Virus record (IMG/VR): IMGVR_UViG_3300021255_000094
Location: 2,896-66,895 of that record
Direction: 5' to 3' (one strand)
Origin: a virus
Lineage: Duplodnaviria; Caudoviricetes
Length of the DNA stretch: 64,000 bases
In this document: positions 1 to 64,000 of the stretch, in pieces
Position numbering within the stretch: the stretch's first letter is position 1
Layout of the letters: the number at the start of each line of letters is the position of its first letter
Translations under genes and position numbers: made by a program
Notes under the pieces: model-generated
Told to the model about the DNA's origin: nothing
Databases searched by the model: none
Seen by the model: the letters and a program-made list of their open reading frames with translations, nothing else

Positions 1-126
1 CCACAAGGTACTTATATGTTAGCGACTGGTACACACGTAATCGCAGTTGAAGATGGACAGTATTATGACAGTTGGGATAGTGGTAGTGAGGTAATAACAT
101 CTTATTGGCAAAGAGAGGAGAAGTAA
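1..126 (+). CDS. 3' end of conserved phage hypothetical protein (partial)
   Basis: Frame 1 reads PQGTYMLATGTHVIAVEDGQYYDSWDSGSEVITSYWQREEK*; H-V-x-A-V-x-D-G-x-Y-Y-D-S-W-D-S-G pattern recognised from phage proteins. Confidence 0.7.
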   Translation, partial: PQGTYMLATGTHVIAVEDGQYYDSWDSGSEVITSYWQREEK

Positions 127-128
127 TT

Positions 129-584
129 ATGGCAATTTATAACTATGGTTTACCAGCACCAAACTATCAGCAACCTATCCCTTATCAGCAACAATACCCA
201 CAAGTACAACAAACAGTTTCTAACACACCTATAACTAATAATAGGTCAGCTGGAATTATATGGGTACAAGGTGAAGCTGGTGCAAAAGCATATCCAGTAG
301 CACCTGGAAATAGTGTACTGCTAATGGATAGTGAAAGTGATGTTTTTTATATCAAGTCAACAGATGCTAGCGGTATACCAGCACCATTAAGAGTATTTAA
401 TTATTCAGAGATTGTACAGACTCAAGTTGAAGAACCTAAACAAGAACAGATAGATACATCACAGTTCGTAACTCGTGGCGAATTAGATGAGTTAAGAGCT
501 ATGATAGAAAGCTTAAAGCCAAAGACAATGAATAGAAAGGAGAACAAGAATGAATCAACTGTATCAAGAAACACAAAGCAATAA
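129..584 (+). CDS. Hypothetical protein, Gln/Pro/Tyr-rich N-terminus plus conserved WVQGEAGAKAYPV domain
   Basis: ORF track 105..584; GAGGAG RBS before ATG 129. Confidence 0.8.
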   Translation: MAIYNYGLPAPNYQQPIPYQQQYPQVQQTVSNTPITNNRSAGIIWVQGEAGAKAYPVAPGNSVLLMDSESDVFYIKSTDASGIPAPLRVFNYSEIVQTQVEEPKQEQIDTSQFVTRGELDELRAMIESLKPKTMNRKENKNESTVSRNTKQ

Positions 585-750
585 TATGATGAACAGATTA
601 CAACAGATTATTCAGAAGTTTAACATACCTCAACAAATGCAGAATGACCCACATCAGATAGTTGATTATTTAGTACAGAACGGAAGTGTCAGTCAAGACA
701 GACTTAATCAAGCTATTCAGATGGCGCAGAAGATGGGTATTAAGTTATAG
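550..750 (+). CDS. Small Gln/Asn/Met-rich hypothetical protein
   Basis: ORF with AAGGAG RBS. Confidence 0.75.
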   Translation: MNQLYQETQSNNMMNRLQQIIQKFNIPQQMQNDPHQIVDYLVQNGSVSQDRLNQAIQMAQKMGIKL

Positions 751-798
751 GTAATACTTGCAAGTTTACATAATATATTTTAAAAGGAGGATAATACT

Positions 799-1632
799 AT
801 GTCATTATCTAATGGTTCTAATGAACTTGTAATGCCAGTTGCTCCAATGTATGGAGGCGGTCAAGGTGGCTTTGGCTCTTGGGGCGGAGATGGCTGGTGG
901 ATAATTCTACTGCTTCTTTTTGCAGGCGGTGGATGGGGCAACGGCTTCGGAGGAGGTTATGGAAATATGATGTTAGGATATGATTTTCCTTGGCTTCTTA
1001 ATGGACAGTCTGGAATTAACAACAACACAAACAATGGATTCCAGAACGCTATGCTCAACGATAACATCACTTCTATTAGAGATGGTATTGCTTCACTAAG
1101 TACACAGCTTTGCAACTGCTGTGGAGATATGCAGATGTCACTAGCTAATGGTTTCGCCGGAGTAGAGCAAGGCGCAAATGCTAGACAGATGGCTAATATG
1201 CAGTCAATGTTTGGTATTCAGTCACAGCTCCAGGATTGTTGCTGTGAAAACAGAGCTAATATAGCAGACCTCAAGTACACAGTTGCAACGGAAAACTGTG
1301 CAGATAGAACACAGAGTATGCAGAACACAAGAGATATTATAGAGTCTCAGACAAGAAGCACTCAGGCAGTCCTTGATAAGCTATGTCAGCTTGAGCTTGA
1401 TGGATTTAAGCGTGAGAATGATAACCTTAGAAGTCAGCTTAATATGGCTACTCTTAGAGAATCACAGACAGCACAGAACGCATTTATCCAGCAAGGTTTC
1501 AGTAATGAGGTAGATGAGCTGTATAATCGACTTTCCAACTGCCCAGTGCCATCAACGCCTGTTTATGGACGCACACCTATATTCACGTGCAACAACAATG
1601 GTTGCGGATGCGGTTGTAATGGAAACTTCTAG
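799..1632 (+). CDS. Gly-rich, single-hydrophobic-segment, Cys-cluster coiled-coil protein
   Basis: AAGGAGG RBS; GWWIILLLLFAGGGWG segment; LCNCC, QDCCCEN, CGCGCN clusters. Confidence 0.85.
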   Translation: MSLSNGSNELVMPVAPMYGGGQGGFGSWGGDGWWIILLLLFAGGGWGNGFGGGYGNMMLGYDFPWLLNGQSGINNNTNNGFQNAMLNDNITSIRDGIASLSTQLCNCCGDMQMSLANGFAGVEQGANARQMANMQSMFGIQSQLQDCCCENRANIADLKYTVATENCADRTQSMQNTRDIIESQTRSTQAVLDKLCQLELDGFKRENDNLRSQLNMATLRESQTAQNAFIQQGFSNEVDELYNRLSNCPVPSTPVYGRTPIFTCNNNGCGCGCNGNF

Positions 1633-1643
1633 GAGGTGACACT

Positions 1644-2120
1644 ATGGCAGAGTTTACGAATAATCCAGTACAGCTAGTACAACCTAATCAAGTAGTAACT
1701 TTACAGACTACAATAGGGTGTCCTAAAGGCTATGTGCTTCATAGAAATGGAAGTGGAATTGTAACTCTACGTGGTTGTACTAACAACTGTTTTGCTAGGT
1801 ATCAAGTCACTTTTAATGGAAACATAGGTATTCCTGATGGTGGAACAGCACCAGCTCCTATATCTGTTGCAATAGCAATAGATGGCGAGCCAGTGCTTAC
1901 TAGCAAAGCAATAGTAACTCCTGCGGCAACTGTGCCAGCTACACCACCTAATTCTAACGAGAATTACTTTAATGTAACAAGCACAGCAATAATAACAGTT
2001 CCAAAGGGTTGTTGTTTTAATATTAGTGTAGAAAATACTAGCGAGGGAACAACACCTACTACACCAGCACCAGCAATAAATGTTCAAAATGCTAACCTTA
2101 CAGTTAGTAGAATCGCATAG
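1644..2120 (+). CDS. Beta-rich Cys-containing protein, possibly BclA C-terminal/C1q-like fold
   Basis: GGAGGTG RBS; alternating beta-strand pattern ending NANLTVSRIA; fold call is by resemblance only. Confidence 0.6.
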   Translation: MAEFTNNPVQLVQPNQVVTLQTTIGCPKGYVLHRNGSGIVTLRGCTNNCFARYQVTFNGNIGIPDGGTAPAPISVAIAIDGEPVLTSKAIVTPAATVPATPPNSNENYFNVTSTAIITVPKGCCFNISVENTSEGTTPTTPAPAINVQNANLTVSRIA

Positions 2121-2132
2121 GAGGTAATCGTT

Positions 2133-2711
2133 ATGTCTAAGAGAATGTATGAGGATTTGAAAGAAATTCTTTGTCACGAGCTTAACGAGATAACTCGTAG
2201 AGGCGATATTGACAAAGAAAGTCTGGACGATGTATACAAGCTCTCAAGTGCTATCACAATGGTAGAGAGCTTAATGAAGAAAGGTCAGCAAGGCGGTATG
2301 ATGGAAGAGACATCTAATCATATGCCTATGTGGTCTTATGAGGGAAATAGTAATGAGAATTATAGGTCTAATCGTGGTATGTCTAATGAGCGTGGAGTTA
2401 CTGATGGTCGAGATATGGGCAGAAGTAGAGTTTATGCAGATAGTAGCAACAATTATAGCCAAGATGGTTCGTATGATTCATACGAAAGTTATAGAAGAGG
2501 ACGTGGAGCAGACGGCAGATATGTAAGCCGTGATTCATATGATAGTTATGATAGAGGCTCTTATGATTCTTATGACAGCTATGAAAGAGGTTATAGCAGA
2601 CATACAGCAGAACAGAAAGTAGCTGAGAAGTTAAAGGATATTCTTGAGACTACTGAAAGTCCTAAAGTAAGAGAAGCTATTAACCAAGCCATGATGAAGA
2701 TTAAACGCTAA
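2133..2711 (+). CDS. Hypothetical protein with central Ser-Tyr-Asp repeat tract
   Basis: GGAGGT RBS; repeated SYDSY and YSR motifs. Confidence 0.8.
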   Translation: MSKRMYEDLKEILCHELNEITRRGDIDKESLDDVYKLSSAITMVESLMKKGQQGGMMEETSNHMPMWSYEGNSNENYRSNRGMSNERGVTDGRDMGRSRVYADSSNNYSQDGSYDSYESYRRGRGADGRYVSRDSYDSYDRGSYDSYDSYERGYSRHTAEQKVAEKLKDILETTESPKVREAINQAMMKIKR

Positions 2712-2726
2712 TCTTCTCTCTTTATA

Positions 2727-2757
2727 GGGGAGGGTGTAAAAGCCCTCTCCAATTTTT
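2727..2757 (+). terminator. Probable intrinsic terminator
   Basis: GGGGAGGG/CCCTCTCC stem followed by AATTTTT. Confidence 0.55.
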
Positions 2758-2768
2758 AGGAGGGTGTT

Positions 2769-3158
2769 ATGTTAGATTTAGATTTAATAGAAGAAACTAT
2801 ACAAGAATTAGAACAAGAGCCTACGAGCTTCGAGAATTGCAATACACTTGCTAGCTTATATATTTGTCGAGCTTTAAATAAAAATCGAAATATGAGCTTG
2901 CTAGACACGTCAGAGAACGTGTCACACGATAATAGTTATATAGAATTAGCAGATATACTGCCAGCATATATAAGGTATGTAGATACAAAGAGAAGATACC
3001 AACAATTTGAAGTAGTTGATAAGATGTTGATATATGCTATGGAAGATGTGTGTAAAGAGCTTGTTGAATTTATAGCAGACTTATATCATAACACTGAGAC
3101 AACAGCAGAAAGAACATTGATTATAGATATGATAAATAATTTGAGAAGTGCAATTTAG
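2769..3158 (+). CDS. Hypothetical protein
   Basis: ORF with AGGAGG RBS. Confidence 0.8.
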   Translation: MLDLDLIEETIQELEQEPTSFENCNTLASLYICRALNKNRNMSLLDTSENVSHDNSYIELADILPAYIRYVDTKRRYQQFEVVDKMLIYAMEDVCKELVEFIADLYHNTETTAERTLIIDMINNLRSAI

Positions 3159-3175
3159 CACTTCTTTTTTTGTTG

Positions 3176-3204
3176 TTGACAAATGAGAAATATCGTTATA
3201 TAAT
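3176..3204 (+). promoter_or_regulatory. sigmaA-type promoter
   Basis: TTGACA(3176)-17 nt-TATAAT(3199). Confidence 0.85.
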
Positions 3205-3252
3205 GATTTCAACGTCAGATTTGACGTGAGAAAAATTCAAAAGGAGAAAACT

Positions 3253-4926
3253 ATGATAACTATAAGAATTGAAAAGAGTGACAGATGTAATGAAGAGTAT
3301 TCAATGTTTATATCGTTTGAATACAATCAGAAGATAGTAGATACAATCAGAAGCTTACCTACAAGATATTGGAACAGCGATGAGAAAGAATGGGAAGTGC
3401 CATTAAAGAAGCTACAATATTTATTAGACAATCTCAGCGACTTTGATTTTGATATTAGCGGTAAGTATGTATCACTTGAAAAGCCTAAAGCAGTTATACC
3501 TAAGAATTTCAAATTTAAGACAGAGCCATATGAGCATCAGATTGAAGGATTCAATTTTGGTTTACAGTATGACAGATGGTTGCTCGGTGATGAAATGGGA
3601 CTAGGTAAGACAAAGCAAGTTATTGATATAGCAGTTGCAAAGAAGCTGGCTAATAAATATGAGCATTGTCTTATCATCTGTGGTGTAAATGGTTTGAAGT
3701 GGAACTGGTATAATGAAGTGCTTACACATTCAGATGAGAAGCCACATATACTAGGTCAGAGAAGAAGAAAGAACGGCAATTTATTCATTGGAAGTGCAAA
3801 TGATAAACTTGAAGATATTGATGATATAAATGAACTACCTTATTTTATCATCACTAATGTTGAGACAATGAGAAATCAAGACATTGTGGAGAAACTTGTT
3901 AAGCTGTGCAAAACTAATAAGATAGGTTTAGTTGCACTTGACGAGTGTCATAAGTGTAAAGACCCTAACTCACAGCAAGGTAAAGGTATGCTCAAGATAA
4001 AAGCACAGACAATGATAGCTATGACTGGAACACCTCTTATGAATACACCGCTTGATTTATATTTCATTCTCAAGTGGCTAGGTTATGAAAGCAATTCATT
4101 CTATAAGTTTAGAAATCACTATTGTGTTATGGGTGGTTTTAATAACTATCAGATAGTATCTTATAAGCATTTAGATGAGTTGCAGGAAAGACTTAATGAC
4201 ATAATGCTTAGAAGATTAAAAGATGATGTTTTAGACTTGCCGGAAAAGATTTATGTTGATGAGTATGTTGAAATGTCAAGTAAGCAAGAAAAGATTTATA
4301 AAGAAGTATCAGCAGAAATCAAAGAGAATATAGATACAATTAAGATGGCTAATAATCCTTTAGCAGAGCTTATCAGAATGAGACAAGCTACTGGTTATAC
4401 TGGTATTCTATCAACTACTATTCAAGAATCAGCAAAGCTTGATAGAATGGAAGAGCTAGTTGAAGAAGCAGTAGAGAGTGGTAAGAAAGTAGTTGTGTTC
4501 TCTAACTGGACTCAAATGACTACACCTATTGCAAAGAGACTTAATAAGTATAACCCAGCAGTTATAACTGGAGAAATAAATGCTGATACAAGACAGCTTA
4601 TGATTGATAAGTTTCAGAATGATAATAAGTGCAAAGTTATAATAGGTACATCTGGAGCTATGGGTACTGGTCTTACACTTACAGCAGGAACAGTTGAGAT
4701 ATTCTTAGATGAGCCTTGGAATATGGCACTTAAAGAACAGTGTGTAGATAGATGTCACAGAATTGGACAGAAGAATAATCTTACTATTTATACTATTATG
4801 TGCAAGGGTACAATAGATGAGCGTGTACACGATATAGTATTATCTAAAGGCGAGTTAAGTAATGCTATTGTAGATGGTGTAATTAAAACAGATAAGTCTC
4901 AGCTATTAGATTTTCTTTTAAGTTGA
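3253..4926 (+). CDS. SNF2/SF2 helicase with HARP-like N-terminal domain
   Basis: LLGDEMGLGKT Walker A, LDECH, MTGTP, DRCHRIGQ motifs; RBS before ATG 3253. Confidence 0.92.
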   Translation: MITIRIEKSDRCNEEYSMFISFEYNQKIVDTIRSLPTRYWNSDEKEWEVPLKKLQYLLDNLSDFDFDISGKYVSLEKPKAVIPKNFKFKTEPYEHQIEGFNFGLQYDRWLLGDEMGLGKTKQVIDIAVAKKLANKYEHCLIICGVNGLKWNWYNEVLTHSDEKPHILGQRRRKNGNLFIGSANDKLEDIDDINELPYFIITNVETMRNQDIVEKLVKLCKTNKIGLVALDECHKCKDPNSQQGKGMLKIKAQTMIAMTGTPLMNTPLDLYFILKWLGYESNSFYKFRNHYCVMGGFNNYQIVSYKHLDELQERLNDIMLRRLKDDVLDLPEKIYVDEYVEMSSKQEKIYKEVSAEIKENIDTIKMANNPLAELIRMRQATGYTGILSTTIQESAKLDRMEELVEEAVESGKKVVVFSNWTQMTTPIAKRLNKYNPAVITGEINADTRQLMIDKFQNDNKCKVIIGTSGAMGTGLTLTAGTVEIFLDEPWNMALKEQCVDRCHRIGQKNNLTIYTIMCKGTIDERVHDIVLSKGELSNAIVDGVIKTDKSQLLDFLLS

Positions 4927-4952
4927 CAAACATTATAAATACGTTGTATAAT
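4923..4952 (+). promoter_or_regulatory. sigmaA-type promoter
   Basis: TTGACA(4923)-18 nt-TATAAT(4947). Confidence 0.75.
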
Positions 4953-4984
4953 GTTTAAGATAAATGTTTACGAAAGGAGGTAAA

Positions 4985-5293
4985 ATGAAAATGAGTAATA
5001 AAAAGTTTAAAGCGATTGAGGTAGCACTTCTCTTAAATATTAGTGTGCCAACACTTAATAACTGGTATCTATTCAAGAGACAGAATCCGAATAACGAATA
5101 TGCACAGATGTTACCTGACCCAATTCAAGTTGCACCTAGACAGACTAGATATTGGGACGAAGCAGATATACCAAAACTGATAGAATTTAAGTCTAATATC
5201 GTTTGGGGTAGAAGCGGATTTATGGGTTCAGTAACACAGAAATATGCAAAGTATAAAAAGGAGAGAAACAATGAAACTCAGAAAACGAATTAA
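4985..5293 (+). CDS. HTH DNA-binding protein (MerR/excisionase-like)
   Basis: EVALLLNISVPTLNNWY HTH pattern; AAGGAGG RBS. Confidence 0.65.
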   Translation: MKMSNKKFKAIEVALLLNISVPTLNNWYLFKRQNPNNEYAQMLPDPIQVAPRQTRYWDEADIPKLIEFKSNIVWGRSGFMGSVTQKYAKYKKERNNETQKTN

Positions 5294-5471
5294 ACAGTAT
5301 GATTGGAAAAACTATATTATCTATTATTCATTCTATGGCATTATGATTGCTATTATATTGTGGGCTGTTTTAAGCTATCTCAATATAATAGCACATAATA
5401 GTGCTGGTGATATGACATATGAATATTGGAAGTATAATCTATGGACACTTTTATTTGATAGGAGGGGATAA
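5271..5471 (+). CDS. Small membrane protein
   Basis: Hydrophobic segment IIYYSFYGIMIAIILWAVLSYL; AAGGAG RBS. Confidence 0.65.
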   Translation: MKLRKRIKQYDWKNYIIYYSFYGIMIAIILWAVLSYLNIIAHNSAGDMTYEYWKYNLWTLLFDRRG

Positions 5472-5472
5472 A

Positions 5473-5886
5473 ATGGCAAGAGTAAAATTAGATGTAAGTG
5501 AAACACACACATTAGATAATCTTATTCCTGCATACGCTGAGAATAAAGCTATACTAGATGATTATAAAAAGATTTGTGATAAAGAGAATAAGCAGATTAA
5601 AGAGCTTATGACAGATGATACATATGAAGCTGGCGGTTATAAAGCTACAAAGTCTGTGCAAGTACGAGAAACTATGAATGAAGATAAGTTGTTAGAGTTG
5701 TTGATAGATAAAGGTTATAAAGATACAAAGGTTATAAAGCAGAAATATTATGTAGATATGGACGCTTTAGAATCAGCAATTTATAGTGGGCAGATACCTA
5801 AAGAGGATTTGTTAGCAATAGATAAGTGTAGAGAATCTAAAGAAGTAGTTACATTAAGAATAAGCAAAATAAAGGAGAATAAGTAA
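5473..5886 (+). CDS. Hypothetical protein
   Basis: ORF track 5419..5886; GGAGG RBS before ATG 5473. Confidence 0.75.
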   Translation: MARVKLDVSETHTLDNLIPAYAENKAILDDYKKICDKENKQIKELMTDDTYEAGGYKATKSVQVRETMNEDKLLELLIDKGYKDTKVIKQKYYVDMDALESAIYSGQIPKEDLLAIDKCRESKEVVTLRISKIKENK

Positions 5887-5887
5887 T

Positions 5888-6286
5888 ATGGATTATAAGA
5901 AATTATTTGATACGCCTATTGTAGAAGTAGATAATGAATTATATACAGACATACATCCAAAGTATTCATATACAACTACATACGACCCATTTCAAGCTGA
6001 GTTTTGTGGCTCTTTCAAAGTAGTAGATACAATAATGAAAAATATACATAGTGACTTTGAATATCAGTTTTATATAAAACCTTATTTTAATATTAAGAAA
6101 GTTATATTTAACAACCCAGCTACTATTGTATATTGGGAAGATGGCACAAAGACAGTAGTTAAATGTGGTAAAGATGATACATATAGTGAAGAAGCTGGAT
6201 TAGCTTTATGTTTTATGAAGAAAGCATTAGGTAACAAAGGTAACTATAACAATACATTTAAAAAGTATATAAAGGAGAATAAATAA
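5888..6286 (+). CDS. Conserved phage protein with IKKVIFNNPATIVYWEDGTKTVVKC domain
   Basis: Recognisable phage motif; RBS present. Confidence 0.75.
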   Translation: MDYKKLFDTPIVEVDNELYTDIHPKYSYTTTYDPFQAEFCGSFKVVDTIMKNIHSDFEYQFYIKPYFNIKKVIFNNPATIVYWEDGTKTVVKCGKDDTYSEEAGLALCFMKKALGNKGNYNNTFKKYIKENK

Positions 6287-6287
6287 T

Positions 6288-6488
6288 ATGGATAATAAAT
6301 CAAGCACCACTGCGAGTGGCGGTATAGGATTTGTAGGGTTATTAACAATAGTATTTATAGTGCTTAAACTTATAAAAGTTATAAAATGGTCTTGGTTATG
6401 GGTATTAAGTCCACTTTGGATAAGTGCTATTATAGGAGTGCTAATTACTGTATGTCTTATAGTTTTTTATAGGTGGTTAAGTAAATAA
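6288..6488 (+). CDS. Small two-TM membrane protein
   Basis: GIGFVGLLTIVFIVLKL...WSWLWVLSPLW motif common in phages. Confidence 0.8.
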   Translation: MDNKSSTTASGGIGFVGLLTIVFIVLKLIKVIKWSWLWVLSPLWISAIIGVLITVCLIVFYRWLSK

Positions 6489-6504
6489 AAGGGGGGTAGA
6501 AAAT

Positions 6505-6744
6505 ATGGCAAGAACAAAGAAGTATGAAAGCAAAGCAACTACAACAACTATTAAGATAAGCAGTAGAGCAAGTGTGGGTATTCAAAAGAGAAGTGCTACA
6601 AACTATTTCACAGTAGAATATACAGAAGAAAGAACTATTCCAGAAGATGCAGATATAGAAAAAGAGCGTCAGTTATTATGGGAGACTTGTAATAATGAAG
6701 TAGATACACAGATAATAGAAATAATGGAAGCAAATAAAAAATAA
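6505..6744 (+). CDS. Hypothetical protein
   Basis: ORF with G-rich RBS. Confidence 0.7.
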   Translation: MARTKKYESKATTTTIKISSRASVGIQKRSATNYFTVEYTEERTIPEDADIEKERQLLWETCNNEVDTQIIEIMEANKK

Positions 6745-6776
6745 TTGACAAACGTGTTACATAATGATATTATAAT
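6745..6776 (+). promoter_or_regulatory. Promoter of replication operon
   Basis: TTGACA(6745)-17 nt-TGnTATTAT(6768); TATAAT also at 6771. Confidence 0.7.
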
Positions 6777-6835
6777 AGTGTCTAGTGTTCGAGTTAAGGC
6801 ACTTGTTTGGAGGGTATTCGTATCTTCTAAAAATA

Positions 6836-6939
6836 GGTTAGCTGAGTTGTTGCGGAACTTAGCAATAAGAACCTCATAACGAAGCTAACCAATAGCTTAT
6901 ATGATTGATACCGCAACTATCTTTCGTATAAGCTATTTT
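6836..6939 (+). ncRNA. Structured 5' leader of replication initiator with kissing loops
   Basis: Hairpin GCTGAGTT/AACTTAGC with loop GTTGCGG; hairpin AATAGCTTATATGA/TCGTATAAGCTATT with apical loop CCGCAAC; the two loops are exactly complementary. Confidence 0.65.
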
Positions 6940-6958
6940 AATTTATAAGGAGAATAAA

Positions 6959-7720
6959 ATGGATTCAGATAATTATGTAGTAATACACGGATGGATGTGT
7001 AATGAATTAAATTTAAAGGGAAATGATTTATTAGTATATGCATATATTTTTAGTTATAGTAGAGATGGGCAAAATAAATGTTATAGTAATCTTGATACAA
7101 TAGCTAAAACATTTAATATATCTAAACCGACTGTGATTAAATCAATAAAAAATCTTGTAGACAGCGGATATATAATTAAGCATATACATAAAGATATAAC
7201 TAAAACGAATAGTTATGAACATAATGTTGACGTAGTAAAGAATCTTTACTCACGTAGTAAAGAATCTTTACCACAGCGTAGTAAAGAATCTTTACTCAAT
7301 AATAATATACTAATATCTAAAGATATTAGTAATAATAAAAATGATATAGATAATAAAGAGATAGAGTGGTTTTTGAAAAACTATCATAGTATATGTGTTA
7401 GTTTGCCTAAAGTAATGAAGCTATCAGAAAAGAGAAAGAAAGCTATACGAAAGATATTAGATAATTTTAGTAAGGATAATATCTTAGAGTGTTTTGAGTT
7501 AGCAGAGCAAAGTGATTTTCTAAAAGGTAATAATGATAGAGGCTGGAAAGCTGATATAGACTTCATACTTAGAGAAGATAAATTTATAAATATAGTAGAG
7601 GGCAAGTATGGAGGCAGAAAGAAAACTAGAAATACAGCTAACAGCATAGAGCATTTATATGAAGGATTAAATGAACGAGCAGATAAGAAAGGAGGTAACA
7701 ATGGAACAGCGAAATTCTGA
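6959..7720 (+). CDS. Phage replication initiator (N-terminal wHTH)
   Basis: YVVIHGWM...LKGNDLLVYAYI HTH region, GWKADIDFILRE C-terminal motif, internal iterons, precedes DnaC/DnaB-like genes. Confidence 0.85.
   Translation: MDSDNYVVIHGWMCNELNLKGNDLLVYAYIFSYSRDGQNKCYSNLDTIAKTFNISKPTVIKSIKNLVDSGYIIKHIHKDITKTNSYEHNVDVVKNLYSRSKESLPQRSKESLLNNNILISKDISNNKNDIDNKEIEWFLKNYHSICVSLPKVMKLSEKRKKAIRKILDNFSKDNILECFELAEQSDFLKGNNDRGWKADIDFILREDKFINIVEGKYGGRKKTRNTANSIEHLYEGLNERADKKGGNNGTAKF
7231..7295. repeat. Three iterons, probable replication origin
   Basis: CGTAGTAAAGAATCTTTAC at 7231, 7253 and 7277, each containing the palindrome GTAAAGA-A-TCTTTAC. Confidence 0.85.
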
Positions 7721-8360
7721 GTGCTGGTATTTAGATACTTGCGAAGATGATTGCAATAAGTGTGCAGTATTCTTTCAGATGAAATATCAAATGGAGAATA
7801 GTGGTTTACCTAAAGCAAAGCAAAGCCCAATAACTTTATATCTTACTGATGATAACAGTGGAGATAAAAAAGCATTTTATAGATTAGCTGAGATTAGAAA
7901 AGATATAGTTGATTTTGTAGAGCAAGGCAAGAATCTGTATATATGCAGTTCGTGGACTGGTAATGGTAAAACAAGCTGGGCAATTAAAATGTTACATACA
8001 TACTTTCACCACACAGCAGTTGGAAACTATGATAATCTTAAAGGTATGTTTGTATCAACCACAGAGCTATTATTACAGCTAAAAGATTTTAATAACCCAT
8101 TGTCTAAAGCATACATTGAAAAATTAAAGAATGTAGACTTAGTAATATGGGACGATATAGCAGTTAGTGGTATGTCGCAGTATGATTTTACTCAATTATA
8201 TACTATAATAGATAAGCGAATACTTGCTGAAAAATCTAACATATTTACATCTAATCAGCCAACAGTAGAAGGATTTGCAGAAGTTATGGGCAACAGATTA
8301 GCAAGTAGAATCTATTATACAAGCGAGATTATAGAACTAAAGGGAAAGGATATGAGATAG
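7701..8360 (+). CDS. DnaC/IstB-like helicase loader ATPase
   Basis: GNGKT Walker A, LVIWDD Walker B, R-x-x-SR arginine finger; N-terminal Cys cluster. Confidence 0.85.
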   Translation: MEQRNSECWYLDTCEDDCNKCAVFFQMKYQMENSGLPKAKQSPITLYLTDDNSGDKKAFYRLAEIRKDIVDFVEQGKNLYICSSWTGNGKTSWAIKMLHTYFHHTAVGNYDNLKGMFVSTTELLLQLKDFNNPLSKAYIEKLKNVDLVIWDDIAVSGMSQYDFTQLYTIIDKRILAEKSNIFTSNQPTVEGFAEVMGNRLASRIYYTSEIIELKGKDMR

Positions 8361-9629
8361 ATGGTAGCATTACAGATTTTATCACAAGTATTACAGACTA
8401 AAGATATATCTATCATAGAATCAAATCAACTCACAGCAGACTATTTTCCGGACTATCAAGATGAGTATGAATATATAGTTAATCATTATAAAGAATATGG
8501 TAATGTTCCTGACAAAGCTACATTCTTATCTGACTTTCAAGACTTTCAAATTATAGAGGTAAATGAAAGTGAATCTTATTTAGTTGATAAAATAAGGGAA
8601 GAATATCTATATTATAAATCAGTGCCAGTTGTTCAAAAAGTAGCAGAGCTTTTAAGAACAGACAGTAACGCCGCCGCGGAATATATGATAAATGCTATGA
8701 AAGATTTACAGCCTAACTATAAGCTAGGTGGAGTAGATATTATTCAGCAAGCTATGAATAGATATGAAGCATATATAGATAGACGAGACAATCAAGATAA
8801 CTGGTTTTTTACAACTGGCTTTCCGGAGCTTGATGATGTAATACACGGCATAAATAGAGCGGAAGAGTTGTTTGTAATCTTTGCAAGATTGAATCAAGGT
8901 AAATCTTGGGTACTTGAAAAGATATGTACTCACATATGGGAGATAGGTTTTAATGTTGGCTATATAAGTCCAGAAATGGGAGAGCTGAGTATAGGTTATA
9001 GATTTGATACACTACATAAAAACTTTAGTAATAATGGGCTTATGTGGGGAAAGAAAGATTTTGATGATAAGAGTTATGAGAAATATATAAAAGAGCTAGA
9101 GAATAAAACTAATAAATTTATGGTAGCTACACCGTTAGATTTTGATAATAAGATAACAGTAACAAAGCTAAAGCATTTCATAAAGCAATATAAACTAGAT
9201 ATATTAGCAATAGATGGTATAACATATCTTAGTGATGAAAGAGGTAAACGAAATGATAATAAAACAATTTCTCTTACCAACATAAGTGAAGATTTAAAGA
9301 CACTAGGTATGGAACTTAAAGTACCAATCTTAGTAGTAGTGCAAGCTAATAGAAGCGGAGTAGTAGATAAAGATAGTGATGATTTACCTGAGCTTGAATC
9401 AATTAGAGATAGTGATGGTATAGGTCATAATGCAACAATAGTATTAGCAGTAAAGCAAGGACCTGATGGTGTTATAACTTTGCAAGTAAAGAAGCAGAGA
9501 AATGGTAGAGTTGGTGACAAGATAAGTTATAACTGGAATCCAGACATAGGAGAGTTCATAAGTGAGAATGGCTCTATTGGCACTGATAGACCAAGAAAGA
9601 AGATAGTAGAGAAGGAGGACGTGTTCTAA
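8361..9629 (+). CDS. dnaB: DnaB-like replicative helicase
   Basis: ARLNQGKS Walker A, ILAIDGITY, VQANR, KQRNG motifs. Confidence 0.88.
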   Translation: MVALQILSQVLQTKDISIIESNQLTADYFPDYQDEYEYIVNHYKEYGNVPDKATFLSDFQDFQIIEVNESESYLVDKIREEYLYYKSVPVVQKVAELLRTDSNAAAEYMINAMKDLQPNYKLGGVDIIQQAMNRYEAYIDRRDNQDNWFFTTGFPELDDVIHGINRAEELFVIFARLNQGKSWVLEKICTHIWEIGFNVGYISPEMGELSIGYRFDTLHKNFSNNGLMWGKKDFDDKSYEKYIKELENKTNKFMVATPLDFDNKITVTKLKHFIKQYKLDILAIDGITYLSDERGKRNDNKTISLTNISEDLKTLGMELKVPILVVVQANRSGVVDKDSDDLPELESIRDSDGIGHNATIVLAVKQGPDGVITLQVKKQRNGRVGDKISYNWNPDIGEFISENGSIGTDRPRKKIVEKEDVF

Positions 9630-9802
9630 TGTATGATACTGAAACACCTAGAGAAGTAGATACTTTTGAGGATAATGATGGTTTTGTAGAAGGCTATGGT
9701 GATATTATTAGAGTTATTCACGAGTGTCCTAATTGTGGAGCTAAGTTGATAGAAGCACAAGACAGATGTCATAAGTGTGAACAGAGATTAAAATGGTTTT
9801 AA
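9629..9802 (+). CDS. Small zinc-ribbon protein (below ORF-track cutoff)
   Basis: Hand-translated MYDTETPRE...ECPNCGAKL...RCHKCEQRLKWF*; AAGGAGG RBS. Confidence 0.7.
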   Translation: MYDTETPREVDTFEDNDGFVEGYGDIIRVIHECPNCGAKLIEAQDRCHKCEQRLKWF

Positions 9803-9816
9803 AGGAGTAATGCAGA

Positions 9817-10101
9817 ATGACAAATAAAGAAGCAATAAATACATTAAACAGCCTAAAGGATTATTACAACGATAAAAATGAAGATAGTTATGTAGGATTT
9901 GACGATAATGATAATGAAGCACTTGACCTTGCTATCAAGGCACTAGAAAGACCACAAGGCAAGTGGATAGACGATAGCAAAGAGGATAGTTATTATGCAA
10001 ATTGTTCTCATTGTGACTATCAGATAGACACACATTATGAAAGAGGTTATTTAAACTATTGTCCAAATTGTGGAGCAGATATGAGAGGTGAGAGCGAATG
10101 A
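9817..10101 (+). CDS. Small zinc-ribbon protein
   Basis: CSHC...YCPNCGADM. Confidence 0.75.
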   Translation: MTNKEAINTLNSLKDYYNDKNEDSYVGFDDNDNEALDLAIKALERPQGKWIDDSKEDSYYANCSHCDYQIDTHYERGYLNYCPNCGADMRGESE

Positions 10102-10529
10102 CAAATGAAGAAGCAATAAAGAGATTAAAAGAAGCAAGAAATACAATACAACCTTTTCTATATATCGATGAGGCGATAGATTATGCAATCAAAGTCCTAG
10201 AGCAACAGCCAAGCGAGGATTATATAAGCAGAAAATCGGTAAATACATTAGTTGATGAATTAGCAAGAGCGATAAGTGATGAAAGATGTTGTATTACAAC
10301 AAGAGGAAGAGGTACCGCAACTATAATGCAAGATATTCTTGATTTACCATCCGTCACACAGACAAGACCTAAAGGAAAGTGGAAAATATTAGATGAATGT
10401 GCTAACGAGGGTGTTTATTGTTCTAAATGTCACAAGACAGTATTTAAGCTAGAGTTTAGCCACACTATGAAGTGGCGAAACTTTAAGTATTGCCCTAACT
10501 GCGGAGCAAAGATGGAGGTGGAAGAATGA
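10098..10529 (+). CDS. Small zinc-ribbon protein
   Basis: CSKC...YCPNCGAKM. Confidence 0.75.
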   Translation: MTNEEAIKRLKEARNTIQPFLYIDEAIDYAIKVLEQQPSEDYISRKSVNTLVDELARAISDERCCITTRGRGTATIMQDILDLPSVTQTRPKGKWKILDECANEGVYCSKCHKTVFKLEFSHTMKWRNFKYCPNCGAKMEVEE

Positions 10530-10837
10530 ATGAACAGTGGCAAGAGTTAAAGGAAACCATCATTGAAATGCGTGATAATGATGGCACATTAACACAGCAG
10601 GAAGTTTGTAAGTTTCTTGCTAATCTGATGGATGTACTTGAAAAACAGATAACTGAGGGGTGGATTCCTGTTAGCGAGAGGCTACCCCAGGATGAACAGA
10701 AGGTATTGGTAACCACACGAAGCGGTAACCTTATTGATGTAGATACAAGCATATTTTACCATGCAAGTGCCTTTTGGGAACACTATGTCATTGCGTGGGC
10801 GCCGTTACCAGAGCCATACAGAGAAAGTGAGGAATAA
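10526..10837 (+). CDS. DUF551-like phage protein
   Basis: WIPVSERLP...VIAWAPLPEPY signature. Confidence 0.75.
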   Translation: MNEQWQELKETIIEMRDNDGTLTQQEVCKFLANLMDVLEKQITEGWIPVSERLPQDEQKVLVTTRSGNLIDVDTSIFYHASAFWEHYVIAWAPLPEPYRESEE

Positions 10838-10840
10838 GGT

Positions 10841-11023
10841 ATGAAAAGAGAACAAAAAGATAAAATACTTAAAGCGTTAGCAGAGGATAGAAACAATTAT
10901 GCAAGAGACTGTCAAGAACGAATAGAAAGAGAATATGGCAAGATTGAGGGTGCTGATTATATGCTTCAAAGATTTCTTGATGTTCTTAGAACTGAGGTTG
11001 GATCACAGGAAACAGGAAAGTGA
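10841..11023 (+). CDS. Hypothetical protein
   Basis: ORF track; follows upstream gene closely. Confidence 0.6.
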   Translation: MKREQKDKILKALAEDRNNYARDCQERIEREYGKIEGADYMLQRFLDVLRTEVGSQETGK

Positions 11024-11035
11024 GGAGGTAGAAGA

Positions 11036-11176
11036 ATGACATCAGAAGAAATCAACAATATGAAATACAAAGTATGTTGCCCATTATGCGACAATGATAA
11101 ATGTGTTAGAGGTACGGATAAATGTGAAGCTGAGATATGGGCAAAACAGAAAAGGAGCGAGAACAATGACGATTGA
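11036..11176 (+). CDS. Small Cys-rich protein (below cutoff)
   Basis: Hand-translated MTSEEINNMKYKVCCPLCDNDKCVRGTDKCEAEIW...; GAGGAGG RBS. Confidence 0.6.
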   Translation: MTSEEINNMKYKVCCPLCDNDKCVRGTDKCEAEIWAKQKRSENNDD

Positions 11177-11387
11177 AGAAACTAAAGAAGAATATGGGTA
11201 CAATTCTGATGATTTGTGCAAGAATCTGTGTTACTTATGCACTGCTAATGATTGGTATTGTCCGAGTGATTGTGACTCACTTGCGTGGATAAGAAGAAAC
11301 TATGATAAGGCTATTGAAAGACTTGCAAAATTAGATGGCGATTATGTTGAACTGTTTAGGAGAATTAAAAGGCATAATTGGAAGTAG
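11166..11387 (+). CDS. Small Cys-rich protein
   Basis: ORF track 11094..11387; RBS before ATG 11166; CxxxCxxC-like cluster. Confidence 0.65.
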   Translation: MTIEETKEEYGYNSDDLCKNLCYLCTANDWYCPSDCDSLAWIRRNYDKAIERLAKLDGDYVELFRRIKRHNWK

Positions 11388-11400
11388 GGAGGGATAGTGA

Positions 11401-11694
11401 ATGACGATTGAAGAAGCTATTAAGCATTGTGAGGAAGAAGCTGAAAGAATAGAAAGAAACCACCCTTACATTGATGCAACAGAATACATGCAACTTGCAG
11501 AGTGGTTGAGAGAGTTGAAAGCATACAGAGAATTTGCTGATTGGTTAGCAAAAGCGGTTCTTGAAGAAGATTGGGAAGATAGTTCTGATTTTTATGCAGA
11601 AGTGTTATGCAGAAAGTTGACAAAGTTAGGGCATCTAAAAGTTGAAGATGATAAGTATGTGGAGGTAAACACTGATGATGGAGATAGTAATTAA
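11401..11694 (+). CDS. Hypothetical protein
   Basis: MTIEEAIKHCEE...QLAEWLRELKAYRE phage motif. Confidence 0.7.
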   Translation: MTIEEAIKHCEEEAERIERNHPYIDATEYMQLAEWLRELKAYREFADWLAKAVLEEDWEDSSDFYAEVLCRKLTKLGHLKVEDDKYVEVNTDDGDSN

Positions 11695-11875
11695 GATACA
11701 CGAAAAAGATTATCAATCAATAAAGAATGGACATATTCCATTTAGTGTACTTGATGCAATTATGAAAGGCACACCACTAAAAGAGTGGCTGTCATCATTC
11801 AACACAGATTCGGCAACACAATGTTATACAGCAATACAAGAGCTAAAGGAGGGTATAAATGCAGATAGTGATTGA
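11675..11875 (+). CDS. Hypothetical protein
   Basis: GGAGG RBS; paralogous start (IVIKIHE) to next gene. Confidence 0.65.
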   Translation: MMEIVIKIHEKDYQSIKNGHIPFSVLDAIMKGTPLKEWLSSFNTDSATQCYTAIQELKEGINADSD

Positions 11876-12125
11876 TATTCCCGAAGATGTATATACAAGG
11901 CTTTTTGACAATGGCATACAAGACAATGAAATAGCGGTAGACGATGTATGTGAAATGGCAAGAGCATTAAGACTTGGCAAACCAGTCACTAAAGGACACG
12001 GACGGTTGATTGATGAAACTGATTTGAAAACTTTATATGGATTGGATGATAGATTGTGGTGGGGTAATGCAGTTAAAGAGTTTACAGATTTACCAACAAT
12101 TTTAGAAGCTGATAAGGGGGAGTGA
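11859..12125 (+). CDS. Hypothetical protein
   Basis: MQIVIDIPE...GHGRLIDE...PTILEAD phage motif. Confidence 0.7.
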   Translation: MQIVIDIPEDVYTRLFDNGIQDNEIAVDDVCEMARALRLGKPVTKGHGRLIDETDLKTLYGLDDRLWWGNAVKEFTDLPTILEADKGE

Positions 12126-12129
12126 GTAA

Positions 12130-12369
12130 ATGAAATTTAATAAAAGAAAGTGCTATGATTGTATGTATCACGCAGAACATTCTTGCGGAACAACAGTTGA
12201 AGTAGATAATAGACACGTAAATGTGTTATGTAATTATGCGTGTGCAACTGGAGAAACTTGCTTAACACAAGGTGAAAATCATACTATAATAGATAGACGA
12301 GGTGATGAGTATGATAATTGCAAGTTGTTCAAGCGTGGTGTAGCTTTAACAGTAAAATCAAAAATGTAG
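12130..12369 (+). CDS. Small Cys-rich protein
   Basis: CYDCMY motif; RBS present. Confidence 0.65.
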   Translation: MKFNKRKCYDCMYHAEHSCGTTVEVDNRHVNVLCNYACATGETCLTQGENHTIIDRRGDEYDNCKLFKRGVALTVKSKM

Positions 12370-12378
12370 GAGGCATAT

Positions 12379-12522
12379 ATGAAAGTAGAAGATGGTAAGA
12401 TAGTAGAAGCCACAGAAGATGAATTATATAAGCACTGGCTAGATAATTGGGATAGCTTATATTCATTTGATGAATATTTAAGAAGAATGAAAGAAAAAGG
12501 GGTAAAGATAATTGATAGTTAA
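12379..12522 (+). CDS. Small hypothetical protein (below cutoff)
   Basis: Hand-translated MKVEDGKIVEATEDELYKHW...; AGGAGG RBS. Confidence 0.65.
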   Translation: MKVEDGKIVEATEDELYKHWLDNWDSLYSFDEYLRRMKEKGVKIIDS

Positions 12523-13504
12523 TGATATAATGATAAATGCAAGCTGTGAAGATGTAGTATATGAACTACAAAGACAGTTACAGATAAATCAGATACCATA
12601 TCTTCATAAGATACAAGACAGTGGTAGAAACTTAATGTGTACTTGTCCCTATCACGGAAATGGGCAAGAGCGCAGACCATCAGCAGGAATATTAAAAGAA
12701 GATGGAACATTTCATTGTTTTGCTTGTAACGAAGTACATACTCTACCGGAAGTAGTATCATACTGTTTTGGTAAAGACGATATGTTTGGCAAGTGGGGTA
12801 TGAAATGGATAGTAAAGAATTTTGCGACAGTAAGTATAGAGGAGAGAAAAGATGTTGAAATTGATATGGAACGTAATCACACTACCAATAAGAATAGTAT
12901 TTTGGCTAGCAGTGATAATAATAAATCTAACTATGTAAGTGAAGAAGAATTAGATAGTTATAGATATTATCACGATTATTGGACTAAAAGAGGTATCACA
13001 GCAGATTGGTTGATAGAACTATTTGATTTAGGGTATGATAAGAAAACAGATTGCATTACATTTCCAGTTAGAGATATAGATGGAAATTGTTTGTTTGTAG
13101 CACGTAGAAGTGTAAAGACAAAGTGGTTTAATTACCCTAAAGATGTTGATAAACCTTTATATGGAATATATGAATTAAGACAAAACGGTGTATATGATTT
13201 TTATGGGGCAACTGTATTTATCACAGAAAGTATGATAGATTGTTTAAGACTATGGCAAAATCATAGATTAGCAATAGCTCTTAATGGAACTGGTAGTAGT
13301 GAACAGTTTGAGCAGATAAGAAAAATGCCTATTAGAAAAATAGTGTTAGCTACTGATAGTGATATGGCAGGAATAAAAGCAAGAGCTAAAATAAGAACAT
13401 ATGTAAACAATAAGATAATAACAGAAGTAATACTACCTGATGGTAGAAAAGATATTGGAGAATGTACTGATGAAGAAATACAAAACTTGAAGGAGGTGTT
13501 CTAA
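12512..13504 (+). CDS. DNA primase (CHC2 zinc finger + TOPRIM)
   Basis: CPYH...CFAC zinc finger; ITES..D and ATDSDMAG TOPRIM motifs. Confidence 0.9.
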   Translation: MIVNDIMINASCEDVVYELQRQLQINQIPYLHKIQDSGRNLMCTCPYHGNGQERRPSAGILKEDGTFHCFACNEVHTLPEVVSYCFGKDDMFGKWGMKWIVKNFATVSIEERKDVEIDMERNHTTNKNSILASSDNNKSNYVSEEELDSYRYYHDYWTKRGITADWLIELFDLGYDKKTDCITFPVRDIDGNCLFVARRSVKTKWFNYPKDVDKPLYGIYELRQNGVYDFYGATVFITESMIDCLRLWQNHRLAIALNGTGSSEQFEQIRKMPIRKIVLATDSDMAGIKARAKIRTYVNNKIITEVILPDGRKDIGECTDEEIQNLKEVF

Positions 13505-13776
13505 TGCAATTTTTAGGTGATAACTATATAGAACATAGAGGTCGTATTGCAAAAGTAGGACCCGGAGAATATGGAGTGCAGGATGCTATTAACGAAATAA
13601 ATCGTGAGATTGAGCAAGAGCAAACTCAGTATTCATATTCAGTAAGTGAAGTTAGAAATATTGTAATTCAAGTATTGGTCGAATATGGTTTAATAGATAA
13701 ACCAAAGGTTGAAACTGACGAACAGCAAGATAATAAATGGAAAGAAATTAGAGATTATTTAGGCATTGAAGAATAG
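13504..13776 (+). CDS. Hypothetical protein
   Basis: ORF coupled to primase stop. Confidence 0.7.
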   Translation: MQFLGDNYIEHRGRIAKVGPGEYGVQDAINEINREIEQEQTQYSYSVSEVRNIVIQVLVEYGLIDKPKVETDEQQDNKWKEIRDYLGIEE

Positions 13777-13789
13777 TGAGGTATTTTAA

Positions 13790-14029
13790 ATGACAGCAGA
13801 AGAGTTAAGAAAAGAAGCTAGGAAACTAGGTTATAAGATAGTTAAAGTAAATCCACCTAGAGTAGCACAGTATCAAAGATGTAAAGATTGTAAATGGTTA
13901 GATATGAATAGTCATTGTTCAATAGGATATGAGTGTATACACCCAACGAGAGAGTTCAGAACAAAAACAGCTAAGTGGAAATACAGTCATACAAAAGCGT
14001 GTAGATTATTTGAGAGAAAAGAGGACTAG
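13790..14029 (+). CDS. Small Cys-containing protein
   Basis: CKDCKW motif. Confidence 0.65.
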   Translation: MTAEELRKEARKLGYKIVKVNPPRVAQYQRCKDCKWLDMNSHCSIGYECIHPTREFRTKTAKWKYSHTKACRLFERKED

Positions 14030-14031
14030 AA

Positions 14032-14667
14032 ATGAAATATATAATAATGTGTGGTGGACAATACAAGAAATGGGAGACACCAAGACAACTAACTAAAATA
14101 AACGAAGAGACTATAGTAGAAAGAACAATAAGACTATTGAGAGAAAATGGTGTAGATGATATAGCTATAAGCACTAATAATAAAGCATTTGAAGGAATAG
14201 CACCTATACTAGCACACACTAATAAGTATGTAGCTAATGGTTATGATAATTGTGAAGGGCATTGGAATGAAGCGTTTTACCCTACAGAAGAACCAGCTTG
14301 TTATATATTCGGTGATGTAGTATTTTCAGAAACAGCTATACAGATTATAGTAAATACATCTACTAAAGATATAGAGTTTTTTGCCAGCGCACCACCATTC
14401 TCTAAAGAATATACAAAGCCGTGGGCAGAGCCTTTTGCATTAAAAGTGCAAAATCAAAGACATTTAAGACAAGCTATATCATTATGCAATTTATATGAGC
14501 AACAAGGTTTATTTAATAGAAAGCCTATAATGTGGGAATTATGGCAAGTAATAAAGCATACACCATTAAATATTATAGATTATAATAACTACACAGTAAT
14601 AAATGATGCAACGTGTGATATAGATAACCCAGGAGATATAAAGTTAATGGAGGGTAAGTTTAAGTAA
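14032..14667 (+). CDS. Nucleotidyltransferase-like (NTP transferase/GT-A fold) protein
   Basis: N-terminal YIIMCGG...PRQL.KI...ETIVERTIRLL resembles LicC/IspD-type NTP-binding start; CDID near C-terminus. Confidence 0.65.
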   Translation: MKYIIMCGGQYKKWETPRQLTKINEETIVERTIRLLRENGVDDIAISTNNKAFEGIAPILAHTNKYVANGYDNCEGHWNEAFYPTEEPACYIFGDVVFSETAIQIIVNTSTKDIEFFASAPPFSKEYTKPWAEPFALKVQNQRHLRQAISLCNLYEQQGLFNRKPIMWELWQVIKHTPLNIIDYNNYTVINDATCDIDNPGDIKLMEGKFK

Positions 14668-15329
14668 TGAAATATATGATACATACTTGTGAAGCAAGAT
14701 TGTGGTATGTAGAAGAATATCTTATACCAAGTATGTTAAAACAAGGAATAAAAGAAGATGATATTTATAATTATATAGATACAAAGCACGAGGGCAATCT
14801 AGTGTCGTTTGTAGTGTCTTGCCACAAATCATATGAAATGTGGGGAGAACAAAATGTGTGGCATTTACAAGATGATGTATTATTAGCAAGTTATTTTAAA
14901 GAAAAGACAGAAGAGTTAGAGTCTGTAGATGGAATGATTTGTGGGTTTACTTGTGAATATGATGATAACAGAAAGTCTGGAGAAGGAACTGTAATTGATG
15001 ATATGTGGTTTAGTTTTCCTTGTATCAGAATACCAAATAAGATAGCTAAAGAGTTTGCAAACTGGTGTGACATATATGTATGGAGAGACCCACAATATGG
15101 ATTTTGGGTAAGACAAAAGAAAGGTGACGATTTAATATTCAGAATATATGTAGAGAGTTACCACCCACACGATAAGATATTAAATGTAGCGCCTAATTTA
15201 GTAGAACACATAGATTATTTGATAGGTGGTACAGTAGTAAATAAGCAACGAAATAAGCCTAATGTGCGAAGTATGTATTGGGAAGAAGATTATCTAGTAA
15301 ATGAATTAAAAGAGGAGCTGAGTAAATGA
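14667..15329 (+). CDS. Glycosyltransferase-like protein
   Basis: WHLQDDV (DxD-like), FSFPCIRIP, PNLVEHID motifs. Confidence 0.55.
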   Translation: MKYMIHTCEARLWYVEEYLIPSMLKQGIKEDDIYNYIDTKHEGNLVSFVVSCHKSYEMWGEQNVWHLQDDVLLASYFKEKTEELESVDGMICGFTCEYDDNRKSGEGTVIDDMWFSFPCIRIPNKIAKEFANWCDIYVWRDPQYGFWVRQKKGDDLIFRIYVESYHPHDKILNVAPNLVEHIDYLIGGTVVNKQRNKPNVRSMYWEEDYLVNELKEELSK

Positions 15330-15637
15330 TATTTATAGTAGGTGATTGGACAGATGATTCAACTAAAGAGCGATTCATTTTAGCAGAGGAGCAATTAAAA
15401 GCAACAGAAAAATATCATAGTATATATCACGATGCAGATATAATAAATAGTTATCTTGTATTAGAGACTATGCCATTTTTAGATTATAAAACTCAAGTAG
15501 ATTTGATGCTATTCTTATTATCAAAATGTGACATTGTATATATGCTAAAAGGTTGGGAAAGTAATAATGATGTAAGACTACTACACGATTATGCAGATAA
15601 CAACGGTTACAAAGTTATTTACTCTAAAAAATTTTAG
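15326..15637 (+). CDS. DUF4406 / nucleoside deoxyribosyltransferase-like protein
   Basis: LLSKCDIVYMLKGWESN signature. Confidence 0.6.
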   Translation: MIFIVGDWTDDSTKERFILAEEQLKATEKYHSIYHDADIINSYLVLETMPFLDYKTQVDLMLFLLSKCDIVYMLKGWESNNDVRLLHDYADNNGYKVIYSKKF

Positions 15638-15667
15638 TTGACATTCCATATTATATCGTGATATAAT
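15638..15667 (+). promoter_or_regulatory. sigmaA-type promoter
   Basis: TTGACA(15638)-18 nt-TGnTATAAT(15662). Confidence 0.8.
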
Positions 15668-15720
15668 GATTATGTTGAAACAAATCAACAACTATAAAAA
15701 CTATAAAAAGGAGAACAACT

Positions 15721-16128
15721 ATGAAGAAGAATGAATTTTACAGACACAAGTGGAACAAGTATGTAGCAAAGATAACAGATGTAAAGCGAGACAGAGTAGA
15801 GCTAAAGACTGTCAACTCTGGAGTAACAGAAACTATCAGCAAAGAAAACTTTGATTTGAATTATGTACCTTGTAAAACTATACACGAGTGGAGAAATACT
15901 ATATCAGATGCATTTTCATTTGGTGACGTATTGCTTATGGGCGATACAGTAAGAGTTAAGGTAGATGATACAATAGTAGACTTTAGCATAGATAGTAGTA
16001 ATCAATTTACAGTGTGCTTTACAGATGATGTTAAGGAAGCAATAGAAGCAGACAGTAACATAATGAGATTCTTATTAGAGGATGCAGATGAAGTAATAGA
16101 TATGTTTGCAGACCTCTTTACAGAATAA
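15721..16128 (+). CDS. Hypothetical protein
   Basis: AAGGAG RBS. Confidence 0.75.
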   Translation: MKKNEFYRHKWNKYVAKITDVKRDRVELKTVNSGVTETISKENFDLNYVPCKTIHEWRNTISDAFSFGDVLLMGDTVRVKVDDTIVDFSIDSSNQFTVCFTDDVKEAIEADSNIMRFLLEDADEVIDMFADLFTE

Positions 16129-16166
16129 AGCCATAAACTATAAAACGATTGAAAGGAGAAAAAACT

Positions 16167-16850
16167 ATGGCAAGATTTAACTTTGAAGATGCAGACAAGT
16201 ACGGAGGACAGGGTGGTTCTGGATATTTCTCACTGAAAGATGATAGAGACACCGCAGTTGTGAGATTTCTTTATAACTCACCTGATGATGTAGAGGGATA
16301 TGCAGTTCACGAAGTAGAGATTGATGGAAGAAAGAGATATGTAAACTGTCTTAGAGAATACAATCAGCCTATTGATGATTGCCCATTTTGTAGAGCTAGA
16401 AAGTATCAGACAGCAAAGCTCTTTATACCTCTGTATAATGAAGATGCAAAAAAGGTGCAAGTATGGGAAAGAGGTAAGAAGTTCTTTGGTAAACTTTCAT
16501 CAGTGCTTTCAAGATGTGATGCAGACCCTATATGTTCTCAGACATTTGAGATTGAGAGAAATGGAAAAAAGGGTGATACTCAGACTACTTACGAGATTTA
16601 TCAGACAAGAGATAAAGCAGATGATATGACACTTGAAGATTTTGATACACCACAGATTCTAGGAAGACTTATTCTTGATAAGTCAGCAGATGATATGGAG
16701 TTCTATCTTGAGAATGAATACTTCCCACCTGAGGACGAAGCACCAACAAGACGTAGTTCAAGACGTGAGGAAGATGACAGACCAGTAAGACGTGAATCAT
16801 CTAGTCGCAGAAGCAGTCGCAGAACACCATCTAATGAAGATGAATTTTAA
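16167..16850 (+). CDS. Single-stranded DNA-binding protein (gp32-like)
   Basis: YFSLKDD..A.VRF, H...C...CPFC zinc site, acidic C-terminus ending EDEF, directly upstream of polymerase. Confidence 0.75.
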   Translation: MARFNFEDADKYGGQGGSGYFSLKDDRDTAVVRFLYNSPDDVEGYAVHEVEIDGRKRYVNCLREYNQPIDDCPFCRARKYQTAKLFIPLYNEDAKKVQVWERGKKFFGKLSSVLSRCDADPICSQTFEIERNGKKGDTQTTYEIYQTRDKADDMTLEDFDTPQILGRLILDKSADDMEFYLENEYFPPEDEAPTRRSSRREEDDRPVRRESSSRRSSRRTPSNEDEF

Positions 16851-16861
16851 GGAGATTGATA

Positions 16862-18412
16862 ATGGCACTATTTGAAATACCAACAAGAAATAATAGTCGA
16901 GAATCAGATAGTAAAATCATTAAGCAATCAAAGACAGTACACAAAGCTACCCCCTCTATAAAAGGGGGTAGTAGTTTACTAGAGAGAATATCCCAAGCGC
17001 AAGATTTAGTAAACCGAAAATTAAGTAAGTATAAAGATAAATATATCTTGATACAAAATGAGCAGATATTACATAATTATATAGATGAATGTATTAAGCA
17101 AGGAGTTATTAGTATAGATACAGAAACTACTGGACTTGACCCACTGTTAGATGATATAGCAGGAATATGTGTTTATACACCTAGTATGCCAGGAGCATAC
17201 ATACCTATCAATCACGTTAGCTATATAACAAATGAAAAGATTGCTAATCAATTAGATGTGGAATATATAAGAGCAGAGTTTGAACGTATTATTAAACCAC
17301 ATATAGATGTGATAATGTTTAATGCAAAGTTTGATATTAGAGTGTTGAGAAATAAAGTTGGTTTACATAATATTTACTGTACTTGGGATTGTTATTTAGC
17401 ACAGCGATTGCTTAATGAGAATGAACCTAGTAATGCTCTTAAAAAGTTGCATCAGAAATATGTGCTTAATGGTAAGGAAGATGCATTTACATTTGAAGAA
17501 CTATTCAAGGGAATACCATTTACAATGATACCTTTACAGACAGCAGTGCTATATGCAGGAAATGACCCAGTTATTACATATGAACTGTATGATTATCAAC
17601 GACAGTTTCTTAGGGAAGATTCTGATAGAGAAGATATGCGAAAATTGTATTGGGTATTGATGAATATAGAAATGCCTTGTGTTGATGCAGTATGTAATAT
17701 GGAAGATAATGGTGTACTCTTTGATATGCAGTATCAACAGATACTATCAGAGAAGTATAATAAGCTACTCACAGACAAGCTAGAAGCGTTTTATAAAGAG
17801 TTAAAGAAGTTTGATGATAAAATAGTCGAGTACAAAGCTAAAACGCAACATAACAAGCTAGATGAGCCTATAAATATAGCAAGCCCTACACAGCTAGCAA
17901 TATTGTTCTATGACATTATAGGTATAGAGGTTATAGATAAAAAGTCACCTAGAGGTACTGGAGTAGAAATATTAAAAAAGATGGATATGCCACTTGCAAA
18001 CACTATACTTGAATATAGAACGGTTGAAAAGCTAATCAGTACATATATTGATAAGTTACCTAATTGCGTAAACCCAAATGATGGAAGAATACATTGTAGC
18101 TTTAATCAATATGGTGCAGACACAGGAAGAATGTCAAGTAGTGACCCTAACTTACAGAATATACCATCACATAATAAAGACATACGAAAGATGTTTATAG
18201 CTTCTAATGAACCCCTTGATATTGTTGAAAGCAACAATAGTTTTACAGTAGATAGATGGATAGAAGTAAAAACATCTAATGGGTGGATTTATGCTGATAA
18301 AATAGAGGTTGGAGACAGCTTGGTTGTAGAAGAAAACGACACTCAATTAGAGATTATTGTTACCAAGATAGATAATCGTGTTGACAATAATCAGATAATA
18401 TTATATTATTAA
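16862..18412 (+). CDS. polA: Family A DNA polymerase N-terminal fragment (3'-5' exonuclease, thumb, start of palm) with Hint-like C-terminal tail
   Basis: SIDTETTGLD, FNAKFD, YAGND exonuclease motifs; GADTGRMSSSDPNLQNIP; stops before motif A. Confidence 0.9.
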   Translation: MALFEIPTRNNSRESDSKIIKQSKTVHKATPSIKGGSSLLERISQAQDLVNRKLSKYKDKYILIQNEQILHNYIDECIKQGVISIDTETTGLDPLLDDIAGICVYTPSMPGAYIPINHVSYITNEKIANQLDVEYIRAEFERIIKPHIDVIMFNAKFDIRVLRNKVGLHNIYCTWDCYLAQRLLNENEPSNALKKLHQKYVLNGKEDAFTFEELFKGIPFTMIPLQTAVLYAGNDPVITYELYDYQRQFLREDSDREDMRKLYWVLMNIEMPCVDAVCNMEDNGVLFDMQYQQILSEKYNKLLTDKLEAFYKELKKFDDKIVEYKAKTQHNKLDEPINIASPTQLAILFYDIIGIEVIDKKSPRGTGVEILKKMDMPLANTILEYRTVEKLISTYIDKLPNCVNPNDGRIHCSFNQYGADTGRMSSSDPNLQNIPSHNKDIRKMFIASNEPLDIVESNNSFTVDRWIEVKTSNGWIYADKIEVGDSLVVEENDTQLEIIVTKIDNRVDNNQIILYY

Positions 18413-18415
18413 GAT

Positions 18416-19123
18416 ATGATTATATATAAAGCAACAAACAAGATAAATGGTAAATGTTATATAGGGCAAACTCGACATTCTATTGAGTATCGTAAGCGCA
18501 GACATTTATCGTGTGCTAGGAAAGGAGTTAAAACTAATTTTTATAAAGCCATTCGTAAATATGGAGAAGATAATTTTGAATGGGAAATAATATGTAGCAC
18601 TAATGATAAACAGAAACTCAATGAACTAGAAACTTTCTATATAACAAAATATGACAGCATTAAAAATGGCTATAATATGATTGATGGCGGAGATAATAAT
18701 ATTATGGACATTGAGAGTGTTAAAACTAAACACGATAAAGTTATGCGTAGTTCCGAAGTGCGTAAAAAGATTTCAAATACAATGAAAAATAAGATTGCTA
18801 ATGGAGAATTTTTTACACCTGAACATAGAAAGAAGTTATCTGAAAAAGCAAAGGGTAATCATAATTTTGGCAGTGGTGATACACGCTCAATAGGATGTTA
18901 TTGTGTTCTTGAGGACGGCACAAAATATGAGTTTCATTCATATAGGGATGCTTGGAAGTGGTGGTTAACTATTGATAACCCATTTGATACAGATACAGAA
19001 TGTGTGTATCAGCGAAAAATAAAACAAAGTATAGAATGTGGATATTATACATATCATTATAATCGTAATAAAATTAAGTATGAATATCCAAAGTGGTTTA
19101 GAAAGGAGTGTGATGCTGAATGA
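18416..19123 (+). mobile_element. Free-standing GIY-YIG homing endonuclease gene between polymerase halves
   Basis: MIIYKATNKINGKCYIGQT, E..YI, GYN, NUMOD3-like TPEHRKKLSEKAKG. Confidence 0.9.
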
Positions 19124-20097
19124 AAAAGTTACTAGCTAGGAGAAACTATGTTCTTATGTCTAGTGACTATTCTTAGTCACAGCAAGAACCTAAATGTTTA
19201 GCGGCTTTGTGTAGAATGAATGGAGATTCACAGATGTATGATACATTTATGCAGGGTAAGGACTTGTATTCAGAGATAGCAAGTAAAGCATTTAATAAAC
19301 CTTATGAAGAGTGTCTTGAGTTTAATAAAGATGGAACTACTAATAAACAAGGTAAAGAACGTAGAACACAAGCTAAAAGTATTCTGTTAGGAGTGTTATA
19401 TGGCAGAGGTGTACCATCAATAGCAGAGCAGTTGAATTGTACAGTTGAAAAAGCACAAGCTATAAAAGACAGTGTATTCAGAGGTTTTCCAGCTATTAAG
19501 AAGTTTGAAAAAGATTCTTTAGCTATGGGCGAAGAGTTAGGTTATGTAACTACAATCTCAGGACGTAAGAGAAGATTACCAGCACTTCAATTAGATGAAT
19601 ATGAGTTTAAGTGGAAGAACGGTGTAGCTCCTGATAATGATTTATTAGACTTTGACTCAGATGCAGAGCAAGAGATTCCAGAGAGAACTATCAGAAAATA
19701 TCTTACAAAGTTACATAATTGTAGATTTAATGAGAAGCGCAAGATATTTGAGCAAGCGAATGAAGAGGGTATATGGATAGTAGATAATGGAGCAAAGATA
19801 GCAGAAGCAGTTAGACAGACTGTAAATGCACGTATTCAAGGAAGTGCGGCAGACCTAACAAAGCTTGCTATGATAGAGCTTAATAATAATCAGAAGCTAA
19901 AAGACTTAGGATTCAGACTACTTATACCAGTACACGATGAGATAATAGCAGAGTGTCCAGAAGAGAATGTCAAAGAATGTTCTAAATTACTAGCAGATAC
20001 AATGTCAAAAGCGGCGGAAAGGATACTAGAAATGCCTATTAAGTGTGATGTGACCATTACAAAAGAATGGTATGGAGAGGAGATAGTATATGAATAA
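19120..20097 (+). CDS. polA: Family A DNA polymerase C-terminal fragment; in-frame TAG at 19174-19176 inside motif A
   Basis: AAGGAG RBS and ATGA overlap at 19120; MKKLLARRNYVLMSSDYS*SQQEPK; motif B RTQAKSILLGVLYG; IQGSAADLTK; motif C VHDE. Confidence 0.85.
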
Positions 20098-21226
20098 AGG
20101 AGGGTATAAGAATTGTATAGACCTAACCCAGCAATTTAGATTCTGTGGTAATGCCTTTAGAGTTGACACCTATAAAGGATGTTCATATGGCTGTAAGTAT
20201 TGTTTTGCAAATTCTAATCAGACATTATATCACAATGATGGATTAGCTACTTGTGATATAAATGATTTTAAAAAATACTTTTCAAAAGCCTTTGATAATG
20301 ATAAGCCTACAAATAATAGGATTGTTGAGTGTTTGCGCCATAAAGTACCTTTACACTGTGGTGGAATGTCAGACCCATTTCAGAAAATAGAATTTGAATT
20401 GCATTTAACATATCAGCTTATAGAGTTGAGTAATAAATATGAATACCCTATAATATTCAGCACAAAGACAGCAAGTTTTCCGGAAGAATATTTTAAGATA
20501 CTAGACCCAAAGTTTCACGCTTTTCAATCTTCAATAATGGGCTGGAGTGATGAATATATTAGAAAGTATGAAACTAATACACCTATGGCAAGTGAACGTG
20601 CTAAGTTTGTGGCAAGCCTCAGAGAGCGTGGTTTTTGGTGCGGGGTAAGAATACAGCCTTGTATCAATTTAAACGAAGTATTAGAGCTTGTAGACCATTT
20701 AAAAGATATACCTAGCTATTATACTGTTGAGCATTTAAAGATACCAGTTGATAATGAGACAGTAAAAGCATTATTCAAAGACGAGTATCAGAATATTGGA
20801 TTTTGCAGAAGTCAAAATAATGTTAGAAATATAGAGATACAGCCTAATATAAAAAAATCAAACATTAAAGCTATTCAAGAGTTAGCTAATAGTTATGGAG
20901 TATTAGTAGGTGTGGGTGATAATGATTTACATTATCTATCACAGAGTAGATGTTGTTGTGGAATAGATACCATAGGTGAAAGTTTTGATAATTGGCTTAA
21001 ATATAATTTAACATACTTTATAACTGGTGATGTTGAAGATGATTTATGGATGCCAAAATGTAATCTTGCAAGTTGTTTTTATTCTGGAACAAGAATGAAT
21101 AGTAAAGTAGATGCTAAAGAAGCGACTAATAAATATATTAGGGATAATAAAGATTTAGTACCTAAAGAAGATAGAGAAAAAGTAAGTAAGATAACTGGAG
21201 TTAATTTCACAAAACAACTATTTTAA
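20090..21226 (+). CDS. Radical SAM protein (spore photoproduct lyase-like family)
   Basis: DTYKGCSYGCKYC CxxxCxxC; GGMSDPFQ; STK motifs. Confidence 0.85.
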   Translation: MNKGGYKNCIDLTQQFRFCGNAFRVDTYKGCSYGCKYCFANSNQTLYHNDGLATCDINDFKKYFSKAFDNDKPTNNRIVECLRHKVPLHCGGMSDPFQKIEFELHLTYQLIELSNKYEYPIIFSTKTASFPEEYFKILDPKFHAFQSSIMGWSDEYIRKYETNTPMASERAKFVASLRERGFWCGVRIQPCINLNEVLELVDHLKDIPSYYTVEHLKIPVDNETVKALFKDEYQNIGFCRSQNNVRNIEIQPNIKKSNIKAIQELANSYGVLVGVGDNDLHYLSQSRCCCGIDTIGESFDNWLKYNLTYFITGDVEDDLWMPKCNLASCFYSGTRMNSKVDAKEATNKYIRDNKDLVPKEDREKVSKITGVNFTKQLF

Positions 21227-21241
21227 AAGGAGAATAAAACT

Positions 21242-22318
21242 ATGAAAGTAAAAACAGAGCAGTTTAAGAAACTTGTAAACACAGCTATTCAAGGTTCAAG
21301 TAATGATAAGCTAATACCTATAACACAGCTTATGGGTATTAAAAAGTGGAATGATGTTATTATGTTAACCACAACAGATGCTACAAATTATTTATATGTG
21401 GCAGATAATATTGATAATGATACAGATGATTTCAATGTTACAGTGTATGCGGAGCAATTTGCAAAGCTCATATCTAAAATGACAAGTGAATTTATATATC
21501 TCAGTATTAAGAATGAAGCACTTGAAGTAAAAGGTAATGGAACATATATGCTTGAGTTACCACTTGATGAGAATGGAGAACTTATTAAATATCCTGACCC
21601 ATACGCTGAAAAGTATTCAGTTGATTTCAAGTGGGATGGCAAGATAAAAGTTTCAGATATAAAGACAACAATAGATTCAGTAAAGCCATCACTTGCAAGT
21701 GTAGATGAAAAACCTATACTTAAAAACTATTTTGTTGGAGATAATGTAATTGCAACAGATAGATATAAGATAGCAAGCTTTAATGCTAATATGTTTAAAG
21801 ATGAAATACTTATATCATCACAGCTTATGGATTTACTTAGTCTCTTTGAATCAGATATACAGTATAAGATTGATAAAGATTGTATGGTATTTGATTCTGG
21901 AAATTATACAGTCTTTAGTAAGCAAGCTGATGATATATCAGAGTTCCCTATTGATGTTATAGAGAAACTTATCAATGAAGATTTTAAGAGTATGTGCAAG
22001 GTAAATAAGAATGATTTTATTGCCCTCCTGGAAAGAATTGCACTTTTTGTTGGTAAGTATGATGATAAAGCAGTAAGGCTGTATTTTGAAAAAGATGGAA
22101 TACGAGTATCTAATAAGAGTCGAAATAGTAATGAGATAATAGAATACTCAGACAGTAAAGGTTATAAGAGCTATGATTGTATTATAGACGTAGATATGTT
22201 GCTAACACAGTTAAAAGCATACAGTAAATCAAATGTAGAGATACATTATAATAATGATGTGTGCATTAAGTTAGTTGACGATAAAGTCACTCAGATTATA
22301 GCTTTAATGGAACAGTAG
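21242..22318 (+). CDS. DNA sliding clamp, DnaN (beta)-like
   Basis: 358 aa; repeated TTD/ATD strand motifs; VNKNDFIALLERIALF pattern resembling DnaN domain III. Confidence 0.75.
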   Translation: MKVKTEQFKKLVNTAIQGSSNDKLIPITQLMGIKKWNDVIMLTTTDATNYLYVADNIDNDTDDFNVTVYAEQFAKLISKMTSEFIYLSIKNEALEVKGNGTYMLELPLDENGELIKYPDPYAEKYSVDFKWDGKIKVSDIKTTIDSVKPSLASVDEKPILKNYFVGDNVIATDRYKIASFNANMFKDEILISSQLMDLLSLFESDIQYKIDKDCMVFDSGNYTVFSKQADDISEFPIDVIEKLINEDFKSMCKVNKNDFIALLERIALFVGKYDDKAVRLYFEKDGIRVSNKSRNSNEIIEYSDSKGYKSYDCIIDVDMLLTQLKAYSKSNVEIHYNNDVCIKLVDDKVTQIIALMEQ

Positions 22319-22348
22319 TTTACATAATATCGTGTCAGCATTTAGTTG

Positions 22349-22377
22349 TTGACACGATATTTCTATCGTGATATAAT
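22349..22377 (+). promoter_or_regulatory. sigmaA-type promoter
   Basis: TTGACA(22349)-17 nt-TGnTATAAT(22372). Confidence 0.85.
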
Positions 22378-22428
22378 GTTTATTGTAAAACAATAGTGTT
22401 CGATATATGCACAGAAAGGAGAAATAAT

Positions 22429-22620
22429 ATGACTAGAAAAGAACAAAAGCAAAAAGCACAAGCTCTAATAATGGAGCAGTTAGCAAAGATAGGCTATGGT
22501 GATGAGTATGCAGAATACAGTAAGCTATTCAATAGTCAGGAAGAAGCAGATGCTTGTATGAGTATTCAGATGGATAGAATAGCAAAGTTATTCGGATATA
22601 CTAGGTCGTGGTTTTATTAA
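22429..22620 (+). CDS. Hypothetical protein
   Basis: AAAGGAG RBS before ATG 22429. Confidence 0.7.
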   Translation: MTRKEQKQKAQALIMEQLAKIGYGDEYAEYSKLFNSQEEADACMSIQMDRIAKLFGYTRSWFY

Positions 22621-22638
22621 ACAGAAAGGAGAATTAAA

Positions 22639-22878
22639 ATGAGAGTATATTTAACTAACAATAGTAATGTAGCTTTAGGATTGTCAAATGCATTTGATGA
22701 AGTGCCATTATTTTTAGCAGAGCTTGAGGATAGTGAAGATTTAGTAAAGCGAGAATCTATCATCAATAAGTATTCAAGGTATAGAAAATGGAGTTTAAAG
22801 TTACAAACATCTAAGAGGACAATATTTACAAGTATTGATGTTTTACACAATGAATATTATTTAGTGATAAAGGAGTAG
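22639..22878 (+). CDS. Hypothetical protein
   Basis: AAAGGAG RBS. Confidence 0.65.
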   Translation: MRVYLTNNSNVALGLSNAFDEVPLFLAELEDSEDLVKRESIINKYSRYRKWSLKLQTSKRTIFTSIDVLHNEYYLVIKE

Positions 22879-22881
22879 ACT

Positions 22882-23691
22882 ATGGCGAGAAATAGTTTAA
22901 AGAATATATTTAATCTTATAGATGCAGAAAAAGCAGACTTATCTGTGGAGCAGTCATTCTTAAATGATTTGAATAGGTCAATAGAATTGACAGATGATAA
23001 GAACGCAAGACCAGGAAGCAAGACATATAAGCCTAGTGGTATGAATTGTATTAGACAGAGTTATTATGTAATAACTGGAGCAGAACAAGATGAGCATAAT
23101 TCAAGTAGTAATATTATATGTATCTGTGAATCTGGAACTGATAGACACGAAAGAATACAGCAAGCCGTCATAGATATGTGGTCTAACTGTATTGACTGTG
23201 AATATATTGATGTAGCTGATTTTGTAGAGACAAGAGGACTTACAGAATACTTAGATATAGTAAAACGACCAGACTTTGCTAAAAAGGAATATGAAACAAA
23301 GCTATATCATAAGTCACTTAATATGTCATTCTTATGTGATGGAATAATTAAGTATAAAGGTCACTATTATATACTTGAAATAAAGACAGAAGCCAGCTTT
23401 AAGTTTAACGAGCGCAAAGGAGTAGACCCATCACATTATCATCAAGCTATTGCATATAGTATAGCTTTTGGAATAGACGATGTTTTATTCGTGTATGAAT
23501 GTAGGGATAATTGCAGTAAAAAAGCATTTATGTATCACGTTACAGACGAAATGAAGCAGAACTTATTAGGCTATATAGAGGAATGTGATAGTTATATTAA
23601 GAAACTAAAAGTACCACCTATACCAAGCGATGTAGCAAAAAAGACGTGTAGTTATTGTAGTTATAAAGGAAGGTGTAATAAAGATGGCTGA
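22882..23691 (+). CDS. Cas4-like PD-(D/E)XK exonuclease
   Basis: N-terminal Cys, DGII...LEIKT, Q..AY, C-terminal CSYCSYKGRC. Confidence 0.8.
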   Translation: MARNSLKNIFNLIDAEKADLSVEQSFLNDLNRSIELTDDKNARPGSKTYKPSGMNCIRQSYYVITGAEQDEHNSSSNIICICESGTDRHERIQQAVIDMWSNCIDCEYIDVADFVETRGLTEYLDIVKRPDFAKKEYETKLYHKSLNMSFLCDGIIKYKGHYYILEIKTEASFKFNERKGVDPSHYHQAIAYSIAFGIDDVLFVYECRDNCSKKAFMYHVTDEMKQNLLGYIEECDSYIKKLKVPPIPSDVAKKTCSYCSYKGRCNKDG

Positions 23692-23851
23692 TTATAGATG
23701 CTGTATTTGTAATAAGATACTATATGATTTAGGAAACAACGCAGAGCCAGTAAGAAAAGGCAGATGTTGTGATGAGTGCAACTGGATTTATGTTATACCA
23801 GCTAGACTAAAAGAAGTAGATATGAAGGAGATAAAAAACGATGACAAATGA
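23684..23851 (+). CDS. Small zinc-binding protein (below cutoff)
   Basis: Hand-translated MADYRCCICNK...GNNAEP...CCDECN...VIPARL. Confidence 0.7.
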   Translation: MADYRCCICNKILYDLGNNAEPVRKGRCCDECNWIYVIPARLKEVDMKEIKNDDK

Positions 23852-24356
23852 GAAAGGTATTCAGCGTGGAAAAGACTTTGAAGAAATAATAAAGAAGAAT
23901 TTTCTTGAAGTGCCAAACACAACAGTAGAAAGATTACCTGACCCAATAAGTGGATATTTAGGTGTAAGAAACCCTTGTGACTTTCTTATATATCATTATC
24001 CTTATGTATATTATATTGAGTGCAAGACAACTCATTCACATAGGTTGCCATTTACTAATGTGACATTTAATCAAAGAGTTGGTATGCTAGAAGCTAACAA
24101 AGTGAATGGAGTTGTAGCTGGTATAATATGCTGGTTTATACCGGAAGAGAAAACATATTTTATACCTATACAAGTTTATGAGAATTATAGACTTGCTGGA
24201 GAAAAGAGTTTGAATTTACATAAGATGAATCCAGAAGCTGACGGCTGGGTAGAAATACACGGCACTAAAAAGCGTATATTTTTTGATTATGATTTACAGC
24301 GATTTATAAATCATTGTATGCTAAACAGTTTAGGTGAAAAGAAAGGAGAAAGTTAA
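23841..24356 (+). CDS. recU: RecU-like Holliday junction resolvase
   Basis: RGKDFEE, PCDF, IECKTT, Q motifs. Confidence 0.75.
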   Translation: MTNEKGIQRGKDFEEIIKKNFLEVPNTTVERLPDPISGYLGVRNPCDFLIYHYPYVYYIECKTTHSHRLPFTNVTFNQRVGMLEANKVNGVVAGIICWFIPEEKTYFIPIQVYENYRLAGEKSLNLHKMNPEADGWVEIHGTKKRIFFDYDLQRFINHCMLNSLGEKKGES

Positions 24357-24598
24357 TGCAAGCTGATAGGCTAAACAGAATGAGATTGCCAAAAATTAAG
24401 CCTTGCCCTTTTTGTGGAGGGTATAGTACACTTGCCCCAAAATCAAAGACAATCATAAAAGGTGAATTAGCTTATACAAGTTATGTGTATTGTAGAGACT
24501 GTCAAAGTAGAGGAAGAAGAGTGTTGTTAGGCGAAGATGGCAGAACAGATTTTGAATCAAGGGAATTAGCAATCAATCATTGGAATAGGAGAGTATAA
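24356..24598 (+). CDS. Lar-family restriction-alleviation-like zinc protein
   Basis: IKPCPFCGG...CRDC...AINHWNRR. Confidence 0.7.
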   Translation: MQADRLNRMRLPKIKPCPFCGGYSTLAPKSKTIIKGELAYTSYVYCRDCQSRGRRVLLGEDGRTDFESRELAINHWNRRV

Positions 24599-24599
24599 T

Positions 24600-25115
24600 A
24601 TGAGAATAGACAATATAGACTTAAAGAAGATAGCTGAAACACAGGCTAAAGTGGAAGAAAATTCACAGACAATAAATAAGTTAGTTGAAGAGGTAATAAA
24701 GCCATATTGTAAAGACTTAGATAAGTATGTAGGGTTTATTAGAAATTGTCTTAAAGATGGAGAGAACCCACCAACTGATGCTGAACTAGATGATTTTGTT
24801 TTGAATCTATCAACACTTATCTATTGGGCTAGTGGAGCGTGTGAACAGCTAGGTATTCGTGATGATATTAGCAAAGCAGTATACAAGGAAATATATCATA
24901 CAAAGCGAAATGAGTTATCAAGTGGCACAGTAGCAGATAAAGATAGTATAGCAGAACTGGAAAGTATTCAAGAACAAGTCACAAATGTAGTGTATAATAG
25001 GTCATATAAGATTATGAAAAGCAAGGTTGAAAATGCACAAGAGCTTTTATCATCTTGTAAGAAAGTGTTGAGCCATAGACTTAGTGAAATGTCCTTAACT
25101 CAAGTAAGTAATTAG
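24600..25115 (+). CDS. Coiled-coil protein, possible recombination mediator
   Basis: Helical, with GTVADK motif; located in the recombination cluster; function is inference. Confidence 0.6.
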   Translation: MRIDNIDLKKIAETQAKVEENSQTINKLVEEVIKPYCKDLDKYVGFIRNCLKDGENPPTDAELDDFVLNLSTLIYWASGACEQLGIRDDISKAVYKEIYHTKRNELSSGTVADKDSIAELESIQEQVTNVVYNRSYKIMKSKVENAQELLSSCKKVLSHRLSEMSLTQVSN

Positions 25116-25241
25116 GTATTGACACCTAAATCCGAAGAAACTAAACAAAAGATGCGCAAACCTAAGTCACCTGAGGCTATCGAAAATATGCGTAAAGCTC
25201 AAAAAGAAGCGTGGAAACGAAGAAAAGCAAAACAAGAATAG
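25116..25241 (+). pseudogene. Remnant C-terminus of a NUMOD3-containing homing endonuclease
   Basis: Hand-translated VLTPKSEETKQKMRKPKSPEAIENMRKAQKEAWKRRKAKQE*; no RBS/start recognised and no catalytic domain. Confidence 0.6.
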
Positions 25242-25260
25242 GAGGAAATTAAATACTAAA

Positions 25261-25866
25261 ATGAAAACTATAATAACGCAGATAGCTATTATATGTATCT
25301 TAGTTATTCCCATCTTTGCACAGATTGAATACATACATAGTAGTAGCACAGAACCGCAACCAAAGAAACTAGCAATCGTATTTTCCAAAGAGCAGTCAAT
25401 GATTGAGCTAGAGCCTGCGGAACAATATGTAAATGAAAAGATTGAAGCGAAGCTGGAAGTCATTAAAGTTCATAACGATAAAAAGGAAGAATTGCATACT
25501 AAAGCAAAAGAATCATATGAGGCTTATCTTGCTTCATTAAAGAGACAAAGACAAGTTACCTATACTAGCTATGCACAATCAACACCTACTGAATCAGTAA
25601 CAAGTGGTAGTATAGGAAGCTATGAGCTAACAGCTTATACGTGGACTGGTAACACTTGTGCTAATGGTGAATATCCTACTGATGGAGTTACGATAGCTAG
25701 TAACACTTTACCGCTAGGCACTAGAGTATATATAGAGGGTCTAGGAGAAAGAGTTGTACAAGACACTGGCGGTATGGGTGGCGGAGTAATTGATGTTTAT
25801 ATGGATAGCTATGATGCGTGTATTCAGTTTGGTAGACAAAGTGCCGAAGTATATGTATTAGAATAA
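25261..25866 (+). CDS. Membrane-anchored 3D-domain (cell-wall lytic transglycosylase-like) protein
   Basis: N-terminal TM; LTAY...IAS...LPLGTRVYIEG.G...VQDTGG...IDVYM. Confidence 0.85.
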   Translation: MKTIITQIAIICILVIPIFAQIEYIHSSSTEPQPKKLAIVFSKEQSMIELEPAEQYVNEKIEAKLEVIKVHNDKKEELHTKAKESYEAYLASLKRQRQVTYTSYAQSTPTESVTSGSIGSYELTAYTWTGNTCANGEYPTDGVTIASNTLPLGTRVYIEGLGERVVQDTGGMGGGVIDVYMDSYDACIQFGRQSAEVYVLE

Positions 25867-25877
25867 GGAGAATAAAA

Positions 25878-26930
25878 ATGAAACTAGATGAAGTAATTAA
25901 AGATTTTAACAAGAAGCATAAGGAAGAATTAGTATTCACGGGTCTTCCGGAATATGATTATGAAAGAATACCTTTTACAAGCCCTAGACTTAACTATATG
26001 ACTTTTGGTGGTTTGCCAGTAGGTAAGCTTATAGAGTTTTATGGCGAAGAACACGGGGGCAAGACAACAACAGCTTTAGATATAGTTGCAAACTATCAGG
26101 TAATGGATAATGCTAAAGAAGTGCTGTGGGTAGACTGCGAAAATACTTTTGATAAAGTTTGGGCGCATAAGCTAGAAGTAGATGTGGAAAATCTAAGAAT
26201 GTTACAGCCAACAAATCAGAGCGCAGAAGAAATATTCCAGTTTGTATTAGATGCAATTAGCACTGGCGAGGTAGGTTTAGTAGTTATAGATAGTTTTGGT
26301 GTTATGGTATCACAGCAAGCACTTGATAAAGACCTAACAGAGAAAACATATGCTGGAATATCTAAAGCACTTACTGATTTTGGTGGTAGAGCAGTAGGTT
26401 TATGCAATAAGAATAAATGTACTTGTATAGGAATAAATCAGTTACGTGATGATTTTAATAGTATGTTTGGTGGCACAAAGACAACTGGTGGTAGAGGTTG
26501 GAAACACGATACCTCTGTAAGACTTGAGTTTAGAATGGGTAAATATATAAATGAAGAGAACAAAGAACTAACAAGAAGTGCAGAAAACCCAGCCGGAAAT
26601 AAAGTTATGGTTTCAATGACAAAGAACAAGACTTGTCCACCTACAAGAAGAACTGGATACTATACTCTAAAATATTTAGACGGCATAGATTATTTGTATG
26701 ACTTTATTGAAGTATGTATGAAGTATAGTATTATAGAAAAATCTGGAGCTTGGTTTAAGATAGTAGATATAGACACTGGCGAGATACTAGCTGATAAGAT
26801 TCACGGACAAGATAGTGTTAAAGATTATCTATTAGATAATATAGATATAGCACAGCGACTTGAGGAATTAGTAGATGCTAGAATAGACTCAGACGAAATA
26901 AAACTTGACAGCGTAGAGGATGAAGAGTAA
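25878..26930 (+). CDS. recA: RecA recombinase
   Basis: GEEHGGKTT, VVIDS, INQLR, GGRGWKH, KNKT motifs. Confidence 0.93.
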   Translation: MKLDEVIKDFNKKHKEELVFTGLPEYDYERIPFTSPRLNYMTFGGLPVGKLIEFYGEEHGGKTTTALDIVANYQVMDNAKEVLWVDCENTFDKVWAHKLEVDVENLRMLQPTNQSAEEIFQFVLDAISTGEVGLVVIDSFGVMVSQQALDKDLTEKTYAGISKALTDFGGRAVGLCNKNKCTCIGINQLRDDFNSMFGGTKTTGGRGWKHDTSVRLEFRMGKYINEENKELTRSAENPAGNKVMVSMTKNKTCPPTRRTGYYTLKYLDGIDYLYDFIEVCMKYSIIEKSGAWFKIVDIDTGEILADKIHGQDSVKDYLLDNIDIAQRLEELVDARIDSDEIKLDSVEDEE

Positions 26931-27070
26931 TATAATAAGTGCCATGATGTTTCATTGTTTTTTTCATATTTTTCGTTGTGATTCCCCAAAGAAATCATTT
27001 TTGCAAGAGAGGTCCTGCTTTAGTGGACGAGATTATCTACTGGTCGGTGGGTAGACTAATCTCAGTAATG

Positions 27071-27122
27071 AAAAAAGGCTGTATAATGTAGTTTTCGGGT
27101 GCTACACTATACAGTCTTTTTT
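27071..27122. terminator. Long bidirectional-type terminator hairpin
   Basis: AAAAAAGGCTGTATA.TGTAG / CTACA.TATACAGTCTTTTTT. Confidence 0.8.
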
Positions 27123-27148
27123 ATTTTAAAAATTTTTAAATTTATGTA

Positions 27149-27177
27149 TTGACAAACATTATATTACGATATATAAT
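27149..27177 (+). promoter_or_regulatory. sigmaA-type promoter
   Basis: TTGACA(27149)-17 nt-TATAAT(27172). Confidence 0.85.
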
Positions 27178-27226
27178 GTAAGAGAATTAAAGATTAGTAC
27201 ACGATTTACAGAAAGGAGAAATCATA

Positions 27227-27496
27227 ATGATTAACAGAAAACAAGCGCAGAAAAGAATTTTAAAATTTGCAAAGAAATATGAGGGACAGACTATTGATAT
27301 AGGTAAACTAGATAATAGTGACTTATATGATTTAATTCTCACAGAAACATATTTAGGAATTGATGCTCTGTTAGGTTATGGGGCAGATGTAAATATGATT
27401 CTTGACAGAGCTATTGAAAAAGCAGAACAGCAAAAAAGAGATAATTTTATTCAGTATGTAGCAGAGAATGGTAATTCAGTAACACAGATAATTTAG
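27227..27496 (+). CDS. Hypothetical protein
   Basis: AAAGGAG RBS. Confidence 0.75.
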   Translation: MINRKQAQKRILKFAKKYEGQTIDIGKLDNSDLYDLILTETYLGIDALLGYGADVNMILDRAIEKAEQQKRDNFIQYVAENGNSVTQII

Positions 27497-27511
27497 TAGG
27501 AGTTGAAAACA

Positions 27512-28069
27512 ATGATTAGAATGTTAGATAATTGGAAAGGTGCTGTTGAAATAGACGGCACTGAGTATAAATCAATTCAAGAAGCTAGAAGCGTTTTAAA
27601 TGCAATTAGCGATGATATACATATAATTCTCAAGTCTAACAATAAAAACGCAAATATGAAGCGCACAGAAGCGTTAAATGACGTTTCAGACAAAGAGCAA
27701 GAGTATGAAATCACAGTTAAGAAGTATATGACTCAGCAAGCTACACCTAGTTTCGATTTTATGATGAAGTGGAATGATAACAACCCGATGCCTATGAGAA
27801 TTATGCAAGGCACAGTTGAAAAAGAAACAAGAGGTATGGTGTATATGAAACTACACGGAATGGCAAGACCTACAATAACTTGTTTCTGTTGTGGAAAAGA
27901 GCTTACAAACCCCATATCAAGAAAATATGGTATTGGACCTATCTGTTTAGGCAAGATGGGTATAGCAAGAGATATTGATGATGTAGAGGGTATAAGTGAA
28001 GAACTTGTAAATATTTCTTGGGAAGGCTGGATTATTAAATCAGCAATCACTGAGAAAAAAGCAATATAA
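27512..28069 (+). CDS. DUF6011-like zinc-binding protein
   Basis: CFCCGKELTNPISRKYGIGPIC. Confidence 0.7.
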   Translation: MIRMLDNWKGAVEIDGTEYKSIQEARSVLNAISDDIHIILKSNNKNANMKRTEALNDVSDKEQEYEITVKKYMTQQATPSFDFMMKWNDNNPMPMRIMQGTVEKETRGMVYMKLHGMARPTITCFCCGKELTNPISRKYGIGPICLGKMGIARDIDDVEGISEELVNISWEGWIIKSAITEKKAI

Positions 28070-28096
28070 ATAAACTATAAAAAGGAGAACAAAAGT

Positions 28097-28645
28097 ATGA
28101 ATAACAATGGTGCGGGTGCAGTGTATGTACCAATTAAGGTTGATGTTTTATGGAGTGCAATTAAGAGTTCAGGCATAACAGCAGGAAATCTAGCGACAAT
28201 GGTATTGAACAGAGATAAGTCATATCTCACCACAGTTAAGACACGAGGCACAATGGTTAAAGAAGATTTGGAAAAGCTGTGTACTTTCTTATCAGTAAAT
28301 ATTGATGATGTGCTGATTAAGGAAGAAAAGCCAGTAGTTAAAGAATCAGTTAAGCCAGCATCTAATCAGTCAGCTAACGCACAGCTTGATATGTTGATAG
28401 TTGGACTTAACAAGATGTATGAAGCACAGAAATTGCAGAATGAGACACTAGCTAATCTACTTATTGAAGTAAAAGCTGGAAATGCAAAAACTAATAGACT
28501 AGAAAATGCACTAGGTCAGATAATACCAAATCTAATTCAGATTAAAACAACAGTGGATAACAGCAGAGATTTGATTAGAGATATTAAATCAACTGGAGCA
28601 ACTATTAGTGGAAGACTCAGAGATTTGATAGGTAAGTTTAAATGA
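28097..28645 (+). CDS. Hypothetical protein, possible N-terminal HTH plus coiled coil
   Basis: AAAGGAG RBS; LEKLCTFLSVNIDDVL resembles Cro/C1-type HTH end. Confidence 0.6.
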   Translation: MNNNGAGAVYVPIKVDVLWSAIKSSGITAGNLATMVLNRDKSYLTTVKTRGTMVKEDLEKLCTFLSVNIDDVLIKEEKPVVKESVKPASNQSANAQLDMLIVGLNKMYEAQKLQNETLANLLIEVKAGNAKTNRLENALGQIIPNLIQIKTTVDNSRDLIRDIKSTGATISGRLRDLIGKFK

Positions 28646-28689
28646 AGAAATTAAGACCTACTAGATTTTACTCAAATAAACCTACTTGA
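28642..28689 (+). pseudogene. Orphaned original N-terminus of the resolvase gene
   Basis: ATGA-coupled MKKLRPTRFYSNKPT*, matching MIVRRSNRFYSSRQ at 29530. Confidence 0.7.
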
Positions 28690-28714
28690 TTTTATTCATA
28701 GATTGATTTATAAT
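28686..28714 (+). promoter_or_regulatory. Promoter of GIY-YIG gene
   Basis: TTGATT(28686)-17 nt-TATAAT(28709). Confidence 0.65.
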
Positions 28715-28742
28715 ATAGTCATATAAGAAAGGAGATTATATT

Positions 28743-29549
28743 ATGTATGGGTATATTTATAAAACAACAAATCTTGTAAATGGTAAAATCTATGTTGGTC
28801 AAAAAAAATCAAGCAAGTTTTTGGGTAATAAGTATTTAGGAAGTGGAAAATATTTAAAATGTGCAATTAAACATTATGGCGAGAATAGTTTTGCAGTTAG
28901 TTTAATATGTGTGGCTGAATCAAAAGATGAATTAGATGAACTTGAAAAATACTACATTAAAAAATTTAATGCCAATGACCACGATGTTGGATATAATATA
29001 GCACTCGGAGCAGTTGGTGGTGACACTTATACTAATTTATCTGATTATGATAAACAACTACGAAATGAGAGATATAGTAATTCTCGGAAAGCAAATATCA
29101 ACACTTATGTCGCTATACATAAAGGTAAAGAAAATAAGCGTATTGAAATATCCTTATTAGAATCATATTTACGAAATGGGTGGGAAAGAGGTAGAAGTAG
29201 TGATTGGCAGAAAAAATTGGACAGCTCACATAAAGGAATTAAACAGTCTGATGAATGGATTAAAAAGCGTGTAAATTCAGGATGGAAAAATAAATCACCT
29301 GATGAGTATGCAGAAATGGTGCAAAAACATAGAGAGTCCGCAATTCGTCAGATGGCAAATACTCCTAAAGATGAGCGAATAAAACGAGCAAGAAATGCCA
29401 ATAAGTTTAAGGGTCATAAATGCTGTTTTGTTAATAACGGAATTGAGATGCACTTTATTTATGAAGAGGATTTACAAGATTATCTCAATAATGGCTATGA
29501 ATTAGGTATGTTAAAGAGGAGTAGTAACAATGATAGTGAGAAGAAGTAA
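28743..29549 (+). mobile_element. GIY-YIG homing endonuclease gene
   Basis: MYGYIYKTTNLVNGKIYVGQK, YLGSG, EKYYI, GYNIA motifs. Confidence 0.9.
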
Positions 29550-29874
29550 TAGATTTTATTCCAGCAGACAAGAAAAAGCAGTAGCTAAAGCTATCAGAGG
29601 CAAACAAGTCTCTAACAGTGGAGCAACAGCTTTTAACAAGGGAGATGTAACCACAGATAAGTTTTTAATTGAAGCAAAGACGTGCATTTCGGAAAAGAAG
29701 TCATTTAGTATCAAGAAAGAATGGCTTGAGAAGAACAAGGAAGAAGCATTTGAAATGGGGAAAGAATACAGTGTGTTAGCATTTAATTTTGGTCCAGATA
29801 CTAAGAACTATTATGTTATAGATGAAAGACTTTTTACTTTGTTACAAGAGTTATTAGAAAAGGAGGATATGTAA
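29530..29874 (+). CDS. PD-(D/E)XK Holliday junction resolvase-like protein
   Basis: QEKAVAK...NSGA...KGDV...LIEAKT. Confidence 0.75.
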   Translation: MIVRRSNRFYSSRQEKAVAKAIRGKQVSNSGATAFNKGDVTTDKFLIEAKTCISEKKSFSIKKEWLEKNKEEAFEMGKEYSVLAFNFGPDTKNYYVIDERLFTLLQELLEKEDM

Positions 29875-29875
29875 G

Positions 29876-30190
29876 ATGAGTAAGAGATTTTCAGCAGTAT
29901 TTGTAAGGTTTTATAATGATGACCCAAAAGCTAGGGTATATATGTTTGAAGCACCTTATTATAATCGTATTGAAGTGGGAGATATGGTTACAGTAGAAAA
30001 TGAAGGTAAACTAGAAGCACAAGTTGTAGCAATAGAAGATTTAGACTTAGAGTATTCTACAGACAGAAAGCAGTTTGAATTATTACAGAAAGTAACTGGA
30101 GCAGAGTTACCACTTAAAAAAGTATTATCAGTCATTAAAGAAACTAAGATAGAATATGAGGAGGACAAAGAAGATGGAGAAAACGAATAA
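29876..30190 (+). CDS. Hypothetical protein
   Basis: ORF track. Confidence 0.7.
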   Translation: MSKRFSAVFVRFYNDDPKARVYMFEAPYYNRIEVGDMVTVENEGKLEAQVVAIEDLDLEYSTDRKQFELLQKVTGAELPLKKVLSVIKETKIEYEEDKEDGENE

Positions 30191-30404
30191 GACAAAGGAA
30201 GTATTGAACTATCTTAAAGAGAAAGGTTCAATAACAAGTATGGAAGCTATTAACGAGTTTGGAGCAACTAGATTATCAGCTATTATATTTAATCTAAGAA
30301 AGCATTACGACATAGAGACTATTGAAATGGTATGCAACGATAGATATGGACGTGAATGTCATTTTGCAAGATATACTTATAAAGGAGAAATAGAGAATGG
30401 CTAA
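30174..30404 (+). CDS. Small winged-HTH protein
   Basis: VLNYLKEKGSITSMEA...FGATRLSAIIFNLRK. Confidence 0.75.
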   Translation: MEKTNKTKEVLNYLKEKGSITSMEAINEFGATRLSAIIFNLRKHYDIETIEMVCNDRYGRECHFARYTYKGEIENG

Positions 30405-31434
30405 AGAAGCATTAGCAACAAAATATAGACCTAAAACTTTTGATGATGTCGTAGAGCAGGATAGTACAAAGATAATCTTGAAACAGCAGTTAGATAGTGG
30501 AGAATTTCAGCACGCCTACTTGTTTGTAGGTGGTGCTGGAACTGGCAAAACAACGTGTGCAAGAATCTTTGCTAACGAGATAAATAAGCACGAGGGAACA
30601 TCAATAGAGTTGGATGCCGCTAGTAATAGTAGTGTAGATGATGTAAGAAATATAATTCAGCAAGCAAAGACAAAGAGTTTGGATAGTGAATATAAAATAT
30701 TCATAATAGATGAGTGCCACAGCTTATCAAACACAGCGTGGCAAGCATTTTTGAAACTTATAGAAGAACCACCAGTAAAGTCTATATTCATCTTTTGTAC
30801 AACTAATCCAGAGAAAATACCTAAGACTATACTCAGCAGAGTACAGAGGTATGACTTTAAGAGAATAAGTCAAAAAGGTATTGTGGATAGATTGGATTAT
30901 ATACTTAATGAGGAGCGCAATGAAGATGATGCACATGATATGGATGCACTTGAGTATCTTGCGAAACTAGCAGATGGTGGAATGAGAGATGCTATAACTC
31001 TTATGGATAAGTGCTTATCTTATAATGCTGATTTGACTGTTAGCAATATAGTTAAAGCATTAGGAGTGTCAGATTATGCAACTATGATAGATTTAACAGA
31101 TAGCATTATAAATAAAGAGCAGAAAGCTATTATAAAAATCATAGAAAGTATACATTCAAGTGGAATTGATTTAAAGCAGTTCATAAGACAGTATATCAAT
31201 TTCGTATTAGATATTAAGAAGTGGCTTATTACAGAAGATTTTAGCTTTATAAATCTACCACAGACAGATGATATAGAGCTAGTGTTAAAGAATATAAAAG
31301 CAGATATGCCTGAATCGTGGGATAGAATAAGTGATTTGTTGGAAACACTTATTAAGATTAACTCGGAAGTGAAGTATGACAGTTCGCCAAAATATCTTAT
31401 TGAAGCTATGTTGATAGGAGGTAGCACAGAATGA
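30397..31434 (+). CDS. dnaX: Clamp-loader gamma/tau-like AAA+ ATPase
   Basis: KYRPKTFDDVVEQ, GTGKTT, IIDECH, LIEEPP, TILSR, GGMRDA. Confidence 0.9.
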   Translation: MAKEALATKYRPKTFDDVVEQDSTKIILKQQLDSGEFQHAYLFVGGAGTGKTTCARIFANEINKHEGTSIELDAASNSSVDDVRNIIQQAKTKSLDSEYKIFIIDECHSLSNTAWQAFLKLIEEPPVKSIFIFCTTNPEKIPKTILSRVQRYDFKRISQKGIVDRLDYILNEERNEDDAHDMDALEYLAKLADGGMRDAITLMDKCLSYNADLTVSNIVKALGVSDYATMIDLTDSIINKEQKAIIKIIESIHSSGIDLKQFIRQYINFVLDIKKWLITEDFSFINLPQTDDIELVLKNIKADMPESWDRISDLLETLIKINSEVKYDSSPKYLIEAMLIGGSTE

Positions 31435-32264
31435 TAGGTCAGACAGAGTTATTAAATATAATAAATGAGCAGATAGAATCAGATGAGTTTCCAAGATTCA
31501 GCATAGTAGTTGGTGCAGAGGGTAGTGGAAAGAAAACATTGTCAATGTCAGTAGCTTTTGCGCTTGAATGTCAGAGAGTATTTATCGAGCCAAAAGTTGA
31601 TGCAGTAAGGGAAATGATAAAGAATGTTTATTCAGTAAAGACACCTACTCTATATGTAATAAAAGATGGAAATATGTCAATCAATGCAAAGAACGCACTA
31701 CTTAAAGTATGCGAGGAAACACCAAGTAATGCATATATAATGATGCTGGTATCAGATATAAATACTGTGTTAGATACTCTAAAGAGTAGAGCAGGAGTTT
31801 ATTATATGCAACCATATACTCAAGCAGAGATATTAGAGTATGCTCAGATAGGAAAAGAAGAGGTGCAGAATTGTGATATAGTAGCAGACTTATGCGAGAC
31901 ACCTGGAGACGTTGATAAGCTATATACATATGGTGTAGAAGAATTTTATGGTTTTGTGGAAAAGACAGTAGAGCATATAGCTAGTGTATCAAGTGCAAAT
32001 GCATTTAAGATGGCAGATAAGATAGCATTTAAACCAACAGATACCGATAAGTATGATGTTACACTATTCTTAAAAGCATTTAAGGCAGTATGCGGTAAAG
32101 AAATGAAAAGAGCAGTTGCAGATAATGATATAGAAAGTCAGATGTGGTATTCAGCAGGAATTAAAGTAGTCACTAACACGTTGAATCAGTTTAATATAAC
32201 TGGAATAAATAAAAGCGCACTGTTTGATTTATTCATACTAGACATTAGAAGGGAATGGGCATAG
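31431..32264 (+). CDS. Clamp-loader delta-prime (HolB)-like subunit
   Basis: GSGKK, NALLKVCEETP, TLKSR; lacks canonical Walker B. Confidence 0.75.
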   Translation: MIGQTELLNIINEQIESDEFPRFSIVVGAEGSGKKTLSMSVAFALECQRVFIEPKVDAVREMIKNVYSVKTPTLYVIKDGNMSINAKNALLKVCEETPSNAYIMMLVSDINTVLDTLKSRAGVYYMQPYTQAEILEYAQIGKEEVQNCDIVADLCETPGDVDKLYTYGVEEFYGFVEKTVEHIASVSSANAFKMADKIAFKPTDTDKYDVTLFLKAFKAVCGKEMKRAVADNDIESQMWYSAGIKVVTNTLNQFNITGINKSALFDLFILDIRREWA

Positions 32265-33215
32265 ATGGAAGTACAAGAGCTAAAACATCTAATCAAAGAA
32301 AAGACAATACCTAGCTTTATGATATTTACTGGAGAAGAGTGGTTAGTGCAAAAGCTGTATATAGAGCAGATAGCAAAGGTAGTAAATTTAGAAATACAGT
32401 ATATTGACAAAGTATCAGATATAATAGACACACTTGGAAGTAAATCATTATTCAGTCAAAACTATCTGTATGTGGTACGTGATGATAAAGAGTTTATGAC
32501 TGAGGAAAAGCTACAAGAAAAAGTGATAAATAATCTCAATCAGAATATGCTCATATTAGAGCTTACAAGCGCAGATAAGCGACTTAAACTACTAAAGACG
32601 TATAAAACATTAACTTATGAATTTAACACGCTTAAAAGCGATATATTGAAGCGATACATACAACGTGAGATAGATTTATCAGATAGAAACTGTGAGATAC
32701 TGATGGAAATATGTGAGTATTCATATGGTCATTGTCTATTAGAGATTGATAAGATATTATGTTATACTCGTGCTTATTATAATGGACAACGATTTAAGGC
32801 AGGTGCGTGTGATAAAACATTTATCACATTATTAGAAGATGGAACATTATATGTACCACCAAGAGATACATTATGGGATTTCATAAAAGCATTTTTACAA
32901 AATAAACCAAGTAAAGCATATGAGTTATATCAGGAATTAAAAGAGCTACAATCACCTACTTTTGCCATACTTACTAATCTATATAATAATGCTAAACAAG
33001 TATTGCAAGTGCAAGTATGCACGAGTAATGATATAGCAAAGACAACTGGATTGACAGCTTGGCAGATAAGAAATGCTAAAGAATGTGTAAATAAATATAA
33101 AGCAAGGGATTTAGCAGTGCTTATGAGATTGATACAGAAAGTAGAATCTAATATAAAGCAAGGAAAGCTAGATGAGCAGATAGCAATAGATTATATATTT
33201 TCCAGTTTCTTCTGA
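32265..33215 (+). CDS. Clamp-loader delta (HolA)-like subunit
   Basis: IFTGEE start, EIDKI, C-terminal helical collar; follows dnaX and holB-like genes. Confidence 0.7.
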   Translation: MEVQELKHLIKEKTIPSFMIFTGEEWLVQKLYIEQIAKVVNLEIQYIDKVSDIIDTLGSKSLFSQNYLYVVRDDKEFMTEEKLQEKVINNLNQNMLILELTSADKRLKLLKTYKTLTYEFNTLKSDILKRYIQREIDLSDRNCEILMEICEYSYGHCLLEIDKILCYTRAYYNGQRFKAGACDKTFITLLEDGTLYVPPRDTLWDFIKAFLQNKPSKAYELYQELKELQSPTFAILTNLYNNAKQVLQVQVCTSNDIAKTTGLTAWQIRNAKECVNKYKARDLAVLMRLIQKVESNIKQGKLDEQIAIDYIFSSFF

Positions 33216-33240
33216 TGTCATTATAGTTCGTTGCACAATA

Positions 33241-33269
33241 TTGACAGCTATGTAATAATGTTATATAAT
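33241..33269 (+). promoter_or_regulatory. Consensus sigmaA promoter for tRNA
   Basis: TTGACA(33241)-17 nt-TATAAT(33264). Confidence 0.9.
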
Positions 33270-33285
33270 GTTTATGTGCAGATAT

Positions 33286-33357
33286 AGGGGTATCGCCAAG
33301 CGGTAAGGCATATGATTTTGGCTCATATATTCGTAGGTTCGAATCCTACTACCCCCG
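33286..33357 (+). tRNA. tRNA-Gln (anticodon UUG), CCA not encoded
   Basis: GGGGTA/TACCCC acceptor stem, GCCAAGCGGTAAGGC D arm, TATGA-TTTTGGC-TCATA anticodon arm, GGTTCGAATCC T arm. Confidence 0.92.
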
Positions 33358-33453
33358 AATGGATGGCAGACGTGTCATTGGGTGTGAAAAGGACGGGAGA
33401 TTCACAGTTGTTAGGTTGAAAAGGCGGGCGACCTGACGTTATAGGAGAATAAA

Positions 33454-33615
33454 GTGGAACAGTTATATAACAGATGTTTAAGGTGCAACAGAAAGTTGAA
33501 AACAGAGGAAGCTAAAAGAATTGGGTATGGAAAAGTATGTTTAGAAAAATCTAAAAAATCAAAAGTAATAAATTTATTAGAGGTGGAGAATGAAAAGAGG
33601 AAAGAGGCTAACTAG
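33454..33615 (+). CDS. Small DUF6011-like zinc protein (below cutoff)
   Basis: GTG start after AGGAG; RCLRCNRKLKT...GYGKVC. Confidence 0.7.
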   Translation: MEQLYNRCLRCNRKLKTEEAKRIGYGKVCLEKSKKSKVINLLEVENEKRKEAN

Positions 33616-33766
33616 AGAGCAGAAAGCAATAGTAGCAGGTAATGGACTAAATCCTAAAGACTATATGTTTGCTTATCAAGTAAATGATGATTATATAAAA
33701 GTGATTAACATAACATCTGGAGTTGAAAAGACTTTAAATACTCATAAAAAGAAAAAGAGGTTATAA
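33590..33766 (+). CDS. Small basic phage protein (below cutoff)
   Basis: Hand-translated MKRGKRLTREQKAIV...GLNPKDY; GAGGTG RBS. Confidence 0.7.
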   Translation: MKRGKRLTREQKAIVAGNGLNPKDYMFAYQVNDDYIKVINITSGVEKTLNTHKKKKRL

Positions 33767-33767
33767 T

Positions 33768-34799
33768 ATGGAATTAACCGAAATATTAGAACAGTGTAGA
33801 GATAATGTAATAGTATCGGACGCATTTACAAAAGCTAATAGTGTTATAAATGACCCTAAATACAATTCAATTTTATGTTCTATATCAGGAGGGGCTGATT
33901 CAGATATAATGCTGGATATGCTTACAAAGTTAGACTATAATCATAAAATTACTTATATATGGTTTGATACCGGACTTGAGTATAAAGCGACAAAGAATCA
34001 TTTAGATTACCTTGAAAATAAGTATGGGGTTACCATTATCAGAGAGAGGGCTATTAAACCAATACCACAGTGTTGTAAGGAGATTGGAGTACCATTTGCA
34101 AGTAAACAAGTTTCAACTATGTTACAAAGATTGCAGAAACATAATTTTCAATTTGAGGATGAGCCTTTTGAAGTTTTAGTTAAAAGATACCCAAATTGTC
34201 ACGTGGCATTAAAGTGGTGGTGTAATGCTTGGAGTGGAAGGCACGTGCAAGAACGTGGTTACTCAATGTTTAATATCAATTATAACCCTGGATTAAAAGA
34301 GTTCTTAATGCAAAATCCACCACAATTTAAAATATCAGCAGAGTGTTGTACTTGGGCAAAAAAGAAAGTTAGTAAGAATTATATTAAGAAGCATAAAATA
34401 GATTTACTTATAATAGGTGTAAGAAAAGCAGAGGGCGGTGCTAGGAGTTCAGCCTATAAGAGTTGTTTTGACCCTAAAAATTCACACCATAATTATGACA
34501 ATTATAGACCGCTGTTTTGGTTTCACGATGAGGACAAAGCTTATTATGAAAGAAAATTTAATATAGTACACAGTGATTGTTATACAAAGTGGGGCTTTAA
34601 ACGTACTGGATGTGTAGGTTGCCCATATAATAAAAAAGTAGATGATGAATTAACTGTGGTAAAGGAACGTGAACCTAATATGTATAAAGCGGTTAATAAT
34701 ATATTTAATGAAAGTTATGAGTACACTAAAAAGTACAGAAAATTCCAAAAAGAATTAAAGTATAAGAGAAAACACCCTAACAGAAAATCATTGTTTTAG
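33768..34799 (+). CDS. PAPS-reductase-family (PP-loop) protein
   Basis: SISGGADS, WFDTGLE, ECC..AKK, IIGVRKAEGG.R, RTGCVGCPY. Confidence 0.85.
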   Translation: MELTEILEQCRDNVIVSDAFTKANSVINDPKYNSILCSISGGADSDIMLDMLTKLDYNHKITYIWFDTGLEYKATKNHLDYLENKYGVTIIRERAIKPIPQCCKEIGVPFASKQVSTMLQRLQKHNFQFEDEPFEVLVKRYPNCHVALKWWCNAWSGRHVQERGYSMFNINYNPGLKEFLMQNPPQFKISAECCTWAKKKVSKNYIKKHKIDLLIIGVRKAEGGARSSAYKSCFDPKNSHHNYDNYRPLFWFHDEDKAYYERKFNIVHSDCYTKWGFKRTGCVGCPYNKKVDDELTVVKEREPNMYKAVNNIFNESYEYTKKYRKFQKELKYKRKHPNRKSLF

Positions 34800-34838
34800 T
34801 TTACATAATGTGATACAATCACAGAAAGGAGTATAGTT

Positions 34839-35102
34839 ATGGATAAAGAAACTTTAGCAACAGAAATGTTGAGGGAAATTAAAGCTACAAGTAAAAGGTG
34901 GTTTATAGCATTTATAGTAACTCTTTGTTTATGGTTCGCAACTATAGTTGGATTTATATGGTATATCACATTACCAGTTGAAGATACTACCTATACCCAA
35001 ACCGTTGATGATATAGATGAGAGTGAAATCACTCAGAACATTGGAGGTGATTTAGATGGCACGAGCAACACAGACAGTACGGAAGAAAAGACGAGCAACT
35101 AG
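34839..35102 (+). CDS. Small membrane protein
   Basis: RWFIAFIVTLCLWFATIVGFIWY TM segment; AAAGGAG RBS. Confidence 0.75.
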   Translation: MDKETLATEMLREIKATSKRWFIAFIVTLCLWFATIVGFIWYITLPVEDTTYTQTVDDIDESEITQNIGGDLDGTSNTDSTEEKTSN

Positions 35103-35124
35103 ACGTAGAAAAGGAAGAAGATAA
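35056..35124 (+). CDS. 22-aa Arg/Lys-rich peptide
   Basis: GGAGGTG RBS then MARATQTVRKKRRATRRRKGRR*; stop overlaps next ATG. Confidence 0.55.
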   Translation: MARATQTVRKKRRATRRRKGRR

Positions 35125-35462
35125 TGGCTAGTAACATTAAGACAATAAAGAAGTTGCAATTAGCAATCAATACAAATTGTCCATTCAGAATACTATATAC
35201 AACTAATCAATTTTATTCAGTGGATAAACAAATGCCAGTAACAAAGTATTGTCTTAGGAAAGCTGATATAAACTATGATACACATAGAAGTGATAGCACG
35301 GAAATATTCAGCACTTATTCACAGTTGCAGATTATCTTATATCTTAGAGATTTGTGGTATACTTATTTAGGAAAAGAGATACCAACAGATAATGAATTAT
35401 GGGAGAATATTAAGGCGAGAGACGGAATAACTCTTGATACATATAAGGACGTGATAGCGTGA
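35124..35462 (+). CDS. Hypothetical protein
   Basis: ORF track; coupled to neighbours. Confidence 0.75.
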   Translation: MASNIKTIKKLQLAINTNCPFRILYTTNQFYSVDKQMPVTKYCLRKADINYDTHRSDSTEIFSTYSQLQIILYLRDLWYTYLGKEIPTDNELWENIKARDGITLDTYKDVIA

Positions 35463-36037
35463 GTGATAAAATACAGAGATTATCTAAGGATATAGTAAGT
35501 AAATATGAACTAGGTCAGAAGCCTAAAATAAATAGATATAAGACTAGCGCACAGCCTATAACACAAACTGAGACATATAAAACACAATATGTCACCCACA
35601 ATAAAGAGCCATTAACATTTAGGGAAGCAAGATTCATAGATGCATATATGGTTAATTATGACGGGGTAGAGGCAGTAGAGAAAGCTGGTTTTAAGGTCAA
35701 GGATAAAAGAGCTAAAGCTAGGTTATTATTATCTAAAGACTATATAGCAGATGAGATAGCATATAGAACGGAAATATATGCTAGTGAATGTATAGCAGAT
35801 AGGCAAGAGGTTTTAGAATACTTCACAGCAGTAATGCGTGGAGAAGTAAAAGACCAATTCGATTTAGATGCACCACTATCTGAAAGGACAGCCGCCGCAA
35901 GAGAGCTAAAGAAAGTCCTTATAGATGATGTAGAAAAAGGAAAGAATGTACAAGCGCAACAAGTAGTAGTAAATATAGATATGTCAAGAACAGAAGAAAC
36001 TGATAGTGTTGTTGATATACAGCAGTTGTCAGATTGA
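35459..36037 (+). CDS. terS: Terminase small subunit
   Basis: LTFREARFIDAY...A...AGF, ADRQEVLEYFTAVMRGE, AAARELKK. Confidence 0.85.
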   Translation: MSDKIQRLSKDIVSKYELGQKPKINRYKTSAQPITQTETYKTQYVTHNKEPLTFREARFIDAYMVNYDGVEAVEKAGFKVKDKRAKARLLLSKDYIADEIAYRTEIYASECIADRQEVLEYFTAVMRGEVKDQFDLDAPLSERTAAARELKKVLIDDVEKGKNVQAQQVVVNIDMSRTEETDSVVDIQQLSD

Positions 36038-36060
36038 TTTCATATTGTTTTACCTCTTAT

Positions 36061-36104
36061 TAAGGAAGAGTCAGGTGTTGAGTCAGCACTTGGCTCTTTT
36101 CTTA
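36061..36104 (+). terminator. Terminator hairpin after terS
   Basis: AAGGAAGAGTCAGGTGTTG / CAGCACTTGGCTCTTTTCTT. Confidence 0.75.
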
Positions 36105-36129
36105 TGGTGAAATATTTCCATACAGCATC

Positions 36130-36261
36130 GGAGTCATTAAAGTTGGTTGTAAATTTTTTTATTTAAAAAATAATAAGTATACTTATAGATAATCAAGCAA
36201 GCAATATTTAATTGAGAGCAAAATAATTTGTGGGTAGGGTTGGAGTCATTAAAGTTGGTTG
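36130..36261. repeat. Direct repeat GGAGTCATTAAAGTTGGTTG (two copies; others at 40937 and 33217)
   Basis: Exact 20-mers at 36130 and 36242. Confidence 0.9.
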
Positions 36262-36387
36262 CAAGTTCGCCCCCAGTCCGCCCCCTAGCCGGACCCCTAT
36301 TTTAAGATTTTATAAGATAGATCACTGTTTTCCACGGCTCGTCAAAAAAAACCAGTGCGAGAGTTGGGAAGGCGGGGGCGGGTTTTT

Positions 36388-36510
36388 TATATTCTAATAG
36401 TAGAAACGCCACAAAAAGCACTTTTTAAAATTGCGTAAAAACCGCTAAAATAAAGGGTTTAACGGCTTTTTATGGCGTGATTTTTAAAAAGTTTCTACTA
36501 TTAGAGTATA
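36388..36510. repeat. Long imperfect palindrome
   Basis: TATATTCTAATAGTAGAAAC / GTTTCTACTATTAGAGTATA outer arms with inner CTTTTTAAAA / TTTTAAAAAG. Confidence 0.8.
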
Positions 36511-36720
36511 AAAAGCGGGTTTTTGTGCTATATCAGAAAATTGATATTTTTGGCAGATATTTATTATTGAAATCAATTTGACAGAAGAGTAGACTATAAA
36601 TAAAAAAACGCTATGTTACGACATTATAAGTTTTGGATAGGTTAGGGTAACACTTAATCGAGTGGAAAATATCTGAGCTACTATTTAGAACTTATGGAAG
36701 TAGCAAGAAAGGAGAAAGAA

Positions 36721-36948
36721 ATGAAAGTAGAAAAGGTATTTGGAACAGTAACAGATGGCACAGGTTGGGAGAGAACAGTATTAAAAACAGATGGAACTTA
36801 TACACCATATGTAATAGTTACTGGTTATAACGGAAAGGACGGCTGGGCTTCAGCTTATGCTTATTTAGAGACAAAGCAGGATTTAGCCACTGTCATACTT
36901 CAGTTTATAGCTGATGGCGGAGAGTTCAAAGGTGAGTTGGTATTTTAG
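36721..36948 (+). CDS. Early-type hypothetical protein
   Basis: AAAGGAG RBS before ATG 36721. Confidence 0.7.
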   Translation: MKVEKVFGTVTDGTGWERTVLKTDGTYTPYVIVTGYNGKDGWASAYAYLETKQDLATVILQFIADGGEFKGELVF

Positions 36949-36964
36949 CAGAAAGGAAAAAGAT

Positions 36965-37156
36965 ATGGAAGCAAGAATTAAGGAGTACATTGATAACTGC
37001 AATATAAACCCAGGAGATTACAATATCAAGGATTTAGCAGTTGGTTTCATTTTAGGATTACACCCCTCTGAGTGTTCAGAAATGGACCCATACGATTTAG
37101 GTAACGATGGAATGTATGATGAGATATATAACCTGATAGCAGGTATTGTAAGATAA
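36965..37156 (+). CDS. Early-type hypothetical protein
   Basis: AAAGGA RBS before ATG 36965. Confidence 0.65.
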   Translation: MEARIKEYIDNCNINPGDYNIKDLAVGFILGLHPSECSEMDPYDLGNDGMYDEIYNLIAGIVR

Positions 37157-37173
37157 GAAAGGAGAACAAAATT

Positions 37174-37494
37174 ATGTTTATTAAGGGAAGTACAAAGAGA
37201 GGACAGCAGTTATTAGCTGGCGCAAGTTGGAGAAACTATGGTAACAAGATTTATGATGTTTATGGAAGACCATCATCGGCAAAGATAAAAGCTTGGGAAG
37301 CTTGTATGAGGGAATACGCAGAGTGTTCGGACAGAAGTAACTTTAGGATTACAAGTTTCAACTGCCAGCATTTCACAGTAGCTTGGGAATGCACAGTTGA
37401 ATATATGGACCCAAAGACCGGAGAGCTGACAATGGAGCGCATAACTCATATTGACACTGGATACAATACATATGAGGTACTACTGGACAAGTAG
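37174..37494 (+). CDS. Hypothetical protein
   Basis: AAAGGAG RBS; YGRPSSAKIKAWEAC motif. Confidence 0.75.
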   Translation: MFIKGSTKRGQQLLAGASWRNYGNKIYDVYGRPSSAKIKAWEACMREYAECSDRSNFRITSFNCQHFTVAWECTVEYMDPKTGELTMERITHIDTGYNTYEVLLDK

Positions 37495-37528
37495 TACCTC
37501 GCTCGAAAGGGCAGAAAGGAGAATTATT

Positions 37529-38005
37529 ATGGAAAAGAAAGTTATCAATAAGTTTGGAGAGCATTATCTACTCGGAGTAGATGAGTATGGCACAAAGTAT
37601 TATCTTGAAAAAGAGTCTTGGGACTGTGGCTGGTATTGGGGGCTTGGATACGTTCACACATTCACTAATAATAGGAGCCCACAGCTTTCTAGGGACTTAC
37701 AGTCACACCAGCATTTTAATGGAATGTTTTTCAATCAGAATAAATGCGGATATGATGCATTTAAAGAGTTCTTTGTGGAAACCCCTCTCACAGATGATGA
37801 GATTTGGGAGTTGGTTGATTTGATGAGGACAGCATATACTCTCAAGGAATCAGCAGAGCTGTTTGGAAGAGGCTATTCTCACTATACTAGCAGAGCAAAG
37901 TTGGATGTAGTAGTAAATGAAGATTATGTGGAAAATATCAATCATACTATGATACCAGCAGTTATGGATAGAGTTAGAGACATATTAACAAAGGAGGCTG
38001 AATAA
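37529..38005 (+). CDS. Conserved phage hypothetical protein
   Basis: SWDCGWYWGLGYV motif; RBS before ATG 37529. Confidence 0.75.
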   Translation: MEKKVINKFGEHYLLGVDEYGTKYYLEKESWDCGWYWGLGYVHTFTNNRSPQLSRDLQSHQHFNGMFFNQNKCGYDAFKEFFVETPLTDDEIWELVDLMRTAYTLKESAELFGRGYSHYTSRAKLDVVVNEDYVENINHTMIPAVMDRVRDILTKEAE

Positions 38006-38006
38006 T

Positions 38007-38270
38007 ATGAGAAAAGAAGAAAAGCTGGAGGTCTTGAAAATGGAATGCCGTGCCTACTACTCAGGCTGTGGCGGAATTGAGATAAAAGATATAATTCACG
38101 GAATTGAAACTTATGTGGTGTTTGTGGCTGGTGCTTGGACCAGCCAGCCCACAGCTCACAGAGCTAAGATATACTATACGGCGGAACCATATTTCAGGTA
38201 TAACGGATATACCATCAAACTGGACGAATGTATATTGTCTGAACGTACAATGTTTGGGGAGGTGATATAG
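38007..38270 (+). CDS. Hypothetical protein
   Basis: AAGGAGG RBS. Confidence 0.7.
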   Translation: MRKEEKLEVLKMECRAYYSGCGGIEIKDIIHGIETYVVFVAGAWTSQPTAHRAKIYYTAEPYFRYNGYTIKLDECILSERTMFGEVI

Positions 38271-38695
38271 TGAACAAGGAAACAAAGACAGTAAAGGTAC
38301 TTAATGGAAAGAAAACTATAACTCAAGCAACAACAGTTCGGGAAGCAGTCAAGTTGTTAATGTCAGATGTTTACACGGAAAAGGTAAATTTGGAAGATTC
38401 TAAACATAGGGTATCTAAACAGAATAGGGATTTGCATATACTTGATACTTATATATGCTGGCTGTGTAGTAGAGTTATTAGGAGATTAGATAAAAACATA
38501 GATCCGGAGAAAATAATTGAAGGACTCAAAGTCACAGATTGGATTAAGTATAGTTATGCTGGCAAAATATATTCTGGAGACACATTAAGGGAGATAATGT
38601 TTAACCCCCGTGAGGACCAGCTAACACTTTTAGCATTTCAAGCAGATTATATGGAAAGGGCAACTAATGTAGTAATAGATGTTATGGAGGGATAA
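38270..38695 (+). CDS. Hypothetical protein
   Basis: GGAGGTG RBS, GTG start. Confidence 0.7.
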   Translation: MNKETKTVKVLNGKKTITQATTVREAVKLLMSDVYTEKVNLEDSKHRVSKQNRDLHILDTYICWLCSRVIRRLDKNIDPEKIIEGLKVTDWIKYSYAGKIYSGDTLREIMFNPREDQLTLLAFQADYMERATNVVIDVMEG

Positions 38696-38801
38696 TATAT
38701 GTTAGGAATAATGTTTGTAACACTGGTTAGTTATATAGTATATAAGGAAAATATAATATCAAGAATTTTGGATAAATGTATAATAGAGGAGGATTAGAGC
38801 T

Positions 38802-39134
38802 ATGGGTATAAATGGAAAAAACTTAGATAGAGTGGTAAATGAGCAGATGATTGTGGAAAGAATATATAATGAAGCAGAAACTAAGGAAGAAATGTTGCTA
38901 GCCATAAATGCAGAACTACTGGCATTAGGAACTTTATATTCTAAGGATTATTTTGATATAACTATGTATGATAGAGTTAAAGATTTTCCTAATGCTGATT
39001 ATGTAGCAGTAGGACAAGTTGCAAAAACAGAAGAGGATTTTGATGATGACTATTATGGATATATAATACCTAAATCTTATATAAAGAATGGAGAATATAT
39101 AGTAGAATATAAGATTATCTGGAAGAATATGTAA
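38802..39134 (+). CDS. Hypothetical protein
   Basis: GAGGAGG RBS. Confidence 0.65.
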   Translation: MGINGKNLDRVVNEQMIVERIYNEAETKEEMLLAINAELLALGTLYSKDYFDITMYDRVKDFPNADYVAVGQVAKTEEDFDDDYYGYIIPKSYIKNGEYIVEYKIIWKNM

Positions 39135-39151
39135 TGACAGAATTTTAATAT

Positions 39152-39190
39152 AAAAGGCAGAATGTTGGTATTGCATTCCGCCTTTTATTT
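39152..39190 (+). terminator. Terminator hairpin
   Basis: AAAAGGCAGAATG / CATTCCGCCTTTT followed by ATTT. Confidence 0.7.
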
Positions 39191-39265
39191 TAGTACAATA
39201 AAATAAAAAATGTATATGGCACGACATTGAGCCACTTGGATGGCTCAGTCAGAAAGGAGCAAATT

Positions 39266-39499
39266 ATGGAAGCTATCATATTTAAGAATTGTGTAATGGG
39301 AATGGTAAAGGTTATAGAGACTGTGGAGTATCAAGAATTTGATGAAGATAATGGCTGGGAAGATATGGCAGTGTTGCCAGGAAACTACCCTTACCGAATC
39401 GGGTATATAAAAGGTTGGAAGCCCGTTCAGTTATTCATAGATGATGTGTGGGTTGATGCACCTTTTGAGATTATCAAACAAATAGAAAGGAGAATGTAA
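39266..39499 (+). CDS. Hypothetical protein
   Basis: AAAGGAG RBS before ATG 39266. Confidence 0.7.
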   Translation: MEAIIFKNCVMGMVKVIETVEYQEFDEDNGWEDMAVLPGNYPYRIGYIKGWKPVQLFIDDVWVDAPFEIIKQIERRM

Positions 39500-39500
39500 T

Positions 39501-39776
39501 ATGGAAACTTGGGTAGTTTATGATTTAGATGTTTGGGGAAATGAGGAAGATGGTTATGAGGTTAATGATTGGTGGGCAGTTGGAGAGCTGAGTTTCACAG
39601 ATATGGAAATACAAGATGATAAAGTCATTTTGGAAAAAATGAAAAAAGCTGGTTATCTCAAAACGTCAGATATGAGGAAGCTAGAAGTTGTGGCTGATTA
39701 TGGATTTATTCAGATAGTGGAAAGAAAGACTGGTAAATATTTATACAACTTAGAACTTAAAAAGGAGGGAAGATAA
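39501..39776 (+). CDS. Hypothetical protein with DVWGNEEDGYEVND motif
   Basis: Motif recognised from mobile-element proteins. Confidence 0.75.
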   Translation: METWVVYDLDVWGNEEDGYEVNDWWAVGELSFTDMEIQDDKVILEKMKKAGYLKTSDMRKLEVVADYGFIQIVERKTGKYLYNLELKKEGR

Positions 39777-39777
39777 T

Positions 39778-40005
39778 ATGCTGTATGTTAGAGATTTATC
39801 TAAAAATGAAAAGCTGGAACTTTACAAACAGATTAAAGGATTCTGTTTATGGGAAGGCAGTGCTAAAAAAGATTGTTTAGTTCACGTTAATATGGGAAAG
39901 ATAATGGACGAAAAAGTAAAGGATATAATTGATGTAATAATCAATTATGATATGGCAATAGATTATATGGAAGTTTATAAAGATTATAGTTATGGGAGGT
40001 ATTAA
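39778..40005 (+). CDS. Hypothetical protein
   Basis: AAGGAGG RBS. Confidence 0.65.
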   Translation: MLYVRDLSKNEKLELYKQIKGFCLWEGSAKKDCLVHVNMGKIMDEKVKDIIDVIINYDMAIDYMEVYKDYSYGRY

Positions 40006-40008
40006 GAT

Positions 40009-40191
40009 ATGAAAAAGGAATATAGAATAACTTATAATAATGGAAACCCACCACAGATAATAAGGGCGCACGATATATCTAAGGAAGAAAATGGGTATAT
40101 GCTGTGGAATGGTTTAGATGGAGGTGTTACATTTTTAAAAGGCACATATATTGAAAAAGTGGAATTGATTAAGTATGAGGAGGTAAGATAA
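40009..40191 (+). CDS. Hypothetical protein
   Basis: GGAGG RBS. Confidence 0.65.
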   Translation: MKKEYRITYNNGNPPQIIRAHDISKEENGYMLWNGLDGGVTFLKGTYIEKVELIKYEEVR

Positions 40192-40192
40192 T

Positions 40193-40867
40193 ATGACTAA
40201 TGAAAAGATGTTGGAAAAGCTAATAGCTATGAAGCTTGAGGAAGAAGATGTATATAGAAATGGTTACATTGTTTGGAAAGACCAGTACAATGAATTAGTT
40301 GAAGCACTAAAGGCAGATATTAGGGACGAGAATAATAAGAAAGCTGGAAAGTCAAATGTGGCAAAACTAGGAAAGGCAGTTCTTAAAAATGCCGTAAAGA
40401 TAACTGGTGGAAAGAATCAGAATACTAAAAGTATGATGAGATATGCACACACTAAGGATGGAGTACAGTATGTATTAGATAGTCATAGGATAGCTTGGTT
40501 TTATGAACCACTAGACTTGCCGGAATGGAATGAAAAAGATGGTGACTGGTATCAGATAGATAGATTAGTAACTATGGAAGTAGATGATACACCTTTAGAG
40601 TTACCAACTATTGGAGAGATAAAGGCAGAAATGAAAGCGAGAAAACTGGAGAAGTATCAGCACTTAATATATGTATTTGATAATGGATTAACTATAAACC
40701 CACAATATCTTTTAGATTATATGGAAGCTTTTCCGGATATGAAAGTATATAGAAGTGCTAGCAAGAATTATAAGAGAGAGCCATTGTGGATAGAGGCAGA
40801 AGAAGGAGGCGGTGTACTTCTACCAGTAAATGGAGAAGATAGAGAAAAAGGATTTTATGTAATATAA
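40193..40867 (+). CDS. Hypothetical protein with beta-clamp-domain-like C-terminus
   Basis: INPQYLLDYMEAF...EPLWIE...GVLLPV resembles DnaN C-terminal FNxxYLxD...P......LxxP pattern; weak call. Confidence 0.55.
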   Translation: MTNEKMLEKLIAMKLEEEDVYRNGYIVWKDQYNELVEALKADIRDENNKKAGKSNVAKLGKAVLKNAVKITGGKNQNTKSMMRYAHTKDGVQYVLDSHRIAWFYEPLDLPEWNEKDGDWYQIDRLVTMEVDDTPLELPTIGEIKAEMKARKLEKYQHLIYVFDNGLTINPQYLLDYMEAFPDMKVYRSASKNYKREPLWIEAEEGGGVLLPVNGEDREKGFYVI

Positions 40868-40875
40868 TTTTAATT

Positions 40876-40906
40876 AGCCGTAGGTGGAAACACTTACGGC
40901 TTTTTT
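40876..40906 (+). terminator. Intrinsic terminator
   Basis: AGCCGTAGGTG-GAAA-CACTTACGGCT followed by T-run. Confidence 0.9.
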
Positions 40907-41484
40907 GTTTGCTTAAAATAAAGTCCACATACACTCGGAGTCATTAAAGTTCGTTGCAAAAAAATCACCCCAGGAAACTTCTATCACCTGAACGAAATTT
41001 CCTGGGGTTCATCTTCTCCCTCTCCCTCTTGGTTTACATAATATTTTTTAGTTGTATGTGCTTAACGCCAGTTGTCGCAACGTGTGACGTGTTAAGCATA
41101 CTTAACGCCCGTTGCATATACTTATTGTGTGTTATAAAAGTCTCCATGTTTTAACTAGCGTTAAGGGGTTTTAACCCTTATACCCGTATGATACCACATC
41201 AGCCCGTTTTGTACACTGGCAAATTTGCCGAAAACTATACGCCCATTATAAAACACGTTTTGAGGGGGCTGTGAGGCGTTTTACGGCGTTTTATGGCGTT
41301 AGGGGTATAATTGCAAGGGTAAAGCCTAAAAACGCCTTAAAACGCAAATAAAGGCGGTTTACATAATGCATTTAAAAAGTTTCTTCTATTATATGCAAAA
41401 AAGAGGTGTATTTTTTGCCGTGCTGGTGTTTGTTGTCAAGTAAAAATACTTGACACCCTATACAAAGTCGGCTGATCTATGTTA

Positions 41485-41523
41485 AAATGACAGAATTTTG
41501 ATATAAATGACAGAATTTTGATA
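41485..41523. repeat. Tandem 19-mer AAATGACAGAATTTTGATA x2
   Basis: Copies at 41485 and 41505; near-copy at 39133. Confidence 0.85.
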
Positions 41524-41625
41524 CTTTGACTTTCATACCAGTGCGAGTCTTTGTGCAAGTTGCACAACAAAAACCACTTTTTATTGTATGCTTCCCACAA
41601 AAAGTAAAAAAATAGCAAAAAGTCG

Positions 41626-41654
41626 TTGCATATACATTTACATTTATGTATTAT
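41626..41654 (+). promoter_or_regulatory. Probable promoter
   Basis: TTGCAT(41626)-17 nt-TATTAT(41649). Confidence 0.55.
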
Positions 41655-41727
41655 GGTATTGACAAGTTGTGCTTGTCACTTGCCACTACTGGCAAGTAAC
41701 TACATACAGAAAAGAGGTAAACAAGAT

Positions 41728-41913
41728 ATGAAAAGATACACGGCAGAACAAAACAACAAAGCAATAACACAACTTAACCGCTTAACGATAGCAAAGATAA
41801 CAAGCGGTAAAAGCGTGAGTAAAAAAGGTTATACGCCTAACCAGCTTTTAAACATTCAGCGACTAGCAAACAGACTGAATCACGGCAAAGAGTTTGTGAT
41901 AGCTTATAGATAA
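41728..41913 (+). CDS. Small basic hypothetical protein
   Basis: GAGGT RBS before ATG 41728. Confidence 0.6.
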   Translation: MKRYTAEQNNKAITQLNRLTIAKITSGKSVSKKGYTPNQLLNIQRLANRLNHGKEFVIAYR

Positions 41914-41928
41914 AAAGGGGGTAACAAT

Positions 41929-42111
41929 ATGGTAACAAAAATAGTATTACAATTTGATACAAAAAATAAAGAGTTATTATCATTTATATCAAATAATAAC
42001 AAGGCAGACTTTAACACAATATATTGTGAAGATGACACAAAAGATACAAAAGAAACCATTTATGAATTATATGATAAAATAATTCACTTATTAGAGAATA
42101 GGGGGGTATGA
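41929..42111 (+). CDS. Hypothetical protein
   Basis: G-rich RBS. Confidence 0.6.
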   Translation: MVTKIVLQFDTKNKELLSFISNNNKADFNTIYCEDDTKDTKETIYELYDKIIHLLENRGV

Positions 42112-42114
42112 AAT

Positions 42115-42558
42115 ATGTATTTTGATAAAATAGATTATACAATTTTTGAGATAGCAAACAAAAACGGCTTTACACCAATATTTACACCTTATATTGATGA
42201 AGACGAAGAGCAAATTCTTATAGGCTGGCAAAAGATAGAAAACAATACTTTGTATGTTGTGTCTTATGTAGAGCTTATGAGAGAATTCACGAACGATAAT
42301 TGTTTAGCCGATAATGTGCAAGCGTGGTTTGATTGTGCGTTAAAAATAAGCTGGCAAGACACAAAAAAGAGTTATGTATCAATTACGTACTTTGTGGGCT
42401 TTGATAGCATAACTTTTACAGTATACAGCGGGGGCGGGCTAGATGAATTTTTAACAATGTACACTAACCACTATGTAATAGATATAGAGGCACAATACAA
42501 AGTGGCACTTATTAGAGCGGTAGAGCAAATAGTAGCAAGGCAAATACTAAAACAATAA
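42115..42558 (+). CDS. Hypothetical protein
   Basis: G-rich RBS. Confidence 0.65.
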   Translation: MYFDKIDYTIFEIANKNGFTPIFTPYIDEDEEQILIGWQKIENNTLYVVSYVELMREFTNDNCLADNVQAWFDCALKISWQDTKKSYVSITYFVGFDSITFTVYSGGGLDEFLTMYTNHYVIDIEAQYKVALIRAVEQIVARQILKQ

Positions 42559-42606
42559 ACCAGTAAACCAAACAAAACTATAATAAAAGAAGAGAGGTAT
42601 AAGACA

Positions 42607-43200
42607 ATGAAAACAACAGCAAACACCACAAAAAACAGCACAAAAACAAGCGCAAACAAGCACAATGTTTCACGTGAAACATTAAAAAATAATATGAAAG
42701 TAGAGGGTAAAACAATGAACAAGAACAACACAAAAACAGTAGCAGAGATAATAGCAGATATTCAAAAAATGCCTAAGTATGACGGCACTAATTTTAAAGA
42801 GATTAGCAAGGGCGCAAAGATTAGAAAACGCACTAATGAAGATTTACAGCGACAGCGTGAGAGCGTGGCAAGAGATAGAGGGGGCAAGCTGGCAGACGTA
42901 GATATTAAAGCCGTAAAGGGTGCGACAGACTTTGACAAGCTGGTAACACTTGTTACCACCTATTATACAGACATAGCAACCGCCACAAAAAAGGCTGTAC
43001 GCTTTAAGTTTATAGATGGTAAAATAGTTTGTTGGCGTAGAGTAAATAATATAAGAGTATATACAGATAATACAGACTTGTTAGGGCTTGACTGGGTAGA
43101 AGATAACCACGAAATCGGCTACACTCACAGCGCATACACCAGTTACCTAACACTTGCAAAACTAATCACAGCGAACGCAACACCAGTAGAAAAAGCTTAA
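42607..43200 (+). CDS. Hypothetical protein (start may be ATG 42715)
   Basis: ORF track; two candidate RBS/ATG pairs. Confidence 0.65.
   Translation: MKTTANTTKNSTKTSANKHNVSRETLKNNMKVEGKTMNKNNTKTVAEIIADIQKMPKYDGTNFKEISKGAKIRKRTNEDLQRQRESVARDRGGKLADVDIKAVKGATDFDKLVTLVTTYYTDIATATKKAVRFKFIDGKIVCWRRVNNIRVYTDNTDLLGLDWVEDNHEIGYTHSAYTSYLTLAKLITANATPVEKA
42666..42681. promoter_or_regulatory. parS site 1
   Basis: TGTTTCACGTGAAACA, the Firmicutes ParB/Spo0J consensus. Confidence 0.85.
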
Positions 43201-43201
43201 A

Positions 43202-43217
43202 TGTTTCACGTGAAACA
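43202..43217. promoter_or_regulatory. parS site 2
   Basis: TGTTTCACGTGAAACA within a 22-bp perfect palindrome. Confidence 0.85.
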
Positions 43218-43221
43218 TTTT

Positions 43222-43260
43222 ACCCCCGTCCACACGGCAAAAAGTGGACGGGGGGTTTTT
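43222..43260 (+). terminator. Intrinsic terminator
   Basis: CCCCCGTCCAC / GTGGACGGGGG followed by T-run. Confidence 0.85.
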
Positions 43261-43369
43261 GTTGGCTGGCACAGAGAGAGAACAAAAAAATACTGAGTAC
43301 CCCTCTATCGTAATGCCCCAAAATTTCTAATAATATTGATGTCTTGTATTGTCGGATTTCTGATGAGAA

Positions 43370-43385
43370 TGTTTCACGTGAAACG
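43370..43385. promoter_or_regulatory. parS site 3 (one mismatch)
   Basis: TGTTTCACGTGAAACG. Confidence 0.75.
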
Positions 43386-43402
43386 TGTTTAGCAAGTTTG
43401 AA

Positions 43403-43418
43403 TGTTTCACGTGAAACA
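43403..43418. promoter_or_regulatory. parS site 4
   Basis: TGTTTCACGTGAAACA flanked by TAGCAAG / CTTGCTA. Confidence 0.85.
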
Positions 43419-43471
43419 TCTTGCTAGAGTTTACATAACGTGTTATATTATGTTTATGGGAGAGTAAGAAG

Positions 43472-44773
43472 ATGATAAATATTAGGATGCAAGATTTGAT
43501 AATACCCGCCTATGACGAGGTATTTAAAGATATTATAGAGCATAAGCATACTCATTACTGCTTAAAGGGTGGAAGAGGTTCTACTAAGAGTTCTTTTGTA
43601 GGCGGTATTGCTATTCCGCTTTTAGTTATGCAGAATCCAGATGTTAATGCAGTGTGCTTTCGTAAAGTAGGCAATACTGTGCAGAATAGTATATATTCTC
43701 AGATTACTTGGGGAATATATCAGATGGGCTTAGAAAGTCTCTTTCATATTCCTAAGACTTATAGTAACCCTATTATATACAAACCTACGGGGCAAAAGAT
43801 TTTCTTTATGGGAATGGATGACCCTAATAAAGTAAAGAGTATTAAGGTAGAGCGTGGGTATATAGGCATTACTTGGTGGGAAGAGTTAGACCAGTTTGCT
43901 GGAGAATCTGAGTTGCGTAAAGTATTGCAGTCTACAATGAGAGGTGGAGAGTTATTTTGGGATTTTCGTACTTTTAACCCTCCTATTTCTATTGATAATT
44001 GGGCTAATGAATATGCAGAGGAAGCTTTTCTGAGAGAAGATACTCTTGTAGTGTCGAACACTTATTTAGATGTTCCGGAGAGCTGGCTTGGTAGACCGTT
44101 TATTGAAGAGGCTGAGTATTTAAAGAAACTTAACCCTAGAGCTTATCAACACGAATATATGGGAGAAGCTATTGGAACTGGTGGTGGCGTCTTTCCTAAT
44201 GCTTGCGATTTGGATATGCAACAGCAAGTACCAGTATATGATTATAATGGCAATATACTTGAATATACAGAAATGTGGAAGACTTTTGATAAGATACATA
44301 ATGGCATAGACTGGGGTTTTGCTATGGACCCATTCAGATTTGTGCGTATGCATTATGATGCTAAGAAGCTTGATTTATATATTTTCAAAGAGTTTTCAAC
44401 AGTAGCTACACGAAATCAGATTGTGTTTGATATTCTGTATAAAGAGAAAAAGCTAATAGGTATGGACGAGTTAGTAACAGCAGATTCAGCAGAGCCTAAA
44501 TCTATTGCAGACTTTAAAGCTTATGGAGCGTATATACGAGGCGCAGTAAAAGGACCTGATTCTGTGCGTTATGGAATTAAATGGCTACAAGGTCTTAATC
44601 ATATCTATATAGACAGAAGAATGTGTCCTAAGACTTATAAAGAATTTACTCATTATGAGTATTTACAAGATAAAGATGGAAACTTTATTAGTGATTATCC
44701 AGACGAGGACAATCACAGTATCGACAGCGTTAGGTATGCGATGGAGAAATTTTACAGTAGACGAGGTAATTAG
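43472..44773 (+). CDS. terL: Terminase large subunit (PBSX-like)
   Basis: GGRGSTKS Walker A, WWEELDQ Walker B, TFNPP, GIDWGF, NHSIDSVRY. Confidence 0.93.
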   Translation: MINIRMQDLIIPAYDEVFKDIIEHKHTHYCLKGGRGSTKSSFVGGIAIPLLVMQNPDVNAVCFRKVGNTVQNSIYSQITWGIYQMGLESLFHIPKTYSNPIIYKPTGQKIFFMGMDDPNKVKSIKVERGYIGITWWEELDQFAGESELRKVLQSTMRGGELFWDFRTFNPPISIDNWANEYAEEAFLREDTLVVSNTYLDVPESWLGRPFIEEAEYLKKLNPRAYQHEYMGEAIGTGGGVFPNACDLDMQQQVPVYDYNGNILEYTEMWKTFDKIHNGIDWGFAMDPFRFVRMHYDAKKLDLYIFKEFSTVATRNQIVFDILYKEKKLIGMDELVTADSAEPKSIADFKAYGAYIRGAVKGPDSVRYGIKWLQGLNHIYIDRRMCPKTYKEFTHYEYLQDKDGNFISDYPDEDNHSIDSVRYAMEKFYSRRGN

Positions 44774-44776
44774 TAT

Positions 44777-45064
44777 ATGGCAAATTCAGCTATGGGACTT
44801 AAAAGAAGAAGGAACTTGGCGTATAAGCAAGAAGATAATTCTTATACTTATAGTAATGGTGGCGGAAGCAGTAACAGACGAGGAGACCGCTATAATACTG
44901 GGGATAATACGCTTAAAAAGACTAAGGGTATTGATAAGGGAACTCTGCAAAGCACTACAAAAGAGAAGCGTGGAAGAAAGAAAGCCGATGCTCCTAGAGG
45001 TAAGAAAAAGCAGAAAACTAAGTATGAACGTACTAAGCGTACTACAAAGAAAGGAAGAGACTAA
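44777..45064 (+). CDS. Highly basic low-complexity protein
   Basis: Lys/Arg-rich; GAGGT RBS; stop overlaps next ATG. Confidence 0.6.
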   Translation: MANSAMGLKRRRNLAYKQEDNSYTYSNGGGSSNRRGDRYNTGDNTLKKTKGIDKGTLQSTTKEKRGRKKADAPRGKKKQKTKYERTKRTTKKGRD

Positions 45065-45693
45065 TGCCACAGTTATTAAATACATCTGTGCGTGAGTATG
45101 TAGGAGTTGGAGAATATGACATACCAGCAATTCAACCAGTATTTGAGTTACCTAACATAGATAACTGGCTTGAGTTTGAAAAGGCAAAGAAGTTAAGAAA
45201 CAAACCTCCTAAAACTGGCGTACATTTTTTTGAGTATGATTTTAAGTTTGAGTGTGTGTGGAATTTTCCGGATAGGTATGCTGATGTATTGTCGGCTTAT
45301 GATGCTATAATCACTCCAGATTTTTCATACTATATTGATTTCCCTAAGGCTCTCAGAGTTTTTAACAAGTATCGTATGCATTGGATTTCAGCATATTGGC
45401 AAGAACGTGGGCTTACAGTAATACCACTAATACGATATGGGTTAGAAGAAGATTGGGATTGGTGCTTCGATGGTTATCCTAAGCATAGCATTGTAGCTAT
45501 ATCAACAGTAGGTGGCGGTAAGTCAGATGAAATGATTGATATAGGTATGCGTGGTTATGAAGAAATGCTGAATAGATTAGAGCCTAAGGAAGTAATCATT
45601 TACACAAACAGCTTTGATTATTATCCTGGAAATGTACGATACATAAAGTACGATATAGATAAGCACATACAAGAGGAGGAAGATGATGATTAG
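45064..45693 (+). CDS. DUF4417-like protein
   Basis: GVHFFEYDFKFECVWN, ITPDFSYY, CFDGYPKHSIVAIST motifs. Confidence 0.75.
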   Translation: MPQLLNTSVREYVGVGEYDIPAIQPVFELPNIDNWLEFEKAKKLRNKPPKTGVHFFEYDFKFECVWNFPDRYADVLSAYDAIITPDFSYYIDFPKALRVFNKYRMHWISAYWQERGLTVIPLIRYGLEEDWDWCFDGYPKHSIVAISTVGGGKSDEMIDIGMRGYEEMLNRLEPKEVIIYTNSFDYYPGNVRYIKYDIDKHIQEEEDDD

Positions 45694-47500
45694 TTTTTCT
45701 CAAATTATTGAAAAGTTAAAGGAGGTTTTTGCTAAGATGGTAGGAACTAAATCTGTTGAAGATGTATTACACGTTGCACCACTTTTATCTAGTGAAATGC
45801 AAAATGCAATTCAAGAATGGGAAGATATTTATAAAGGTAAAGCTTGGTGGCTTAAAGAACCTACTTATGAGGACCCATCACGAGTTGCTTCTTTAGGACT
45901 TGCTCAGATGATTTCAAGTGAGAAAGCAAGGACAGCACTTCTTGAGTTTGAGTCAGAAATAACAACACCTATGAAAGAAGAGGATACACCTAGAGAGAAT
46001 ATTGTAGAACGCTTTAAACAAGAAAATACAGAGCAGACAGAGAATATATCAAGTGAGAGTGCAGAAAGCAAAGAAAACGCTTCTAGCAACGTCACAGAGC
46101 GTTTTAATCAATTCAGTAAATACAACACATCACAGTTTCACCCACAAGCTACCGTTAAAAAGCTTGTTCCAAAAGGACCAACTGAAAGAGCGGAGTATCT
46201 TAATAAGACATATAAAAATAAGTTATTAACTAAGCTAAGAACTCAGATAGAATATGGTATTGCTATGGGTGGTCTTATAATTAAGCCATATGTAATACAG
46301 TATAAAGAACCAGCAGATACAAGTGAATTAAAAGTTGATACAAACTTGGATAAAGCGGAGATAGAGTTTGATTTTGTATATGCAAACGGTTTTTATCCAT
46401 TAGCATTTAACGGAAGCGGTGATATAATTGAAGCCGCTTTTATCCAAAGACGTTATGATAAAGATATTACTTATAGTAGAGTTGAACATCATAAATATAT
46501 AGCCTCTGAGCATAGAGTAATAGTTACTAATCTAGCTTTTAAATCAACAGCTAGAGGGGGAGAGAATGATTTAGGTCAAGAGATTTCTTTAACAGCTATT
46601 CCAGAGTGGGCTGACATAGAGCCTACTACTACAATAGATGGAGTTGATAGACTTCTCTTTGCTTACTTCAAAATGCCGGAAGCTAATACTATTGATATTT
46701 ATAGCCCACTTGGAGTTAGTGGTTTTGATAAGGCTAAATCACTTATTAAGGATGCAGATATTCAATATAGTAGACTTCTTTGGGAATATGAGGGCGGTGA
46801 ACTTGCTATTGATATAGATAGGGACGCTCTTAGAGATTATTACACAACAGACAGTCAAGGTAATAGAGTGCTTAAATCATCTATGGGTAAATTACAACAA
46901 AGACTTTATAGACCAGTTGATTTAAGCGCAGAGGGAGATACATATAATCAGTATGCACCAGCTTTACGTGATGCAAGTTACATAAGTGGACTTAATACAA
47001 TACTTATGCATATAGAAGATGTAACTGGATTGTCACGTGGTACATTATCACAAGTAGATGTAGCAGAAGCAAGAACAGCCACAGAGCTTAGAATATTAAA
47101 GCAGAGAAGCTATCAGACAAATGCAGAGATACAGAAAGCTATCCAAAAATGTCTTGATGATACTATCTATGTTATGAATGTATTATGTAGCTTATATGAT
47201 ATAACTCCAGAGGGTGAGTATGAAGTATCATACGAGTGGGACGATAGTATTCTTGTTGATAAGAATGAAGAACTTGGTAGAAATATCACTCTTATGGATA
47301 AGGGCATTATGAGTAAGAAAGAACTTAGAATGTGGTATAAGGGTGAAACTGAGAAGCAGGCTAGAGAAGCTTTACTGGAAGTGCAAGAAGAGAATAGGCT
47401 TGCAGTTGAAGATAACATAATGACTCAGATGGATTTTAATCAGCAAGGTTTAGATAGCACTTTACAGCAGAGTCCTGATAACTTTAGAGGAAATGAATAA
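45683..47500 (+). CDS. Portal protein
   Basis: Follows terL; EYGIAMGG, PLGVSGF, EARTATE, EWDDSILVD patterns typical of Firmicutes siphovirus portals. Confidence 0.85.
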   Translation: MMISFSQIIEKLKEVFAKMVGTKSVEDVLHVAPLLSSEMQNAIQEWEDIYKGKAWWLKEPTYEDPSRVASLGLAQMISSEKARTALLEFESEITTPMKEEDTPRENIVERFKQENTEQTENISSESAESKENASSNVTERFNQFSKYNTSQFHPQATVKKLVPKGPTERAEYLNKTYKNKLLTKLRTQIEYGIAMGGLIIKPYVIQYKEPADTSELKVDTNLDKAEIEFDFVYANGFYPLAFNGSGDIIEAAFIQRRYDKDITYSRVEHHKYIASEHRVIVTNLAFKSTARGGENDLGQEISLTAIPEWADIEPTTTIDGVDRLLFAYFKMPEANTIDIYSPLGVSGFDKAKSLIKDADIQYSRLLWEYEGGELAIDIDRDALRDYYTTDSQGNRVLKSSMGKLQQRLYRPVDLSAEGDTYNQYAPALRDASYISGLNTILMHIEDVTGLSRGTLSQVDVAEARTATELRILKQRSYQTNAEIQKAIQKCLDDTIYVMNVLCSLYDITPEGEYEVSYEWDDSILVDKNEELGRNITLMDKGIMSKKELRMWYKGETEKQAREALLEVQEENRLAVEDNIMTQMDFNQQGLDSTLQQSPDNFRGNE

Positions 47501-48705
47501 TGTTAAATGATTCTCAGATTGAAAACTTAATAAAGCCATTCACAGATAGGCAACAATTATTAGAGAGTTTTGTGTTGAATACAATAGCTGAGAGAGTTGG
47601 AGAAATTGGTACACTATCTAAAACAGATGTGTACCGACTTCAACAGCTTTATAAAACTGGAAGTAATGCTAGACTGATAACACAAGAAATAGCTAGAGTA
47701 TTGAATATTCAAGAAAAGTCAGCAAAGCAGATGATTAAAGAGGTGGCTATAACTACTTATAAGGATGCCAAACCTTTTTATGATTATAGACATAAAACAC
47801 AGATTCCATTTGAGAAGAATACAAAATTACAAAGAAGTGTAAATGCAATAGGCAAACAGACAGCAGATACATTTAAAAACTTATCTAACTCTAAAGCAAT
47901 AGGGTTTTATATCAGAAACCCAAAGGCTACACAAACACTAAAATTTCAAACAGTTACAGAGACTTATCAAAGCATTATAGACGAGGCAGTACAAGCAGTA
48001 CAAACTGGAGTATTAGACTTTGATACAGCTATGAGAAGAACATTAAAACAGCTTAACGATAGTGGATTAAGACGTGCTTATTGGGAAAGCGGTTATTCAC
48101 GTAGATTAGATAGCACAGTTCGTATGAATATCTTAGGTGGGATAAGACAGATAAATCAGCAAGTGCAGTTACAGATTGCAGATGAAATAAAAGCAGATGG
48201 AATAGAATTATCAGCGCACAGCTTTTCAGCTCCAGACCACGAGCCTATTCAAGGACATATCTTCACTATGAAAGAGTTTGATAAAATGCAAAATGAAATG
48301 AGTTTTGAAGATGTGCTACATAATAAGTTTCCTGCTATGCGCAGACCAATAGGTGAATGGAACTGTAAGCATTTTACAACAGCTATCATTATAGCTAAAC
48401 ATAAACCAGTTTGGACTATATCAGATTTAGAAGAATTAAAGCAAGAAAATAAAGCTGGCTATACATTAGAGAATGGTAAGCATTTAACTATGTATGAATG
48501 TACTCAAGTACAGCGTAACTATGAAACTGGAATACGCTATGCTAAAGAGGGTTATATGATGGCTAAATCAGCTAAGAATGAAGAGTTGATGGAATACTAT
48601 AAAACACGTATCAATAAACTAAACAGAGAGTATAATCAGTTTAGTAAGGATTGTGGTTTGAATAAACAGAAAAATAGAGCCTCTGTTAGTGGATTTTCTT
48701 ACTAA
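47500..48705 (+). CDS. Minor capsid protein (head morphogenesis)
   Basis: SAHSFSAPDHEPIQG, IGEWNCKH motifs. Confidence 0.8.
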   Translation: MLNDSQIENLIKPFTDRQQLLESFVLNTIAERVGEIGTLSKTDVYRLQQLYKTGSNARLITQEIARVLNIQEKSAKQMIKEVAITTYKDAKPFYDYRHKTQIPFEKNTKLQRSVNAIGKQTADTFKNLSNSKAIGFYIRNPKATQTLKFQTVTETYQSIIDEAVQAVQTGVLDFDTAMRRTLKQLNDSGLRRAYWESGYSRRLDSTVRMNILGGIRQINQQVQLQIADEIKADGIELSAHSFSAPDHEPIQGHIFTMKEFDKMQNEMSFEDVLHNKFPAMRRPIGEWNCKHFTTAIIIAKHKPVWTISDLEELKQENKAGYTLENGKHLTMYECTQVQRNYETGIRYAKEGYMMAKSAKNEELMEYYKTRINKLNREYNQFSKDCGLNKQKNRASVSGFSY

Positions 48706-48721
48706 AATGGATAAAAAATAG

Positions 48722-48750
48722 TTTACATAATTATTATTATGTTATATAAT
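48722..48750 (+). promoter_or_regulatory. Promoter of scaffold/capsid operon
   Basis: TTTACA(48722)-17 nt-TATAAT(48745). Confidence 0.7.
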
Positions 48751-48941
48751 GTATATGTAAAAGGAGTTGTTTTTTAACATTTTCTTTTTATTCTCCAACG
48801 ACTGCTTGGTTGGGAAGTTCCCGATTGAGCAGTTAGAGAGTTATTTGTCGAGCATAAAGACGTTAAAACAAATGCCATTCAGTCCACACTGTAATGGACG
48901 TTTAAATAAAACAGATATAAAGAATGAAGGAGGATTGTACT

Positions 48942-49610
48942 ATGACAATCAAAGAACTATTTGACAAAGGCGAAAATGGAACTCTTGATTATGCAACTTT
49001 CGAGAAGCTAATGAAAGAGAACAACGCCAAATTTGTAGACTTATCTGAGGGTGCTTATGTTAGTAAGGATAAGTTTGAAAATGAAGTAGCTAGTAAAGAC
49101 GGACAAATCACACAGCTTAATGATACTATCAAAGCTAGAGATAAGGATTTGAAAGACTTGAAAACACAGCTTAAAGAAGCGGGTACTGATTCTGAAAAAC
49201 TTACAGAGCTGGAAACACAACTGAGTAGTCTACAAACACAATATAAGCAGGATACAGATAATTATAAAACACAGTTATCTAAGCAAGCTTATGAATTTGC
49301 AGTTAAGGATTTTGCTAATAGCAAGAAGTTTTCAAGTAATGCGGCAAAGCGTGATTTTATTAGTTCAATGATTGCCAAAGAGTTGAAGATGGAAGGCGAT
49401 AAGATTTTAGGTGCAGATGATTTTGTAAATGCTTATTCAACAGATAATGCAGATGCCTTTGTAGTTGAAAAGCCACAAGAGGAAGCAGAGTCAGCAAAGC
49501 CAAAGCCAACTTTCGGACAACCTACAACTCCGCAGATAGATGCACAAAAAGAGACAGGTAACAATTTTGGATTTAACTTCGTAGGAGTTAGACCAAGACC
49601 AAAAGAATAA
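48942..49610 (+). CDS. Capsid scaffolding protein
   Basis: Coiled coil with YVSKDKF and LKMEGDKILG motifs; upstream of MCP; AAGGAGG RBS. Confidence 0.8.
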   Translation: MTIKELFDKGENGTLDYATFEKLMKENNAKFVDLSEGAYVSKDKFENEVASKDGQITQLNDTIKARDKDLKDLKTQLKEAGTDSEKLTELETQLSSLQTQYKQDTDNYKTQLSKQAYEFAVKDFANSKKFSSNAAKRDFISSMIAKELKMEGDKILGADDFVNAYSTDNADAFVVEKPQEEAESAKPKPTFGQPTTPQIDAQKETGNNFGFNFVGVRPRPKE

Positions 49611-49631
49611 AATTAAAAGGAGATTAAAATT

Positions 49632-50627
49632 ATGCCAAATTATGTAGCACCAGCTAATAACGGAAGTACAGGTACATTTGATGGTTCAAACGCTATTGGA
49701 GACCTTAACTATGCAGACCAGTACCAAAGAACATTGGAGCAGAACTTCCCATATGTACTTAACTACGGAGCACTTTATGCTTCACCTAATAATGGAAAGT
49801 ATAGATGGCTAGATAGTAAGACTATTGAGATTCCATCTATCAGTACAACAGGACGTGTAGATGCAGATAGAGATACTATCGCATTTGCACAGAGAAATTA
49901 TCAGAACGCTTGGGTTCCAAAGACACTTACTAATGAGCGTAAGTGGAGTACACTCGTTCATCCTAGAGATATTGATGAAACTAATATGGTAGCAACTATT
50001 GGTAACATCACTCAGGTATTCAACGAGGAGCATAAGTTCCCAGAGATGGACGCTTATCTGATTTCTACAACTTATGACCTTTGGACAAAGGCTAAGAATC
50101 CAGATACTGGTGAGCTTCACGTAGCAGATACTACGGCACTTACAACAGCAAACATTCTTTCAGTATTTGACAGTCTTATGCTCAAGATGGATAATGGTAG
50201 AGTACCAGGAAACGGACGTATTCTGTATGTGCCATTTGAGGTTCTGAACATACTCAAAGAGGCTGACAAGATTTCTCGTTCTATGGATATTACATCAGGT
50301 CCTAACGCTATTGACAGAAGAGTTAATAGACTTGACCAAGTTGAAGTAATTGGTGTTCCTTCAACACTTATGAAAACTCTGTATGACTTCACAGAGGATT
50401 ATGAGATTGATGATAAGGCACAGCAAATCAATATGTTCCTTGTTCATCCATCAGCAATAATCACTCCAGTATCATATACATTTAGTAGACTTGATGCACC
50501 ATCAGCTATGTCAGAAGGAAAGTACGTTTACTACGAAGAGTCATTTGAGGATGTATTTATTCTTGATAACAAGTCAAATGCTATTCAGTTTAATGTATCA
50601 TCTAACGGTGGTGGAACACAGTCATAA
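49632..50627 (+). CDS. Major capsid protein
   Basis: IEIPSISTTG, ERKWSTLVHPRDIDET, PEMDAY, YYEESFEDVFI. Confidence 0.88.
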   Translation: MPNYVAPANNGSTGTFDGSNAIGDLNYADQYQRTLEQNFPYVLNYGALYASPNNGKYRWLDSKTIEIPSISTTGRVDADRDTIAFAQRNYQNAWVPKTLTNERKWSTLVHPRDIDETNMVATIGNITQVFNEEHKFPEMDAYLISTTYDLWTKAKNPDTGELHVADTTALTTANILSVFDSLMLKMDNGRVPGNGRILYVPFEVLNILKEADKISRSMDITSGPNAIDRRVNRLDQVEVIGVPSTLMKTLYDFTEDYEIDDKAQQINMFLVHPSAIITPVSYTFSRLDAPSAMSEGKYVYYEESFEDVFILDNKSNAIQFNVSSNGGGTQS

Positions 50628-50637
50628 GGAGTAAATT

Positions 50638-50859
50638 ATGGAACGAATCAAAGTCAGAAGAGGCGGTAAGATTGTTCGTGTAATTGAAAATGAACTTGCA
50701 AAGTATCTTTCAAAAGGATACGTTATAGTTGAAGATAAAAAGGCAGATGAGGTGCAGAATACTGTGCCTCAGAAGCCTATTGATAAACCAGCTATAAAAG
50801 AAGATACTACTAATAAAGAGCCAAAGAAGTACACGAGAAATCGTAAGAATAAGCAGTAA
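50638..50859 (+). CDS. Small head-associated protein
   Basis: Directly after MCP; AAGGAG RBS. Confidence 0.65.
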   Translation: MERIKVRRGGKIVRVIENELAKYLSKGYVIVEDKKADEVQNTVPQKPIDKPAIKEDTTNKEPKKYTRNRKNKQ

Positions 50860-50878
50860 TTGAAAGGTGGTGGAATCA

Positions 50879-51328
50879 ATGTACCTTACTTATGAAGATT
50901 ATGTAAATATGGGTGGGACGTTAGATGAAACCGCCTTTAACAATTTTGAATACGAGGCAGAAACTATTGTAAATTGGTATACATTTAATAGACTTAAAGA
51001 AGAGACAGAGTATCCGGAAGAGTTAGCACGTTGTATGTATAGACTAATATATCTTGCAAAGCTAGAAGCCGATGCTTTATCTTTAGGTAAAGACCTTGAA
51101 GGAAGTGGAGAATCATCATCTGATGGAATTTCAACTTATGTCAAGTCTCAGTCAAATGATGGTGTATCAATTAGCTATAATTCAGTAGATGCCTCAGAGT
51201 TGTTCAGAAAGTTATCATCTAGTGGGGCTGATAGCCCATTAGCTCAGACAGTATTTAGATATTTACAAGGTGTAAGAAATAGTTTAGGTAAGAGATTAAC
51301 ATATAGAGGACTATATCCAGATGAGTGA
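50879..51328 (+). CDS. Head-tail connector
   Basis: YLTYEDY..MGG...F, SQSNDGVSISY; position after MCP. Confidence 0.8.
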   Translation: MYLTYEDYVNMGGTLDETAFNNFEYEAETIVNWYTFNRLKEETEYPEELARCMYRLIYLAKLEADALSLGKDLEGSGESSSDGISTYVKSQSNDGVSISYNSVDASELFRKLSSSGADSPLAQTVFRYLQGVRNSLGKRLTYRGLYPDE

Positions 51329-51770
51329 TTTATATCCAGTATGGTGGGATACCACTATAACAGTTTTTAATAAATATGTTGACCCACAAACAAAAGTAGT
51401 CAGATGGTATAGGACTGTGGTTGCTGGTGCTTTTTGGAAGTATGTTGGCGATAAAATAACAATAGGGCAGACTGTATTAGAGACTAATAATATAATTTGC
51501 CGTATTAGAAAAGACAGCAGATTCCTAGAGAAGTATGAGTGGTTACAAACACCTAATGATGAAATGTCTAACTATTTTACACTAGGTAACGGAGATATAA
51601 TTGTTAAGGGCATAGTTGAAGATGATATAAATGAGTATCAAAGTGGAAGTCGGTCAACTGATTTAATAGCAAAATATAAGAAGTTGCAAGGCTGTATGAG
51701 TATAGAAGAAGTCGCAATAAACACGGGAATAGGTAGATGTGATGAGCATTATTTAGCGAAAGGTATTTAG
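51321..51770 (+). CDS. Head closure / head-tail joining protein
   Basis: Synteny; WWDTTITVFNK start. Confidence 0.7.
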   Translation: MSDLYPVWWDTTITVFNKYVDPQTKVVRWYRTVVAGAFWKYVGDKITIGQTVLETNNIICRIRKDSRFLEKYEWLQTPNDEMSNYFTLGNGDIIVKGIVEDDINEYQSGSRSTDLIAKYKKLQGCMSIEEVAINTGIGRCDEHYLAKGI

Positions 51771-51772
51771 AT

Positions 51773-52264
51773 ATGGCGTGGGTACATCTTACAAGTCCAT
51801 ACTTAGAGCATTATATGACTGATTTACAGTTAGACATTTTAGGTACTTTAAAGGACCCATCAGTGCGTGAAAATGTAAATCAGATAATTGCTGATATGTG
51901 TGAAGATTATGTACCAATGGACTCAGGTGAATTTTCAAGTCGCAATACTAGCGATTACCCAGGAAGACTTAGAGACTCAGTAAGAGTTACCGCTAATGAG
52001 ATTACTTGGAGAACTCCGTATGCTAATTATGTATGGGTGGGTCAATTATATAGACCGAATATACCTATACACGAAAAGGGAAATCCTCATACAATTATAG
52101 GTTTTTACTCACCTAAAGGTCAAAGTAAATATGCAACGGGTATACCTTTACGTTATTCAACTGCGGGAACGGGTAAGCGTTGGTTTAATCTAATGCTAGC
52201 GCAGAAACGCCGTAGTATGAGTGCTAAAATTACACACTATCTAAAACGTGAATTAAAGCGATAG
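51773..52264 (+). CDS. Minor capsid / neck protein
   Basis: YVPMDSG..GRLRDS, TPYANY motifs. Confidence 0.75.
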   Translation: MAWVHLTSPYLEHYMTDLQLDILGTLKDPSVRENVNQIIADMCEDYVPMDSGEFSSRNTSDYPGRLRDSVRVTANEITWRTPYANYVWVGQLYRPNIPIHEKGNPHTIIGFYSPKGQSKYATGIPLRYSTAGTGKRWFNLMLAQKRRSMSAKITHYLKRELKR

Positions 52265-52278
52265 AGGAGCAGTTAGAT

Positions 52279-52761
52279 ATGAGTATAGATAAGAATAAAG
52301 CAGTAGTAGATTATTTACTACAATGCACAGATATATATGATTCTCCATTATATTTCAATCTTGTAAATGCTCAAGACAACTCTATACATATACTTACAAC
52401 AGCAGAAGATAAAGCATTATCTCAGCCTTATGTTGATGGAAGTATTAGTAAGAGATATACATTTAATCTTATTATATTTAAGTCAATATCAGATATGGAA
52501 TTAGTTAAAGCCGATGGCTATCCTAATGAAAATATTGAAGAATTAAATGCTGTTCAGAAGTTGATTGATTGGATACAAGAGCAACAAGATTTACACAATT
52601 ATCCAGATTTTGGCGAGGATTGTTTTATAGATAATATTGATACAGAAACAGACGAGCCAAGATTTAATGGTATAGATACGGAGGTATCACCTCCATTAGC
52701 TATGTATAGCATAGCAATAATTATAGAGTATTTAGATACACATAAACAAATATATAAATAA
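52279..52761 (+). CDS. Tail terminator-like protein
   Basis: Synteny before major tail protein. Confidence 0.7.
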   Translation: MSIDKNKAVVDYLLQCTDIYDSPLYFNLVNAQDNSIHILTTAEDKALSQPYVDGSISKRYTFNLIIFKSISDMELVKADGYPNENIEELNAVQKLIDWIQEQQDLHNYPDFGEDCFIDNIDTETDEPRFNGIDTEVSPPLAMYSIAIIIEYLDTHKQIYK

Positions 52762-52778
52762 GTAAAGGAGATAAAATT

Positions 52779-53315
52779 ATGGCAGTTACGCAGTTTAATT
52801 TACCTGACAGACAGAGAGCAGAGCGTAAGCTTCTCATCACTGTTGCTGAGTGGACAGAGGGAACTTCTCCAGTCAGAGAGATTCTTGGTACACGTACTGA
52901 GGATTCATCTATCGAGTACAACGCTGATATAGAGACAACCACAGATATTCGTGGTATCAACTATACAGATGTAAACAGAACACAGCCACAGCAGACATTT
53001 GACCCATATCTTATTCTTGGTGGTTCAAAGCTAGGAGCAAAGCTCAATGATATTAGACGTAGAAACGCAGTATCAGAACTTAACCAGTTTACAGTATATG
53101 TAATCACAGCATTTGCTGGAACAGCAGGGGCTTATGAAGCAGAGTGCCATCAGAATTGCACAATCACATATACAGCAATCGGTGGAGACAGTAATGTTAA
53201 TATGCCTATTGACGTTTATCTGTCAAATGACTATAACGGCACTGGAGCTCCAGGAAATGGTACTGTTGATAAGCTGAGTGATGATTTTGTATATACACCA
53301 GCAACACAGGGCTAA
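52779..53315 (+). CDS. Major tail protein
   Basis: Synteny; LGTRTEDSSIEYN motif. Confidence 0.75.
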   Translation: MAVTQFNLPDRQRAERKLLITVAEWTEGTSPVREILGTRTEDSSIEYNADIETTTDIRGINYTDVNRTQPQQTFDPYLILGGSKLGAKLNDIRRRNAVSELNQFTVYVITAFAGTAGAYEAECHQNCTITYTAIGGDSNVNMPIDVYLSNDYNGTGAPGNGTVDKLSDDFVYTPATQG

Positions 53316-53339
53316 ATAATTTTATTGGAGGATAAAAAG

Positions 53340-53831
53340 ATGGCAAAGACAACTACTAACAATATTCAGATGAATATTAGTGACAAGGTTAGATATACTA
53401 TCAACGGAAACGCTGATAAGTATATTGAATTAAATCCAGGTGATGTAGGTATTGTAGCTCGTTTGGGTGATGCAATACCTATCATCAATGGATTAGTTGC
53501 AAGGTATGAAGCTTTATCTGTGGAAGAGATTCCAGAGGATGAACCAATGGATGTAACTATGCAGACATTCAGCACTAACTTTAAGCAGATGGATTCAGAG
53601 CTTAGAAGTATAGTAAACAATCTATTTGATTATGATGTATGCGCTGTGTGTGCTGGCGGTGGTTCGATGTTTGACCCTCTTGATGGAGAGTATAGATTCT
53701 CAGTAATTATCAACACATTATTGACTATGTATGAAGATACCATTTCAAAAGAAATGGAGAAGCTAGTAAATAATATGAAGAAGCATACTGATAAGTATAC
53801 TGCTCAAGACCACAAAAGAAAAAGGAAATAA
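53340..53831 (+). CDS. Tail assembly chaperone
   Basis: Between major tail protein and tape measure. Confidence 0.7.
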   Translation: MAKTTTNNIQMNISDKVRYTINGNADKYIELNPGDVGIVARLGDAIPIINGLVARYEALSVEEIPEDEPMDVTMQTFSTNFKQMDSELRSIVNNLFDYDVCAVCAGGGSMFDPLDGEYRFSVIINTLLTMYEDTISKEMEKLVNNMKKHTDKYTAQDHKRKRK

Positions 53832-53835
53832 ATAA

Positions 53836-54432
53836 ATGTTTGATTTACCAACTACTGTTACAATTAAAGACAGAGAGTTTGGTATACGTGATGATGGAGA
53901 TTACAGAATGATATTAGATGTATTCTCAGCATTACAAGATATAGATATACCAAAGAAGGAAAGAGTGATAACCGCCATAGTAATATTCTATGACGGTTTT
54001 TCATTAGATAACGTATTTGAAAAAGCTGAATCATCTGAAATAATGGAAGAGTTAGCTACTAAGATGTTTGATTTCATATCTTGTGGTCAAACTAATATGG
54101 GCAATAAAACTAATCATAAATTGATAGATTGGGAACAAGATGAACAGCTAATAGCAAGTGCGGTAAATAATGTAGCTAATATGGAGATTAGAACAGTTGA
54201 TTATATGCATTGGTGGACATTTATGGGTCACTATATATCAGTTGGTGAATCTGTATTATCTACTGTTGTACAGATACGAAGTAAACTTGTAGAAGGAAAG
54301 AAGTTAGAGAAACACGAACAAGAGTTTAGAAAGAAAAATCCGGAATACTTTATCTGGAATAGACAGACTGTTGAAGATAGAGAAGCTGATGCACTTATTA
54401 AAGAAATATGGAATCAAGGAAAGGAGGGCTAA
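53836..54432 (+). CDS. Gp15-like tail assembly protein
   Basis: IDWEQDEQLIASA, MHWWTFMG motif characteristic of this family. Confidence 0.8.
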   Translation: MFDLPTTVTIKDREFGIRDDGDYRMILDVFSALQDIDIPKKERVITAIVIFYDGFSLDNVFEKAESSEIMEELATKMFDFISCGQTNMGNKTNHKLIDWEQDEQLIASAVNNVANMEIRTVDYMHWWTFMGHYISVGESVLSTVVQIRSKLVEGKKLEKHEQEFRKKNPEYFIWNRQTVEDREADALIKEIWNQGKEG

Positions 54433-54435
54433 TAA

Positions 54436-57400
54436 ATGGCTAATTCAGAAAATATAACACTGAAAGTTGATATGGACACCAATGATGTTAAGAATACATT
54501 GGATTCATTAGAGAAAAGTATAAGCAAAGCATTTAAGTCCTCAGATACCAAAATTCAGTCTATGGGTAATACACTTAACAAAGTAAATCAAAATTTAAAA
54601 AGGTCTGTTAATGAATTACACCAAATGGAGACTACACGAGTTCCAACTGAGGAATTTAAACAGCTTGAAAGAGATACACAAAAAGCTGAAAATGCTTTTA
54701 TTAGAGCTAAGAAACAACTTGATAATTTTAGTGACAGCAAAAAGTTTGAAATGACTCCAGAGTATTCAAAGCTTAATGATACACTTAATACCACTGAGGG
54801 TAAAATAAAAGATATTTCAAGCACTATGAAATCTATGTATGGTAAAAATGCTTGGACTGAGGAATTTACGGGTGCTACAAAAAGAGTTGAATCTCTTAGA
54901 CGTAAATTTCAAGATGCAAAAGCTCAAGTAGGCGCATTTGAAAGTGTTGGTGTAACAACTGGTAAAGATTATGAAACTGCTAAAGCTAATCTTAGCAAAT
55001 ATACAACAGCATTAAAACAAGCTAAAATATATCAAAATCAATTAGTATCAGAGGGTAAACAGTTTAAAGACCAAGCTGGTTATAACAAGCTAACTGGTGA
55101 ATTATCAGGATTAAAAACTGAATATAACAACACTGCTGATGCTATGGAAAGAATGATAAAAGATGGCAACGCTTTTCAAGAAACAAAGGCTTACACAAAC
55201 AAGAAACAAGAAGTAGCAGATTTAGCACATAGATATAATGAATTAGCAACAGCGAAAGACCAAGCTGAAAAGGAAGGCACAGATACTATGCCTTTATCAG
55301 AGGCACAGCCAACAAGATTTCAGCGTTTAAAAGATTATATAACTAACTCAGCTAATCAAGCTGGAATATTAAGTAAAAAGATAGATGAAGCAAACGCAAG
55401 CACAAATAAACTTACATCTTCTTGGAGTAGCTTTAGAAGTACAGTAGGCGGAGCTATATCAAAAGTCTCTACTCTATTGAAAAACCGATTAAGCAAATCA
55501 ACAGCAGATACAGCCACTTCACATAATAAGTCATTTAAGAAAATGCTTACTATGGTTCTTAAATATGGATTTGGTATTAGAAGTATTTTCTTGCTATATA
55601 GAAAATTGCGTACTGTTATTTCAACTGGTTTAGGAGAAATGTCTAAACAGTTTGATTATGTAGCTGAAAGAGTTTATGGGCTTAGAAATTCATTTAGTGG
55701 ATTTAAGTCTGGAATAGTTAGTGCCTTTGAGCCTATATTCTCATATATAGTTCCGGCTTTAATAACACTTATAAATTATCTTACAACGGCTATGAACGCA
55801 CTTGCTAATTTCTTTGCACTGCTTACTGGTAGAGGATTCTACTATAAAGCAAAGAAAGGAAATGAGAGCGTAGCTGGTGCAATCGGTGGCACTGGTGGAG
55901 CCGCAAAGGAAGCTAATAAAGAGCTTGCAGAATATGATGACCTTCTCGTTATCGACCAAGACAAAGGCGGTGGCGGAGGAGGCGGTGGCGGAGGCGGTGG
56001 AGACTCCGATGCTTGGAATTGGGAGCAAGTAGACGTTACCGCAAACAGTCTCGTAGAGAAGATACAAGATATGTGGGGTGTATTTAAGCAAGCTTGGCAA
56101 GACAAAGGTCAAGATGTTATAGAGGCATTTAAGTACGCTCTTGAATCTATTAAAGCACTTATCGTAGATATAGCAGATACATTCTATCGTGTATTTATGG
56201 ACGGTTATGGCTATGACTGGATAATATCGTGTCTAGGCGTATTAGAACAGATGCTATTAACAGTTGGTGACATAGCAACTGAGTTTAAAAAGGCTTGGGA
56301 TAAAGATAATAATGGATATAATCTGTTAGCTTCAATGTTCAGTATGCTTACGGCTATCAATGATATGTGTATTAAGATAGGTGAGTCATTTAGAAAAGCT
56401 TGGAATAGTGGTTTAGGTGAAAAGATAGTTGAGAATATCTTGCATACATTAACCAATATAAATCTTACAGTTGAAGCTCTTGCAACTAACTTTACAAAAG
56501 CTTGGACAGAAGGTGGTAGAGGCGACCATATATTTTTAAGTTTACTAGGAATGGTACAGTCAATTTCAGGGTTCATGGAGCAAATATCCGAGGATACTTT
56601 AAAATGGGCTCAGGCATTAGATTTTGGACCATTATTAGACTCTATTGATAGATTTTTACGCAAAGCTAAAGATTTATTAGATTCTATACTTTCATTAGTA
56701 AGACATTTATATGAGGAATATGTGTTACCTCTAGCTAAAAAAATTGTAGAGGAATACGGTCCTAGAATACTAGATATGTTCACTAAACTTAATGGAAAGT
56801 TATCACCGCTTATTGATTCAATTAAGAAGTTTTCAGAGAGAACAAGTGATTTTTGGAAACAGTTGGATAAAGATAGTTGGGATGGTTTAGTAGACTCATT
56901 AGAATTAGCAGGTTGGGCAGCTGGAATATTAGCGAGTGGACTTAAAAAAATCGTTGACCTTTTACCTGGATTTAACAAGAACAAGGGATTATTCACTGTA
57001 TTACGTGAAATTCAAAGATATACTGGATTTGGTGGTCCATTAGCTACAACTGGTAGATTTTTAGAAGCTCTAAAACAGATTATTGAATTTGTTAAGCGTG
57101 GATATAATACAATAAAAGAATATCTTGTAGATAAGTTAGAAAAGTTATTTGCTAGAATCCAAAATACAGCTCTTTATAAGTTTATAGTAGCTATAATAGA
57201 TAAGATAAAAGAGTTGATGGGATATATTGAAAAGGCTATTGACAAGTTAGATATATTAGGACTAACAGATAGCAATAAAAGCAATAAAAAGAGTAAACTC
57301 ACTGGTAAAAATCCTTTATCAGTAGTTCAAACTATAACAACTAACTTCAACGGAGATATTAAATCATTAGATGATTATGACACTCTTAATAATAGTGTTG

Positions 57401-58581
57401 ATAGGTTCAACGAAAACTACAAAGACAAGTCAGCTACATATAAAACTGGTATGTCAGGTGTGACTAAAAAGCTTAAAGACGTGAATTCATTAGGTGATAG
57501 TTTTCTTAATCTCACAAATAGAATACAAAGTAAATCAGCTACTTATGGTGGCACAATGGAAGGTGTGTTTACTACACAACAAGATGTACTAAGTTTGGGA
57601 GATAAGTTTAGAAATCTTACAAATAATATTGTGAGTAAATCAGCTACTTATAATACTCAAATGACTGGTGAAGCAGTTACTAGAAAAGACATAGATGATA
57701 TGAGAACTCGTTATACTAATATGTATAATTCTTGGAATAGTAAATCAGCTACTGTCACAACTAAGATAGGTGGCGAAGTCACTAATCGTGCTGGCATTGA
57801 TGATATGAAAAATCGTTATGTCAATATGTATAATAACTGGAGAGATAAACAAGCCACAATGCAAGTTAGAACTGGTGGACAAATAGGCAACATAAATCAG
57901 TTAGATACTTGGAATACAAAATACAGAAATATGTATAATGTATGGAATAGTAAGAGTTCAGCTATGCATATTTCGTTTAATCAGTCACAAGGTACTTTAG
58001 ATACATACAGAGTTAAGATGCAACAGTTAGCAGGTATATGGCAAAGTAAATCAATTACATATAGTTTACGATTTGATGCAACAGCCTCAGCAGATATACA
58101 GTCAATAGCTCGACAAGCGTTGGATAGAATTAGAAGCTCACTTAAAGCAACTGGTAACAAAACACTTATAAATGCGGCAAATAAACTTGCTAGAGGTGGT
58201 ATCGTAAATACATCAACAATGTTTGTAGCTGGTGAAGCTGGTAAGGAAGCCGTTATACCACTTGAGAGAAACTTAGGTTGGTTAGATAAGATGGCTACAA
58301 TGATAAGTGATAAGATAGCTAATACACAAGTTCCTTTATTAGCACAAGGGAATGTTCTGCCAGTAACACAAGCGTTTATGAATACTGCGTCAGATATTGT
58401 TAATAATTCAAATATTCCAGCACTATTACAACTTATATTAGATAGACTTAATGCCCTTGAGACAGATAGTAGTAATAAAGAACCTATTATGTTACAATTA
58501 GATAGTAGGACAGTTGCAGAAGTAGTTTGGGACGAAACTGAGAAGCGATATAAACAAACTGGCATAAGATATGCTTATTAG
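54436..58581 (+). CDS. Tape measure protein
   Basis: 1381 aa helical; LAEYDDLLV motif; ARGGIV...AGEAGKEAVIPLE C-terminal motif. Confidence 0.9.
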   Translation: MANSENITLKVDMDTNDVKNTLDSLEKSISKAFKSSDTKIQSMGNTLNKVNQNLKRSVNELHQMETTRVPTEEFKQLERDTQKAENAFIRAKKQLDNFSDSKKFEMTPEYSKLNDTLNTTEGKIKDISSTMKSMYGKNAWTEEFTGATKRVESLRRKFQDAKAQVGAFESVGVTTGKDYETAKANLSKYTTALKQAKIYQNQLVSEGKQFKDQAGYNKLTGELSGLKTEYNNTADAMERMIKDGNAFQETKAYTNKKQEVADLAHRYNELATAKDQAEKEGTDTMPLSEAQPTRFQRLKDYITNSANQAGILSKKIDEANASTNKLTSSWSSFRSTVGGAISKVSTLLKNRLSKSTADTATSHNKSFKKMLTMVLKYGFGIRSIFLLYRKLRTVISTGLGEMSKQFDYVAERVYGLRNSFSGFKSGIVSAFEPIFSYIVPALITLINYLTTAMNALANFFALLTGRGFYYKAKKGNESVAGAIGGTGGAAKEANKELAEYDDLLVIDQDKGGGGGGGGGGGGDSDAWNWEQVDVTANSLVEKIQDMWGVFKQAWQDKGQDVIEAFKYALESIKALIVDIADTFYRVFMDGYGYDWIISCLGVLEQMLLTVGDIATEFKKAWDKDNNGYNLLASMFSMLTAINDMCIKIGESFRKAWNSGLGEKIVENILHTLTNINLTVEALATNFTKAWTEGGRGDHIFLSLLGMVQSISGFMEQISEDTLKWAQALDFGPLLDSIDRFLRKAKDLLDSILSLVRHLYEEYVLPLAKKIVEEYGPRILDMFTKLNGKLSPLIDSIKKFSERTSDFWKQLDKDSWDGLVDSLELAGWAAGILASGLKKIVDLLPGFNKNKGLFTVLREIQRYTGFGGPLATTGRFLEALKQIIEFVKRGYNTIKEYLVDKLEKLFARIQNTALYKFIVAIIDKIKELMGYIEKAIDKLDILGLTDSNKSNKKSKLTGKNPLSVVQTITTNFNGDIKSLDDYDTLNNSVDRFNENYKDKSATYKTGMSGVTKKLKDVNSLGDSFLNLTNRIQSKSATYGGTMEGVFTTQQDVLSLGDKFRNLTNNIVSKSATYNTQMTGEAVTRKDIDDMRTRYTNMYNSWNSKSATVTTKIGGEVTNRAGIDDMKNRYVNMYNNWRDKQATMQVRTGGQIGNINQLDTWNTKYRNMYNVWNSKSSAMHISFNQSQGTLDTYRVKMQQLAGIWQSKSITYSLRFDATASADIQSIARQALDRIRSSLKATGNKTLINAANKLARGGIVNTSTMFVAGEAGKEAVIPLERNLGWLDKMATMISDKIANTQVPLLAQGNVLPVTQAFMNTASDIVNNSNIPALLQLILDRLNALETDSSNKEPIMLQLDSRTVAEVVWDETEKRYKQTGIRYAY
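57427..58060 (+). repeat. 35-aa periodic repeat in tape measure C-terminus
   Basis: KSAT-like units starting 57427, 57532, 57637, 57742, 57847 and 57952 (105-nt period), then 58048. Confidence 0.85.
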
Positions 58582-58594
58582 AAAGGAGTAGGTT

Positions 58595-59017
58595 ATGAGT
58601 TCGCCATTTAAAGGATATTTAATTAAAGCAGTAGCAACAAATGAACCACTGCCTAACAAATTTATACAATTTAAAACATATGAATCTACTCCGGACCAAA
58701 GAGAAGAATTAAAAGCTTACCGTGATGACAACAGCCGTAATCTTACAAGGGTTACGGCTGACGGTGAAAAGTCAGTTGTTCAATTTAAAACTAGACCTAG
58801 TATGCACTTAGCTGAGAAAATGGAATTGCAGTCATGGTTATATCGTGCAGAGAATAATCATAAACAACGTAATATAGAAATACTTTTTTGGAATGATGAA
58901 ATAAATGATTATGATAGTGGCGTATTTTACAGACCAAATCCAAAATACCCTATAATACGTGTTGAAGATGATGATATAATATATGACGAAATGGAAATAA
59001 AATTCATAGAATGTTAA
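58595..59017 (+). CDS. Distal tail-like protein
   Basis: Synteny after tape measure. Confidence 0.6.
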   Translation: MSSPFKGYLIKAVATNEPLPNKFIQFKTYESTPDQREELKAYRDDNSRNLTRVTADGEKSVVQFKTRPSMHLAEKMELQSWLYRAENNHKQRNIEILFWNDEINDYDSGVFYRPNPKYPIIRVEDDDIIYDEMEIKFIEC

Positions 59018-59027
59018 GAGGTTTATT

Positions 59028-61151
59028 ATGGGTAGATTCTTACAAATACAAATCTATAATGAGCAAGGCACAGAGATTGAATATGATAATTATATAGATG
59101 ATTCTTGGGGTATACAGACTGGTTCAGCAAGTATTGAGAAGATACTAATGAGTAGCGAATTAAAATTCGGAGAAATATTTTCCTCAATATTTCAAGTGCA
59201 GTTGTTTGGAATTGATGCTGACATATCTCACAGAAAAATCAAAGTTAAGATACTTAAAGACGTAGAAAATAATTATATAGTAACAGACGATGGAGACGTA
59301 ATTGTAACAGACGATGGAGACTATCTTATTCACACAGACACATCATCAAGTACAATAGATTTATTCACTGGTATTATAGATTCAAATAAAAAAGATAGAA
59401 TAGGTACTGATAGAACTATTATAGCTTATGATAGATTTTATGAATTACGAAACTTTAATGTACTTGATTTTTGGAACGACTTCTGGGAGAATAATGAGAC
59501 CACAACATTAAGACAATTAAAGACTGCACTTTATAATTTTCTAGGATTAAATTATATACCAAGTGCTTGTTTAAATGACGATTTAGTGGTATCAAACCCT
59601 ACAAAGAATCAAGATGTAACCTTATTTCAATTTGTAGATTTAGTTCGTAATATCTATCAATTACAAAATGCGTGTCCTCATATTGATGGTGATGGTAATG
59701 TTATTGAAATACAATTAAAGCCGGATAAAATACGAAGTCTATCAAATAAACTTGAGGGAACGAATAGTAATTGGGAAGATTTTACAACTAAGCACATAAC
59801 TGGAGTTGGTGTATATGGCACAAGTTCAGAATTAGAACAATTAGTAGGAACGAATGATAATGTGTATAGCATTGTAGGTAATTTGTTCTTGTTAGATATG
59901 ACAGCAGAGCAACTAACCGAAGTGTGCATTGATATATTAGATGATTTGTCAATATTTACATATAGACCAGGAACATTTAAGTTAGTTCTTCCTTATGATG
60001 AGGTGCAATTAGGTGATGCACTCGCAACAGATTATGGAGTCGCATACGCATTTAATATTAGATATGCAGGTCCAGTTCTTATAAATGAGACAATAAGTTG
60101 TCAGACATCAAGCGATGTGTTAAGTCAAGACATAAGAAGTCTTAATGATATACAATTCGTAGGTAGCAAACAGTCACAGATAATTAAAGATATAGATAAG
60201 TTAGAAGTCGATTTTGTAGATTTATCTGAACAAGTCGAGTCCGAAATATCGCAGATGGCTGATGAAATAGTTTTAAAAGTTGACGCAAATGGAAACATTG
60301 TTGAAGTTGCATTAGGGTCAAGTGCTAGTGAGGGAAGTACGTTTGATGTAAATGCTGATAACATCACGTTTAAGGCAAATAGTACATTAAACTTATTAGC
60401 TTCTAATCTTAATATTCAATCAACAAAGTTATCAATAACACCAGCTGGAAAAATAACAGCAACAGATGCTGACTTTGATGGAAAAGTAACAGCAACCACA
60501 ATGTTATTTTGGGACACTCTTAATATGTATTCAAGTTATGGTCAGTATGAATTTCCTTTAGCTGATATGTATTGGGGTGGTTCTGATGAAGTGTGGACTA
60601 AGATAAAAGCTCCTTATGGACAAGGTGGGCGAGATGTTATTTATCTAATGGGTCCATCTCAGAGTGCTACTTATGGTGGGTATGCAGGTGTGTTGCTAGG
60701 TGACTGGAAAGTTACTGGAAAGATGGTAGTAAGTGGCACTAAACCTAGAGTAGTTGAGACAAAAGATTATGGGGCGAGAACTTTATACTGCTATGAAACA
60801 GCAAGTCCTATGTTTGGTGATTTAGGTGATGGCGAAATTGCAGAAGATGGTAAATGCTATGTTTGGCTAGACCGTGTATTTGCGCAAACAATAACACCAC
60901 AAGGCTATCAAGTTTTTTTACAGAAATGTGGTGATGGTGATTGCTGGGTAAGTGAAAGAAAACCTAATTACTTTGTTGTCGAAGGAACAGCGGGTTTGAG
61001 CTTCTGTTGGGAACTTAAAGCTAAACAAAGTGATTTCGACCAAAGACGATTAGAGCCTGAGAATCTTTATACACATAAATATGAGACAAATTATGGCGAA
61101 AATGCTATAAATCATATAAATAAAATAAACCATGAAAGAGAGGTAGTTTAG
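59028..61151 (+). CDS. Baseplate hub / tail spike protein
   Basis: Synteny; C-terminal YG.RTLYCYET..P.FGD...YQVFLQ...WELKAKQ domain seen on phage tail proteins. Confidence 0.7.
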   Translation: MGRFLQIQIYNEQGTEIEYDNYIDDSWGIQTGSASIEKILMSSELKFGEIFSSIFQVQLFGIDADISHRKIKVKILKDVENNYIVTDDGDVIVTDDGDYLIHTDTSSSTIDLFTGIIDSNKKDRIGTDRTIIAYDRFYELRNFNVLDFWNDFWENNETTTLRQLKTALYNFLGLNYIPSACLNDDLVVSNPTKNQDVTLFQFVDLVRNIYQLQNACPHIDGDGNVIEIQLKPDKIRSLSNKLEGTNSNWEDFTTKHITGVGVYGTSSELEQLVGTNDNVYSIVGNLFLLDMTAEQLTEVCIDILDDLSIFTYRPGTFKLVLPYDEVQLGDALATDYGVAYAFNIRYAGPVLINETISCQTSSDVLSQDIRSLNDIQFVGSKQSQIIKDIDKLEVDFVDLSEQVESEISQMADEIVLKVDANGNIVEVALGSSASEGSTFDVNADNITFKANSTLNLLASNLNIQSTKLSITPAGKITATDADFDGKVTATTMLFWDTLNMYSSYGQYEFPLADMYWGGSDEVWTKIKAPYGQGGRDVIYLMGPSQSATYGGYAGVLLGDWKVTGKMVVSGTKPRVVETKDYGARTLYCYETASPMFGDLGDGEIAEDGKCYVWLDRVFAQTITPQGYQVFLQKCGDGDCWVSERKPNYFVVEGTAGLSFCWELKAKQSDFDQRRLEPENLYTHKYETNYGENAINHINKINHEREVV

Positions 61152-61153
61152 TT

Positions 61154-61345
61154 ATGAAGAAAGCAACAAGTGTTACAGCGTGGAATGATGCAGTAGGAAA
61201 GAGATTATCAATAACATATTCAGAAATAGATGAAGAGACTGGAAAGATTATAAAAGACAATGATAGAAAAGATGTAGTAGTAATGGATAAAAATGCAGAG
61301 AAACTTATTGATGATTTATTAGAGTATGCACAATCTGTAATATAA
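61154..61345 (+). CDS. Small tail-region protein
   Basis: RLSITYSEIDEETGKII motif. Confidence 0.7.
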   Translation: MKKATSVTAWNDAVGKRLSITYSEIDEETGKIIKDNDRKDVVVMDKNAEKLIDDLLEYAQSVI

Positions 61346-61359
61346 GTGAGGTGTAAACT

Positions 61360-62130
61360 ATGGCTAATAAAAGAATAATAGAATTAGATGTAACAGATGT
61401 GGTAGAAGCGGATGATTTCTTAGCAATAGATAGTGTTAGTGGAAAGACTAGAAGAATAAAGCCTATTAAAATAGGAGCTACATATGAAATAGAAGATGGA
61501 GACCATAGCTTCACTTTAGTAGGTTCAAATGGATATAGTCATACAGTAGATATTCCATATGATAGTGTATCTATGACACAAGCAGAATATGACGCTCTAA
61601 CTCCAGCGCAGAAAGCAGATGGTACAGCTAGATTTATAACAGATGGAGAGTCAGATGTAGAATCAGAATTATGGAGTAAAGTAGGTAGACAGACATTAGA
61701 TACAGAAGCTCAAGTGCTTAGTAATGCAGTTAATGAGTTAAAGGGAGATATAGATACAAATACAGATAATATAAGCACTAATACAGAAGCTATTAGTGAA
61801 CTAAACTCCAGTATGATACAGTATCGCATGGTTCAAATGAGCATAACAACACAGACAGTTAATCCGCAAGAACGCGCAACGCTTTTGGATAATGTGGACT
61901 TTACAACAAGCACAATGTTAGACACGTTTTCAAATAAGACACTGGCACAATTATTTAGCGGAAAAACTATTCTAGGAGCGCATTTTATGTGGACAAACGG
62001 AAGCGGTAGTGCATCTGTAAGCGAATTTGTTGATAATAATAAAGTCTTTATAGGTGTTATGAATGTTTCAAGCGGTCAGTTGGCTTATTCGGTTGTTAGA
62101 GTAGCGATTTGGTATAAAGATAGGAGATAA
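61360..62130 (+). CDS. Tail-fibre-associated modular protein 1
   Basis: TQAEYDALT module, coiled coil ending ELNSS, beta-rich C-terminus. Confidence 0.7.
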   Translation: MANKRIIELDVTDVVEADDFLAIDSVSGKTRRIKPIKIGATYEIEDGDHSFTLVGSNGYSHTVDIPYDSVSMTQAEYDALTPAQKADGTARFITDGESDVESELWSKVGRQTLDTEAQVLSNAVNELKGDIDTNTDNISTNTEAISELNSSMIQYRMVQMSITTQTVNPQERATLLDNVDFTTSTMLDTFSNKTLAQLFSGKTILGAHFMWTNGSGSASVSEFVDNNKVFIGVMNVSSGQLAYSVVRVAIWYKDRR

Positions 62131-62371
62131 TAAATACGTGGCTACAATGTAGCGGTGTATATATTAAAGCATAAACTAAACATTTATGGAGGCAAAGAAT
62201 ATGTTAAAAAAATGTATCACAAAATAAGAGTTAAATATCTTAAAACAAAAATACAATTAAAATGTGCTTTTAAATATCATAGTTATAATGGTAATATCAA
62301 ACAGTTTTTTAGAGATTTGATATTTGACTAAACTGGAGTTTAGTTGAGTAGGTTATGAAAGGAGAAATATT

Positions 62372-62908
62372 ATGCCAGTAATAATGAAAGATAATGTACA
62401 ATATGCATATACAACAAAAGGCACAGTATTTCATACTCTATCAAACGCAGAGTATGAAGCTCTTACAGAAGAAGAAAAAATGAATGGAGATGTATATTGT
62501 ATTCCAGATAGAGAGCCAGTTATAAATCCAGACCAACTATGGGAGAAAGTAGGTACTGGAACTCTTGATATAGGTGATGATTTAACAGATGGAGTTAATC
62601 AGTTAAACTCCAGTTTGTCTGGCTTATTTAAAGTGGTAACATTTCCTAATAGTGCTACTATAACAGTTCCAGCAAATGGAGCTGTTAATATCACAGCTAA
62701 TCAAATGAACATAAGTACGCCTGCTGGATATACACCAGTAGCATTAAATGCTTTCTTCTGTAACAGTAATGATGTTGTATGGAGAAGTGTGCAGGCACAA
62801 GCTACTGGAACTTCATCATTTACAGTTTTACGAAATGTAACAAGCGCAAGCAAAGATGTAATTGTCAACTGCTCATTATTATATGTTAAAACTAATTTTA
62901 TTGGTTAG
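62372..62908 (+). CDS. Tail-fibre-associated modular protein 2
   Basis: NAEYEALT module, QLNSS junction, TPAGYTPV beta-rich C-terminus. Confidence 0.7.
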   Translation: MPVIMKDNVQYAYTTKGTVFHTLSNAEYEALTEEEKMNGDVYCIPDREPVINPDQLWEKVGTGTLDIGDDLTDGVNQLNSSLSGLFKVVTFPNSATITVPANGAVNITANQMNISTPAGYTPVALNAFFCNSNDVVWRSVQAQATGTSSFTVLRNVTSASKDVIVNCSLLYVKTNFIG

Positions 62909-62933
62909 GTTTAAATAAAGGAGGATACTATTT

Positions 62934-64000
62934 ATGTCAGTAATGATGAGAAACGGACTTCAATATGCTGGAGTACCTAATGAAAGTTTAATGCAGAAAA
63001 TTATTCCGAATCCAACAGGCACTCCAACAGATATACTCAGCACAGTAAGCATAGATGGCACGATATTCGTCATTAAAGGAATTCCAGACAATGCCTATCT
63101 GCTGAATGAGGTTGAGGGATTACCATCAGACATAGCAACTTTCGCAGACGGTTCAGCCTTGCCAATGTCGTCCCTCAAAGTCGGCATAGAGCCAGTACAA
63201 GACCTACACGGATATGACTATCCTTGGGCTGGCGGTGCAGGGAAGAATAAAGTACCAAAAGGCGCAAGCGGAACGTCATCAACAGGTCTGACATTTACAG
63301 TCAACGATAACGGTAGTGTCACTATTAAAGGCACAGCGAGTGCGACTAACTTCTGGGGCGTACAATTTACCATACCTGCAGGAACTTATATATTGAATGG
63401 TTGTCCTTCAGGTGGTGGTGGTAACACTTATTTAATTGATGTTCGAAACACTGTCGGCGGTACAGGAATAAGCGGTATCAATGCAGATGTCGGGAATGGC
63501 TCAACATTCACCATCAATTCAGAACTTACGGCATATCTGAACATCAGAACAGCATCAGGATATTCATATCCGTCAAGCGGTCTGACATTCTATCCAATGA
63601 TACGCCTATCATCCGTCACAGATGCAACCTTTGAACCATACTCCAACATCTGCCCGATAAGCGGACATACAGAGGCGAATGTGGTTGTATCACCTACCAC
63701 AGATGCGGAAGATGGACAAACCTACAACATCCAATTCAAAGACGGAGATAACCCACTCACAGTATATGGCGGTACTCTTGATGTGGTTAGTGGGGAGTTG
63801 AAAGTAGTACCTTACTATGCTTCTTACAATGGCGAAACGCTTGAGGGTGAATGGATATCTGATAGAGACGTTTATGCAGTAGGGACTACACCTACAATCG
63901 GAGCGCAAGTGGTTAATATCGGTGCAACACCTACAACCTACCAACTTACTCCTACGCAAGTTAAGTCTCTGCTTGGTACGAATAATGTTTGGGCTGATAC
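62934..64000 (+). CDS. Tail fibre / receptor-binding-like protein (runs off the window end)
   Basis: AAGGAGG RBS; hand-translated MSVMMRNGLQYAG...YPWAGGAGKNK...FEPYSNICPISG...QVKSLLGTNNVWAD with no stop seen. Confidence 0.8.
   Translation, partial: MSVMMRNGLQYAGVPNESLMQKIIPNPTGTPTDILSTVSIDGTIFVIKGIPDNAYLLNEVEGLPSDIATFADGSALPMSSLKVGIEPVQDLHGYDYPWAGGAGKNKVPKGASGTSSTGLTFTVNDNGSVTIKGTASATNFWGVQFTIPAGTYILNGCPSGGGGNTYLIDVRNTVGGTGISGINADVGNGSTFTINSELTAYLNIRTASGYSYPSSGLTFYPMIRLSSVTDATFEPYSNICPISGHTEANVVVSPTTDAEDGQTYNIQFKDGDNPLTVYGGTLDVVSGELKVVPYYASYNGETLEGEWISDRDVYAVGTTPTIGAQVVNIGATPTTYQLTPTQVKSLLGTNNVWAD

Follow-up and report, generated by a model that had tools for sequence, protein, structure and literature searches.

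The DNA analysed here, referred to below as the window, is a stretch of 64,000 nucleotides that makes up most of a 66,895-bp (66.9-kb) virus record (G000). The record has direct terminal repeats and its genome is estimated to be complete; the DNA sequencing runs that contain the window are labelled gut or bovine gut metagenomes. No integrase or resolvase was detected in the record, neither a tyrosine integrase nor a serine recombinase, and since the genome is estimated complete, this is probably no temperate phage of the classical integrating kind. The subject of this work is the segment at 6745–6958, which consists of a promoter and a structured 5' leader of roughly 165–180 nt and which heads a replication operon of rep, a DnaC-like loader and DnaB. 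The genes on either side of the leader all lie on the + strand. The features of the segment and of the operon behind it are the following:

6745–6773, + strand: sigma-70-type promoter TTGACA-17-TGaTATTAT, with 11 of 12 consensus matches and an extended −10 (TG)
6780–6831, + strand: variable 5' hairpins of the MFE fold, not conserved in sequence among relatives
6831–6838, + strand: invariant 5' motif AAAYAGGU, from alignments A1, A4 and A5 and from pair counts
6836–6848, + strand: shared 5' arm GGTTAGCTGAGTT, used by both alternative helices
6841–6848 with 6856–6863, + strand: hairpin 1 stem, GCTGAGTT with AACTTAGC (the proximal 3' arm), from constrained folds and covariation
6849–6855, + strand: loop 1 (L1) GTTGCGG, the apical loop of hairpin 1
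6836–6843 with 6883–6890, + strand: competing helix, GGTTAGCT with AGCTAACC
6871–6878, + strand: junction motif ACCUCAUA, nearly invariant in the alignments (one member has ACCUUAUA)
6878–6890, + strand: distal 3' arm AACGAAGCTAACC, partner of the shared 5' arm in the long helix P1
6891–6937, + strand: hairpin 2, with 14 bp, a 2x2 internal loop and 4 bp, at −19.1 kcal/mol
6911–6917, + strand: loop 2 (L2) CCGCAAC, the apical loop of hairpin 2 and a perfect complement of L1
6936–6946, + strand: U-rich tract TTTTAATTTAT, directly after hairpin 2
6947–6952 and 6959–6961, + strand: SD AAGGAG and rep ATG, with no conserved structure over either
6959–7720, + strand: rep, a replication initiator (HTH_36 / DnaD_N-like), the gene downstream of the leader
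7671–8360, + strand: DnaC/IstB-like loader, next after rep
8361–9629, + strand: DnaB helicase, which follows the DnaC/IstB-like loader

From this promoter a transcript is expected to start near 6780, and promoter-like hexamers were seen by eye at an equal distance in the loci L006–L010, L134, L111, L094, L047, L070, L113 and L087. A preliminary description of this DNA had placed a promoter at 6745 and, from there to the rep start, a leader without an open reading frame. This is borne out by the 11 of 12 promoter matches and by the rep ATG at 6959; the sole ORF listed in the leader (6745–6879, TTG start) begins within the promoter and would therefore not be transcribed from it. The leader is predicted to fold better than its own shuffles on the + strand (z = −5.2, with 0 of 200 shuffles as good), the minus strand folding less well (z = −3.0). 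A 15-codon ORF at 6901–6948 runs through the terminator hairpin described below, has no SD of its own and ends in a TAA that overlaps the rep SD. It was rejected as a leader peptide because it lacks an SD and is not conserved among the relatives, in many of which its ATG is missing, GTATAATTGG replacing GTATGATTGA. No second copy of the element was found within the window. The heptamer GTTGCGG or its complement occurs five times in the window against 1.2 expected, a number that 1 of 100 shuffles reaches; the extra copies at 1601, 10315 and 25354 were rejected as further partners, since they lie inside ORFs and have no hairpins.

The leader is not confined to this record. Rep homologs in IMG/VR carry a homologous leader, and four such leaders were used to make a covariance model, R1, which contains P1, hairpin 1 and the terminator and from which the loop–loop pairing was left out. 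R1 served to filter pattern scans of viral contigs, species-representative genomes and metagenome contigs; the first broad pattern scan gave mostly chance matches, about 12 being real among 115. In all, 46 distinct homologous leaders were obtained from viral, genome and metagenome contigs, and together they define the element as a structured RNA of about 165 nt before rep in a group of gut and rumen phages. The matches in the genome collection lie on contigs titled uncultured Lachnospiraceae and Ructibacterium. Among 151 genomes sampled from the family of G001 (the L151 genome, titled uncultured Lachnospiraceae) the element occurs in one, and that one is the seed genome.

A search of Rfam 15 with positions 6000–8000, on both strands and with E up to 10, gave no credible match on the leader; the sole matches that touch it, U54 at 6895–6974 and freshwater-2 at 6882–6961, score 18–19 bits against gathering thresholds of 40 and 49.9. 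The Rfam models for guanidine-IV/mepA, C4 and isrK/P4 CI do not match the leader either, and blastn of the leader against 50,697 phage records returned one 25-nt chance match only. No description of such an element was found in the literature searched. It is therefore well supported that this is a conserved RNA family absent from Rfam 15 and from that literature, and the earlier suggestion that the leader is possibly undescribed, for which a search of Rfam had been proposed, has held up.

The helix best supported by the comparison is hairpin 2, in which 15 of 18 pairs change on both sides. Across the relatives the corresponding hairpins have energies of −18 to −29 kcal/mol, and T-rich tails come after them; these tails were counted computationally and, where the fold had absorbed the tail and given a low count, checked by eye. 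The hairpin of the window has an AU-rich stem and an interruption in its U tract (TTTTAATTT), and a simple terminator scan did not flag it. Its end at 6937 lies 9 nt before the SD, close to the distance of about 10 nt given earlier, and the SD is left free and unpaired. Judged by its structure and its tail, hairpin 2 is a predicted intrinsic terminator upstream of rep. It is worth pointing out that G-U pairs are frequent in the stems, with UG found, for example, in 10 sequences at two terminator pairs; the folded strand is therefore the + strand, which is the sense strand for rep.

The wobble pairs also bear on the question of whether the element works as RNA at all. Covariation alone cannot separate RNA from single-stranded DNA, and the element could in principle be a set of protein-bound inverted repeats or the hairpins of a single-stranded-DNA origin. 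Inside rep, 290 nt downstream of the element, there are three direct 22-nt repeats (CGTAGTAAAGAATCTTTACTCA) at 7231–7298, which are spaced by 22 and 24 nt, contain a small palindrome each and are probably the iterons of a replication origin, as in lambda O. However, G-T wobble positions are common on the + strand only, and the element has a promoter in front, a U tract behind and an RBS immediately downstream. Moreover, its two 7-mers stand 55 nt apart in separate hairpins, unlike the half-sites of an operator. We find a DNA-level element hardly credible on this evidence. Read-through from the leader would carry transcription across the repeats.

The domain upstream of the terminator can be folded in two ways. 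In what we call state A, the shared 5' arm pairs with the proximal arm to give hairpin 1, on which L1 is displayed; in state B, which is the MFE fold, the same arm pairs with the distal arm to give the long P1 of 8–13 bp, in which L1 is partly hidden. The two helices use the same 5' nucleotides and are mutually exclusive. Both are backed by covariation: 7 of the 8 pairs of hairpin 1 and 5 of the 8 outer pairs of P1 change on both sides, and the inner P1 pairs (columns 20–24 with 72–82), which are absent from R1, covary too. The P1 helix is picked independently by RNAalifold, and the competing helix 6836/6883 of the preliminary description proves to be real. In most members, constrained folding lets AGGUN/N'ACCU close a bulged hairpin that shows L1 (state A). 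Covariation cannot test the AGGU/ACCU closing helix, because it is invariant.

For about two thirds of the leaders, the energy of state A together with the loop duplex comes to within 6 kcal/mol of that of state B, and the mean gap over all leaders, in which a few failed constrained folds are included, is 5.7 kcal/mol. In MFE folds of the growing chain, hairpin 1 is optimal first and P1 takes over 25–45 nt before L2 is made. There is a further detail of state B in the L010-type and long subfamilies, where the pyrimidine half of L1 pairs with the purine run after the motif (CUCCG/CGGAG, CUCCC/GGGAG, CUUCC/GGAAG and CAUCUUCC/GGAAGAUG). Because of this pairing, the hiding of L1 appears, from sequence, to be selected for. 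Two other pairings were considered and rejected: an anti-SD role of ACCUC, as the SDs of rep are not consistently complementary to it, and a pairing of the 5' AAAYA with the U tract, which shows no Y/R covariation.

Two segments, AAAYAGGU and ACCUCAUA, stay invariant while every helix around them covaries, and ACCUCAUA lies exactly at the branch point between the two folds; it may be where a factor binds or a tertiary contact forms. One could go further and regard the leader as a sensor similar to a riboswitch, in which the two segments, held by P1 and the loop contact, would form a binding site for a ligand or a protein, and occupancy of the site would select the fold and hence the fate of the terminator. 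The architecture does resemble that of guanidine-IV, and given that the Rep families differ, a conserved partner would have to be a host factor or a small molecule. However, each segment already serves two alternative pairings, the GGU of AAAYAGGU pairing with the ACC of the junction motif in state A and with the ACC at the end of the distal arm in state B, and this double duty could freeze the sequence by itself. No known aptamer in Rfam 15 matches, and the genes under control are replication proteins rather than metabolic genes or transporters. A sensor of this kind seems to us quite unlikely.

The two apical loops of the leader in the window, GTTGCGG (6849–6855) and CCGCAAC (6911–6917), are perfect complements, and these and the other positions of the preliminary description are all correct. 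It had proposed covariation of the loops in homologous leaders as a check, and the result is clear-cut: L1 and L2 form a perfect Watson-Crick complement of 6–9 nt in 46 of 46 distinct leaders, with about 23 types of loop pair among them. For each leader, the interior of the first domain was compared with the terminator apex for the longest stretch of perfect Watson-Crick complementarity, with no position preset; in the leaders examined the complement was located on both apical loops, that of the terminator (within 2 nt) and that of hairpin 1. The first 37 distinct leaders all have a complement of at least 6 nt between the L1 region and the terminator loop, with a mean of 6.8 against 3.8 for non-cognate pairs, and shuffled loops reach 6 nt in 5.4% of trials. 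Nine further leaders from metagenomes obey the same complementarity.

Three Watson-Crick solutions occur at one position (GTGCGG/CCGCAC, GTGCAG/CTGCAC and GTGCCG/CGGCAC), more distant pairs include GTGGTGG/CCACCAC, CCCCGACAT/ATGTCGGGG and CCTCCAA/TTGGAGG, and there are exact swaps of the two sides, GGGCAG/CTGCCC against CTGCCC/GGGCAG and CCGCTAC/GTAGCGG against GTAGCGG/CCGCTAC. In alignment A5, which was fitted to R1 and is thus blind to the kissing interaction, pairing in the seven loop columns reaches 86.8%, and changes on both sides occur in five of them. Compensatory changes across the 46 distinct leaders show that both predicted helices, the terminator and the L1–L2 pairing have been kept, and on this comparative evidence the leader structure and its loop–loop pairing are almost certainly real.

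Long-range loop pairing in the leader of a rep gene recalls the plasmids of the IncI/IncB group (ColIb-P9, pMU720), in which pairing of a hairpin loop in the repZ/repA leader is essential for rep expression. There, the loop pairs beside the RBS of rep and activates translation; this needs translation of a leader peptide and is opposed by the cis-encoded Inc antisense RNA. The preliminary description had invoked these plasmids. In a model of this type, L1 would pair with a site further downstream and thereby open the rep RBS or activate it, perhaps with an antisense RNA working against this. The model could draw on the loop-mediated pairing itself, on the end of hairpin 2 only 9 nt before the SD, and on a weak promoter-like site on the minus strand at 7001–6972 (9 of 12 matches, in the window only). 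However, L2 sits at the apex of a hairpin that is followed by a U tract, 30 nt before the SD, and the SD itself is free of conserved structure. A search of 75 nt upstream and 70 nt downstream gave no third covarying partner for L1 or L2; in the downstream part, which includes the RBS and the start codon, complementarity is 3.0–3.2 for cognate and 3.1–3.3 for non-cognate combinations. The only small ORF (6901–6948) needs an ATG that many relatives lack, and on the minus strand the many G-U pairs would become C-A mismatches. The element differs from IncI/IncB in the partner of L1, which is a terminator loop, and in lacking both a conserved leader ORF and any complementary sequence near the RBS. 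We consider translational activation of this type very unlikely. The earlier proposal of a cis-regulatory switch for phage replication survives in part: a conserved cis element does lie in the rep leader, and the mechanism proposed for it does not stand.

Since the partner of L1 is the loop of a terminator with a U tract, and the SD is free, transcription attenuation fits the anatomy better than activation of the IncI/IncB type. Our main reading is that the element is a bistable transcription attenuator in which the L1–L2 contact would modulate termination before rep, and we put its probability, on sequence comparison and predicted folds, at about 0.6. According to this model, hairpin 1 would form first during synthesis and display L1. 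If it were still present when L2 leaves the polymerase, L1 could capture the emerging L2, and the pairing would delay closure of the terminator, with read-through into rep as its most likely effect. If, on the other hand, the domain had refolded to P1, L1 would be hidden and the terminator would act. The balance might be tipped by the speed of the polymerase, by a factor at AAAYAGGU/ACCUCAUA or by leader RNA that acts in trans. The distal arm, once freed, may also pair with the 5' arm of the terminator in the window (6 bp, AAGCUA/UAGCUU) and in the long subfamily. This pairing was rejected as a universal antiterminator, since the remaining members do not show it clearly.

The direction of the effect calls for more caution. 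Two folds would be pointless if the terminator formed equally well in both, so the L1–L2 contact must be expected to change the behaviour of the terminator; and as the terminator hairpin is already strong, the simplest effect of the contact would be interference. However, a hairpin can stay intact while its loop is fully paired in a kissing contact, and the contact could instead stabilise the terminator or a compact fold. That kissing means read-through into rep is thus a tentative proposal, to which we would give somewhat less than an even chance. An effect of the opposite sign, a factor at the invariant motifs and action in trans are all possible. Whatever its sign, the design is unusual: a bistable domain displays or conceals a loop that has a single partner, the loop of the terminator that follows.

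Action in trans deserves a closer look, because the leader contains a loop together with the complement of that loop, and with a promoter and a terminator of its own it is expected to yield a free RNA of about 165 nt. One may imagine a form of dosage control in which the terminated leader is a stable small RNA that acts as its own antisense, kissing the nascent leaders of other genome copies, or of co-infecting relatives, with its loop 2 on their loop 1. The contact in trans would override the one within the molecule and shut off rep according to the copy number of the genome, and the loop pairs would define specificity or incompatibility groups, as they do in ColE1 RNA I/II, pT181 and P1/P7 c4 RNA. 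The tie to replication genes is what one sees in the copy-control RNAs of plasmids, and the roughly 23 loop pairs are orthogonal, the mean complementarity of non-cognate loops being only 3.8 nt. The leader of L004 has 92% of its backbone in common with that of the window but carries a different loop pair, AGTGCAG/CTGCACT; one loop pair also recurs on backbones that are only 52–72% identical. However, near-identical backbones mostly share their loops as well, so that the evidence for loops evolving faster than the backbone is ambiguous and does not demonstrate it. Two phages from one sample, L002 and L159, carry an identical loop pair, and the contact within one molecule should outcompete that between two unless it is timed. 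We hold this kind of control to be unlikely. If true, the leader would be a sensor of copy number made from a single sense RNA, with no countertranscript involved; an RNA that acts in trans would also offer a novel means of sensing genome dosage and of keeping related phages apart within one cell.

There are several known systems with which the proposed attenuator can be compared. In the guanidine-IV (mepA) riboswitch, a kissing loop with the loop of the terminator-forming region was proposed to favour read-through (PMC11611296). The likeness lies in this contact between a hairpin loop and the loop of a terminator-forming region. The loop nucleotides of guanidine-IV, however, are conserved and help to bind guanidine, whereas the loops of the present element are hypervariable and its invariant nucleotides are elsewhere; its genes are phage replication initiators, and the Rfam match is lacking. 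In pT181, pIP501 and pAMbeta1, the rep mRNA is attenuated by a separate countertranscript, an antisense RNA. Like the phage element, these are Gram-positive replicons whose rep leader has alternative folds, an intrinsic terminator and recognition initiated by kissing. They differ from it in that both of its loops are on the sense leader, an antisense promoter being only a weak match in the window. In their working, pT181-type attenuation and guanidine-IV are closer to the element than IncI/IncB is, and the element belongs to neither family.

The phage RNAs c4 of P1/P7 and CI of P4 are processed and act on sites downstream or upstream of themselves, blocking translation or causing termination. 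They, too, are regulatory RNAs that come from the leader of the operon they control, with short complementary segments that covary between phages; their Rfam models, as mentioned, do not match the leader. Classical prophage immunity in the P1/P7 c4 or P4 CI style is unlikely here, because the phage is without an integrase. Finally, ColE1 RNA I and RNA II form an antisense pair that acts on the folding of the primer, with loop sequences that define compatibility. The 7-nt loops that are fully paired in a kissing complex and the control of replication are common to both; the difference is that the phage element has both partners in one molecule, upstream of the gene of a protein initiator. Apart from a few model phages and plasmids, little is known of how the genes of phage replication initiators are controlled at the RNA level. 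In addition, the roughly 23 variants of the loop pair amount to a collection of natural compensatory mutants and offer orthogonal kissing pairs for RNA engineering.

The genes around the element tell something about what it belongs to. In every member locus the ORF behind the element is a replication initiator, and the protein families of these initiators differ (HTH_36/DnaD_N, Phage_rep_org_N, O-like, and DnaD-like or replisome organiser). The member loci fall into two groups, which were distinguished by neighbouring genes and not by a tree. The upstream ORFs at 6505–6744, 5419–5886 and 4964–5293 are conserved in about 25–27 of 36 member loci and have no match in nine element-bearing loci (L130, L111, L159, L163, L094, L047, L168, L169 and L171). 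Since the upstream neighbours differ between the two groups, the constant link of the element is to rep. The nearest of these ORFs, of 79 aa at 6505–6744, ends one base before the −35 hexamer and belongs to no Pfam or PHROG family; with 44–74% identity, it lies directly upstream of the RNA element in 27 of the 36 loci. The DnaC-like and DnaB genes stay homologous although the initiator family varies (L012, L094, L111, L130, L151, L166, L171 and others). The rep gene looks like a cassette that has been swapped behind a conserved RNA.

The nearest isolated phage is Clostridium phage phiCTP1 (L198, NC_014457.1, 26091–35371), whose DnaB is 35% identical. It has the same gene order of helicase, small ORFs, initiator, DnaC-like gene and DnaB; its initiator is preceded by a gap of only 93 nt, which holds a simple hairpin and does not match the RNA model. 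A last observation concerns the bovine-gut run X19, in which several short contigs begin at 6831–6835, at the conserved AAAUAGGU motif, and in which the summed depth is higher there (6831–6864). These contig starts are best explained as assembly breaks where several related, co-occurring phages share a segment, and not as transcript ends.

Follow-up and report, generated by a model that had tools for sequence, protein, structure and literature searches.

Homing endonucleases spare the host gene either by means of a self-splicing intron or intein, or, in the MobA and MobE type, by extensions that serve the reassembly of the split protein. C- and N-terminal extensions come with both the MobA and the MobE cassette, and with MobA a bypass gap as well. 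In the gene 39/mobA/gene 60 region of phage T4, an essential enzyme of replication is interrupted beside its catalytic site by a free-standing homing endonuclease (Bonocora et al. 2011 PNAS 108:16351; Manning and Atkins, bioRxiv 10.1101/2022.08.31.505936). The first open reading frame (ORF) there carries a C-terminal extension and the second an N-terminal one, and some tens of nucleotides after its start the second ORF contains an untranslated gap that begins with a stop codon. There the nuclease is progressively lost while the extensions, and often the gap, are retained. In phage Aeh1 the pieces of nrdA surround a free-standing nuclease gene, mobE, and the non-covalent enzyme is active only with the extensions that the element supplies (Friedrich et al. 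2007 PNAS 104:6176; Crona et al. 2011 NAR 39:1381).

In the fractured genes described by Dassa et al. 2009 (PMC2677866), split inteins are combined with free-standing GIY-YIG or Vsr-like endonucleases. The order is host N part, intein N piece, nuclease gene, intein C piece and host C part, the hosts are replication enzymes of phage type, and the inteins are complete and splice. In the T4-like Aeromonas phage 25, a GIY-YIG gene likewise separates two genes that together encode the gp43 polymerase (Petrov et al. 2006, as cited in PMC2677866). It belongs to family B and is split at another site, and the account of it given there describes neither a Hint-like extension nor a stop gap. Laboratory 'stop hops' (Weiss et al. 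1987; reviewed in PMC5009743) use a matched codon, a stop and a second matched codon, so that 9 nt yield one residue. These constructs are synthetic and inefficient, and according to the 2016 review no natural, utilised in-frame stop hop was known (PMC5009743).

The locus studied here lies in a window of 64,000 nucleotides, the whole stretch of DNA that was analysed, from a rumen phage of the Caudoviricetes (IMG/VR record IMGVR_UViG_3300021255_000094, positions 2,896 to 66,895). Coordinates refer to this window, and all features are on the plus strand. The N-half of a DNA polymerase A (PolA) gene is an ORF of 518 aa at 16856..18412, comprising the 3'-5' exonuclease domain, the polymerase domain up to the helix preceding motif A, and an extension. 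It matches the Pfam profiles DNA_pol_A_exo1 and DNA_pol_A (profile positions 9-150). The latter match ends at residue 452, at the segment IRKMFIA, and 69 further codons follow this segment, to Y518, before the stop codon. After the stop (TAA, 18410-18412) and a single GAT, a free-standing GIY-YIG homing endonuclease gene follows with the frame unchanged (18416..19123, 235 aa). It matches Pfam GIY-YIG (PF01541) with 31.6 bits at a cut-off of 22.6, and PHROG 314, 'homing endonuclease', with an E-value of 5e-33. The C-half starts at ATG 19120, which overlaps the nuclease stop codon (ATGA) and is preceded by a ribosome-binding site, GGAG, at 19105..19108. It begins with a basic leader, MKKLLARRN (19120..19146, net charge +4), and the PolA profile is picked up again at position 146. 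With host halves on either side of a free-standing homing endonuclease gene, the locus has the layout that Dassa et al. 2009 call a fractured gene. The original prediction had described a PolA gene fractured around such a nuclease, and the Pfam and PHROG matches and the ORF positions agree with it: the extended N-half, the adjoining nuclease gene and the C-half with its own ribosome-binding site were all found where it had placed them, as was the lack of splicing residues discussed below.

The nearest relative, locus L003, has an unsplit PolA gene that is 98% identical over N-half residues 1-450, and identity in the C-half is again 98% once its first 30 residues are passed. Homology with L003 breaks off after 18201, and codons 450-518 (18203..18409) are therefore an extension, a tail of 69 aa with a net charge of -9. 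According to blastn and a mismatch map against L003, 945 nt (18202..19146), which also encode the leader, stand in place of 10 nt of the unsplit allele. As a gene 98% identical is unsplit, these 945 nt are a mobile cassette, and it is missing from about 60 related loci. The cassette is followed by a co-conversion tract (19147..19264) with 17 mismatches to L003 in 118 nt, after which there are none for 128 nt. Between near-identical genomes there is thus a presence/absence polymorphism of the homing type at one site, L003 being empty, together with a co-conversion tract. A megablast search for near-identical phage records returned none. The closest named phages, phiCTP1 and Dp-1, have an unsplit PolA with 47-51% identity.

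Comparison of divergent carriers shows the nuclease to be conserved best, with 79% identity to the copy in locus L068 and only 52-66% for the polymerase parts (52% in the N core). A sigma-70-like promoter, TTGACA-17 nt-TATTAT, is located at 18381..18409 and matches at 11 of 12 positions. It ends 6 nt upstream of the nuclease ATG and overlaps the last codons of the tail. A TTGAC-type -35 box and an A/T-rich -10-like hexamer precede the nuclease gene in all eleven cassettes looked at. Since the last 10 tail codons coincide with the promoter here, the conservation of the tail end may partly reflect the promoter.

The tail is a real, selected protein domain, judging from its coding sequence and its predicted structure. 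A run of 69 stop-free codons has a chance of about 0.004 at 34% GC (approximately 7.7% stops per codon per frame), the pN/pS of the tail is 0.14-0.29 in five close pairs and 0.40 against L068, and the tail was found in every split locus for which upstream sequence was available. In the AlphaFold2 model, a low-confidence linker of about 10 residues precedes a predicted seven-stranded beta domain, half of a Hint fold (about 18230-18409), with 10-residue block means of pLDDT between 84 and 90 across residues 21-76. The single tail sequence matched nothing in Pfam (E up to 1) or in PHROGs, and the link to Hint domains surfaced only with a profile (A2) built from an alignment of 14 tails. Among solved structures, the best match of this profile is a bacterial intein-like (BIL) domain, 2lwy, with an E-value of 1.2e-3. 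The tail profile was also compared with 1.84 billion proteins, and eight of the nine long, mostly multi-stretch matches that were checked in Pfam are PT-HINT, Intein_splicing or Hint proteins, with E-values from 9e-7 to 1.3e-4. For six of these eight, the matched stretch falls within the best PT-HINT hit.

Comparison of folds gives the same picture. With the tail model, Foldseek ranks mostly inteins at the top, with probabilities of 0.85-0.96, and the top seven chains in VIA-align are all inteins (Z 5.1-6.0), the first six with an rmsd of 1.7-2.0 A over 51-54 residues. One of the best-ranking folds is the gp41-1 intein, a member of the Dassa et al. 2009 set. These structural scores are modest, with Z under 8 and Foldseek E above 0.1. 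From the profile and the model, the tail is a Hint-related domain that corresponds to one pseudo-symmetric half of the fold only. The Hint-likeness proposed in the original prediction is upheld by the matches to PT-HINT and intein proteins, to 2lwy and to intein folds. We also considered a complete intein at this PolA site. Among the 150 listed matches of the tail profile, proteins of PolA length carry the tail at their extreme C-terminus, and the internal matches checked in Pfam are Hint-domain proteins, bar one S-layer protein, with no PolA intein among them.

A Hint-related tail in this position raises the question of whether tail and leader are an unusual but active split intein, which would ligate the two parts of the polymerase by protein trans-splicing in the way described for fractured genes (Dassa et al. 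2009). The order of host half, intein-like piece, free-standing nuclease and second half is that of these genes, and an acidic N piece with a basic C piece is reminiscent of natural split inteins (PMC2677866). However, a complete splicing domain has blocks A, B, F and G and roughly 130 residues, and here there are about 55 folded residues and a leader of nine. The inteins of fractured genes reportedly have about 90-105 plus 35-40 residues. No Cys or Ser nucleophile is conserved among the tails at intein position 1: the column aligned to it contains T, I, E, V or M, and the column read as 'Ser1' in the original prediction contains S, Q, I, M or T. None of the tail domains contains a His, and therefore there is no block B and no TxxH. 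The leader, at nine residues no more than a putative C-intein remnant, has N, S or Q as its last residue, and in all loci it is followed by a Tyr at +1, where an intein would have Cys, Ser or Thr. With a variable position 1, no His and a Tyr at +1 the tail cannot splice, and since half a Hint domain and a leader without catalytic residues are all that is present, the halves here cannot be ligated. The splicing residues are absent, as the original prediction had anticipated (no Cys1, no His in the tail, no His-Asn followed by a nucleophile), and the two halves do not seem to carry functional split-intein parts. We regard an active split intein as extremely unlikely.

GIY-YIG genes are frequent in group I introns of phage polymerase genes, and a group I (or II) intron at 18202-19146 that carries the nuclease ORF would result in a clean exon joint, the tail being read-through into intron RNA. 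A group I intron with an HNH nuclease is described in a phage polymerase gene (PMC3428280). Several observations argue against such an intron. In the region 17900-19500 no Rfam intron family was found at E-values up to 10. The tail is under purifying selection as a protein and folds confidently, and the C-half has its own ribosome-binding site and an ATG overlapping the nuclease stop. The spacer differs widely between loci, from less than 100 nt to 2.3 kb, and contains unrelated genes, yet tail and leader are retained throughout. Finally, the TAG gap described below would survive splicing. RNA splicing at the locus is unlikely, and we attach next to no probability to the intron.

The two-half polymerase of the original prediction stands as far as the fractured gene is concerned, but a gap with a stop codon in the C-half had been omitted from it. 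Relative to unsplit genes there are six extra nucleotides at the site TCT-TAG-TCA (19171..19179), which lies inside motif A and within a hairpin (19163-19180); TCT would be the take-off and TCA the landing Ser codon. The TAG at 19174-19176 ends the reading frame of the C-half after 18 codons. The remaining PolA C-half (19177..20097) has 306 codons and a stop, with the first in-frame start codon not before codon 10. With such a gap inside motif A, the two halves by themselves give no active enzyme.

In all nine split loci that were found by protein similarity and carry the nuclease or a remnant of it, TCT-TAG follows D-Y/F; in the loci found by pattern, TCT-TAG was imposed by the search. L047, which is split without nuclease or remnant, has no gap. 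Combining similarity and pattern scans, the gaps are 6, 7, 8, 10, 11, 15 or 16 nt long, some with further stops, and every gap ends in a UCN codon immediately before CAR-CAR-GAR. Downstream of the gap, every complete locus has an open frame of about 300 codons. Gaps that measure 6-16 nt and fall in all three frames point to a ribosomal hop, and we infer from the sequences, and from the likeness to T4 gene 39/mobA/gene 60, that the C-half needs such a hop over TAG. By the same analogy, the gap may protect the carrier from its own nuclease. Read-through cannot be the general answer, as gaps of 7, 8, 10, 11 and 16 nt shift the frame. An alternative code or a suppressor was considered and rejected: the ORFs have the statistics expected under the standard code, ordinary genes terminate at TAG, and the only tRNA within the window is Gln(UUG). 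The 16-nt variants have an in-frame ATG two codons upstream of the landing codon, and because of it a restart instead of a hop is possible in these variants.

An in-frame stop that separates the catalytic Asp from the remainder of motif A is also what a decaying gene could look like. Insertion and stop would then have inactivated the polymerase, and the phage would depend on a different one. The lack of a canonical C-half start in L047 fits this explanation. Both halves are open in more than 20 divergent loci, however, and past the gap about 300 codons are open despite no nearby start codon. In addition, the matched UCN landing codon is kept in all gap variants, and the pN/pS of the tail is well below 1. 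We consider a decaying gene very unlikely. L047 has ATA/ATT where other loci have ATG, and this one locus may be decaying, as its C-half is without a canonical start.

In at least four lineages (L013, L014, L105, L119) the nuclease is lost and tail, leader and gap are kept. Extra genes are located between the halves in L038, L041 and L086, and in L047 a helicase and a methyltransferase separate the halves, with tail and leader kept and nuclease and gap absent. Both cut ends have extensions that are conserved also after loss of the nuclease, as in the MobA/MobE type. Among the loci, none without a nuclease has both halves in one frame. Since split, tail and leader outlast the nuclease and persist with unrelated intervening genes, a two-chain polymerase is most likely. 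The best reading of the sequences is a non-covalent enzyme, in which the two chains would form a heterodimer.

The charges of tail (-3 to -16) and leader (+2 to +5) are opposite in all 14 loci, and this, together with their conservation, suggests that they may act as a clasp. The leader was also compared with the polymerase itself, as a possible duplicated segment; MKKLLA roughly aligns with the RKMFIA-type segment here, and the other leaders do not. A two-chain polymerase does not require a clasp if the halves meet via the native palm interface, and the tail could then have another task, such as stabilising the shortened N-half, controlling the nuclease or protecting against it, or binding another replisome protein, or it could be cassette sequence that is simply tolerated. 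WIN-type tails finish in a clamp-binding-like motif (Q, three hydrophobic residues, Y-Y), and the promoter overlaps the end of the tail, both of which fit such roles. On the other hand, the tail is kept after nuclease loss and therefore does not serve the nuclease, DNA binding is unlikely for an acidic domain, and the opposite charges of tail and leader fit direct contact. We judge a tail that is not a clasp to be rather unlikely.

Taken together, we propose that a GIY-YIG-driven cassette was inserted in the loop just before motif A and split the family A DNA polymerase gene. The cassette carries (i) the acidic 69-residue extension of the N-half, whose folded part is predicted to be half a Hint (intein) domain without splicing residues, (ii) the nuclease gene under a promoter of its own, (iii) for the C-half, a ribosome-binding site, a start codon (ATG) and the basic leader of nine residues, and (iv) six extra bases 25 nt further on, which put the stop inside motif A. 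The polymerase would consist of a chain of 518 aa and a second one, 324 aa long once the hop has taken place, in non-covalent association. The half-Hint tail and the basic leader would most likely promote this association, like the extensions added by MobE in the split NrdA of Aeh1. In the proposed hop, peptidyl-tRNA-Ser would leave UCU with UAG in the A site and re-pair at the next UCN, restoring the canonical motif. The gap would guard the carrier genome against its own nuclease, by analogy with T4 mobA/gene 60. As a whole, this explanation (a cassette-split PolA, a two-chain enzyme, association by half-Hint and leader, a hop-completed C-half and immunity by the gap) is in our view probable.

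The locus shares with T4 MobA the split of an essential replication enzyme by a free-standing homing endonuclease beside the catalytic site, the extensions on both ORFs, the gap that begins with a stop codon some tens of nucleotides after the start of the second ORF, and the progressive loss of the nuclease with retention of the extensions and often of the gap. The host gene is PolA here and topoisomerase II in T4, the nuclease is GIY-YIG here and HNH there, and the gap is 6-16 nt from UCU to UCN here and 50 nt from GGA to GGA there. The C-terminal extension is recognisably Hint-derived here, and the cassettes have no sequence homology, i.e. they are analogues, not homologues. With Aeh1 the locus shares gene pieces around a free-standing nuclease, and extensions required for an active enzyme would by analogy have their counterpart here; enzyme and nuclease family differ, and the Aeh1 extensions have no reported Hint relationship, nor does its second ORF contain a gap. 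Order and type of host are those of Dassa et al. 2009, but instead of complete, splicing inteins there is half a Hint domain and a leader of nine residues. The polymerase around a GIY-YIG gene is also found in Aeromonas phage 25, and TCT-TAG-TCA has the layout of the laboratory stop hops but is natural.

The locus suggests a bridge between the intron/intein route and the MobA/MobE extension route. A Hint domain that lacks half its length and all its chemistry is still under selection where an essential polymerase has been cut. Should this domain act as a docking module, it would be a natural intein turned into a pure protein-protein connector, and it could serve as a compact heterodimerisation tag in protein engineering. 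The cassette might even be a self-contained gene-splitting kit, with a nuclease, a domesticated half-intein docking with a basic leader, and a stop-hop gap of 6-16 nt for self-immunity; we hold this to be possible, at slightly less than an even chance. If true, intein-type fractured genes and MobA/MobE-type split genes would join one evolutionary series, and the gap would be the first natural, utilised short stop hop. The many natural variants of the putative, very short hop in this same cassette would allow the rules of take-off and landing to be tested directly. Annotation at present labels such polymerases as truncated genes or pseudogenes.

The phage contig is 66.9 kb long with 34% GC, and in the 64 kb covered by the window nearly all long ORFs are on the + strand and the genetic code is standard. 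The N-half of the family-A DNA polymerase (PolA) is an ORF of 518 aa (16856..18412, + strand), with the 3'-5' exonuclease domain and, as far as Pfam profile position 150, the polymerase domain. Its polymerase homology ends at IRKMFIA, and 69 further codons, the tail, follow in the ORF, confirming the original prediction of a stop after this motif with about 68 extra residues. After the TAA and three bases comes, as had been described, a GIY-YIG ORF (18416..19123, + strand) that shares its frame with the N-half. The C-half has the predicted ribosome-binding site of its own, a GGAG upstream of the ATG at 19120 (+ strand), which overlaps the nuclease stop. It begins with a 9-residue leader, after which the polymerase resumes at Pfam profile position 146. 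These elements of the earlier description are accurate, however it omitted an in-frame TAG (19174-19176, + strand) 18 codons into the C-half, between D-Y-S and Q-Q-E of motif A. Past this stop the C-half frame is open for 306 more codons. The window contains one tRNA gene, a Gln tRNA with anticodon UUG (33285-33358), and no suppressor tRNA.

Searching viral contigs yielded 80 related loci, mostly from rumen-type metagenomes as judged from the sample numbers. The polymerase gene is unsplit in about 60 loci, and also in the named relatives phiCTP1 and Dp-1. In the closest locus, L003, the gene is uninterrupted and the identity is 98% over the N-terminal 450 residues. Compared with L003, 10 nt are replaced by 945 nt (18202-19146), and six additional bases are found at the motif A site. 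On the 3' side of the insertion, 118 nt contain 17 mismatches and the following 128 nt none, a pattern typical of co-conversion. The nuclease is 79% identical to that of a distant carrier, L068, compared with 52% for the N core and 66% for the C-half, which argues that the cassette moves horizontally. These comparisons mark 18202-19146 as a mobile cassette.

A sigma-70-like promoter, with a TTGAC-type -35 box and an A/T-rich -10-like hexamer, lies directly 5' of the GIY-YIG gene in 11 of 11 cassettes compared (this phage, L011, L012, L017, L038, L041, L068, L083, L086, L089 and L090). Here it overlaps the last tail codons (18381-18409, + strand) and ends 6 nt before the nuclease ATG, so the nuclease mRNA of this phage may be leaderless; in other loci AGGAGG is found 3' of the promoter. 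Four loci (L037, L042, L061, L080) have further GIY-YIG-like ORFs elsewhere within or beside the polymerase gene, and in L061 about 970 nt are additionally inserted between residues 431 and 432. The polymerase gene seems to be a preferred target of several mobile elements.

The motif A stop is part of the same cassette. In unsplit genes motif A reads D-Y/F-S-Q-Q-E-P. TCT-TAG follows D-Y/F in all nine split loci with a nuclease or its remnant that were found by protein similarity; in the pattern-found loci TCT-TAG was set by the search pattern. The gap is absent from L047, which is split without nuclease or remnant. When loci found by scanning viral and metagenome contigs for the pattern are included, the inserted lengths are 6, 7, 8, 10, 11, 15 or 16 nt, and the gap always ends with a UCN codon immediately 5' of CAR-CAR-GAR. 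The gaps fall in all three frames, which neither read-through nor a single frameshift could accommodate. A second stop is present in one 15-nt gap that is in frame. In every complete locus the frame 3' of the gap is open for about 300 codons, with no nearby start codon. Peptidyl-tRNA-Ser leaving UCU and re-pairing at the next UCN would give a canonical motif A in every case; according to a 2016 recoding review (PMC5009743), no natural hop over an in-frame stop was known. In the 16-nt gap variants (L038:4164-4197; L114; L125) a stop in the landing frame is followed by an ATG, one codon and the landing Ser codon. This ATG is in frame, so ribosomes could terminate and restart here instead of hopping.

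The tail is a real, Hint-related domain. An alignment of 14 tails shows clearly conserved hydrophobic and Gly-Asp positions, and five close pairs have a tail pN/pS of 0.14-0.29. In the AlphaFold2 model a low-confidence linker precedes a seven-strand beta domain, with pLDDT 84-90 for residues 21-76 (10-residue block means). A single tail sequence had no match in Pfam. The 14-tail profile has as top match in PDB the bacterial intein-like domain 2lwy (E 1.2e-3), aligning to both of its pseudo-symmetric halves. Against 1.84 billion proteins the profile identifies 179 at E <= 0.001, among the matches listed mostly N-halves of polymerases that have the tail as their extreme C-terminus. PT-HINT, Intein_splicing or Hint domains are present in eight of nine checked long, mostly multi-stretch matches, and in six of these eight the matched stretch is inside the best PT-HINT hit. 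Foldseek with the tail model gives mostly inteins at the top (gp41-1, BIL2, RecA, RadA, DnaB), at E of only 0.14-0.4. With an aligner independent of Foldseek the first seven ranks are all inteins (Z 5.1-6.0), the first six at rmsd 1.7-2.0 A over 51-54 residues. The tail is equivalent to half a Hint domain: it can be aligned with the first 53 residues of the Npu DnaE N-intein or, alternatively, with the Pho PolII mini-intein over its second half. The scores are individually modest, but three independent routes agree on the fold, and the proposed Hint remnant is borne out.

Many database proteins of 65-90 aa from the tail-profile search (P0004-P0066) start at the Met of I-R-K-M-F and contain only the tail; probably they stem from faulty gene calling on short contigs. 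WIN-type tails end with Q, three hydrophobic residues and Y-Y (Q-L-V-F-Y-Y in L083; 18392-18409 in the window), an end that in sequence resembles a C-terminal beta-clamp-binding motif. The phage has its own DnaN-type clamp gene. In the model these residues are the final strand of the tail domain, and the motif is absent from other tail types.

An intein class for the tail is ruled out, as it is too short and all catalytic residues are missing. The column structurally aligned to intein residue 1 contains T, I, E, V or M, the column earlier taken as Ser1 contains S, Q, I, M or T, and no tail domain has a His. The final leader residue is N, S or Q and is followed by Tyr in every locus. Judged from these residues, the half-Hint tail and leader are predicted to be unable to splice, in agreement with the original prediction. 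RNA splicing of the split gene is unlikely: Rfam gave no match to RNA intron families even at E <= 10, the region of a would-be intron core codes for the selected tail, and the distance between the halves varies from less than 100 nt to 2.3 kb across loci.

The proposed two-chain polymerase holds up in the locus comparison, as the split persists both after nuclease loss and with other genes between the halves. The nuclease gene is lost in L013, L014, L105 and L119 (L014 keeps just the first nine and the last few of its codons), and each of the four still has the tail, the gap and a leader with its own ribosome-binding site. Between the halves, L038 (2127-3316) has a 326-aa PP-loop-like ORF and a 69-aa ORF, L041 (5577-6242) and L086 (660-1332) an ORF of about 221 aa, and L047 (5557-7817) a helicase and a DNA methyltransferase. 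The L047 C-half has ATA/ATT behind a good AGGAGG (7835-7850) where all other loci have ATG or GTG, which makes it weaker evidence for two chains; it is either a non-canonical start or a decaying copy. In 14 of 14 loci the tails are acidic (net charge -3 to -16) and the leaders basic (+2 to +5), a polarity discussed for natural split inteins (PMC2677866). The retention of tail and leader and their opposite charges fit the original idea that the Hint remnant may be a non-covalent dimerisation clasp, and the extensions reported for MobE-split NrdA and MobA-split topoisomerase match this pattern.

T4 gene 39/mobA/gene 60 shares its layout with this locus, and the gap there guards against the cassette's own nuclease (Bonocora et al. 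2011; Manning and Atkins 2022). The gap and nuclease of the T4 system are not homologous to those found here. No family-A polymerase that is split and carries a Hint-derived extension turned up in a literature search that excluded most subscription journals. The MobA and MobE cassettes are functional counterparts of this cassette, and tail ancestry ties it to the fractured genes with split inteins (Dassa et al., PMC2677866); it belongs to neither type.

Follow-up and report, generated by a model that had tools for sequence, protein, structure and literature searches.

Organisation of the split polymerase locus

The window analysed here, a stretch of 64,000 nucleotides, makes up most of a 66.9-kb phage genome which has terminal repeats, is 100% complete as judged by CheckV, has a GC content of 34% and carries its genes all on one strand. 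Within it, the gene for a family A DNA polymerase is in pieces, in that a first half and a second half are separated by a gene for a GIY-YIG endonuclease, all three on the plus strand. The first half (16856-18412, ending in TAA; Pfam PF01612 and PF00476) contains the 3'-5' exonuclease together with positions 9-150 of the polymerase profile. Its homology to the polymerases of phages phiCTP1 and Dp-1 stops at K-M-F-I / K-M-F-I-A-S, after which come 68 unrelated residues (18206-18409). This C-terminal extension, or tail, is conserved in 11 split alleles. It matches no Pfam family, and a Foldseek search against the PDB gave no match at E ≤ 0.001; its AlphaFold2 model has seven strands at a pLDDT of 76, as such the tail is predicted to be a conserved small all-beta domain, which stays unclassified. 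A promoter-like site (18381-18409, TTGACA, 17 nt, TATTAT), identified by a consensus scan only and agreeing at 11 of 12 positions, is located within the last part of the sequence that encodes the tail, 7 nt 5' of the endonuclease start; from it the endonuclease and the second polymerase half may be expressed on a transcript of their own.

The endonuclease gene (18416-19123, 235 amino acids) is free-standing and matches PF01541 with 31.6 bits against a cut-off of 22.6. Its TGA stop codon is overlapped by the ATG at 19120 that opens the frame of the second half, 11 nt after a GGAG-type ribosome-binding site recognised in the sequence (19102-19108); other alleles have GGAGG-type sites at the equivalent place. 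The second half starts with a leader of 18 codons (19120-19173), made up of a 9-residue basic extension followed by the strand of polymerase motif A, in which the catalytic Asp codon occupies 19165-19167. The frame resumes at 19180 and runs to 20097 (TAA included; PF00476), encoding the motif A helix and motifs B and C at 51% identity to phiCTP1.

PolA is the only DNA polymerase family detected in this complete genome, and it is also the sole polymerase family found in five other genomes, 95-100% complete, that bear an insert of the kind described below. A nucleotide search of GenBank phages with the whole gene and a protein search of cultured phages with the tail returned no match, and no cultured carrier is known. 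The only hints of a host come from two relatives binned with Clostridia and Lachnospiraceae genomes, and rumen Clostridia are the probable hosts. The window has a single tRNA gene, for tRNA-Gln (UUG), at 33285-33358; a connection between it and the Gln codon at which reading resumes was considered and rejected, the tRNA being present in four of five unsplit relatives and in only one of five gap-bearing ones.

A six-base insert in motif A

The sequence GAC TAT TCT TAG TCA CAG CAA GAA (19165-19188) lies inside polymerase motif A and reads D-Y-S-*-S-Q-Q-E, just as the original prediction had it. The same prediction held that termination at this amber codon would release an 18-residue peptide and that the site has six nucleotides more than are needed for DYSQQE. 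Both points are borne out, since the frame runs from the ATG at 19120 to the stop at 19174-19176, and D-Y/F-S-Q-Q-E-P is uninterrupted in phiCTP1, Dp-1 and 67 uncultured relatives, compared with which the window has exactly two extra codons. The UCU codon for Ser (19171-19173) is the proposed take-off codon; UAG (19174-19176), the only non-coding triplet of the insert, would be in the A site at take-off; and UCA, also for Ser (19177-19179), which matches the native Ser codon of unsplit genes, is the proposed landing codon, with CAG for Gln (19180-19182) as the resume codon. In other words, the three codons have the form of a stop flanked by two members of one Ser box, with resumption in frame. 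The insert is positioned 27 nt beyond the point at which the gene is split. What the original prediction did not take in is that it belongs to a homing-endonuclease cassette, which splits the gene 9 codons upstream.

A hairpin can be folded around the take-off, stop and landing codons (19150-19189) with a predicted energy of -13.8 kcal/mol, against a mean of -5.4 for shuffled sequences (z = -3.96), a value equalled by none of 200 shuffles. Its 7-bp stem (19163-19169 paired with 19174-19180) carries the take-off codon in the loop (19170-19173), with the stop and the landing codon in the 3' arm. The stem with UCU in its loop, as first described, therefore stands. The extension of it that was claimed in addition, an outer helix of 19150-19155 with 19184-19189, is present in the window, but it is rejected as part of the element, as it consists of coding bases that also occur in unsplit alleles and is not conserved across the alleles with an insert. 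The mean MFE is -7.7 in gap alleles and -3.0 in unsplit ones; a related hairpin occurs in most gap alleles and is absent from one (L240), in which the arrangement is UCU-UGA-A-UCU. The hairpin cannot form with a ribosome on the take-off codon, because the 5' arm is then inside the ribosome. Its role may be to act before or after the hop, or it may be a relic of the insert having arisen by fold-back.

The palindromic look of the site might in itself suggest an error of sequencing or assembly, which the original prediction had listed among its alternatives, and nothing else speaks for one. The probable source run, as re-assembled by Logan, agrees with the window at every base across 18100-19700, and independent contigs of about 90% identity from two other studies (X3 record 16 and X9 record 25) span 19174-19179 without an indel and so retain the six bases; among the runs listed as containing the site none was of RNA, X9 and X10 being labelled metatranscriptomic but probably DNA, and the two runs from other studies date from 2025. 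Unsplit, insert-free alleles occur in the same runs as split ones, and inserts are found at the same spot in 19 other alleles. The six-base insert is real DNA, an assembly error is excluded, and the probability of an artefact of any such sort is negligible.

The allele series

Relatives were collected from IMG/VR and from metagenome contigs by searches with the second half, the tail, the endonuclease, the DNA pattern and an alignment of the second half, resulting in a set of 90 unique polA alleles, all on uncultured contigs. A metagenome scan by tail alignment gave only four new contigs, and two matches to the DNA pattern (L123 and L135) were discarded as chance hits in other proteins. The original prediction had pointed to related polA genes as the place to look for the insert, and 19 of them have one, of 4-16 nt, at exactly the same spot, making 20 distinct alleles with that of the window. 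The lengths are 4, 6, 7, 8, 9, 11, 15 and 16 nt, in all three frame phases and hence free of any triplet rule.

What is constant among the 20 is the way in which the inserts begin and end. Every insert opens with a stop codon (TAG, TAA or TGA) directly after the Ser codon of D-Y/F-S, and every one closes with a Ser codon directly 5' of the first Gln codon, where conserved reading resumes. The two Ser codons always come from one codon box, with UCU/UCA in 17 alleles and UCU/UCU (with a UGA stop), UCC/UCA and AGU/AGU in one each, such that TCT is at the take-off position in 18 of the 20 (TCC and AGT in the others) and the take-off and landing codons are identical in only two. The 6-nt form accounts for six alleles, the window's among them, and the 9-nt allele L158 resembles these in keeping the frame and having only one stop. 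Eleven others do not keep the frame. Each of the two 15-nt gaps contains two in-frame stops, and each of the two 16-nt gaps has a stop in the +1 frame that rejoining would need.

The codons at the site also differ between the two sorts of allele. In a smaller set of 17 gap alleles and 27 unsplit ones, TCT is found at the take-off position in 16 of the former and 2 of the latter (p = 6e-9) and GAC is used for the catalytic Asp in 17 and 18, respectively (p = 0.008), figures which take no account of shared ancestry and can only be indicative. At the site, the unsplit alleles of that set most often have TCA for Ser (15 of 27). On both sides of the gap the flanking codons vary mostly synonymously, each side in its own frame, and, amid variable synonymous sites nearby, the position of the stop and both the take-off and the landing codon are conserved. 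Among gap-bearing alleles dN/dS of the second half is 0.02-0.10. At the level of sequence comparison, these patterns establish purifying selection on both flanks of the gap.

The homing-endonuclease cassette

The element to which the insert belongs is made up of the C-terminal extension of the first half, usually a GIY-YIG gene, and the short basic leader with which the second half begins. In all 20 gap alleles the split is at one and the same site, and both the tail and a basic leader, of 17-21 codons, are present. The insert is in none of the 67 contiguous alleles. An endonuclease gene is present in 14 alleles, every one of which has a gap (14/14), and in 13 of these it is of the GIY-YIG type. 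The remaining allele (L213) has an HNH_3 gene (PF13392; L213:2002-2442) in place of GIY-YIG, together with an 8-nt UCC/UCA gap, from which it follows that the nuclease module of the cassette is exchangeable. Another split allele contains an extra ORF of 232 residues between the tail and the endonuclease gene (L031:3134-3832), with similar DNA in L030 and L032; it matches no Pfam family, and has F-P-C-like and glycine-rich motifs that are faintly like those of a cytosine methyltransferase.

The link between cassette and insert is seen also where the cassette has decayed. At least four alleles (L011, L020, L121 and L153) keep the gap after loss of the endonuclease gene, and two more (L152 and L248) are split, lack the endonuclease gene and have lost the gap cleanly, with D-Y/F-S-Q-Q restored. 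The leaders of these two lie at about 8750-8820 and about 2440-2500, respectively; in L248 the first half is not adjacent, and the leader apparently starts at a non-canonical codon after a strong ribosome-binding site.

Relatives of the window's endonuclease, with 61-81% identity, are found at the same polA site. The dN/dS of the endonuclease is 0.08-0.22, and its dS of 0.4-0.8 and more among relatives indicates that the cassette is old. In the window, by contrast, it is a recent acquisition. A near-isogenic relative (L003) is unsplit and has neither cassette nor insert, with nucleotide identities of 98.2% and 95.3% on the two sides, the former running up to 18201. Directly after the gap, a tract at 19195-19264 on the plus strand has 15 mismatches to L003, followed by none until 19392. 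It is a probable co-conversion tract brought with the cassette, and the clustering of mismatches just after the gap implies that the insert travels with the cassette as one converted tract. Because the cassette is recent here, conservation of the window's own polymerase says little, and the argument rests on the allele family. The PF01541 match, the presence/absence polymorphism at a single site and the divergence beside the cassette are those of a GIY-YIG homing endonuclease, and cleavage activity is predicted.

An intein or intron scar had been offered as another origin for the insert, and no intron core or Hint domain was found. A group I intron is rejected, as 17500-20200 contains no Rfam match at E ≤ 1 and the second half starts at an ATG with a ribosome-binding site to itself; as a positive control, the same Rfam library finds a group I intron in the polA of L006 (L006:3128-3375, 56.7 bits). 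That intron (RF00028), with an HNH ORF at L006:3374-3811, is at a different polA site, D-P-N / L-Q-N-I-P, and L011 has an insertion at this second site, with an HNH ORF in two pieces and no Rfam match. An intein or split intein is likewise rejected, given that the tail has no Pfam or fold match; the tail and leader together come to only about 77 residues, the leader is followed by Tyr, and its last residue varies (N, S, Q or R).

A proposed translational hop and its alternatives

In the proposed scheme, a mobile cassette entered the one polymerase gene that the phage has, at the junction of the F-I-A-S and Y-V-L-M codons, leaving two genes that flank the GIY-YIG gene, the first with a tail of 68 residues and the second with its own ribosome-binding site and 9-residue basic leader. 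A ribosome would start at 19120, decode 18 codons and stall when UAG is in the A site and peptidyl-tRNA-Ser is paired with UCU. The tRNA would then release, the mRNA would shift by 6 nt, and the tRNA would re-pair on UCA, such that decoding restarts at CAG. Nine nucleotides would thereby yield a single Ser, and the product would read D-Y-S-Q-Q-E-P-K, as in unsplit relatives, with the two polymerase halves presumably assembling via their added tails. UCA would be the native codon, so that what the cassette in effect does is to place a new take-off codon and a stop before it, as is suggested by UCA being the commonest native Ser codon in unsplit genes. By spoiling the target of the endonuclease, the 6-nt insert would leave the carrier genome uncut, as in T4 MobA; on the strength of that analogy, and because the endonuclease never occurs without the gap, the probable effect of the gap is that the genome is spared by its own endonuclease.

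From sequence comparison it is likely that TCT TAG TCA is the site of a programmed translational hop from UCU to UCA over UAG. All 20 alleles can be explained by a hop that leaves the first Ser codon and lands on the second, whereas no single rule of readthrough or frameshift explains them all, because the inserts occur in all three phases and some have extra stops. The take-off, stop and landing logic of the original prediction thus finds support in the allele series. A tRNA-Ser with anticodon UGA could read UCU weakly and UCA strongly, which would favour both leaving and landing. Against a hop, the two Ser codons mostly differ, as UCU and UCA do, so that re-pairing depends on which host tRNA-Ser reads UCU, and release factor 1 may compete at UAG. 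A U after UAG is not a notably weak context for termination. Judging by the alleles, the hop would seem to call for Ser codons that match, for a stop, for a leader peptide that is short and basic, and perhaps for the small hairpin.

Reading of the amber codon as sense, by a near-cognate or suppressor tRNA, would produce D-Y-S-X-S-Q-Q-E with two extra residues, and was an alternative put forward at the outset. The window's insert is indeed a multiple of three with a single stop, as in the other alleles of the 6-nt form (6/20 in total). Yet of the 14 alleles of other lengths 13 are either out of frame or have two in-frame stops, the 9-nt L158 being the exception, and the 11 of 20 that are out of frame contrast with programmed readthrough, for which the stop is in frame in all homologs. 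As such, neither readthrough nor a simple frameshift can rejoin most of the alleles. The extra residues would, moreover, adjoin the catalytic Asp, and the alleles that have lost the gap return exactly to D-F-S-Q-Q. TAG terminates 21 of 75 long plus-strand ORFs in the genome and no suppressor tRNA is found in the window, where the single tRNA is for Gln, points on which a global recoding of TAG is rejected too. Readthrough is accordingly improbable. Very improbable, in turn, is a polymerase gene that is simply broken, in which a recently arrived cassette has left a dead or passively carried polymerase and the insert is a repair scar at the cut site. It would suit the small difference between the window and unsplit L003, only 2-5% outside the cassette, and the resemblance of short, variable inserts to imprecise repair. 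It does not account for one rule holding in 20 alleles whose endonucleases have diverged to dS values of 0.4-0.8 and more, or for take-off codon, stop position and landing codon being conserved amid varying synonymous neighbours; nor could a cassette that kills its carrier's only polymerase spread, and PolA is the sole family in six nearly complete genomes.

The polymerase might also be made in three pieces, with termination at UAG, a separate downstream product from reinitiation, and the 18-residue peptide as either a chain in its own right or an inert one. Here the two 16-nt gaps (L032:4167-4182 and L122) need to be considered, in that they contain an ATG in the resumed frame inside the gap, right after the stop in that frame, so that in these two alleles termination and reinitiation could compete with or replace the hop. 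The window for its part has a TTG at 19207 and an ATG at 19216 downstream. Most alleles, however, the window's included, have no start codon between the gap and the codons for Q-Q-E-P-K, which vary only synonymously in the resumed frame; a start at 19207 would lose the motif A helix, and a free 18-residue strand bearing the catalytic Asp is unlikely to assemble. A three-piece polymerase thus has a very slight probability.

Significance and relationship to known systems

Programmed bypassing is known from gene 60 of phage T4 and its homologs and from yeast mitochondria. The sequences make it likely that these rumen phages have a natural family of very short hops, of 4-16 nt across a stop, with an origin independent of T4 gene 60, which would serve as the immunity device of a cassette in the catalytic motif of the polymerase and would be the first natural stop-hop. 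If this is true, the locus offers a minimal and tractable model of bypass in translation systems of the Firmicutes type, and its alleles, with gaps of eight lengths, take-off/landing pairs of four kinds and three different stops, are a ready-made mutational series on what a hop needs. It would also be the second time, independently of the first, that a homing endonuclease protects its carrier by means of an untranslated insert, suggesting a general strategy for the invasion of the most conserved, and hence best, target sites. In practical terms, gene callers will label such polymerases as broken or as lacking a motif.

Full-text searches of the literature found no published report of this polymerase case. 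According to a 2016 review by Atkins and colleagues (PMC5009743), no natural in-frame stop-hop was known, and shorter counterparts of bypassing had long been expected. Synthetic stop-hops in E. coli, in which matched codons flank a stop, were made by Weiss, Dunn, Atkins and Gesteland in 1987; as that review summarises them, they have the same pattern as the UCU UAG UCA of the window, but were engineered and of low efficiency, whereas the present example is natural, is in an essential gene and comes with an allele series. In the mitochondria of Magnusiomyces capitatus, the Byp elements (Lang 2014; Nosek 2015) are likewise mobile short inserts in essential genes that bypassing renders harmless, with take-off and landing codons that are not always identical. 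They differ in being 27-55 nt long, mitochondrial and similar to GC clusters, in having an unassigned sense codon where a stop is in the A site here, and in having no tie to an endonuclease cassette. An essential gene split round an endonuclease gene, with tails that aid reassembly, is found in nrdA/mobE of phage Aeh1 and in gp43 of Aeromonas phage 25 with its GIY-YIG gene; these are without an untranslated insert, unlike the present family, where every endonuclease-bearing allele has one.

The closest parallel is the T4 gene 39/mobA/gene 60 region, in which the translational bypass is of 50 nt (Huang 1988; Bonocora 2011; Manning and Atkins, bioRxiv 10.1101/2022.08.31.505936), a cassette that Manning and Atkins call unique among phages. 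In both, an essential gene of replication is divided by a homing endonuclease, and the two resulting ORFs have gained conserved tails at the C and N terminus; the second ORF is interrupted after a few dozen bases by a short insert that is non-coding, the codon next to the take-off codon is a stop, and the landing codon matches that of take-off. In both, too, the gap can outlast the loss or exchange of the endonuclease and can itself disappear later; the series of decay seen among the present alleles, with the endonuclease lost and then the gap, matches that described by the same authors for the T4 MobA element. The differences are in the parts. The host gene is here a family A polymerase (PF00476) and in T4 a topoisomerase, the nuclease is GIY-YIG (PF01541) as opposed to the HNH enzyme MobA, the gap is 4-16 nt as opposed to 50 nt, and the take-off codon sits within the loop of a hairpin where that of T4 is in the 5' side of a stem; furthermore, the nascent chain is only 18 residues long at take-off, and the phages probably infect rumen Clostridia. 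The two are unrelated in sequence, and the overall picture is one of the same architecture in a different family.

Follow-up and report, generated by a model that had tools for sequence, protein, structure and literature searches.

A free-standing GIY-YIG endonuclease gene and a replacement gene start at a resolvase-like locus of ruminant-gut phages

How can a homing endonuclease gene occupy the first codons of another gene and leave that gene readable? For essential genes the textbook answers are the intron and the intein, which let a homing endonuclease stay without breaking the gene. The question is raised by a locus in the replication module of an uncultured ruminant-gut phage, which we analysed as a stretch of 64,000 nt (the window) and which lies near a RecA-like gene, a DUF6011 gene, clamp-loader genes and a split PolA; related sequence is present in bovine, goat and rumen gut metagenomes. 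We are confident in reading the locus as a free-standing GIY-YIG homing endonuclease cassette placed within the first codons of a resolvase-like gene, an arrangement that needs neither intron nor intein. Its features, in window coordinates, are these:

28097-28645, + strand: upstream gene of 182 aa, of no family, whose stop codon overlaps the old resolvase start
28642-28689, + strand: stub, the stranded original resolvase start, MKKLRPTRFYSNK followed by PT and TGA
28681-28694, + strand: second, mutated copy of the target, CCTACTTGATTTTA (AGA to TGA), from the alignment and repeat family
28686-28714, + strand: promoter-like site for the endonuclease, TTGATT, 17 nt, TATAAT
28743-29549, + strand: GIY-YIG homing endonuclease gene (predicted), 268 aa, intact (PF01541, phrog_314)
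29513-29521, + strand: ribosome-binding site (RBS) AAGAGGAG for the new resolvase start, within the 3' tail of the endonuclease gene
29530-29559, + strand: element-borne replacement start MIVRRSNRFY
29560-29595, + strand: right co-conversion tract, 18/36 positions unlike the endonuclease-free relative L001
29530-29874, + strand: Hjc-like PD-(D/E)xK resolvase-like gene, 114 aa (phrog_2002)
28671-29595, + strand: whole 925-nt segment replacing 37 nt of the endonuclease-free allele (comparison with L001 and with a contig of run X4)

The ATG at 28642 overlaps the TGA of the 182-aa ORF (ATGA, 28642-28645) and opens an ORF of 15 codons, reading MKKLRPTRFYSNKPT up to the TGA at 28687-28689, whose homology to the native gene stops after codon 13. 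The final 20 nt of the endonuclease ORF overlap the new resolvase ORF, which begins MIVRRSNRFYSSRQEK and is preceded by the AAGAGGAG site 8 nt upstream. The 114-aa gene is chimaeric, combining the start brought by the element with the body of the resident gene.

Every feature named in a preliminary description of this DNA is present in the sequence. The old start is coupled to the upstream stop and cut off after 13 codons, as described there, and the codons of the RFYS block do differ between TTT TAC TCA and TTT TAT TCC. A 15-nt repeat noted at the left junction is found at 28656-28670 and 28680-28694 with one mismatch. The RFYS block, described as duplicated, is present in three copies, a 19-nt block around RFYS being found at 28656, 28680 and 29544, so that the 15-mers are the first two copies; the second of these is no junction artefact but belongs to the mobile unit. 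Taken alone, the pair of 15-mers is not significant (2 matches against 0.51 expected, with 8 of 100 shuffles reaching 2), and the weight of the case rests on related genomes. Another direct repeat, of 29 nt and 76% identical, lies at 28564-28646 in the 3' end of the 182-aa gene (RDLIRDIK / RDLIGKFK) and may be a coiled-coil repeat or a chance occurrence.

The gene between the two starts is predicted to encode a GIY-YIG homing endonuclease of the free-standing, Seg-like kind. Its product matches Pfam PF01541 at 28.4 bits (cut-off 22.6) and phrog_314 'homing endonuclease' at 1.8e-29. Residues 4-92 align by profile to the I-TevI catalytic domain 1LN0 (E 0.007), with the YIY, IYVG, LEKYYI and GYNIA segments in register (conserved Tyr, Tyr, Glu and Asn); a counterpart to Arg27 of I-TevI is hard to make out in this alignment. 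Orthologues at 54-92% amino acid identity share 61 invariant columns. We considered and rejected carriage by a group I or group II intron or an intein: the region 28000-30300 matches no Rfam family (E up to 1), the endonuclease gene comes with an RBS and a stop codon of its own, and the target restarts at its own ATG. The CNNNG motif of I-TevI-style cleavage, sought by eye in the native target, is not consistently present.

Megablast with 27500-30400 as query found nothing in the phage collection, and tblastn against the same collection yielded only relatives at ≤51% identity. A query of IMG/VR with the endonuclease returned only distant paralogues, ≤58% identical over the catalytic domain, and a scan of JGI metagenomes with an endonuclease profile returned one orthologue, at locus L118. 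The exact 16-mer AACCTACTTGATTTTA has 24 matches in IMG/VR, which we ascribe to chance because none adjoins this endonuclease or a resolvase.

Further endonuclease genes were seen in the window and in related sequences. A second GIY-YIG gene of the window (18416-19123, within 16856-20097) splits PolA just before motif A and is 37% identical to the resolvase-associated endonuclease over the catalytic domain; the C-terminal half of this PolA reads MSSDYS, TAG, SQQEPK..., an in-frame amber codon inside the DYSQ motif. L024 has a further GIY-YIG/NUMOD3 gene (3572-4213) after its clamp-loader genes. In the P0134 context an HNH_3 gene stands directly 5' of the resolvase-associated GIY-YIG gene, making tandem endonucleases. 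The gene order in the P0134 and P0140 contexts fits that of the window, with the endonuclease followed by an ORF of 113 or 125 aa (and then, for P0140, by HTH_39).

An allele without the endonuclease is found in three IMG/VR contigs (L001-3), in which the resolvase-like gene (113 aa) opens with an ATG overlapping the upstream stop and reads MKKLRPTRFYSDKQEK without interruption; a contiguous start of this kind, coupled to the upstream stop, had been predicted in the preliminary description. The 182-aa upstream protein of the window is 97.8% identical to that of L001-3, and the left flank is 96.3% identical to L001 over 1.4 kb. The last 52 nt of this flank (28619-28670) are exactly those of L001, ending ...AGATTTTA of Arg-Phe-Tyr, after which the sequences diverge. 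On the right side, 18 of 36 positions differ from L001 in 29560-29595, and identity is then about 93% until about 29760. The resolvase 3' end and the following genes differ between window 29760-30190 and L001 4220-4741; this mosaic boundary near 29760 is a separate one, unrelated to the endonuclease.

The same empty allele was assembled from the gut metagenome of another study (run X4), as a 410-nt endonuclease-free contig of depth 51. It is identical to the window over 28619-28670 and also covers 29596-29765, with the joint at 28670/29596 and, between the two parts, 37 letters of L001-type codons. A total of 925 nt of the window (28671-29595) therefore stand in place of 37 nt in the empty allele. 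The site is polymorphic for presence and absence among close relatives, with co-conversion of the flanks and tract limits at 28670 and 29596, limits that are approximate because L001 is a close relative and not the actual recipient.

The cassette recurs in other phages. Six further phage backgrounds carry orthologous endonucleases (54-99% identity) in the layout of the window, and a seventh, a contig fragment (L085), holds only the endonuclease tail and the new start. The full layout is seen in L086, L087-90, L091-93, L118 and L198, while L024 and L084 are cut at the left. Wherever the left side is visible the order is the same: stub, the block CCTACTTGATTTTA, TATAAT 16-17 nt further on, GGAG, endonuclease and overlapping new start. 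The most divergent cassette is that of L198, in which the endonuclease is 54% identical and the 14-mer block is degenerate. Counterparts of the stub stand at the same place in seven other loci (L086, L087, L091, L118, L023, L083 and L198), and the stubs are specific to their backgrounds, as in MGNIRPTRFYSNK, MGLKPTRFYSDK, MNRPTRFYSR and MKRPTRWYSK.

The replaced end also has a history discordant with that of the rest of the gene. Among seven loci with RRSN starts the first 30 nt of the new ORF are identical at 25-30 of 30 positions, against 68-88% identity over nt 91-300, and between L084 and the window the endonuclease is 98.7% identical at the nucleotide level, against 74.5% for the resolvase body. 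Run X4, the source of the empty contig, also contains a 7-kb endonuclease-bearing contig from another background (stub MNRPT...) that matches the window only over 28654-29559, a span of about 0.9 kb bounded by the stub's Arg codon and the new start's Tyr codon; donor and recipient forms thus occur together in one gut sample. The endonuclease-bearing form was assembled independently from runs X2 and X3 as well. Where the stub of the window reads TCA AAT, that of X3 has retained AGT GAT, the L001-type codons, and the left crossover therefore differs between near-identical backgrounds. Such patterns across backgrounds bear the signature of homing that has happened repeatedly and with short conversion tracts. 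We also considered an assembly artefact, which we reject because runs from other studies independently assemble the endonuclease-bearing arrangement.

Two loci that are close relatives of each other, L023 and L083, are without the endonuclease and have kept both the stub (MMKPTRFYSNK in L023, MMKSTRFYSNK in L083) and the new start (MMTRRSN and MIVRRSN, respectively). In L023 the stub joins directly to the last 13 codons of the endonuclease; in L083 a GATT microhomology links CCTACTTGATT with what is left of the endonuclease gene, its last ~70 nt. Both scars retain the RBS AAGAGGAG. As the end-points differ, the deletions are independent, and the two loci are best read as separate losses of the endonuclease that left the new start at the emptied site. 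P0108, a resolvase homologue of 134 aa, is extended at its N-terminus (..NGFILNVLERNGEREK) by sequence similar to the ..GFILGM.. tail that ends endonucleases P0143 and P0144, and may be another deletion scar, fused in frame.

The preliminary description proposed that the endonuclease was inserted together with a replacement N-terminus, and named endonuclease-free relatives with a MIVRRS start as the observation that would speak against this. The proposal is supported, in that the new start travels with the endonuclease. Taken formally, L022, L023 and L083 are relatives of the named kind; L023 and L083 do not count against the proposal because they keep the stub and the endonuclease 3' tail and differ in their deletion end-points, which makes them secondary losses. 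L022 is an ambiguous case. Here MIVRRSN follows directly after a DUF6011 gene, with neither stub nor endonuclease tail. L022 may be one more recombinant, or it may point to an origin of MIVRRSN as a natural allele, one that the element could have captured and that selection did not shape.

To what extent is the new start set apart from the one it replaces? Among the 120 resolvase-like homologues listed, about 100 begin M..(R/K)PTRFYS and seven begin M[IM][VT]RRSNRFYS on clearly different bodies. All 12 close endonuclease-free alleles have (R/K)-CCN-ACN before AGA TTT TAY, two distant ones have TCT ACA at that place, and the element-linked starts have AGT AAT (RRSN, KYSN, HYSN) or AAT ACA (FNT). 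All seven Ser-Asn starts with an examined context stand at loci that have the endonuclease or a remnant of it or, in the case of L022, the element's start alone; none of 15 Pro-Thr-start loci carries an endonuclease, a remnant or an element start (exact test 6e-6, for loci that are not phylogenetically independent). Natural Ser-Thr and Pro-Asn variants do occur in endonuclease-free genes, and the L198 new start, MMNKYPTRFYS (codons TAT CCA ACA), keeps Pro-Thr, which makes the Ser-Asn rule lineage-specific. The 'synonymous recoding' of the preliminary description is only partly apt: codons of the RFYS block do differ synonymously, and the consistent change is the non-synonymous one from Pro-Thr to Ser-Asn.

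The new copy restores an unbroken RFYS..QEK, and everything 3' of Tyr10 is background-specific, so that only codons 1-7 could spare the host genome from the enzyme. We infer from this, and from the association of Ser-Asn or Asn-Thr starts with the element, that immunity would come from the change of Pro-Thr to Ser-Asn. Within some new starts the target block is repeated in tandem (MTRPTRF-NTRFYS for L091, 3912-3965, and MNKPTRF-STRYYS for P0112), which may be the trace of repeated rounds of replacement.

The target gene matches phrog_2002 'Holliday junction resolvase' at 7e-29, and its D39, E48 and K50 (D39...E48-x-K50) are invariant. It has no Pfam match, and a PDB search with its sequence profile returned nothing. 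The top Foldseek matches of its AlphaFold (AF2) model (pLDDT 76.5) are archaeal Hjc/Hje, and as these are weak (TM ~0.5, E 6e-3) we call the protein resolvase-like. Residues 1-6 of the model are disordered (pLDDT <50), and the swap leaves in place four invariant residues, R8, S11, Q14 and E15; the protein therefore probably tolerates the change of start without harm.

The middle block CCTACTTGATTTTA departs from the native target at a single position (AGA to TGA; 13/14 nt identical), a change that both ends the stub ORF and turns TAGATT into TTGATT, a -35 box. TTGATT-17-TATAAT has 10/12 matches to a promoter as a sequence, and both hexamers are kept at a spacing of 16-17 nt in the other cassettes, with diverged spacers. 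It is presumably this promoter that the endonuclease uses. In six cassettes the 14-mer, TATAAT and GGAG are invariant while the spacers and endonucleases have diverged to 66-92% nucleotide identity. CCTAC, which lies 5' of the -35 box, is conserved too, and since conservation of the 14-mer thus extends beyond the box, a simple promoter is insufficient as an explanation. By analogy with I-TevI, the 14-mer could be a target-like operator, a possibility that we offer as a lead. As to its origin, we conjecture descent from an earlier host gene start of the MNKPTRFYS type, joined via a shared AAT AAA.

We propose a cycle that would join what is observed: the architecture, the existence of the empty allele, the spread of the cassette over several backgrounds, the shortness of the conversion tracts and the separate losses. 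The enzyme would cut the intact allele M..(R/K)PTRFYS..QEK of a co-infecting phage, at a position that we place somewhere from about codon 5 to codon 22. The left break end would pair with the donor's stub, which would act as the left homology arm of the element, and the right end with the donor's resolvase body. Repair synthesis would then copy promoter, endonuclease and new start into the recipient, whose own first codons would remain as a new stub, and the respelled start MIVRRSNRFY with its RBS would run on in frame into the resident gene at about codon 10-22. The resolvase gene would in this way regain a start that the enzyme does not cut, with no part for RNA or protein splicing.

A stronger version of this proposal makes the cassette a self-contained 'home-and-rescue' drive, in which the stub is an obligatory portable arm, the 14-mer a self-repression operator and the start variants the record of an arms race. 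We put this forward tentatively, as a reading with rather less than an even chance of being right. If it held, the stub arm would admit the cassette to any phage with a resolvase-like gene, whatever its upstream neighbours, and the RRSN, KYSN, HYSN, FNT and KYPT starts, each with its own endonuclease lineage, would record a contest between cutting specificity and respelling.

The same locus could be explained more sparingly by an ordinary free-standing endonuclease, with the stub and the 14-mer as inert debris of one old illegitimate insertion and the start as a donor's natural allele that was co-converted without selection. Co-conversion of flanks is normal for free-standing endonucleases, as in the T4 seg and mob genes, and this account would also accommodate the natural variation at the Pro-Thr codons, the MIVRRSN of L022 that has no stub, and L198, with its Pro-Thr start and decayed 14-mer. 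It fares worse with the restored RFYS..QEK, which means that insertion alone cannot protect, and with the confinement of element-specific differences to codons 1-7. Debris would also hardly keep the 14-mer, TATAAT and GGAG invariant in six otherwise diverged cassettes, and the stub is present in every cassette with a visible left side, its first codons background-specific as expected of a recombination arm. On balance we think this account unlikely. A still simpler idea, that the endonuclease is inactive or domesticated and the arrangement inherited only vertically, could appeal to the lack of an obvious Arg27 equivalent, but we judge it highly improbable given the intact ORFs and the invariant columns of the diverged orthologues. 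Strict vertical descent is also at odds with presence and absence among genomes ~96% identical, with a near-identical endonuclease on the dissimilar resolvase body of L084, and with crossover points that vary in near-identical backgrounds and both forms in one sample. We therefore retain the homing cassette as our reading.

Under this reading the start of a gene is horizontally exchangeable independently of its body. It would account for small orphan ORFs and for unusual N-terminal variants of phage core genes, features by which gene callers and pangenome clustering are misled. At ~0.9 kb, the cassette is also a compact natural template for marker-free insertion into phage genomes.

Among phage elements, the closest parallels are the T4 Seg and Mob proteins of 'intronless homing', encoded by GIY-YIG or HNH genes that spread by double-strand-break repair. 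The cassette shares with them a phage-borne endonuclease gene, the logic of homing and the co-conversion of flanks, but Seg and Mob genes are intergenic or divide a gene into two subunits. The mobA/gene 60 cassette reportedly moves with sequence that keeps its split target functional. To our knowledge, no Seg or Mob gene has been described that comes with a duplicated and respelled start of its target gene and leaves a stub stranded, and the literature that we searched contained no case of such a start in a phage. In the autorepression of I-TevI, a target-like sequence is said to overlap the endonuclease's own promoter; the 14-mer likewise lies over the cassette's own promoter, a likeness that here consists in sequence resemblance (13/14 nt to the native target).

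Closer in principle are elements that replace the end of a gene, so far documented for 3' ends, in fungal mitochondria and yeasts. The mORFs of fungal mitochondria form hybrids at atp6 of Allomyces macrogynus and at atp6, atp9, cox2 and nad3 of Glomus (Beaudet et al. 2013, PMC3630166). They likewise combine a free-standing LAGLIDADG or GIY-YIG ORF in a coding region with a diverged duplicate end, the native end being an unexpressed remnant (PMC3630166). The mORFs reside in organelle genomes, exchange the C-terminus and frequently share the reading frame of the host gene, whereas the cassette described here replaces the N-terminus, in separate frames that overlap by 20 nt, in a phage genome. 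WHO elements of Torulaspora and Lachancea home into FBA1 with an endonuclease gene and a resistance-conferring FBA1 3' end (PMC7282813, Coughlan et al. 2020), and the leftover FBA1 fragment serves as a recombination arm (PMC7282813). In both WHO and the phage cassette the target gene's end is carried, the displaced end persists as a fragment, and the target becomes chimaeric without splicing (PMC7282813). WHO differs in acting on the 3' end of a nuclear gene in meiotic diploids with an intein-like LAGLIDADG/zinc-finger enzyme, against a 5' end and a GIY-YIG enzyme in the phage, and the phage element, unlike WHO, has to bring a promoter, an RBS and a start codon as well.

The phage locus has the traits of such end-replacing elements, namely a diverged end in frame with the resident gene, a displaced end that is kept and a discordant history, and it adds empty, occupied and decayed states (the last as two independent scars) as well as a conserved target-like promoter block. 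The phage cassette is thus the 5' mirror image of the mORF and WHO elements, and illustrates a third way, beside intron and intein, for an endonuclease to live in a gene: to carry a spare, presumably uncuttable, copy of the gene's end.

Follow-up and report, generated by a model that had tools for sequence, protein, structure and literature searches.

Why would a phage carry, just upstream of its large terminase gene, four copies of the chromosomal-type parS site and no parB? The question is raised by a locus in a Caudoviricetes genome, the 66,895-bp IMG/VR record IMGVR_UViG_3300021255_000094, of which bases 2896-66895 were analysed as one stretch of 64,000 nt (the window). The record has direct terminal repeats, with a 107-bp overlap of its ends, and is rated 100% complete. 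Between 42666 and 43418 of the window the perfect sequence TGTTTCACGTGAAACA occurs three times and a 15/16 copy, TGTTTCACGTGAAACG, once. The 16-bp inverted-repeat consensus of the ParB/Spo0J site (TGTTNCACGTGAAACA) is thus matched at 16/16 positions at three sites and at 15/16 at the fourth. Chance expectation is 0.03 sites, and four sites were reached in 0 of 100 shuffles. There is no further site with two or fewer mismatches elsewhere in the 64-kb window and none with one mismatch or fewer elsewhere in the complete 66,895-bp genome. The original prediction had placed three sites at 42666, 43202 and 43403 and a one-mismatch copy at 43370, just upstream of the terL promoter; all four lie exactly there, and the promoter follows parS-4 almost immediately (Table 1). 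It had also described these as parS sites with no parB in the window. This holds beyond the window: six-frame searches of the complete genome gave no match to ParB_N (PF02195), HTH_ParB (PF17762) or the ParA-type ATPase domain AAA_31 (PF13614).

What kind of phage is this? Every open reading frame of the whole genome that was judged a likely gene is on the + strand. The left two thirds carry the genes of an autonomous replisome, comprising an SNF2 helicase, a DnaD-like initiator, a DnaC-like loader, DnaB, primase, PolA (split by a GIY-YIG gene), a beta clamp, RecA and a three-subunit clamp loader. The gene that interrupts PolA (16856-20097) is a GIY-YIG homing-endonuclease gene at 18416-19123; another GIY-YIG gene is found at 28743-29549. 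An SPP1-type portal and a 1381-aa putative tape-measure open reading frame mark the genome as siphovirus-type. Tyrosine integrases and serine recombinases or resolvases gave no match in the six-frame search of the complete genome, and no plasmid-type replication control, repressor or lysogeny module was seen there besides one sub-threshold HTH_3 match in a 68-aa open reading frame. Because ParA, ParB and integrase matches are absent, the replisome is the phage's own and the genes lie on one strand, the phage looks virulent and without partition proteins of its own. The host, placed by metagenomic binning alone, is likely a member of the class Clostridia (rumen).

The packaging genes and the features around them are collected in Table 1. 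On the 3' side, terL is followed in order by a very basic 95-aa open reading frame, a DUF4417 gene, the SPP1-type portal gene and a minor capsid protein gene. The 95-aa frame (44777-45064), between terL and the DUF4417 gene, is extremely basic and of low complexity, and is weakly conserved (41-72% identity in relatives). A DUF4417 homologue also adjoins terL in Roseburia phage Jekyll, and in Streptococcus phage IPP53 the homologue forms the C-terminal part of a longer protein annotated as 'ParB-like protein'. DUF4417 as a link to ParB was considered and not borne out: IPP53 and Jekyll carry no parS in the 10-12 kb around the DUF4417 gene and terL.

Table 1. Positions, in the window, of the parS sites and of the features around them.
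Feature	Position	Strand	Evidence or remark
Small terminase gene terS, 7.4 kb upstream of terL	35459-36037	+	Terminase_2 (PF03592), 52.5 bits; phrog_51, 1.3e-16
Hypervariable island of small open reading frames between terS and terL	36038-43200	+	Comparison with relatives; parS cluster at the terL-proximal end
ORFan gene between parS-1 and parS-2	42607-43200	+	No Pfam or PHROG match, no ParB-like fold, absent from most relatives
parS-1, perfect 16-bp palindrome TGTTTCACGTGAAACA	42666-42681	.	Within the low-complexity N-terminal tail of the ORFan, or in its 5' leader with a start at 42715
parS-2, perfect	43202-43217	.	2 bp past the ORFan stop codon, directly before the terminator hairpin
Intrinsic terminator ending the island transcription unit	43223-43262	+	11-bp G+C stem, U run; z = -3.9
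CTTGTATTGTC motif upstream of the late promoter	43343-43353	+	Kept in 8/12 relatives; sole copy in promoter context in the window
parS-3, 15/16, TGTTTCACGTGAAACG, last base G	43370-43385	.	Same position and A16G change in L005, L006 and L176
parS-4, perfect	43403-43418	.	Separated by 2 bp from the -35 box of the late promoter; aligns with parS of L005, L006, L012, L013 and L176
Late promoter TTGCTA-17-(TG)TATATT, for terL and downstream genes	43421-43449	+	Hexamers and TG extension kept in 12/12 aligned relatives
Large terminase gene terL	43472-44773	+	Terminase_3 and RNaseH-like nuclease domain
DUF4417 gene, stand-alone, in the packaging module between terL and the portal gene	45064-45693	+	Context only

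The island between terS and terL is 5-8 kb long in relatives, and almost no open reading frames are shared there despite terL identities of 84-97%. This pattern points to a hot spot for accessory genes within the packaging module. The island of the window has repeats of its own. The 20-mer GGAGTCATTAAAGTTSGTTG occurs three times (36130-36149, 36242-36261 and 40937-40956; 0 expected), and the segment 36457-36518 is partly duplicated at 41278-41406; both look like regulatory repeats. An Rfam scan of 35.9-43.6 kb gave nothing credible.

Two of the parS sites flank the ORFan, whose homologues are metagenomic only. Its C-terminal domain is modelled as alpha-beta5-alpha with moderate confidence (pLDDT ~80-88), and comparison of this model with the PDB gave no significant match (best Foldseek E 0.5). 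Could the ORFan product itself be a binder of the sites? That candidate was rejected, as the protein has no family match and no significant PDB match and is absent from parS-keeping relatives. In translation, parS-1 reads NVSRETL within the tail of the protein (42607-42714), and this is kept in six of eight homologues; the DNA site thus appears to constrain the translated low-complexity tail of the ORFan family. Next, parS-3 and parS-4 lie 33 bp apart in the 270-bp spacer that precedes terL. A hairpin similar to the terminator of Table 1, with a G+C-rich stem of different sequence and a T run, is present at the same place in L005, L006, L012 and L016. Upstream of the late promoter two alternative conserved motifs are found, CTTGTATTGTC in eight relatives (often in two copies) and TTGCACAA in four; each may be the site of a different type of late regulator.

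Are the parS sites maintained in related phages? When IMG/VR was searched with terL, 13 close relatives with terL identities of 72-97% were found, and two more were reached through ORFan homologues. Two to four parS-type sites are kept in each of the 11 relatives whose sequence extends ~1.9 kb or more upstream of terL; the relatives without sites (L007, L010, L014 and L015) are contigs that stop 0.6-1.9 kb upstream of terL. The parS-bearing relatives are L005, L006, L008, L009, L012, L013, L016, L017, L175 and L176, and one site is present in the more distant L025. Their sites all lie within ~2.2 kb upstream of terL, though the surrounding open reading frames share no similarity. Four relatives are near-complete (62-67 kb), and these have no parS anywhere else in the genome. 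Whole-genome comparison with the same four shows the replication module, terS (63-98% identity) and everything from terL onward to be conserved.

An alignment of the terL leaders shows a promoter that is invariant at key positions and, in several relatives, an aligned promoter-proximal pair of parS sites. Sites within ~150 bp of the terL start are found in the window and in L005, L006, L008, L012, L013, L175 and L176; in L016, L017 and L009 the sites lie 0.46-2.2 kb upstream and none is at the promoter. Each genome has a single variant of the site: TTTC throughout the window, TTCC/GGAA at four of four sites in L005 and CATG at three of three in L013. Because the sites are kept in 11/11 informative relatives while their flanks turn over, the comparison indicates that they are under selection.

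Do candidate hosts carry the same sequences? Here the host assignment comes from metagenomic binning of relatives, and both the completeness of the MAGs and the binning are uncertain. The Lachnospiraceae MAG RUG145, the bin of a 66,480-bp relative (L016/L022), has a ParB gene with TGTTTCACGTGAAACA and TGTTCCACGTGAAACA ~1 kb upstream. Lachnospiraceae genomes have each of the variants TTTC, TTCC and CATG next to parB or soj. Of 201 Lachnospiraceae genomes sampled, 8 contain the CATG form, and two of these have it immediately upstream of soj-spo0J. Such variants are equal to natural chromosomal parS, which argues against a chance resemblance, and the agreement fits a phage site that would track the preferences of host ParB. 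Clusters of three to eight CATG copies are also present in two Lachnospiraceae genomes, at L172 (G164:C10:162289-162490) and L174 (G231:C113), with no ParB detected in the short loci retrieved; the clusters could represent additional orphan arrays, or centromeres of plasmids or phages.

Which protein, then, reads the sites on the phage? Most probably it is host ParB, because the ORFan is absent from most relatives that keep parS, the open reading frames next to terL in ten relatives match no family and the phage has no ParB-type HTH. That host ParB binds the phage sites is considered likely. From binding one may go a step further. The cluster is interpreted as a cis-acting loading platform for host chromosomal ParB that aids the positioning and inheritance of unpackaged genomes, a reading to which a probability of about 0.5 is given; binding, spreading and a benefit for segregation or persistence are what we infer. 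ParB (Spo0J-type) dimers would nucleate on the four-site cluster, close into CTP-dependent clamps and spread over neighbouring DNA, such that one partition complex would be built per phage genome. Host ParA/Soj and SMC would then treat this complex like the chromosomal origin region. When lytic growth is delayed, as might happen in slow-growing rumen cells in a carrier state or pseudolysogeny, the phage would benefit because genomes not yet packaged take their position and their inheritance from the host chromosome. ParB on the cluster might also, as a side effect, damp the abutting late promoter for as long as it is bound there. Persistence as an episome or in a carrier state is plausible, and the late operon may plausibly be silenced. 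That the phage has a stable episomal stage is conjecture, because the phage looks fully virulent and no plasmid-type replication control or repressor is seen.

One feature counts against ParB loading for inheritance as the whole explanation: the location is always near the late promoter, and a pure centromere role does not require this. Could the sites act on the promoter itself? ParB at parS-3 and parS-4, together with clamps sliding from the upstream sites, might repress or time the terL-portal-head operon, which implies that late expression would depend on host ParB or its CTP state. The geometry is suggestive, with the centres of the two sites near -78 and -45 from the predicted transcription start and the latter site almost touching the -35 box. 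Promoter-adjacent sites recur in seven relatives, and in all relatives the sites are confined to the ~2.2 kb that precede the late promoter, with none in the rest of the 62-67 kb. Three relatives (L016, L017 and L009) nevertheless lack a promoter-adjacent site, so the exact operator geometry is not conserved, and the separate conserved motif, CTTGTATTGTC or TTGCACAA, is more likely to be the site of a late regulator. ParB spreading on the Bacillus subtilis chromosome barely affects transcription, which also counts against such control. Promoter control is compatible with ParB loading for inheritance, but as an explanation of the cluster it is rather doubtful. Replicating phage DNA might, alternatively, multiply parS and act as a decoy, drawing host ParB, and with it the loading of SMC, off the chromosome origin by titration and so disturbing host segregation, replication control or division to the advantage of the phage. 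Four strong sites on a genome with its own replisome would suit a decoy, and orphan parS is common on phages without integrase; one or two sites are enough in some relatives, though, which fits a cis role better than titration and makes the decoy very unlikely.

Two further accounts concern sporulation and packaging. The Bacillus phages phi29 and Nf exploit the Spo0J of their host by way of parS (PMC2731898), so the precedent on which the original prediction drew is real. Among virulent phages it is the one use of host-type parS that experiments have established (PMC2731898). In entrapment of the phi29 type, Spo0J-parS pulls phage DNA into the forespore, and Spo0A, acting at boxes in early and late promoters, suppresses the lytic cycle; the likely host class, Clostridia, includes spore formers. 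The phi29 model requires Spo0A boxes and a sporulating host (PMC2731898). In the present phage 0A boxes (TGTCGAA) number two against 2.97 expected, both inside late genes and neither near a promoter. The MAGs in which parS-bearing relatives were binned (G006 and G009), which may be incomplete or misbinned, show no Spo0A_C or SpoIVA, and the more distant relatives binned with SpoIVA-positive MAGs (G007 and G008) have no parS with one mismatch or fewer. Spore entrapment is therefore improbable, and less likely than carrier-state inheritance. The original prediction had proposed that host ParB is hijacked for segregation or for entry into spores; recruitment of ParB is favoured by the conserved sites and by host ParB with identical variants, whereas the lack of 0A-box enrichment and of Spo0A_C and SpoIVA in the MAGs speaks against the spore route. 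Might the palindromes be read by a phage protein instead, as operators or packaging signals for terS/pac or a late regulator, their identity with parS being coincidental or convergent? They do lie in the terminase neighbourhood, and one variant per genome is what a dedicated, co-evolving binder would lead one to expect. Yet the 16/16 identity with the chromosomal consensus is repeated, the variants equal natural host parS beside parB, and the phage genome contains no ParB-type HTH. The terS gene is conserved but 6.6 kb from the nearest parS, and the adjacent open reading frames are not conserved; in ten relatives, the frames directly preceding terL gave no Pfam or PHROG match and only faint mutual BLAST links. 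Among 17 other parS-bearing IMG/VR records of at least 25 kb with a detectable terL, parS lies within 2.5 kb of terL in four, approximately the chance level. A phage-encoded reader is the least credible of the accounts weighed here. As for packaging more narrowly, a pac site is expected in or next to its own terS and to be phage-specific; here terS is distant and the sequence equals the host consensus. A role of ParB-parS as a terS substitute or pac signal is rejected on account of the conserved Terminase_2 terS and of the lack of general parS-terL linkage in the 17 records.

How widespread are orphan parS sites of this kind? The perfect 16-mer occurs in more than 119 IMG/VR stretches (a minimum), several of them with clusters. 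A survey was made of 35 records of at least 25 kb with a perfect parS, among the matches listed; it covered parS-bearing records and, for integrases, the tyrosine type. ParB_N is absent from 31 of these 35 listed records and a tyrosine integrase from 32; of the 15 records with a completeness of 90% or more, 13 lack ParB_N. The survey is suggestive of the same orphan-parS trick recurring in many phages that have neither ParB nor a tyrosine integrase. A bolder proposal, possible but put forward tentatively, is that orphan host parS represents a widespread strategy of non-integrating phages, also in non-sporulating hosts, that loads host ParB, and via ParB also ParA and SMC, on the phage DNA and so provides a heritable, ParB-dependent carrier state, and that in the phage described here ParB also gates the late promoter, tying the timing of lysis to host segregation or CTP status.

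What would host ParB loading mean? If host ParB loads on these sites, an apparently lytic phage of rumen or gut Clostridia could be carried along by dividing cells in a way that is cheap and gene-free. The divide between lytic and temperate phages, as used in the interpretation of viromes and in the choice of therapeutic phages, would then be blurred. The lineage offers a natural experiment, in which the sites stay, the surroundings are replaced and the variants appear to shift in step with host parS. Recurrence in the survey makes a general test of ParB hijacking feasible.

How does the cluster compare with known systems? A full-text search, of incomplete coverage, turned up phi29/Nf and SGI1 but no description of an orphan parS cluster conserved in any other lineage of phages. 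What is new here is an orphan parS cluster in a phage lineage unrelated to phi29/Nf, in a host that probably does not sporulate. The chromosomal parS/ParB(Spo0J)/SMC system of Firmicutes has the identical 16-bp sequence and the same natural variants, and its sites are likewise clustered a few hundred base pairs apart, as seen beside parB in the MAGs examined; those sites are near oriC, whereas the present ones are on a virus with no adjacent parAB. The P1 parABS and N15 sopABC systems are similar in having a centromere-like site on a phage genome that could aid extrachromosomal inheritance. They differ in having their own ParA and ParB, private centromeres, plasmid replication and immunity, none of which was found in this phage. 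SGI1, which hijacks a plasmid's ParABS via an orphan parS (PMC10954446), is likewise a mobile element with a cis site only that borrows the partition proteins of another replicon. There the lender is an IncC helper plasmid; here a phage would borrow from the chromosome of its host. With phi29 and Nf the likeness extends to a phage without an integrase or repressor module and without its own ParA/ParB, to several copies of host parS and to host ParB as the presumed reader. The differences are a 19-kb protein-primed podovirus as against a 67-kb siphovirus-type genome with a DnaB/PolA/clamp replisome, sites spread over the genome as against one tight cluster at the late promoter in the terS-terL island, and, in the present case, no Spo0A-box signature and candidate host MAGs in which neither Spo0A nor SpoIVA was seen. 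Of the known systems, that of phi29 and Nf is the closest, and SGI1 is a conceptual parallel.
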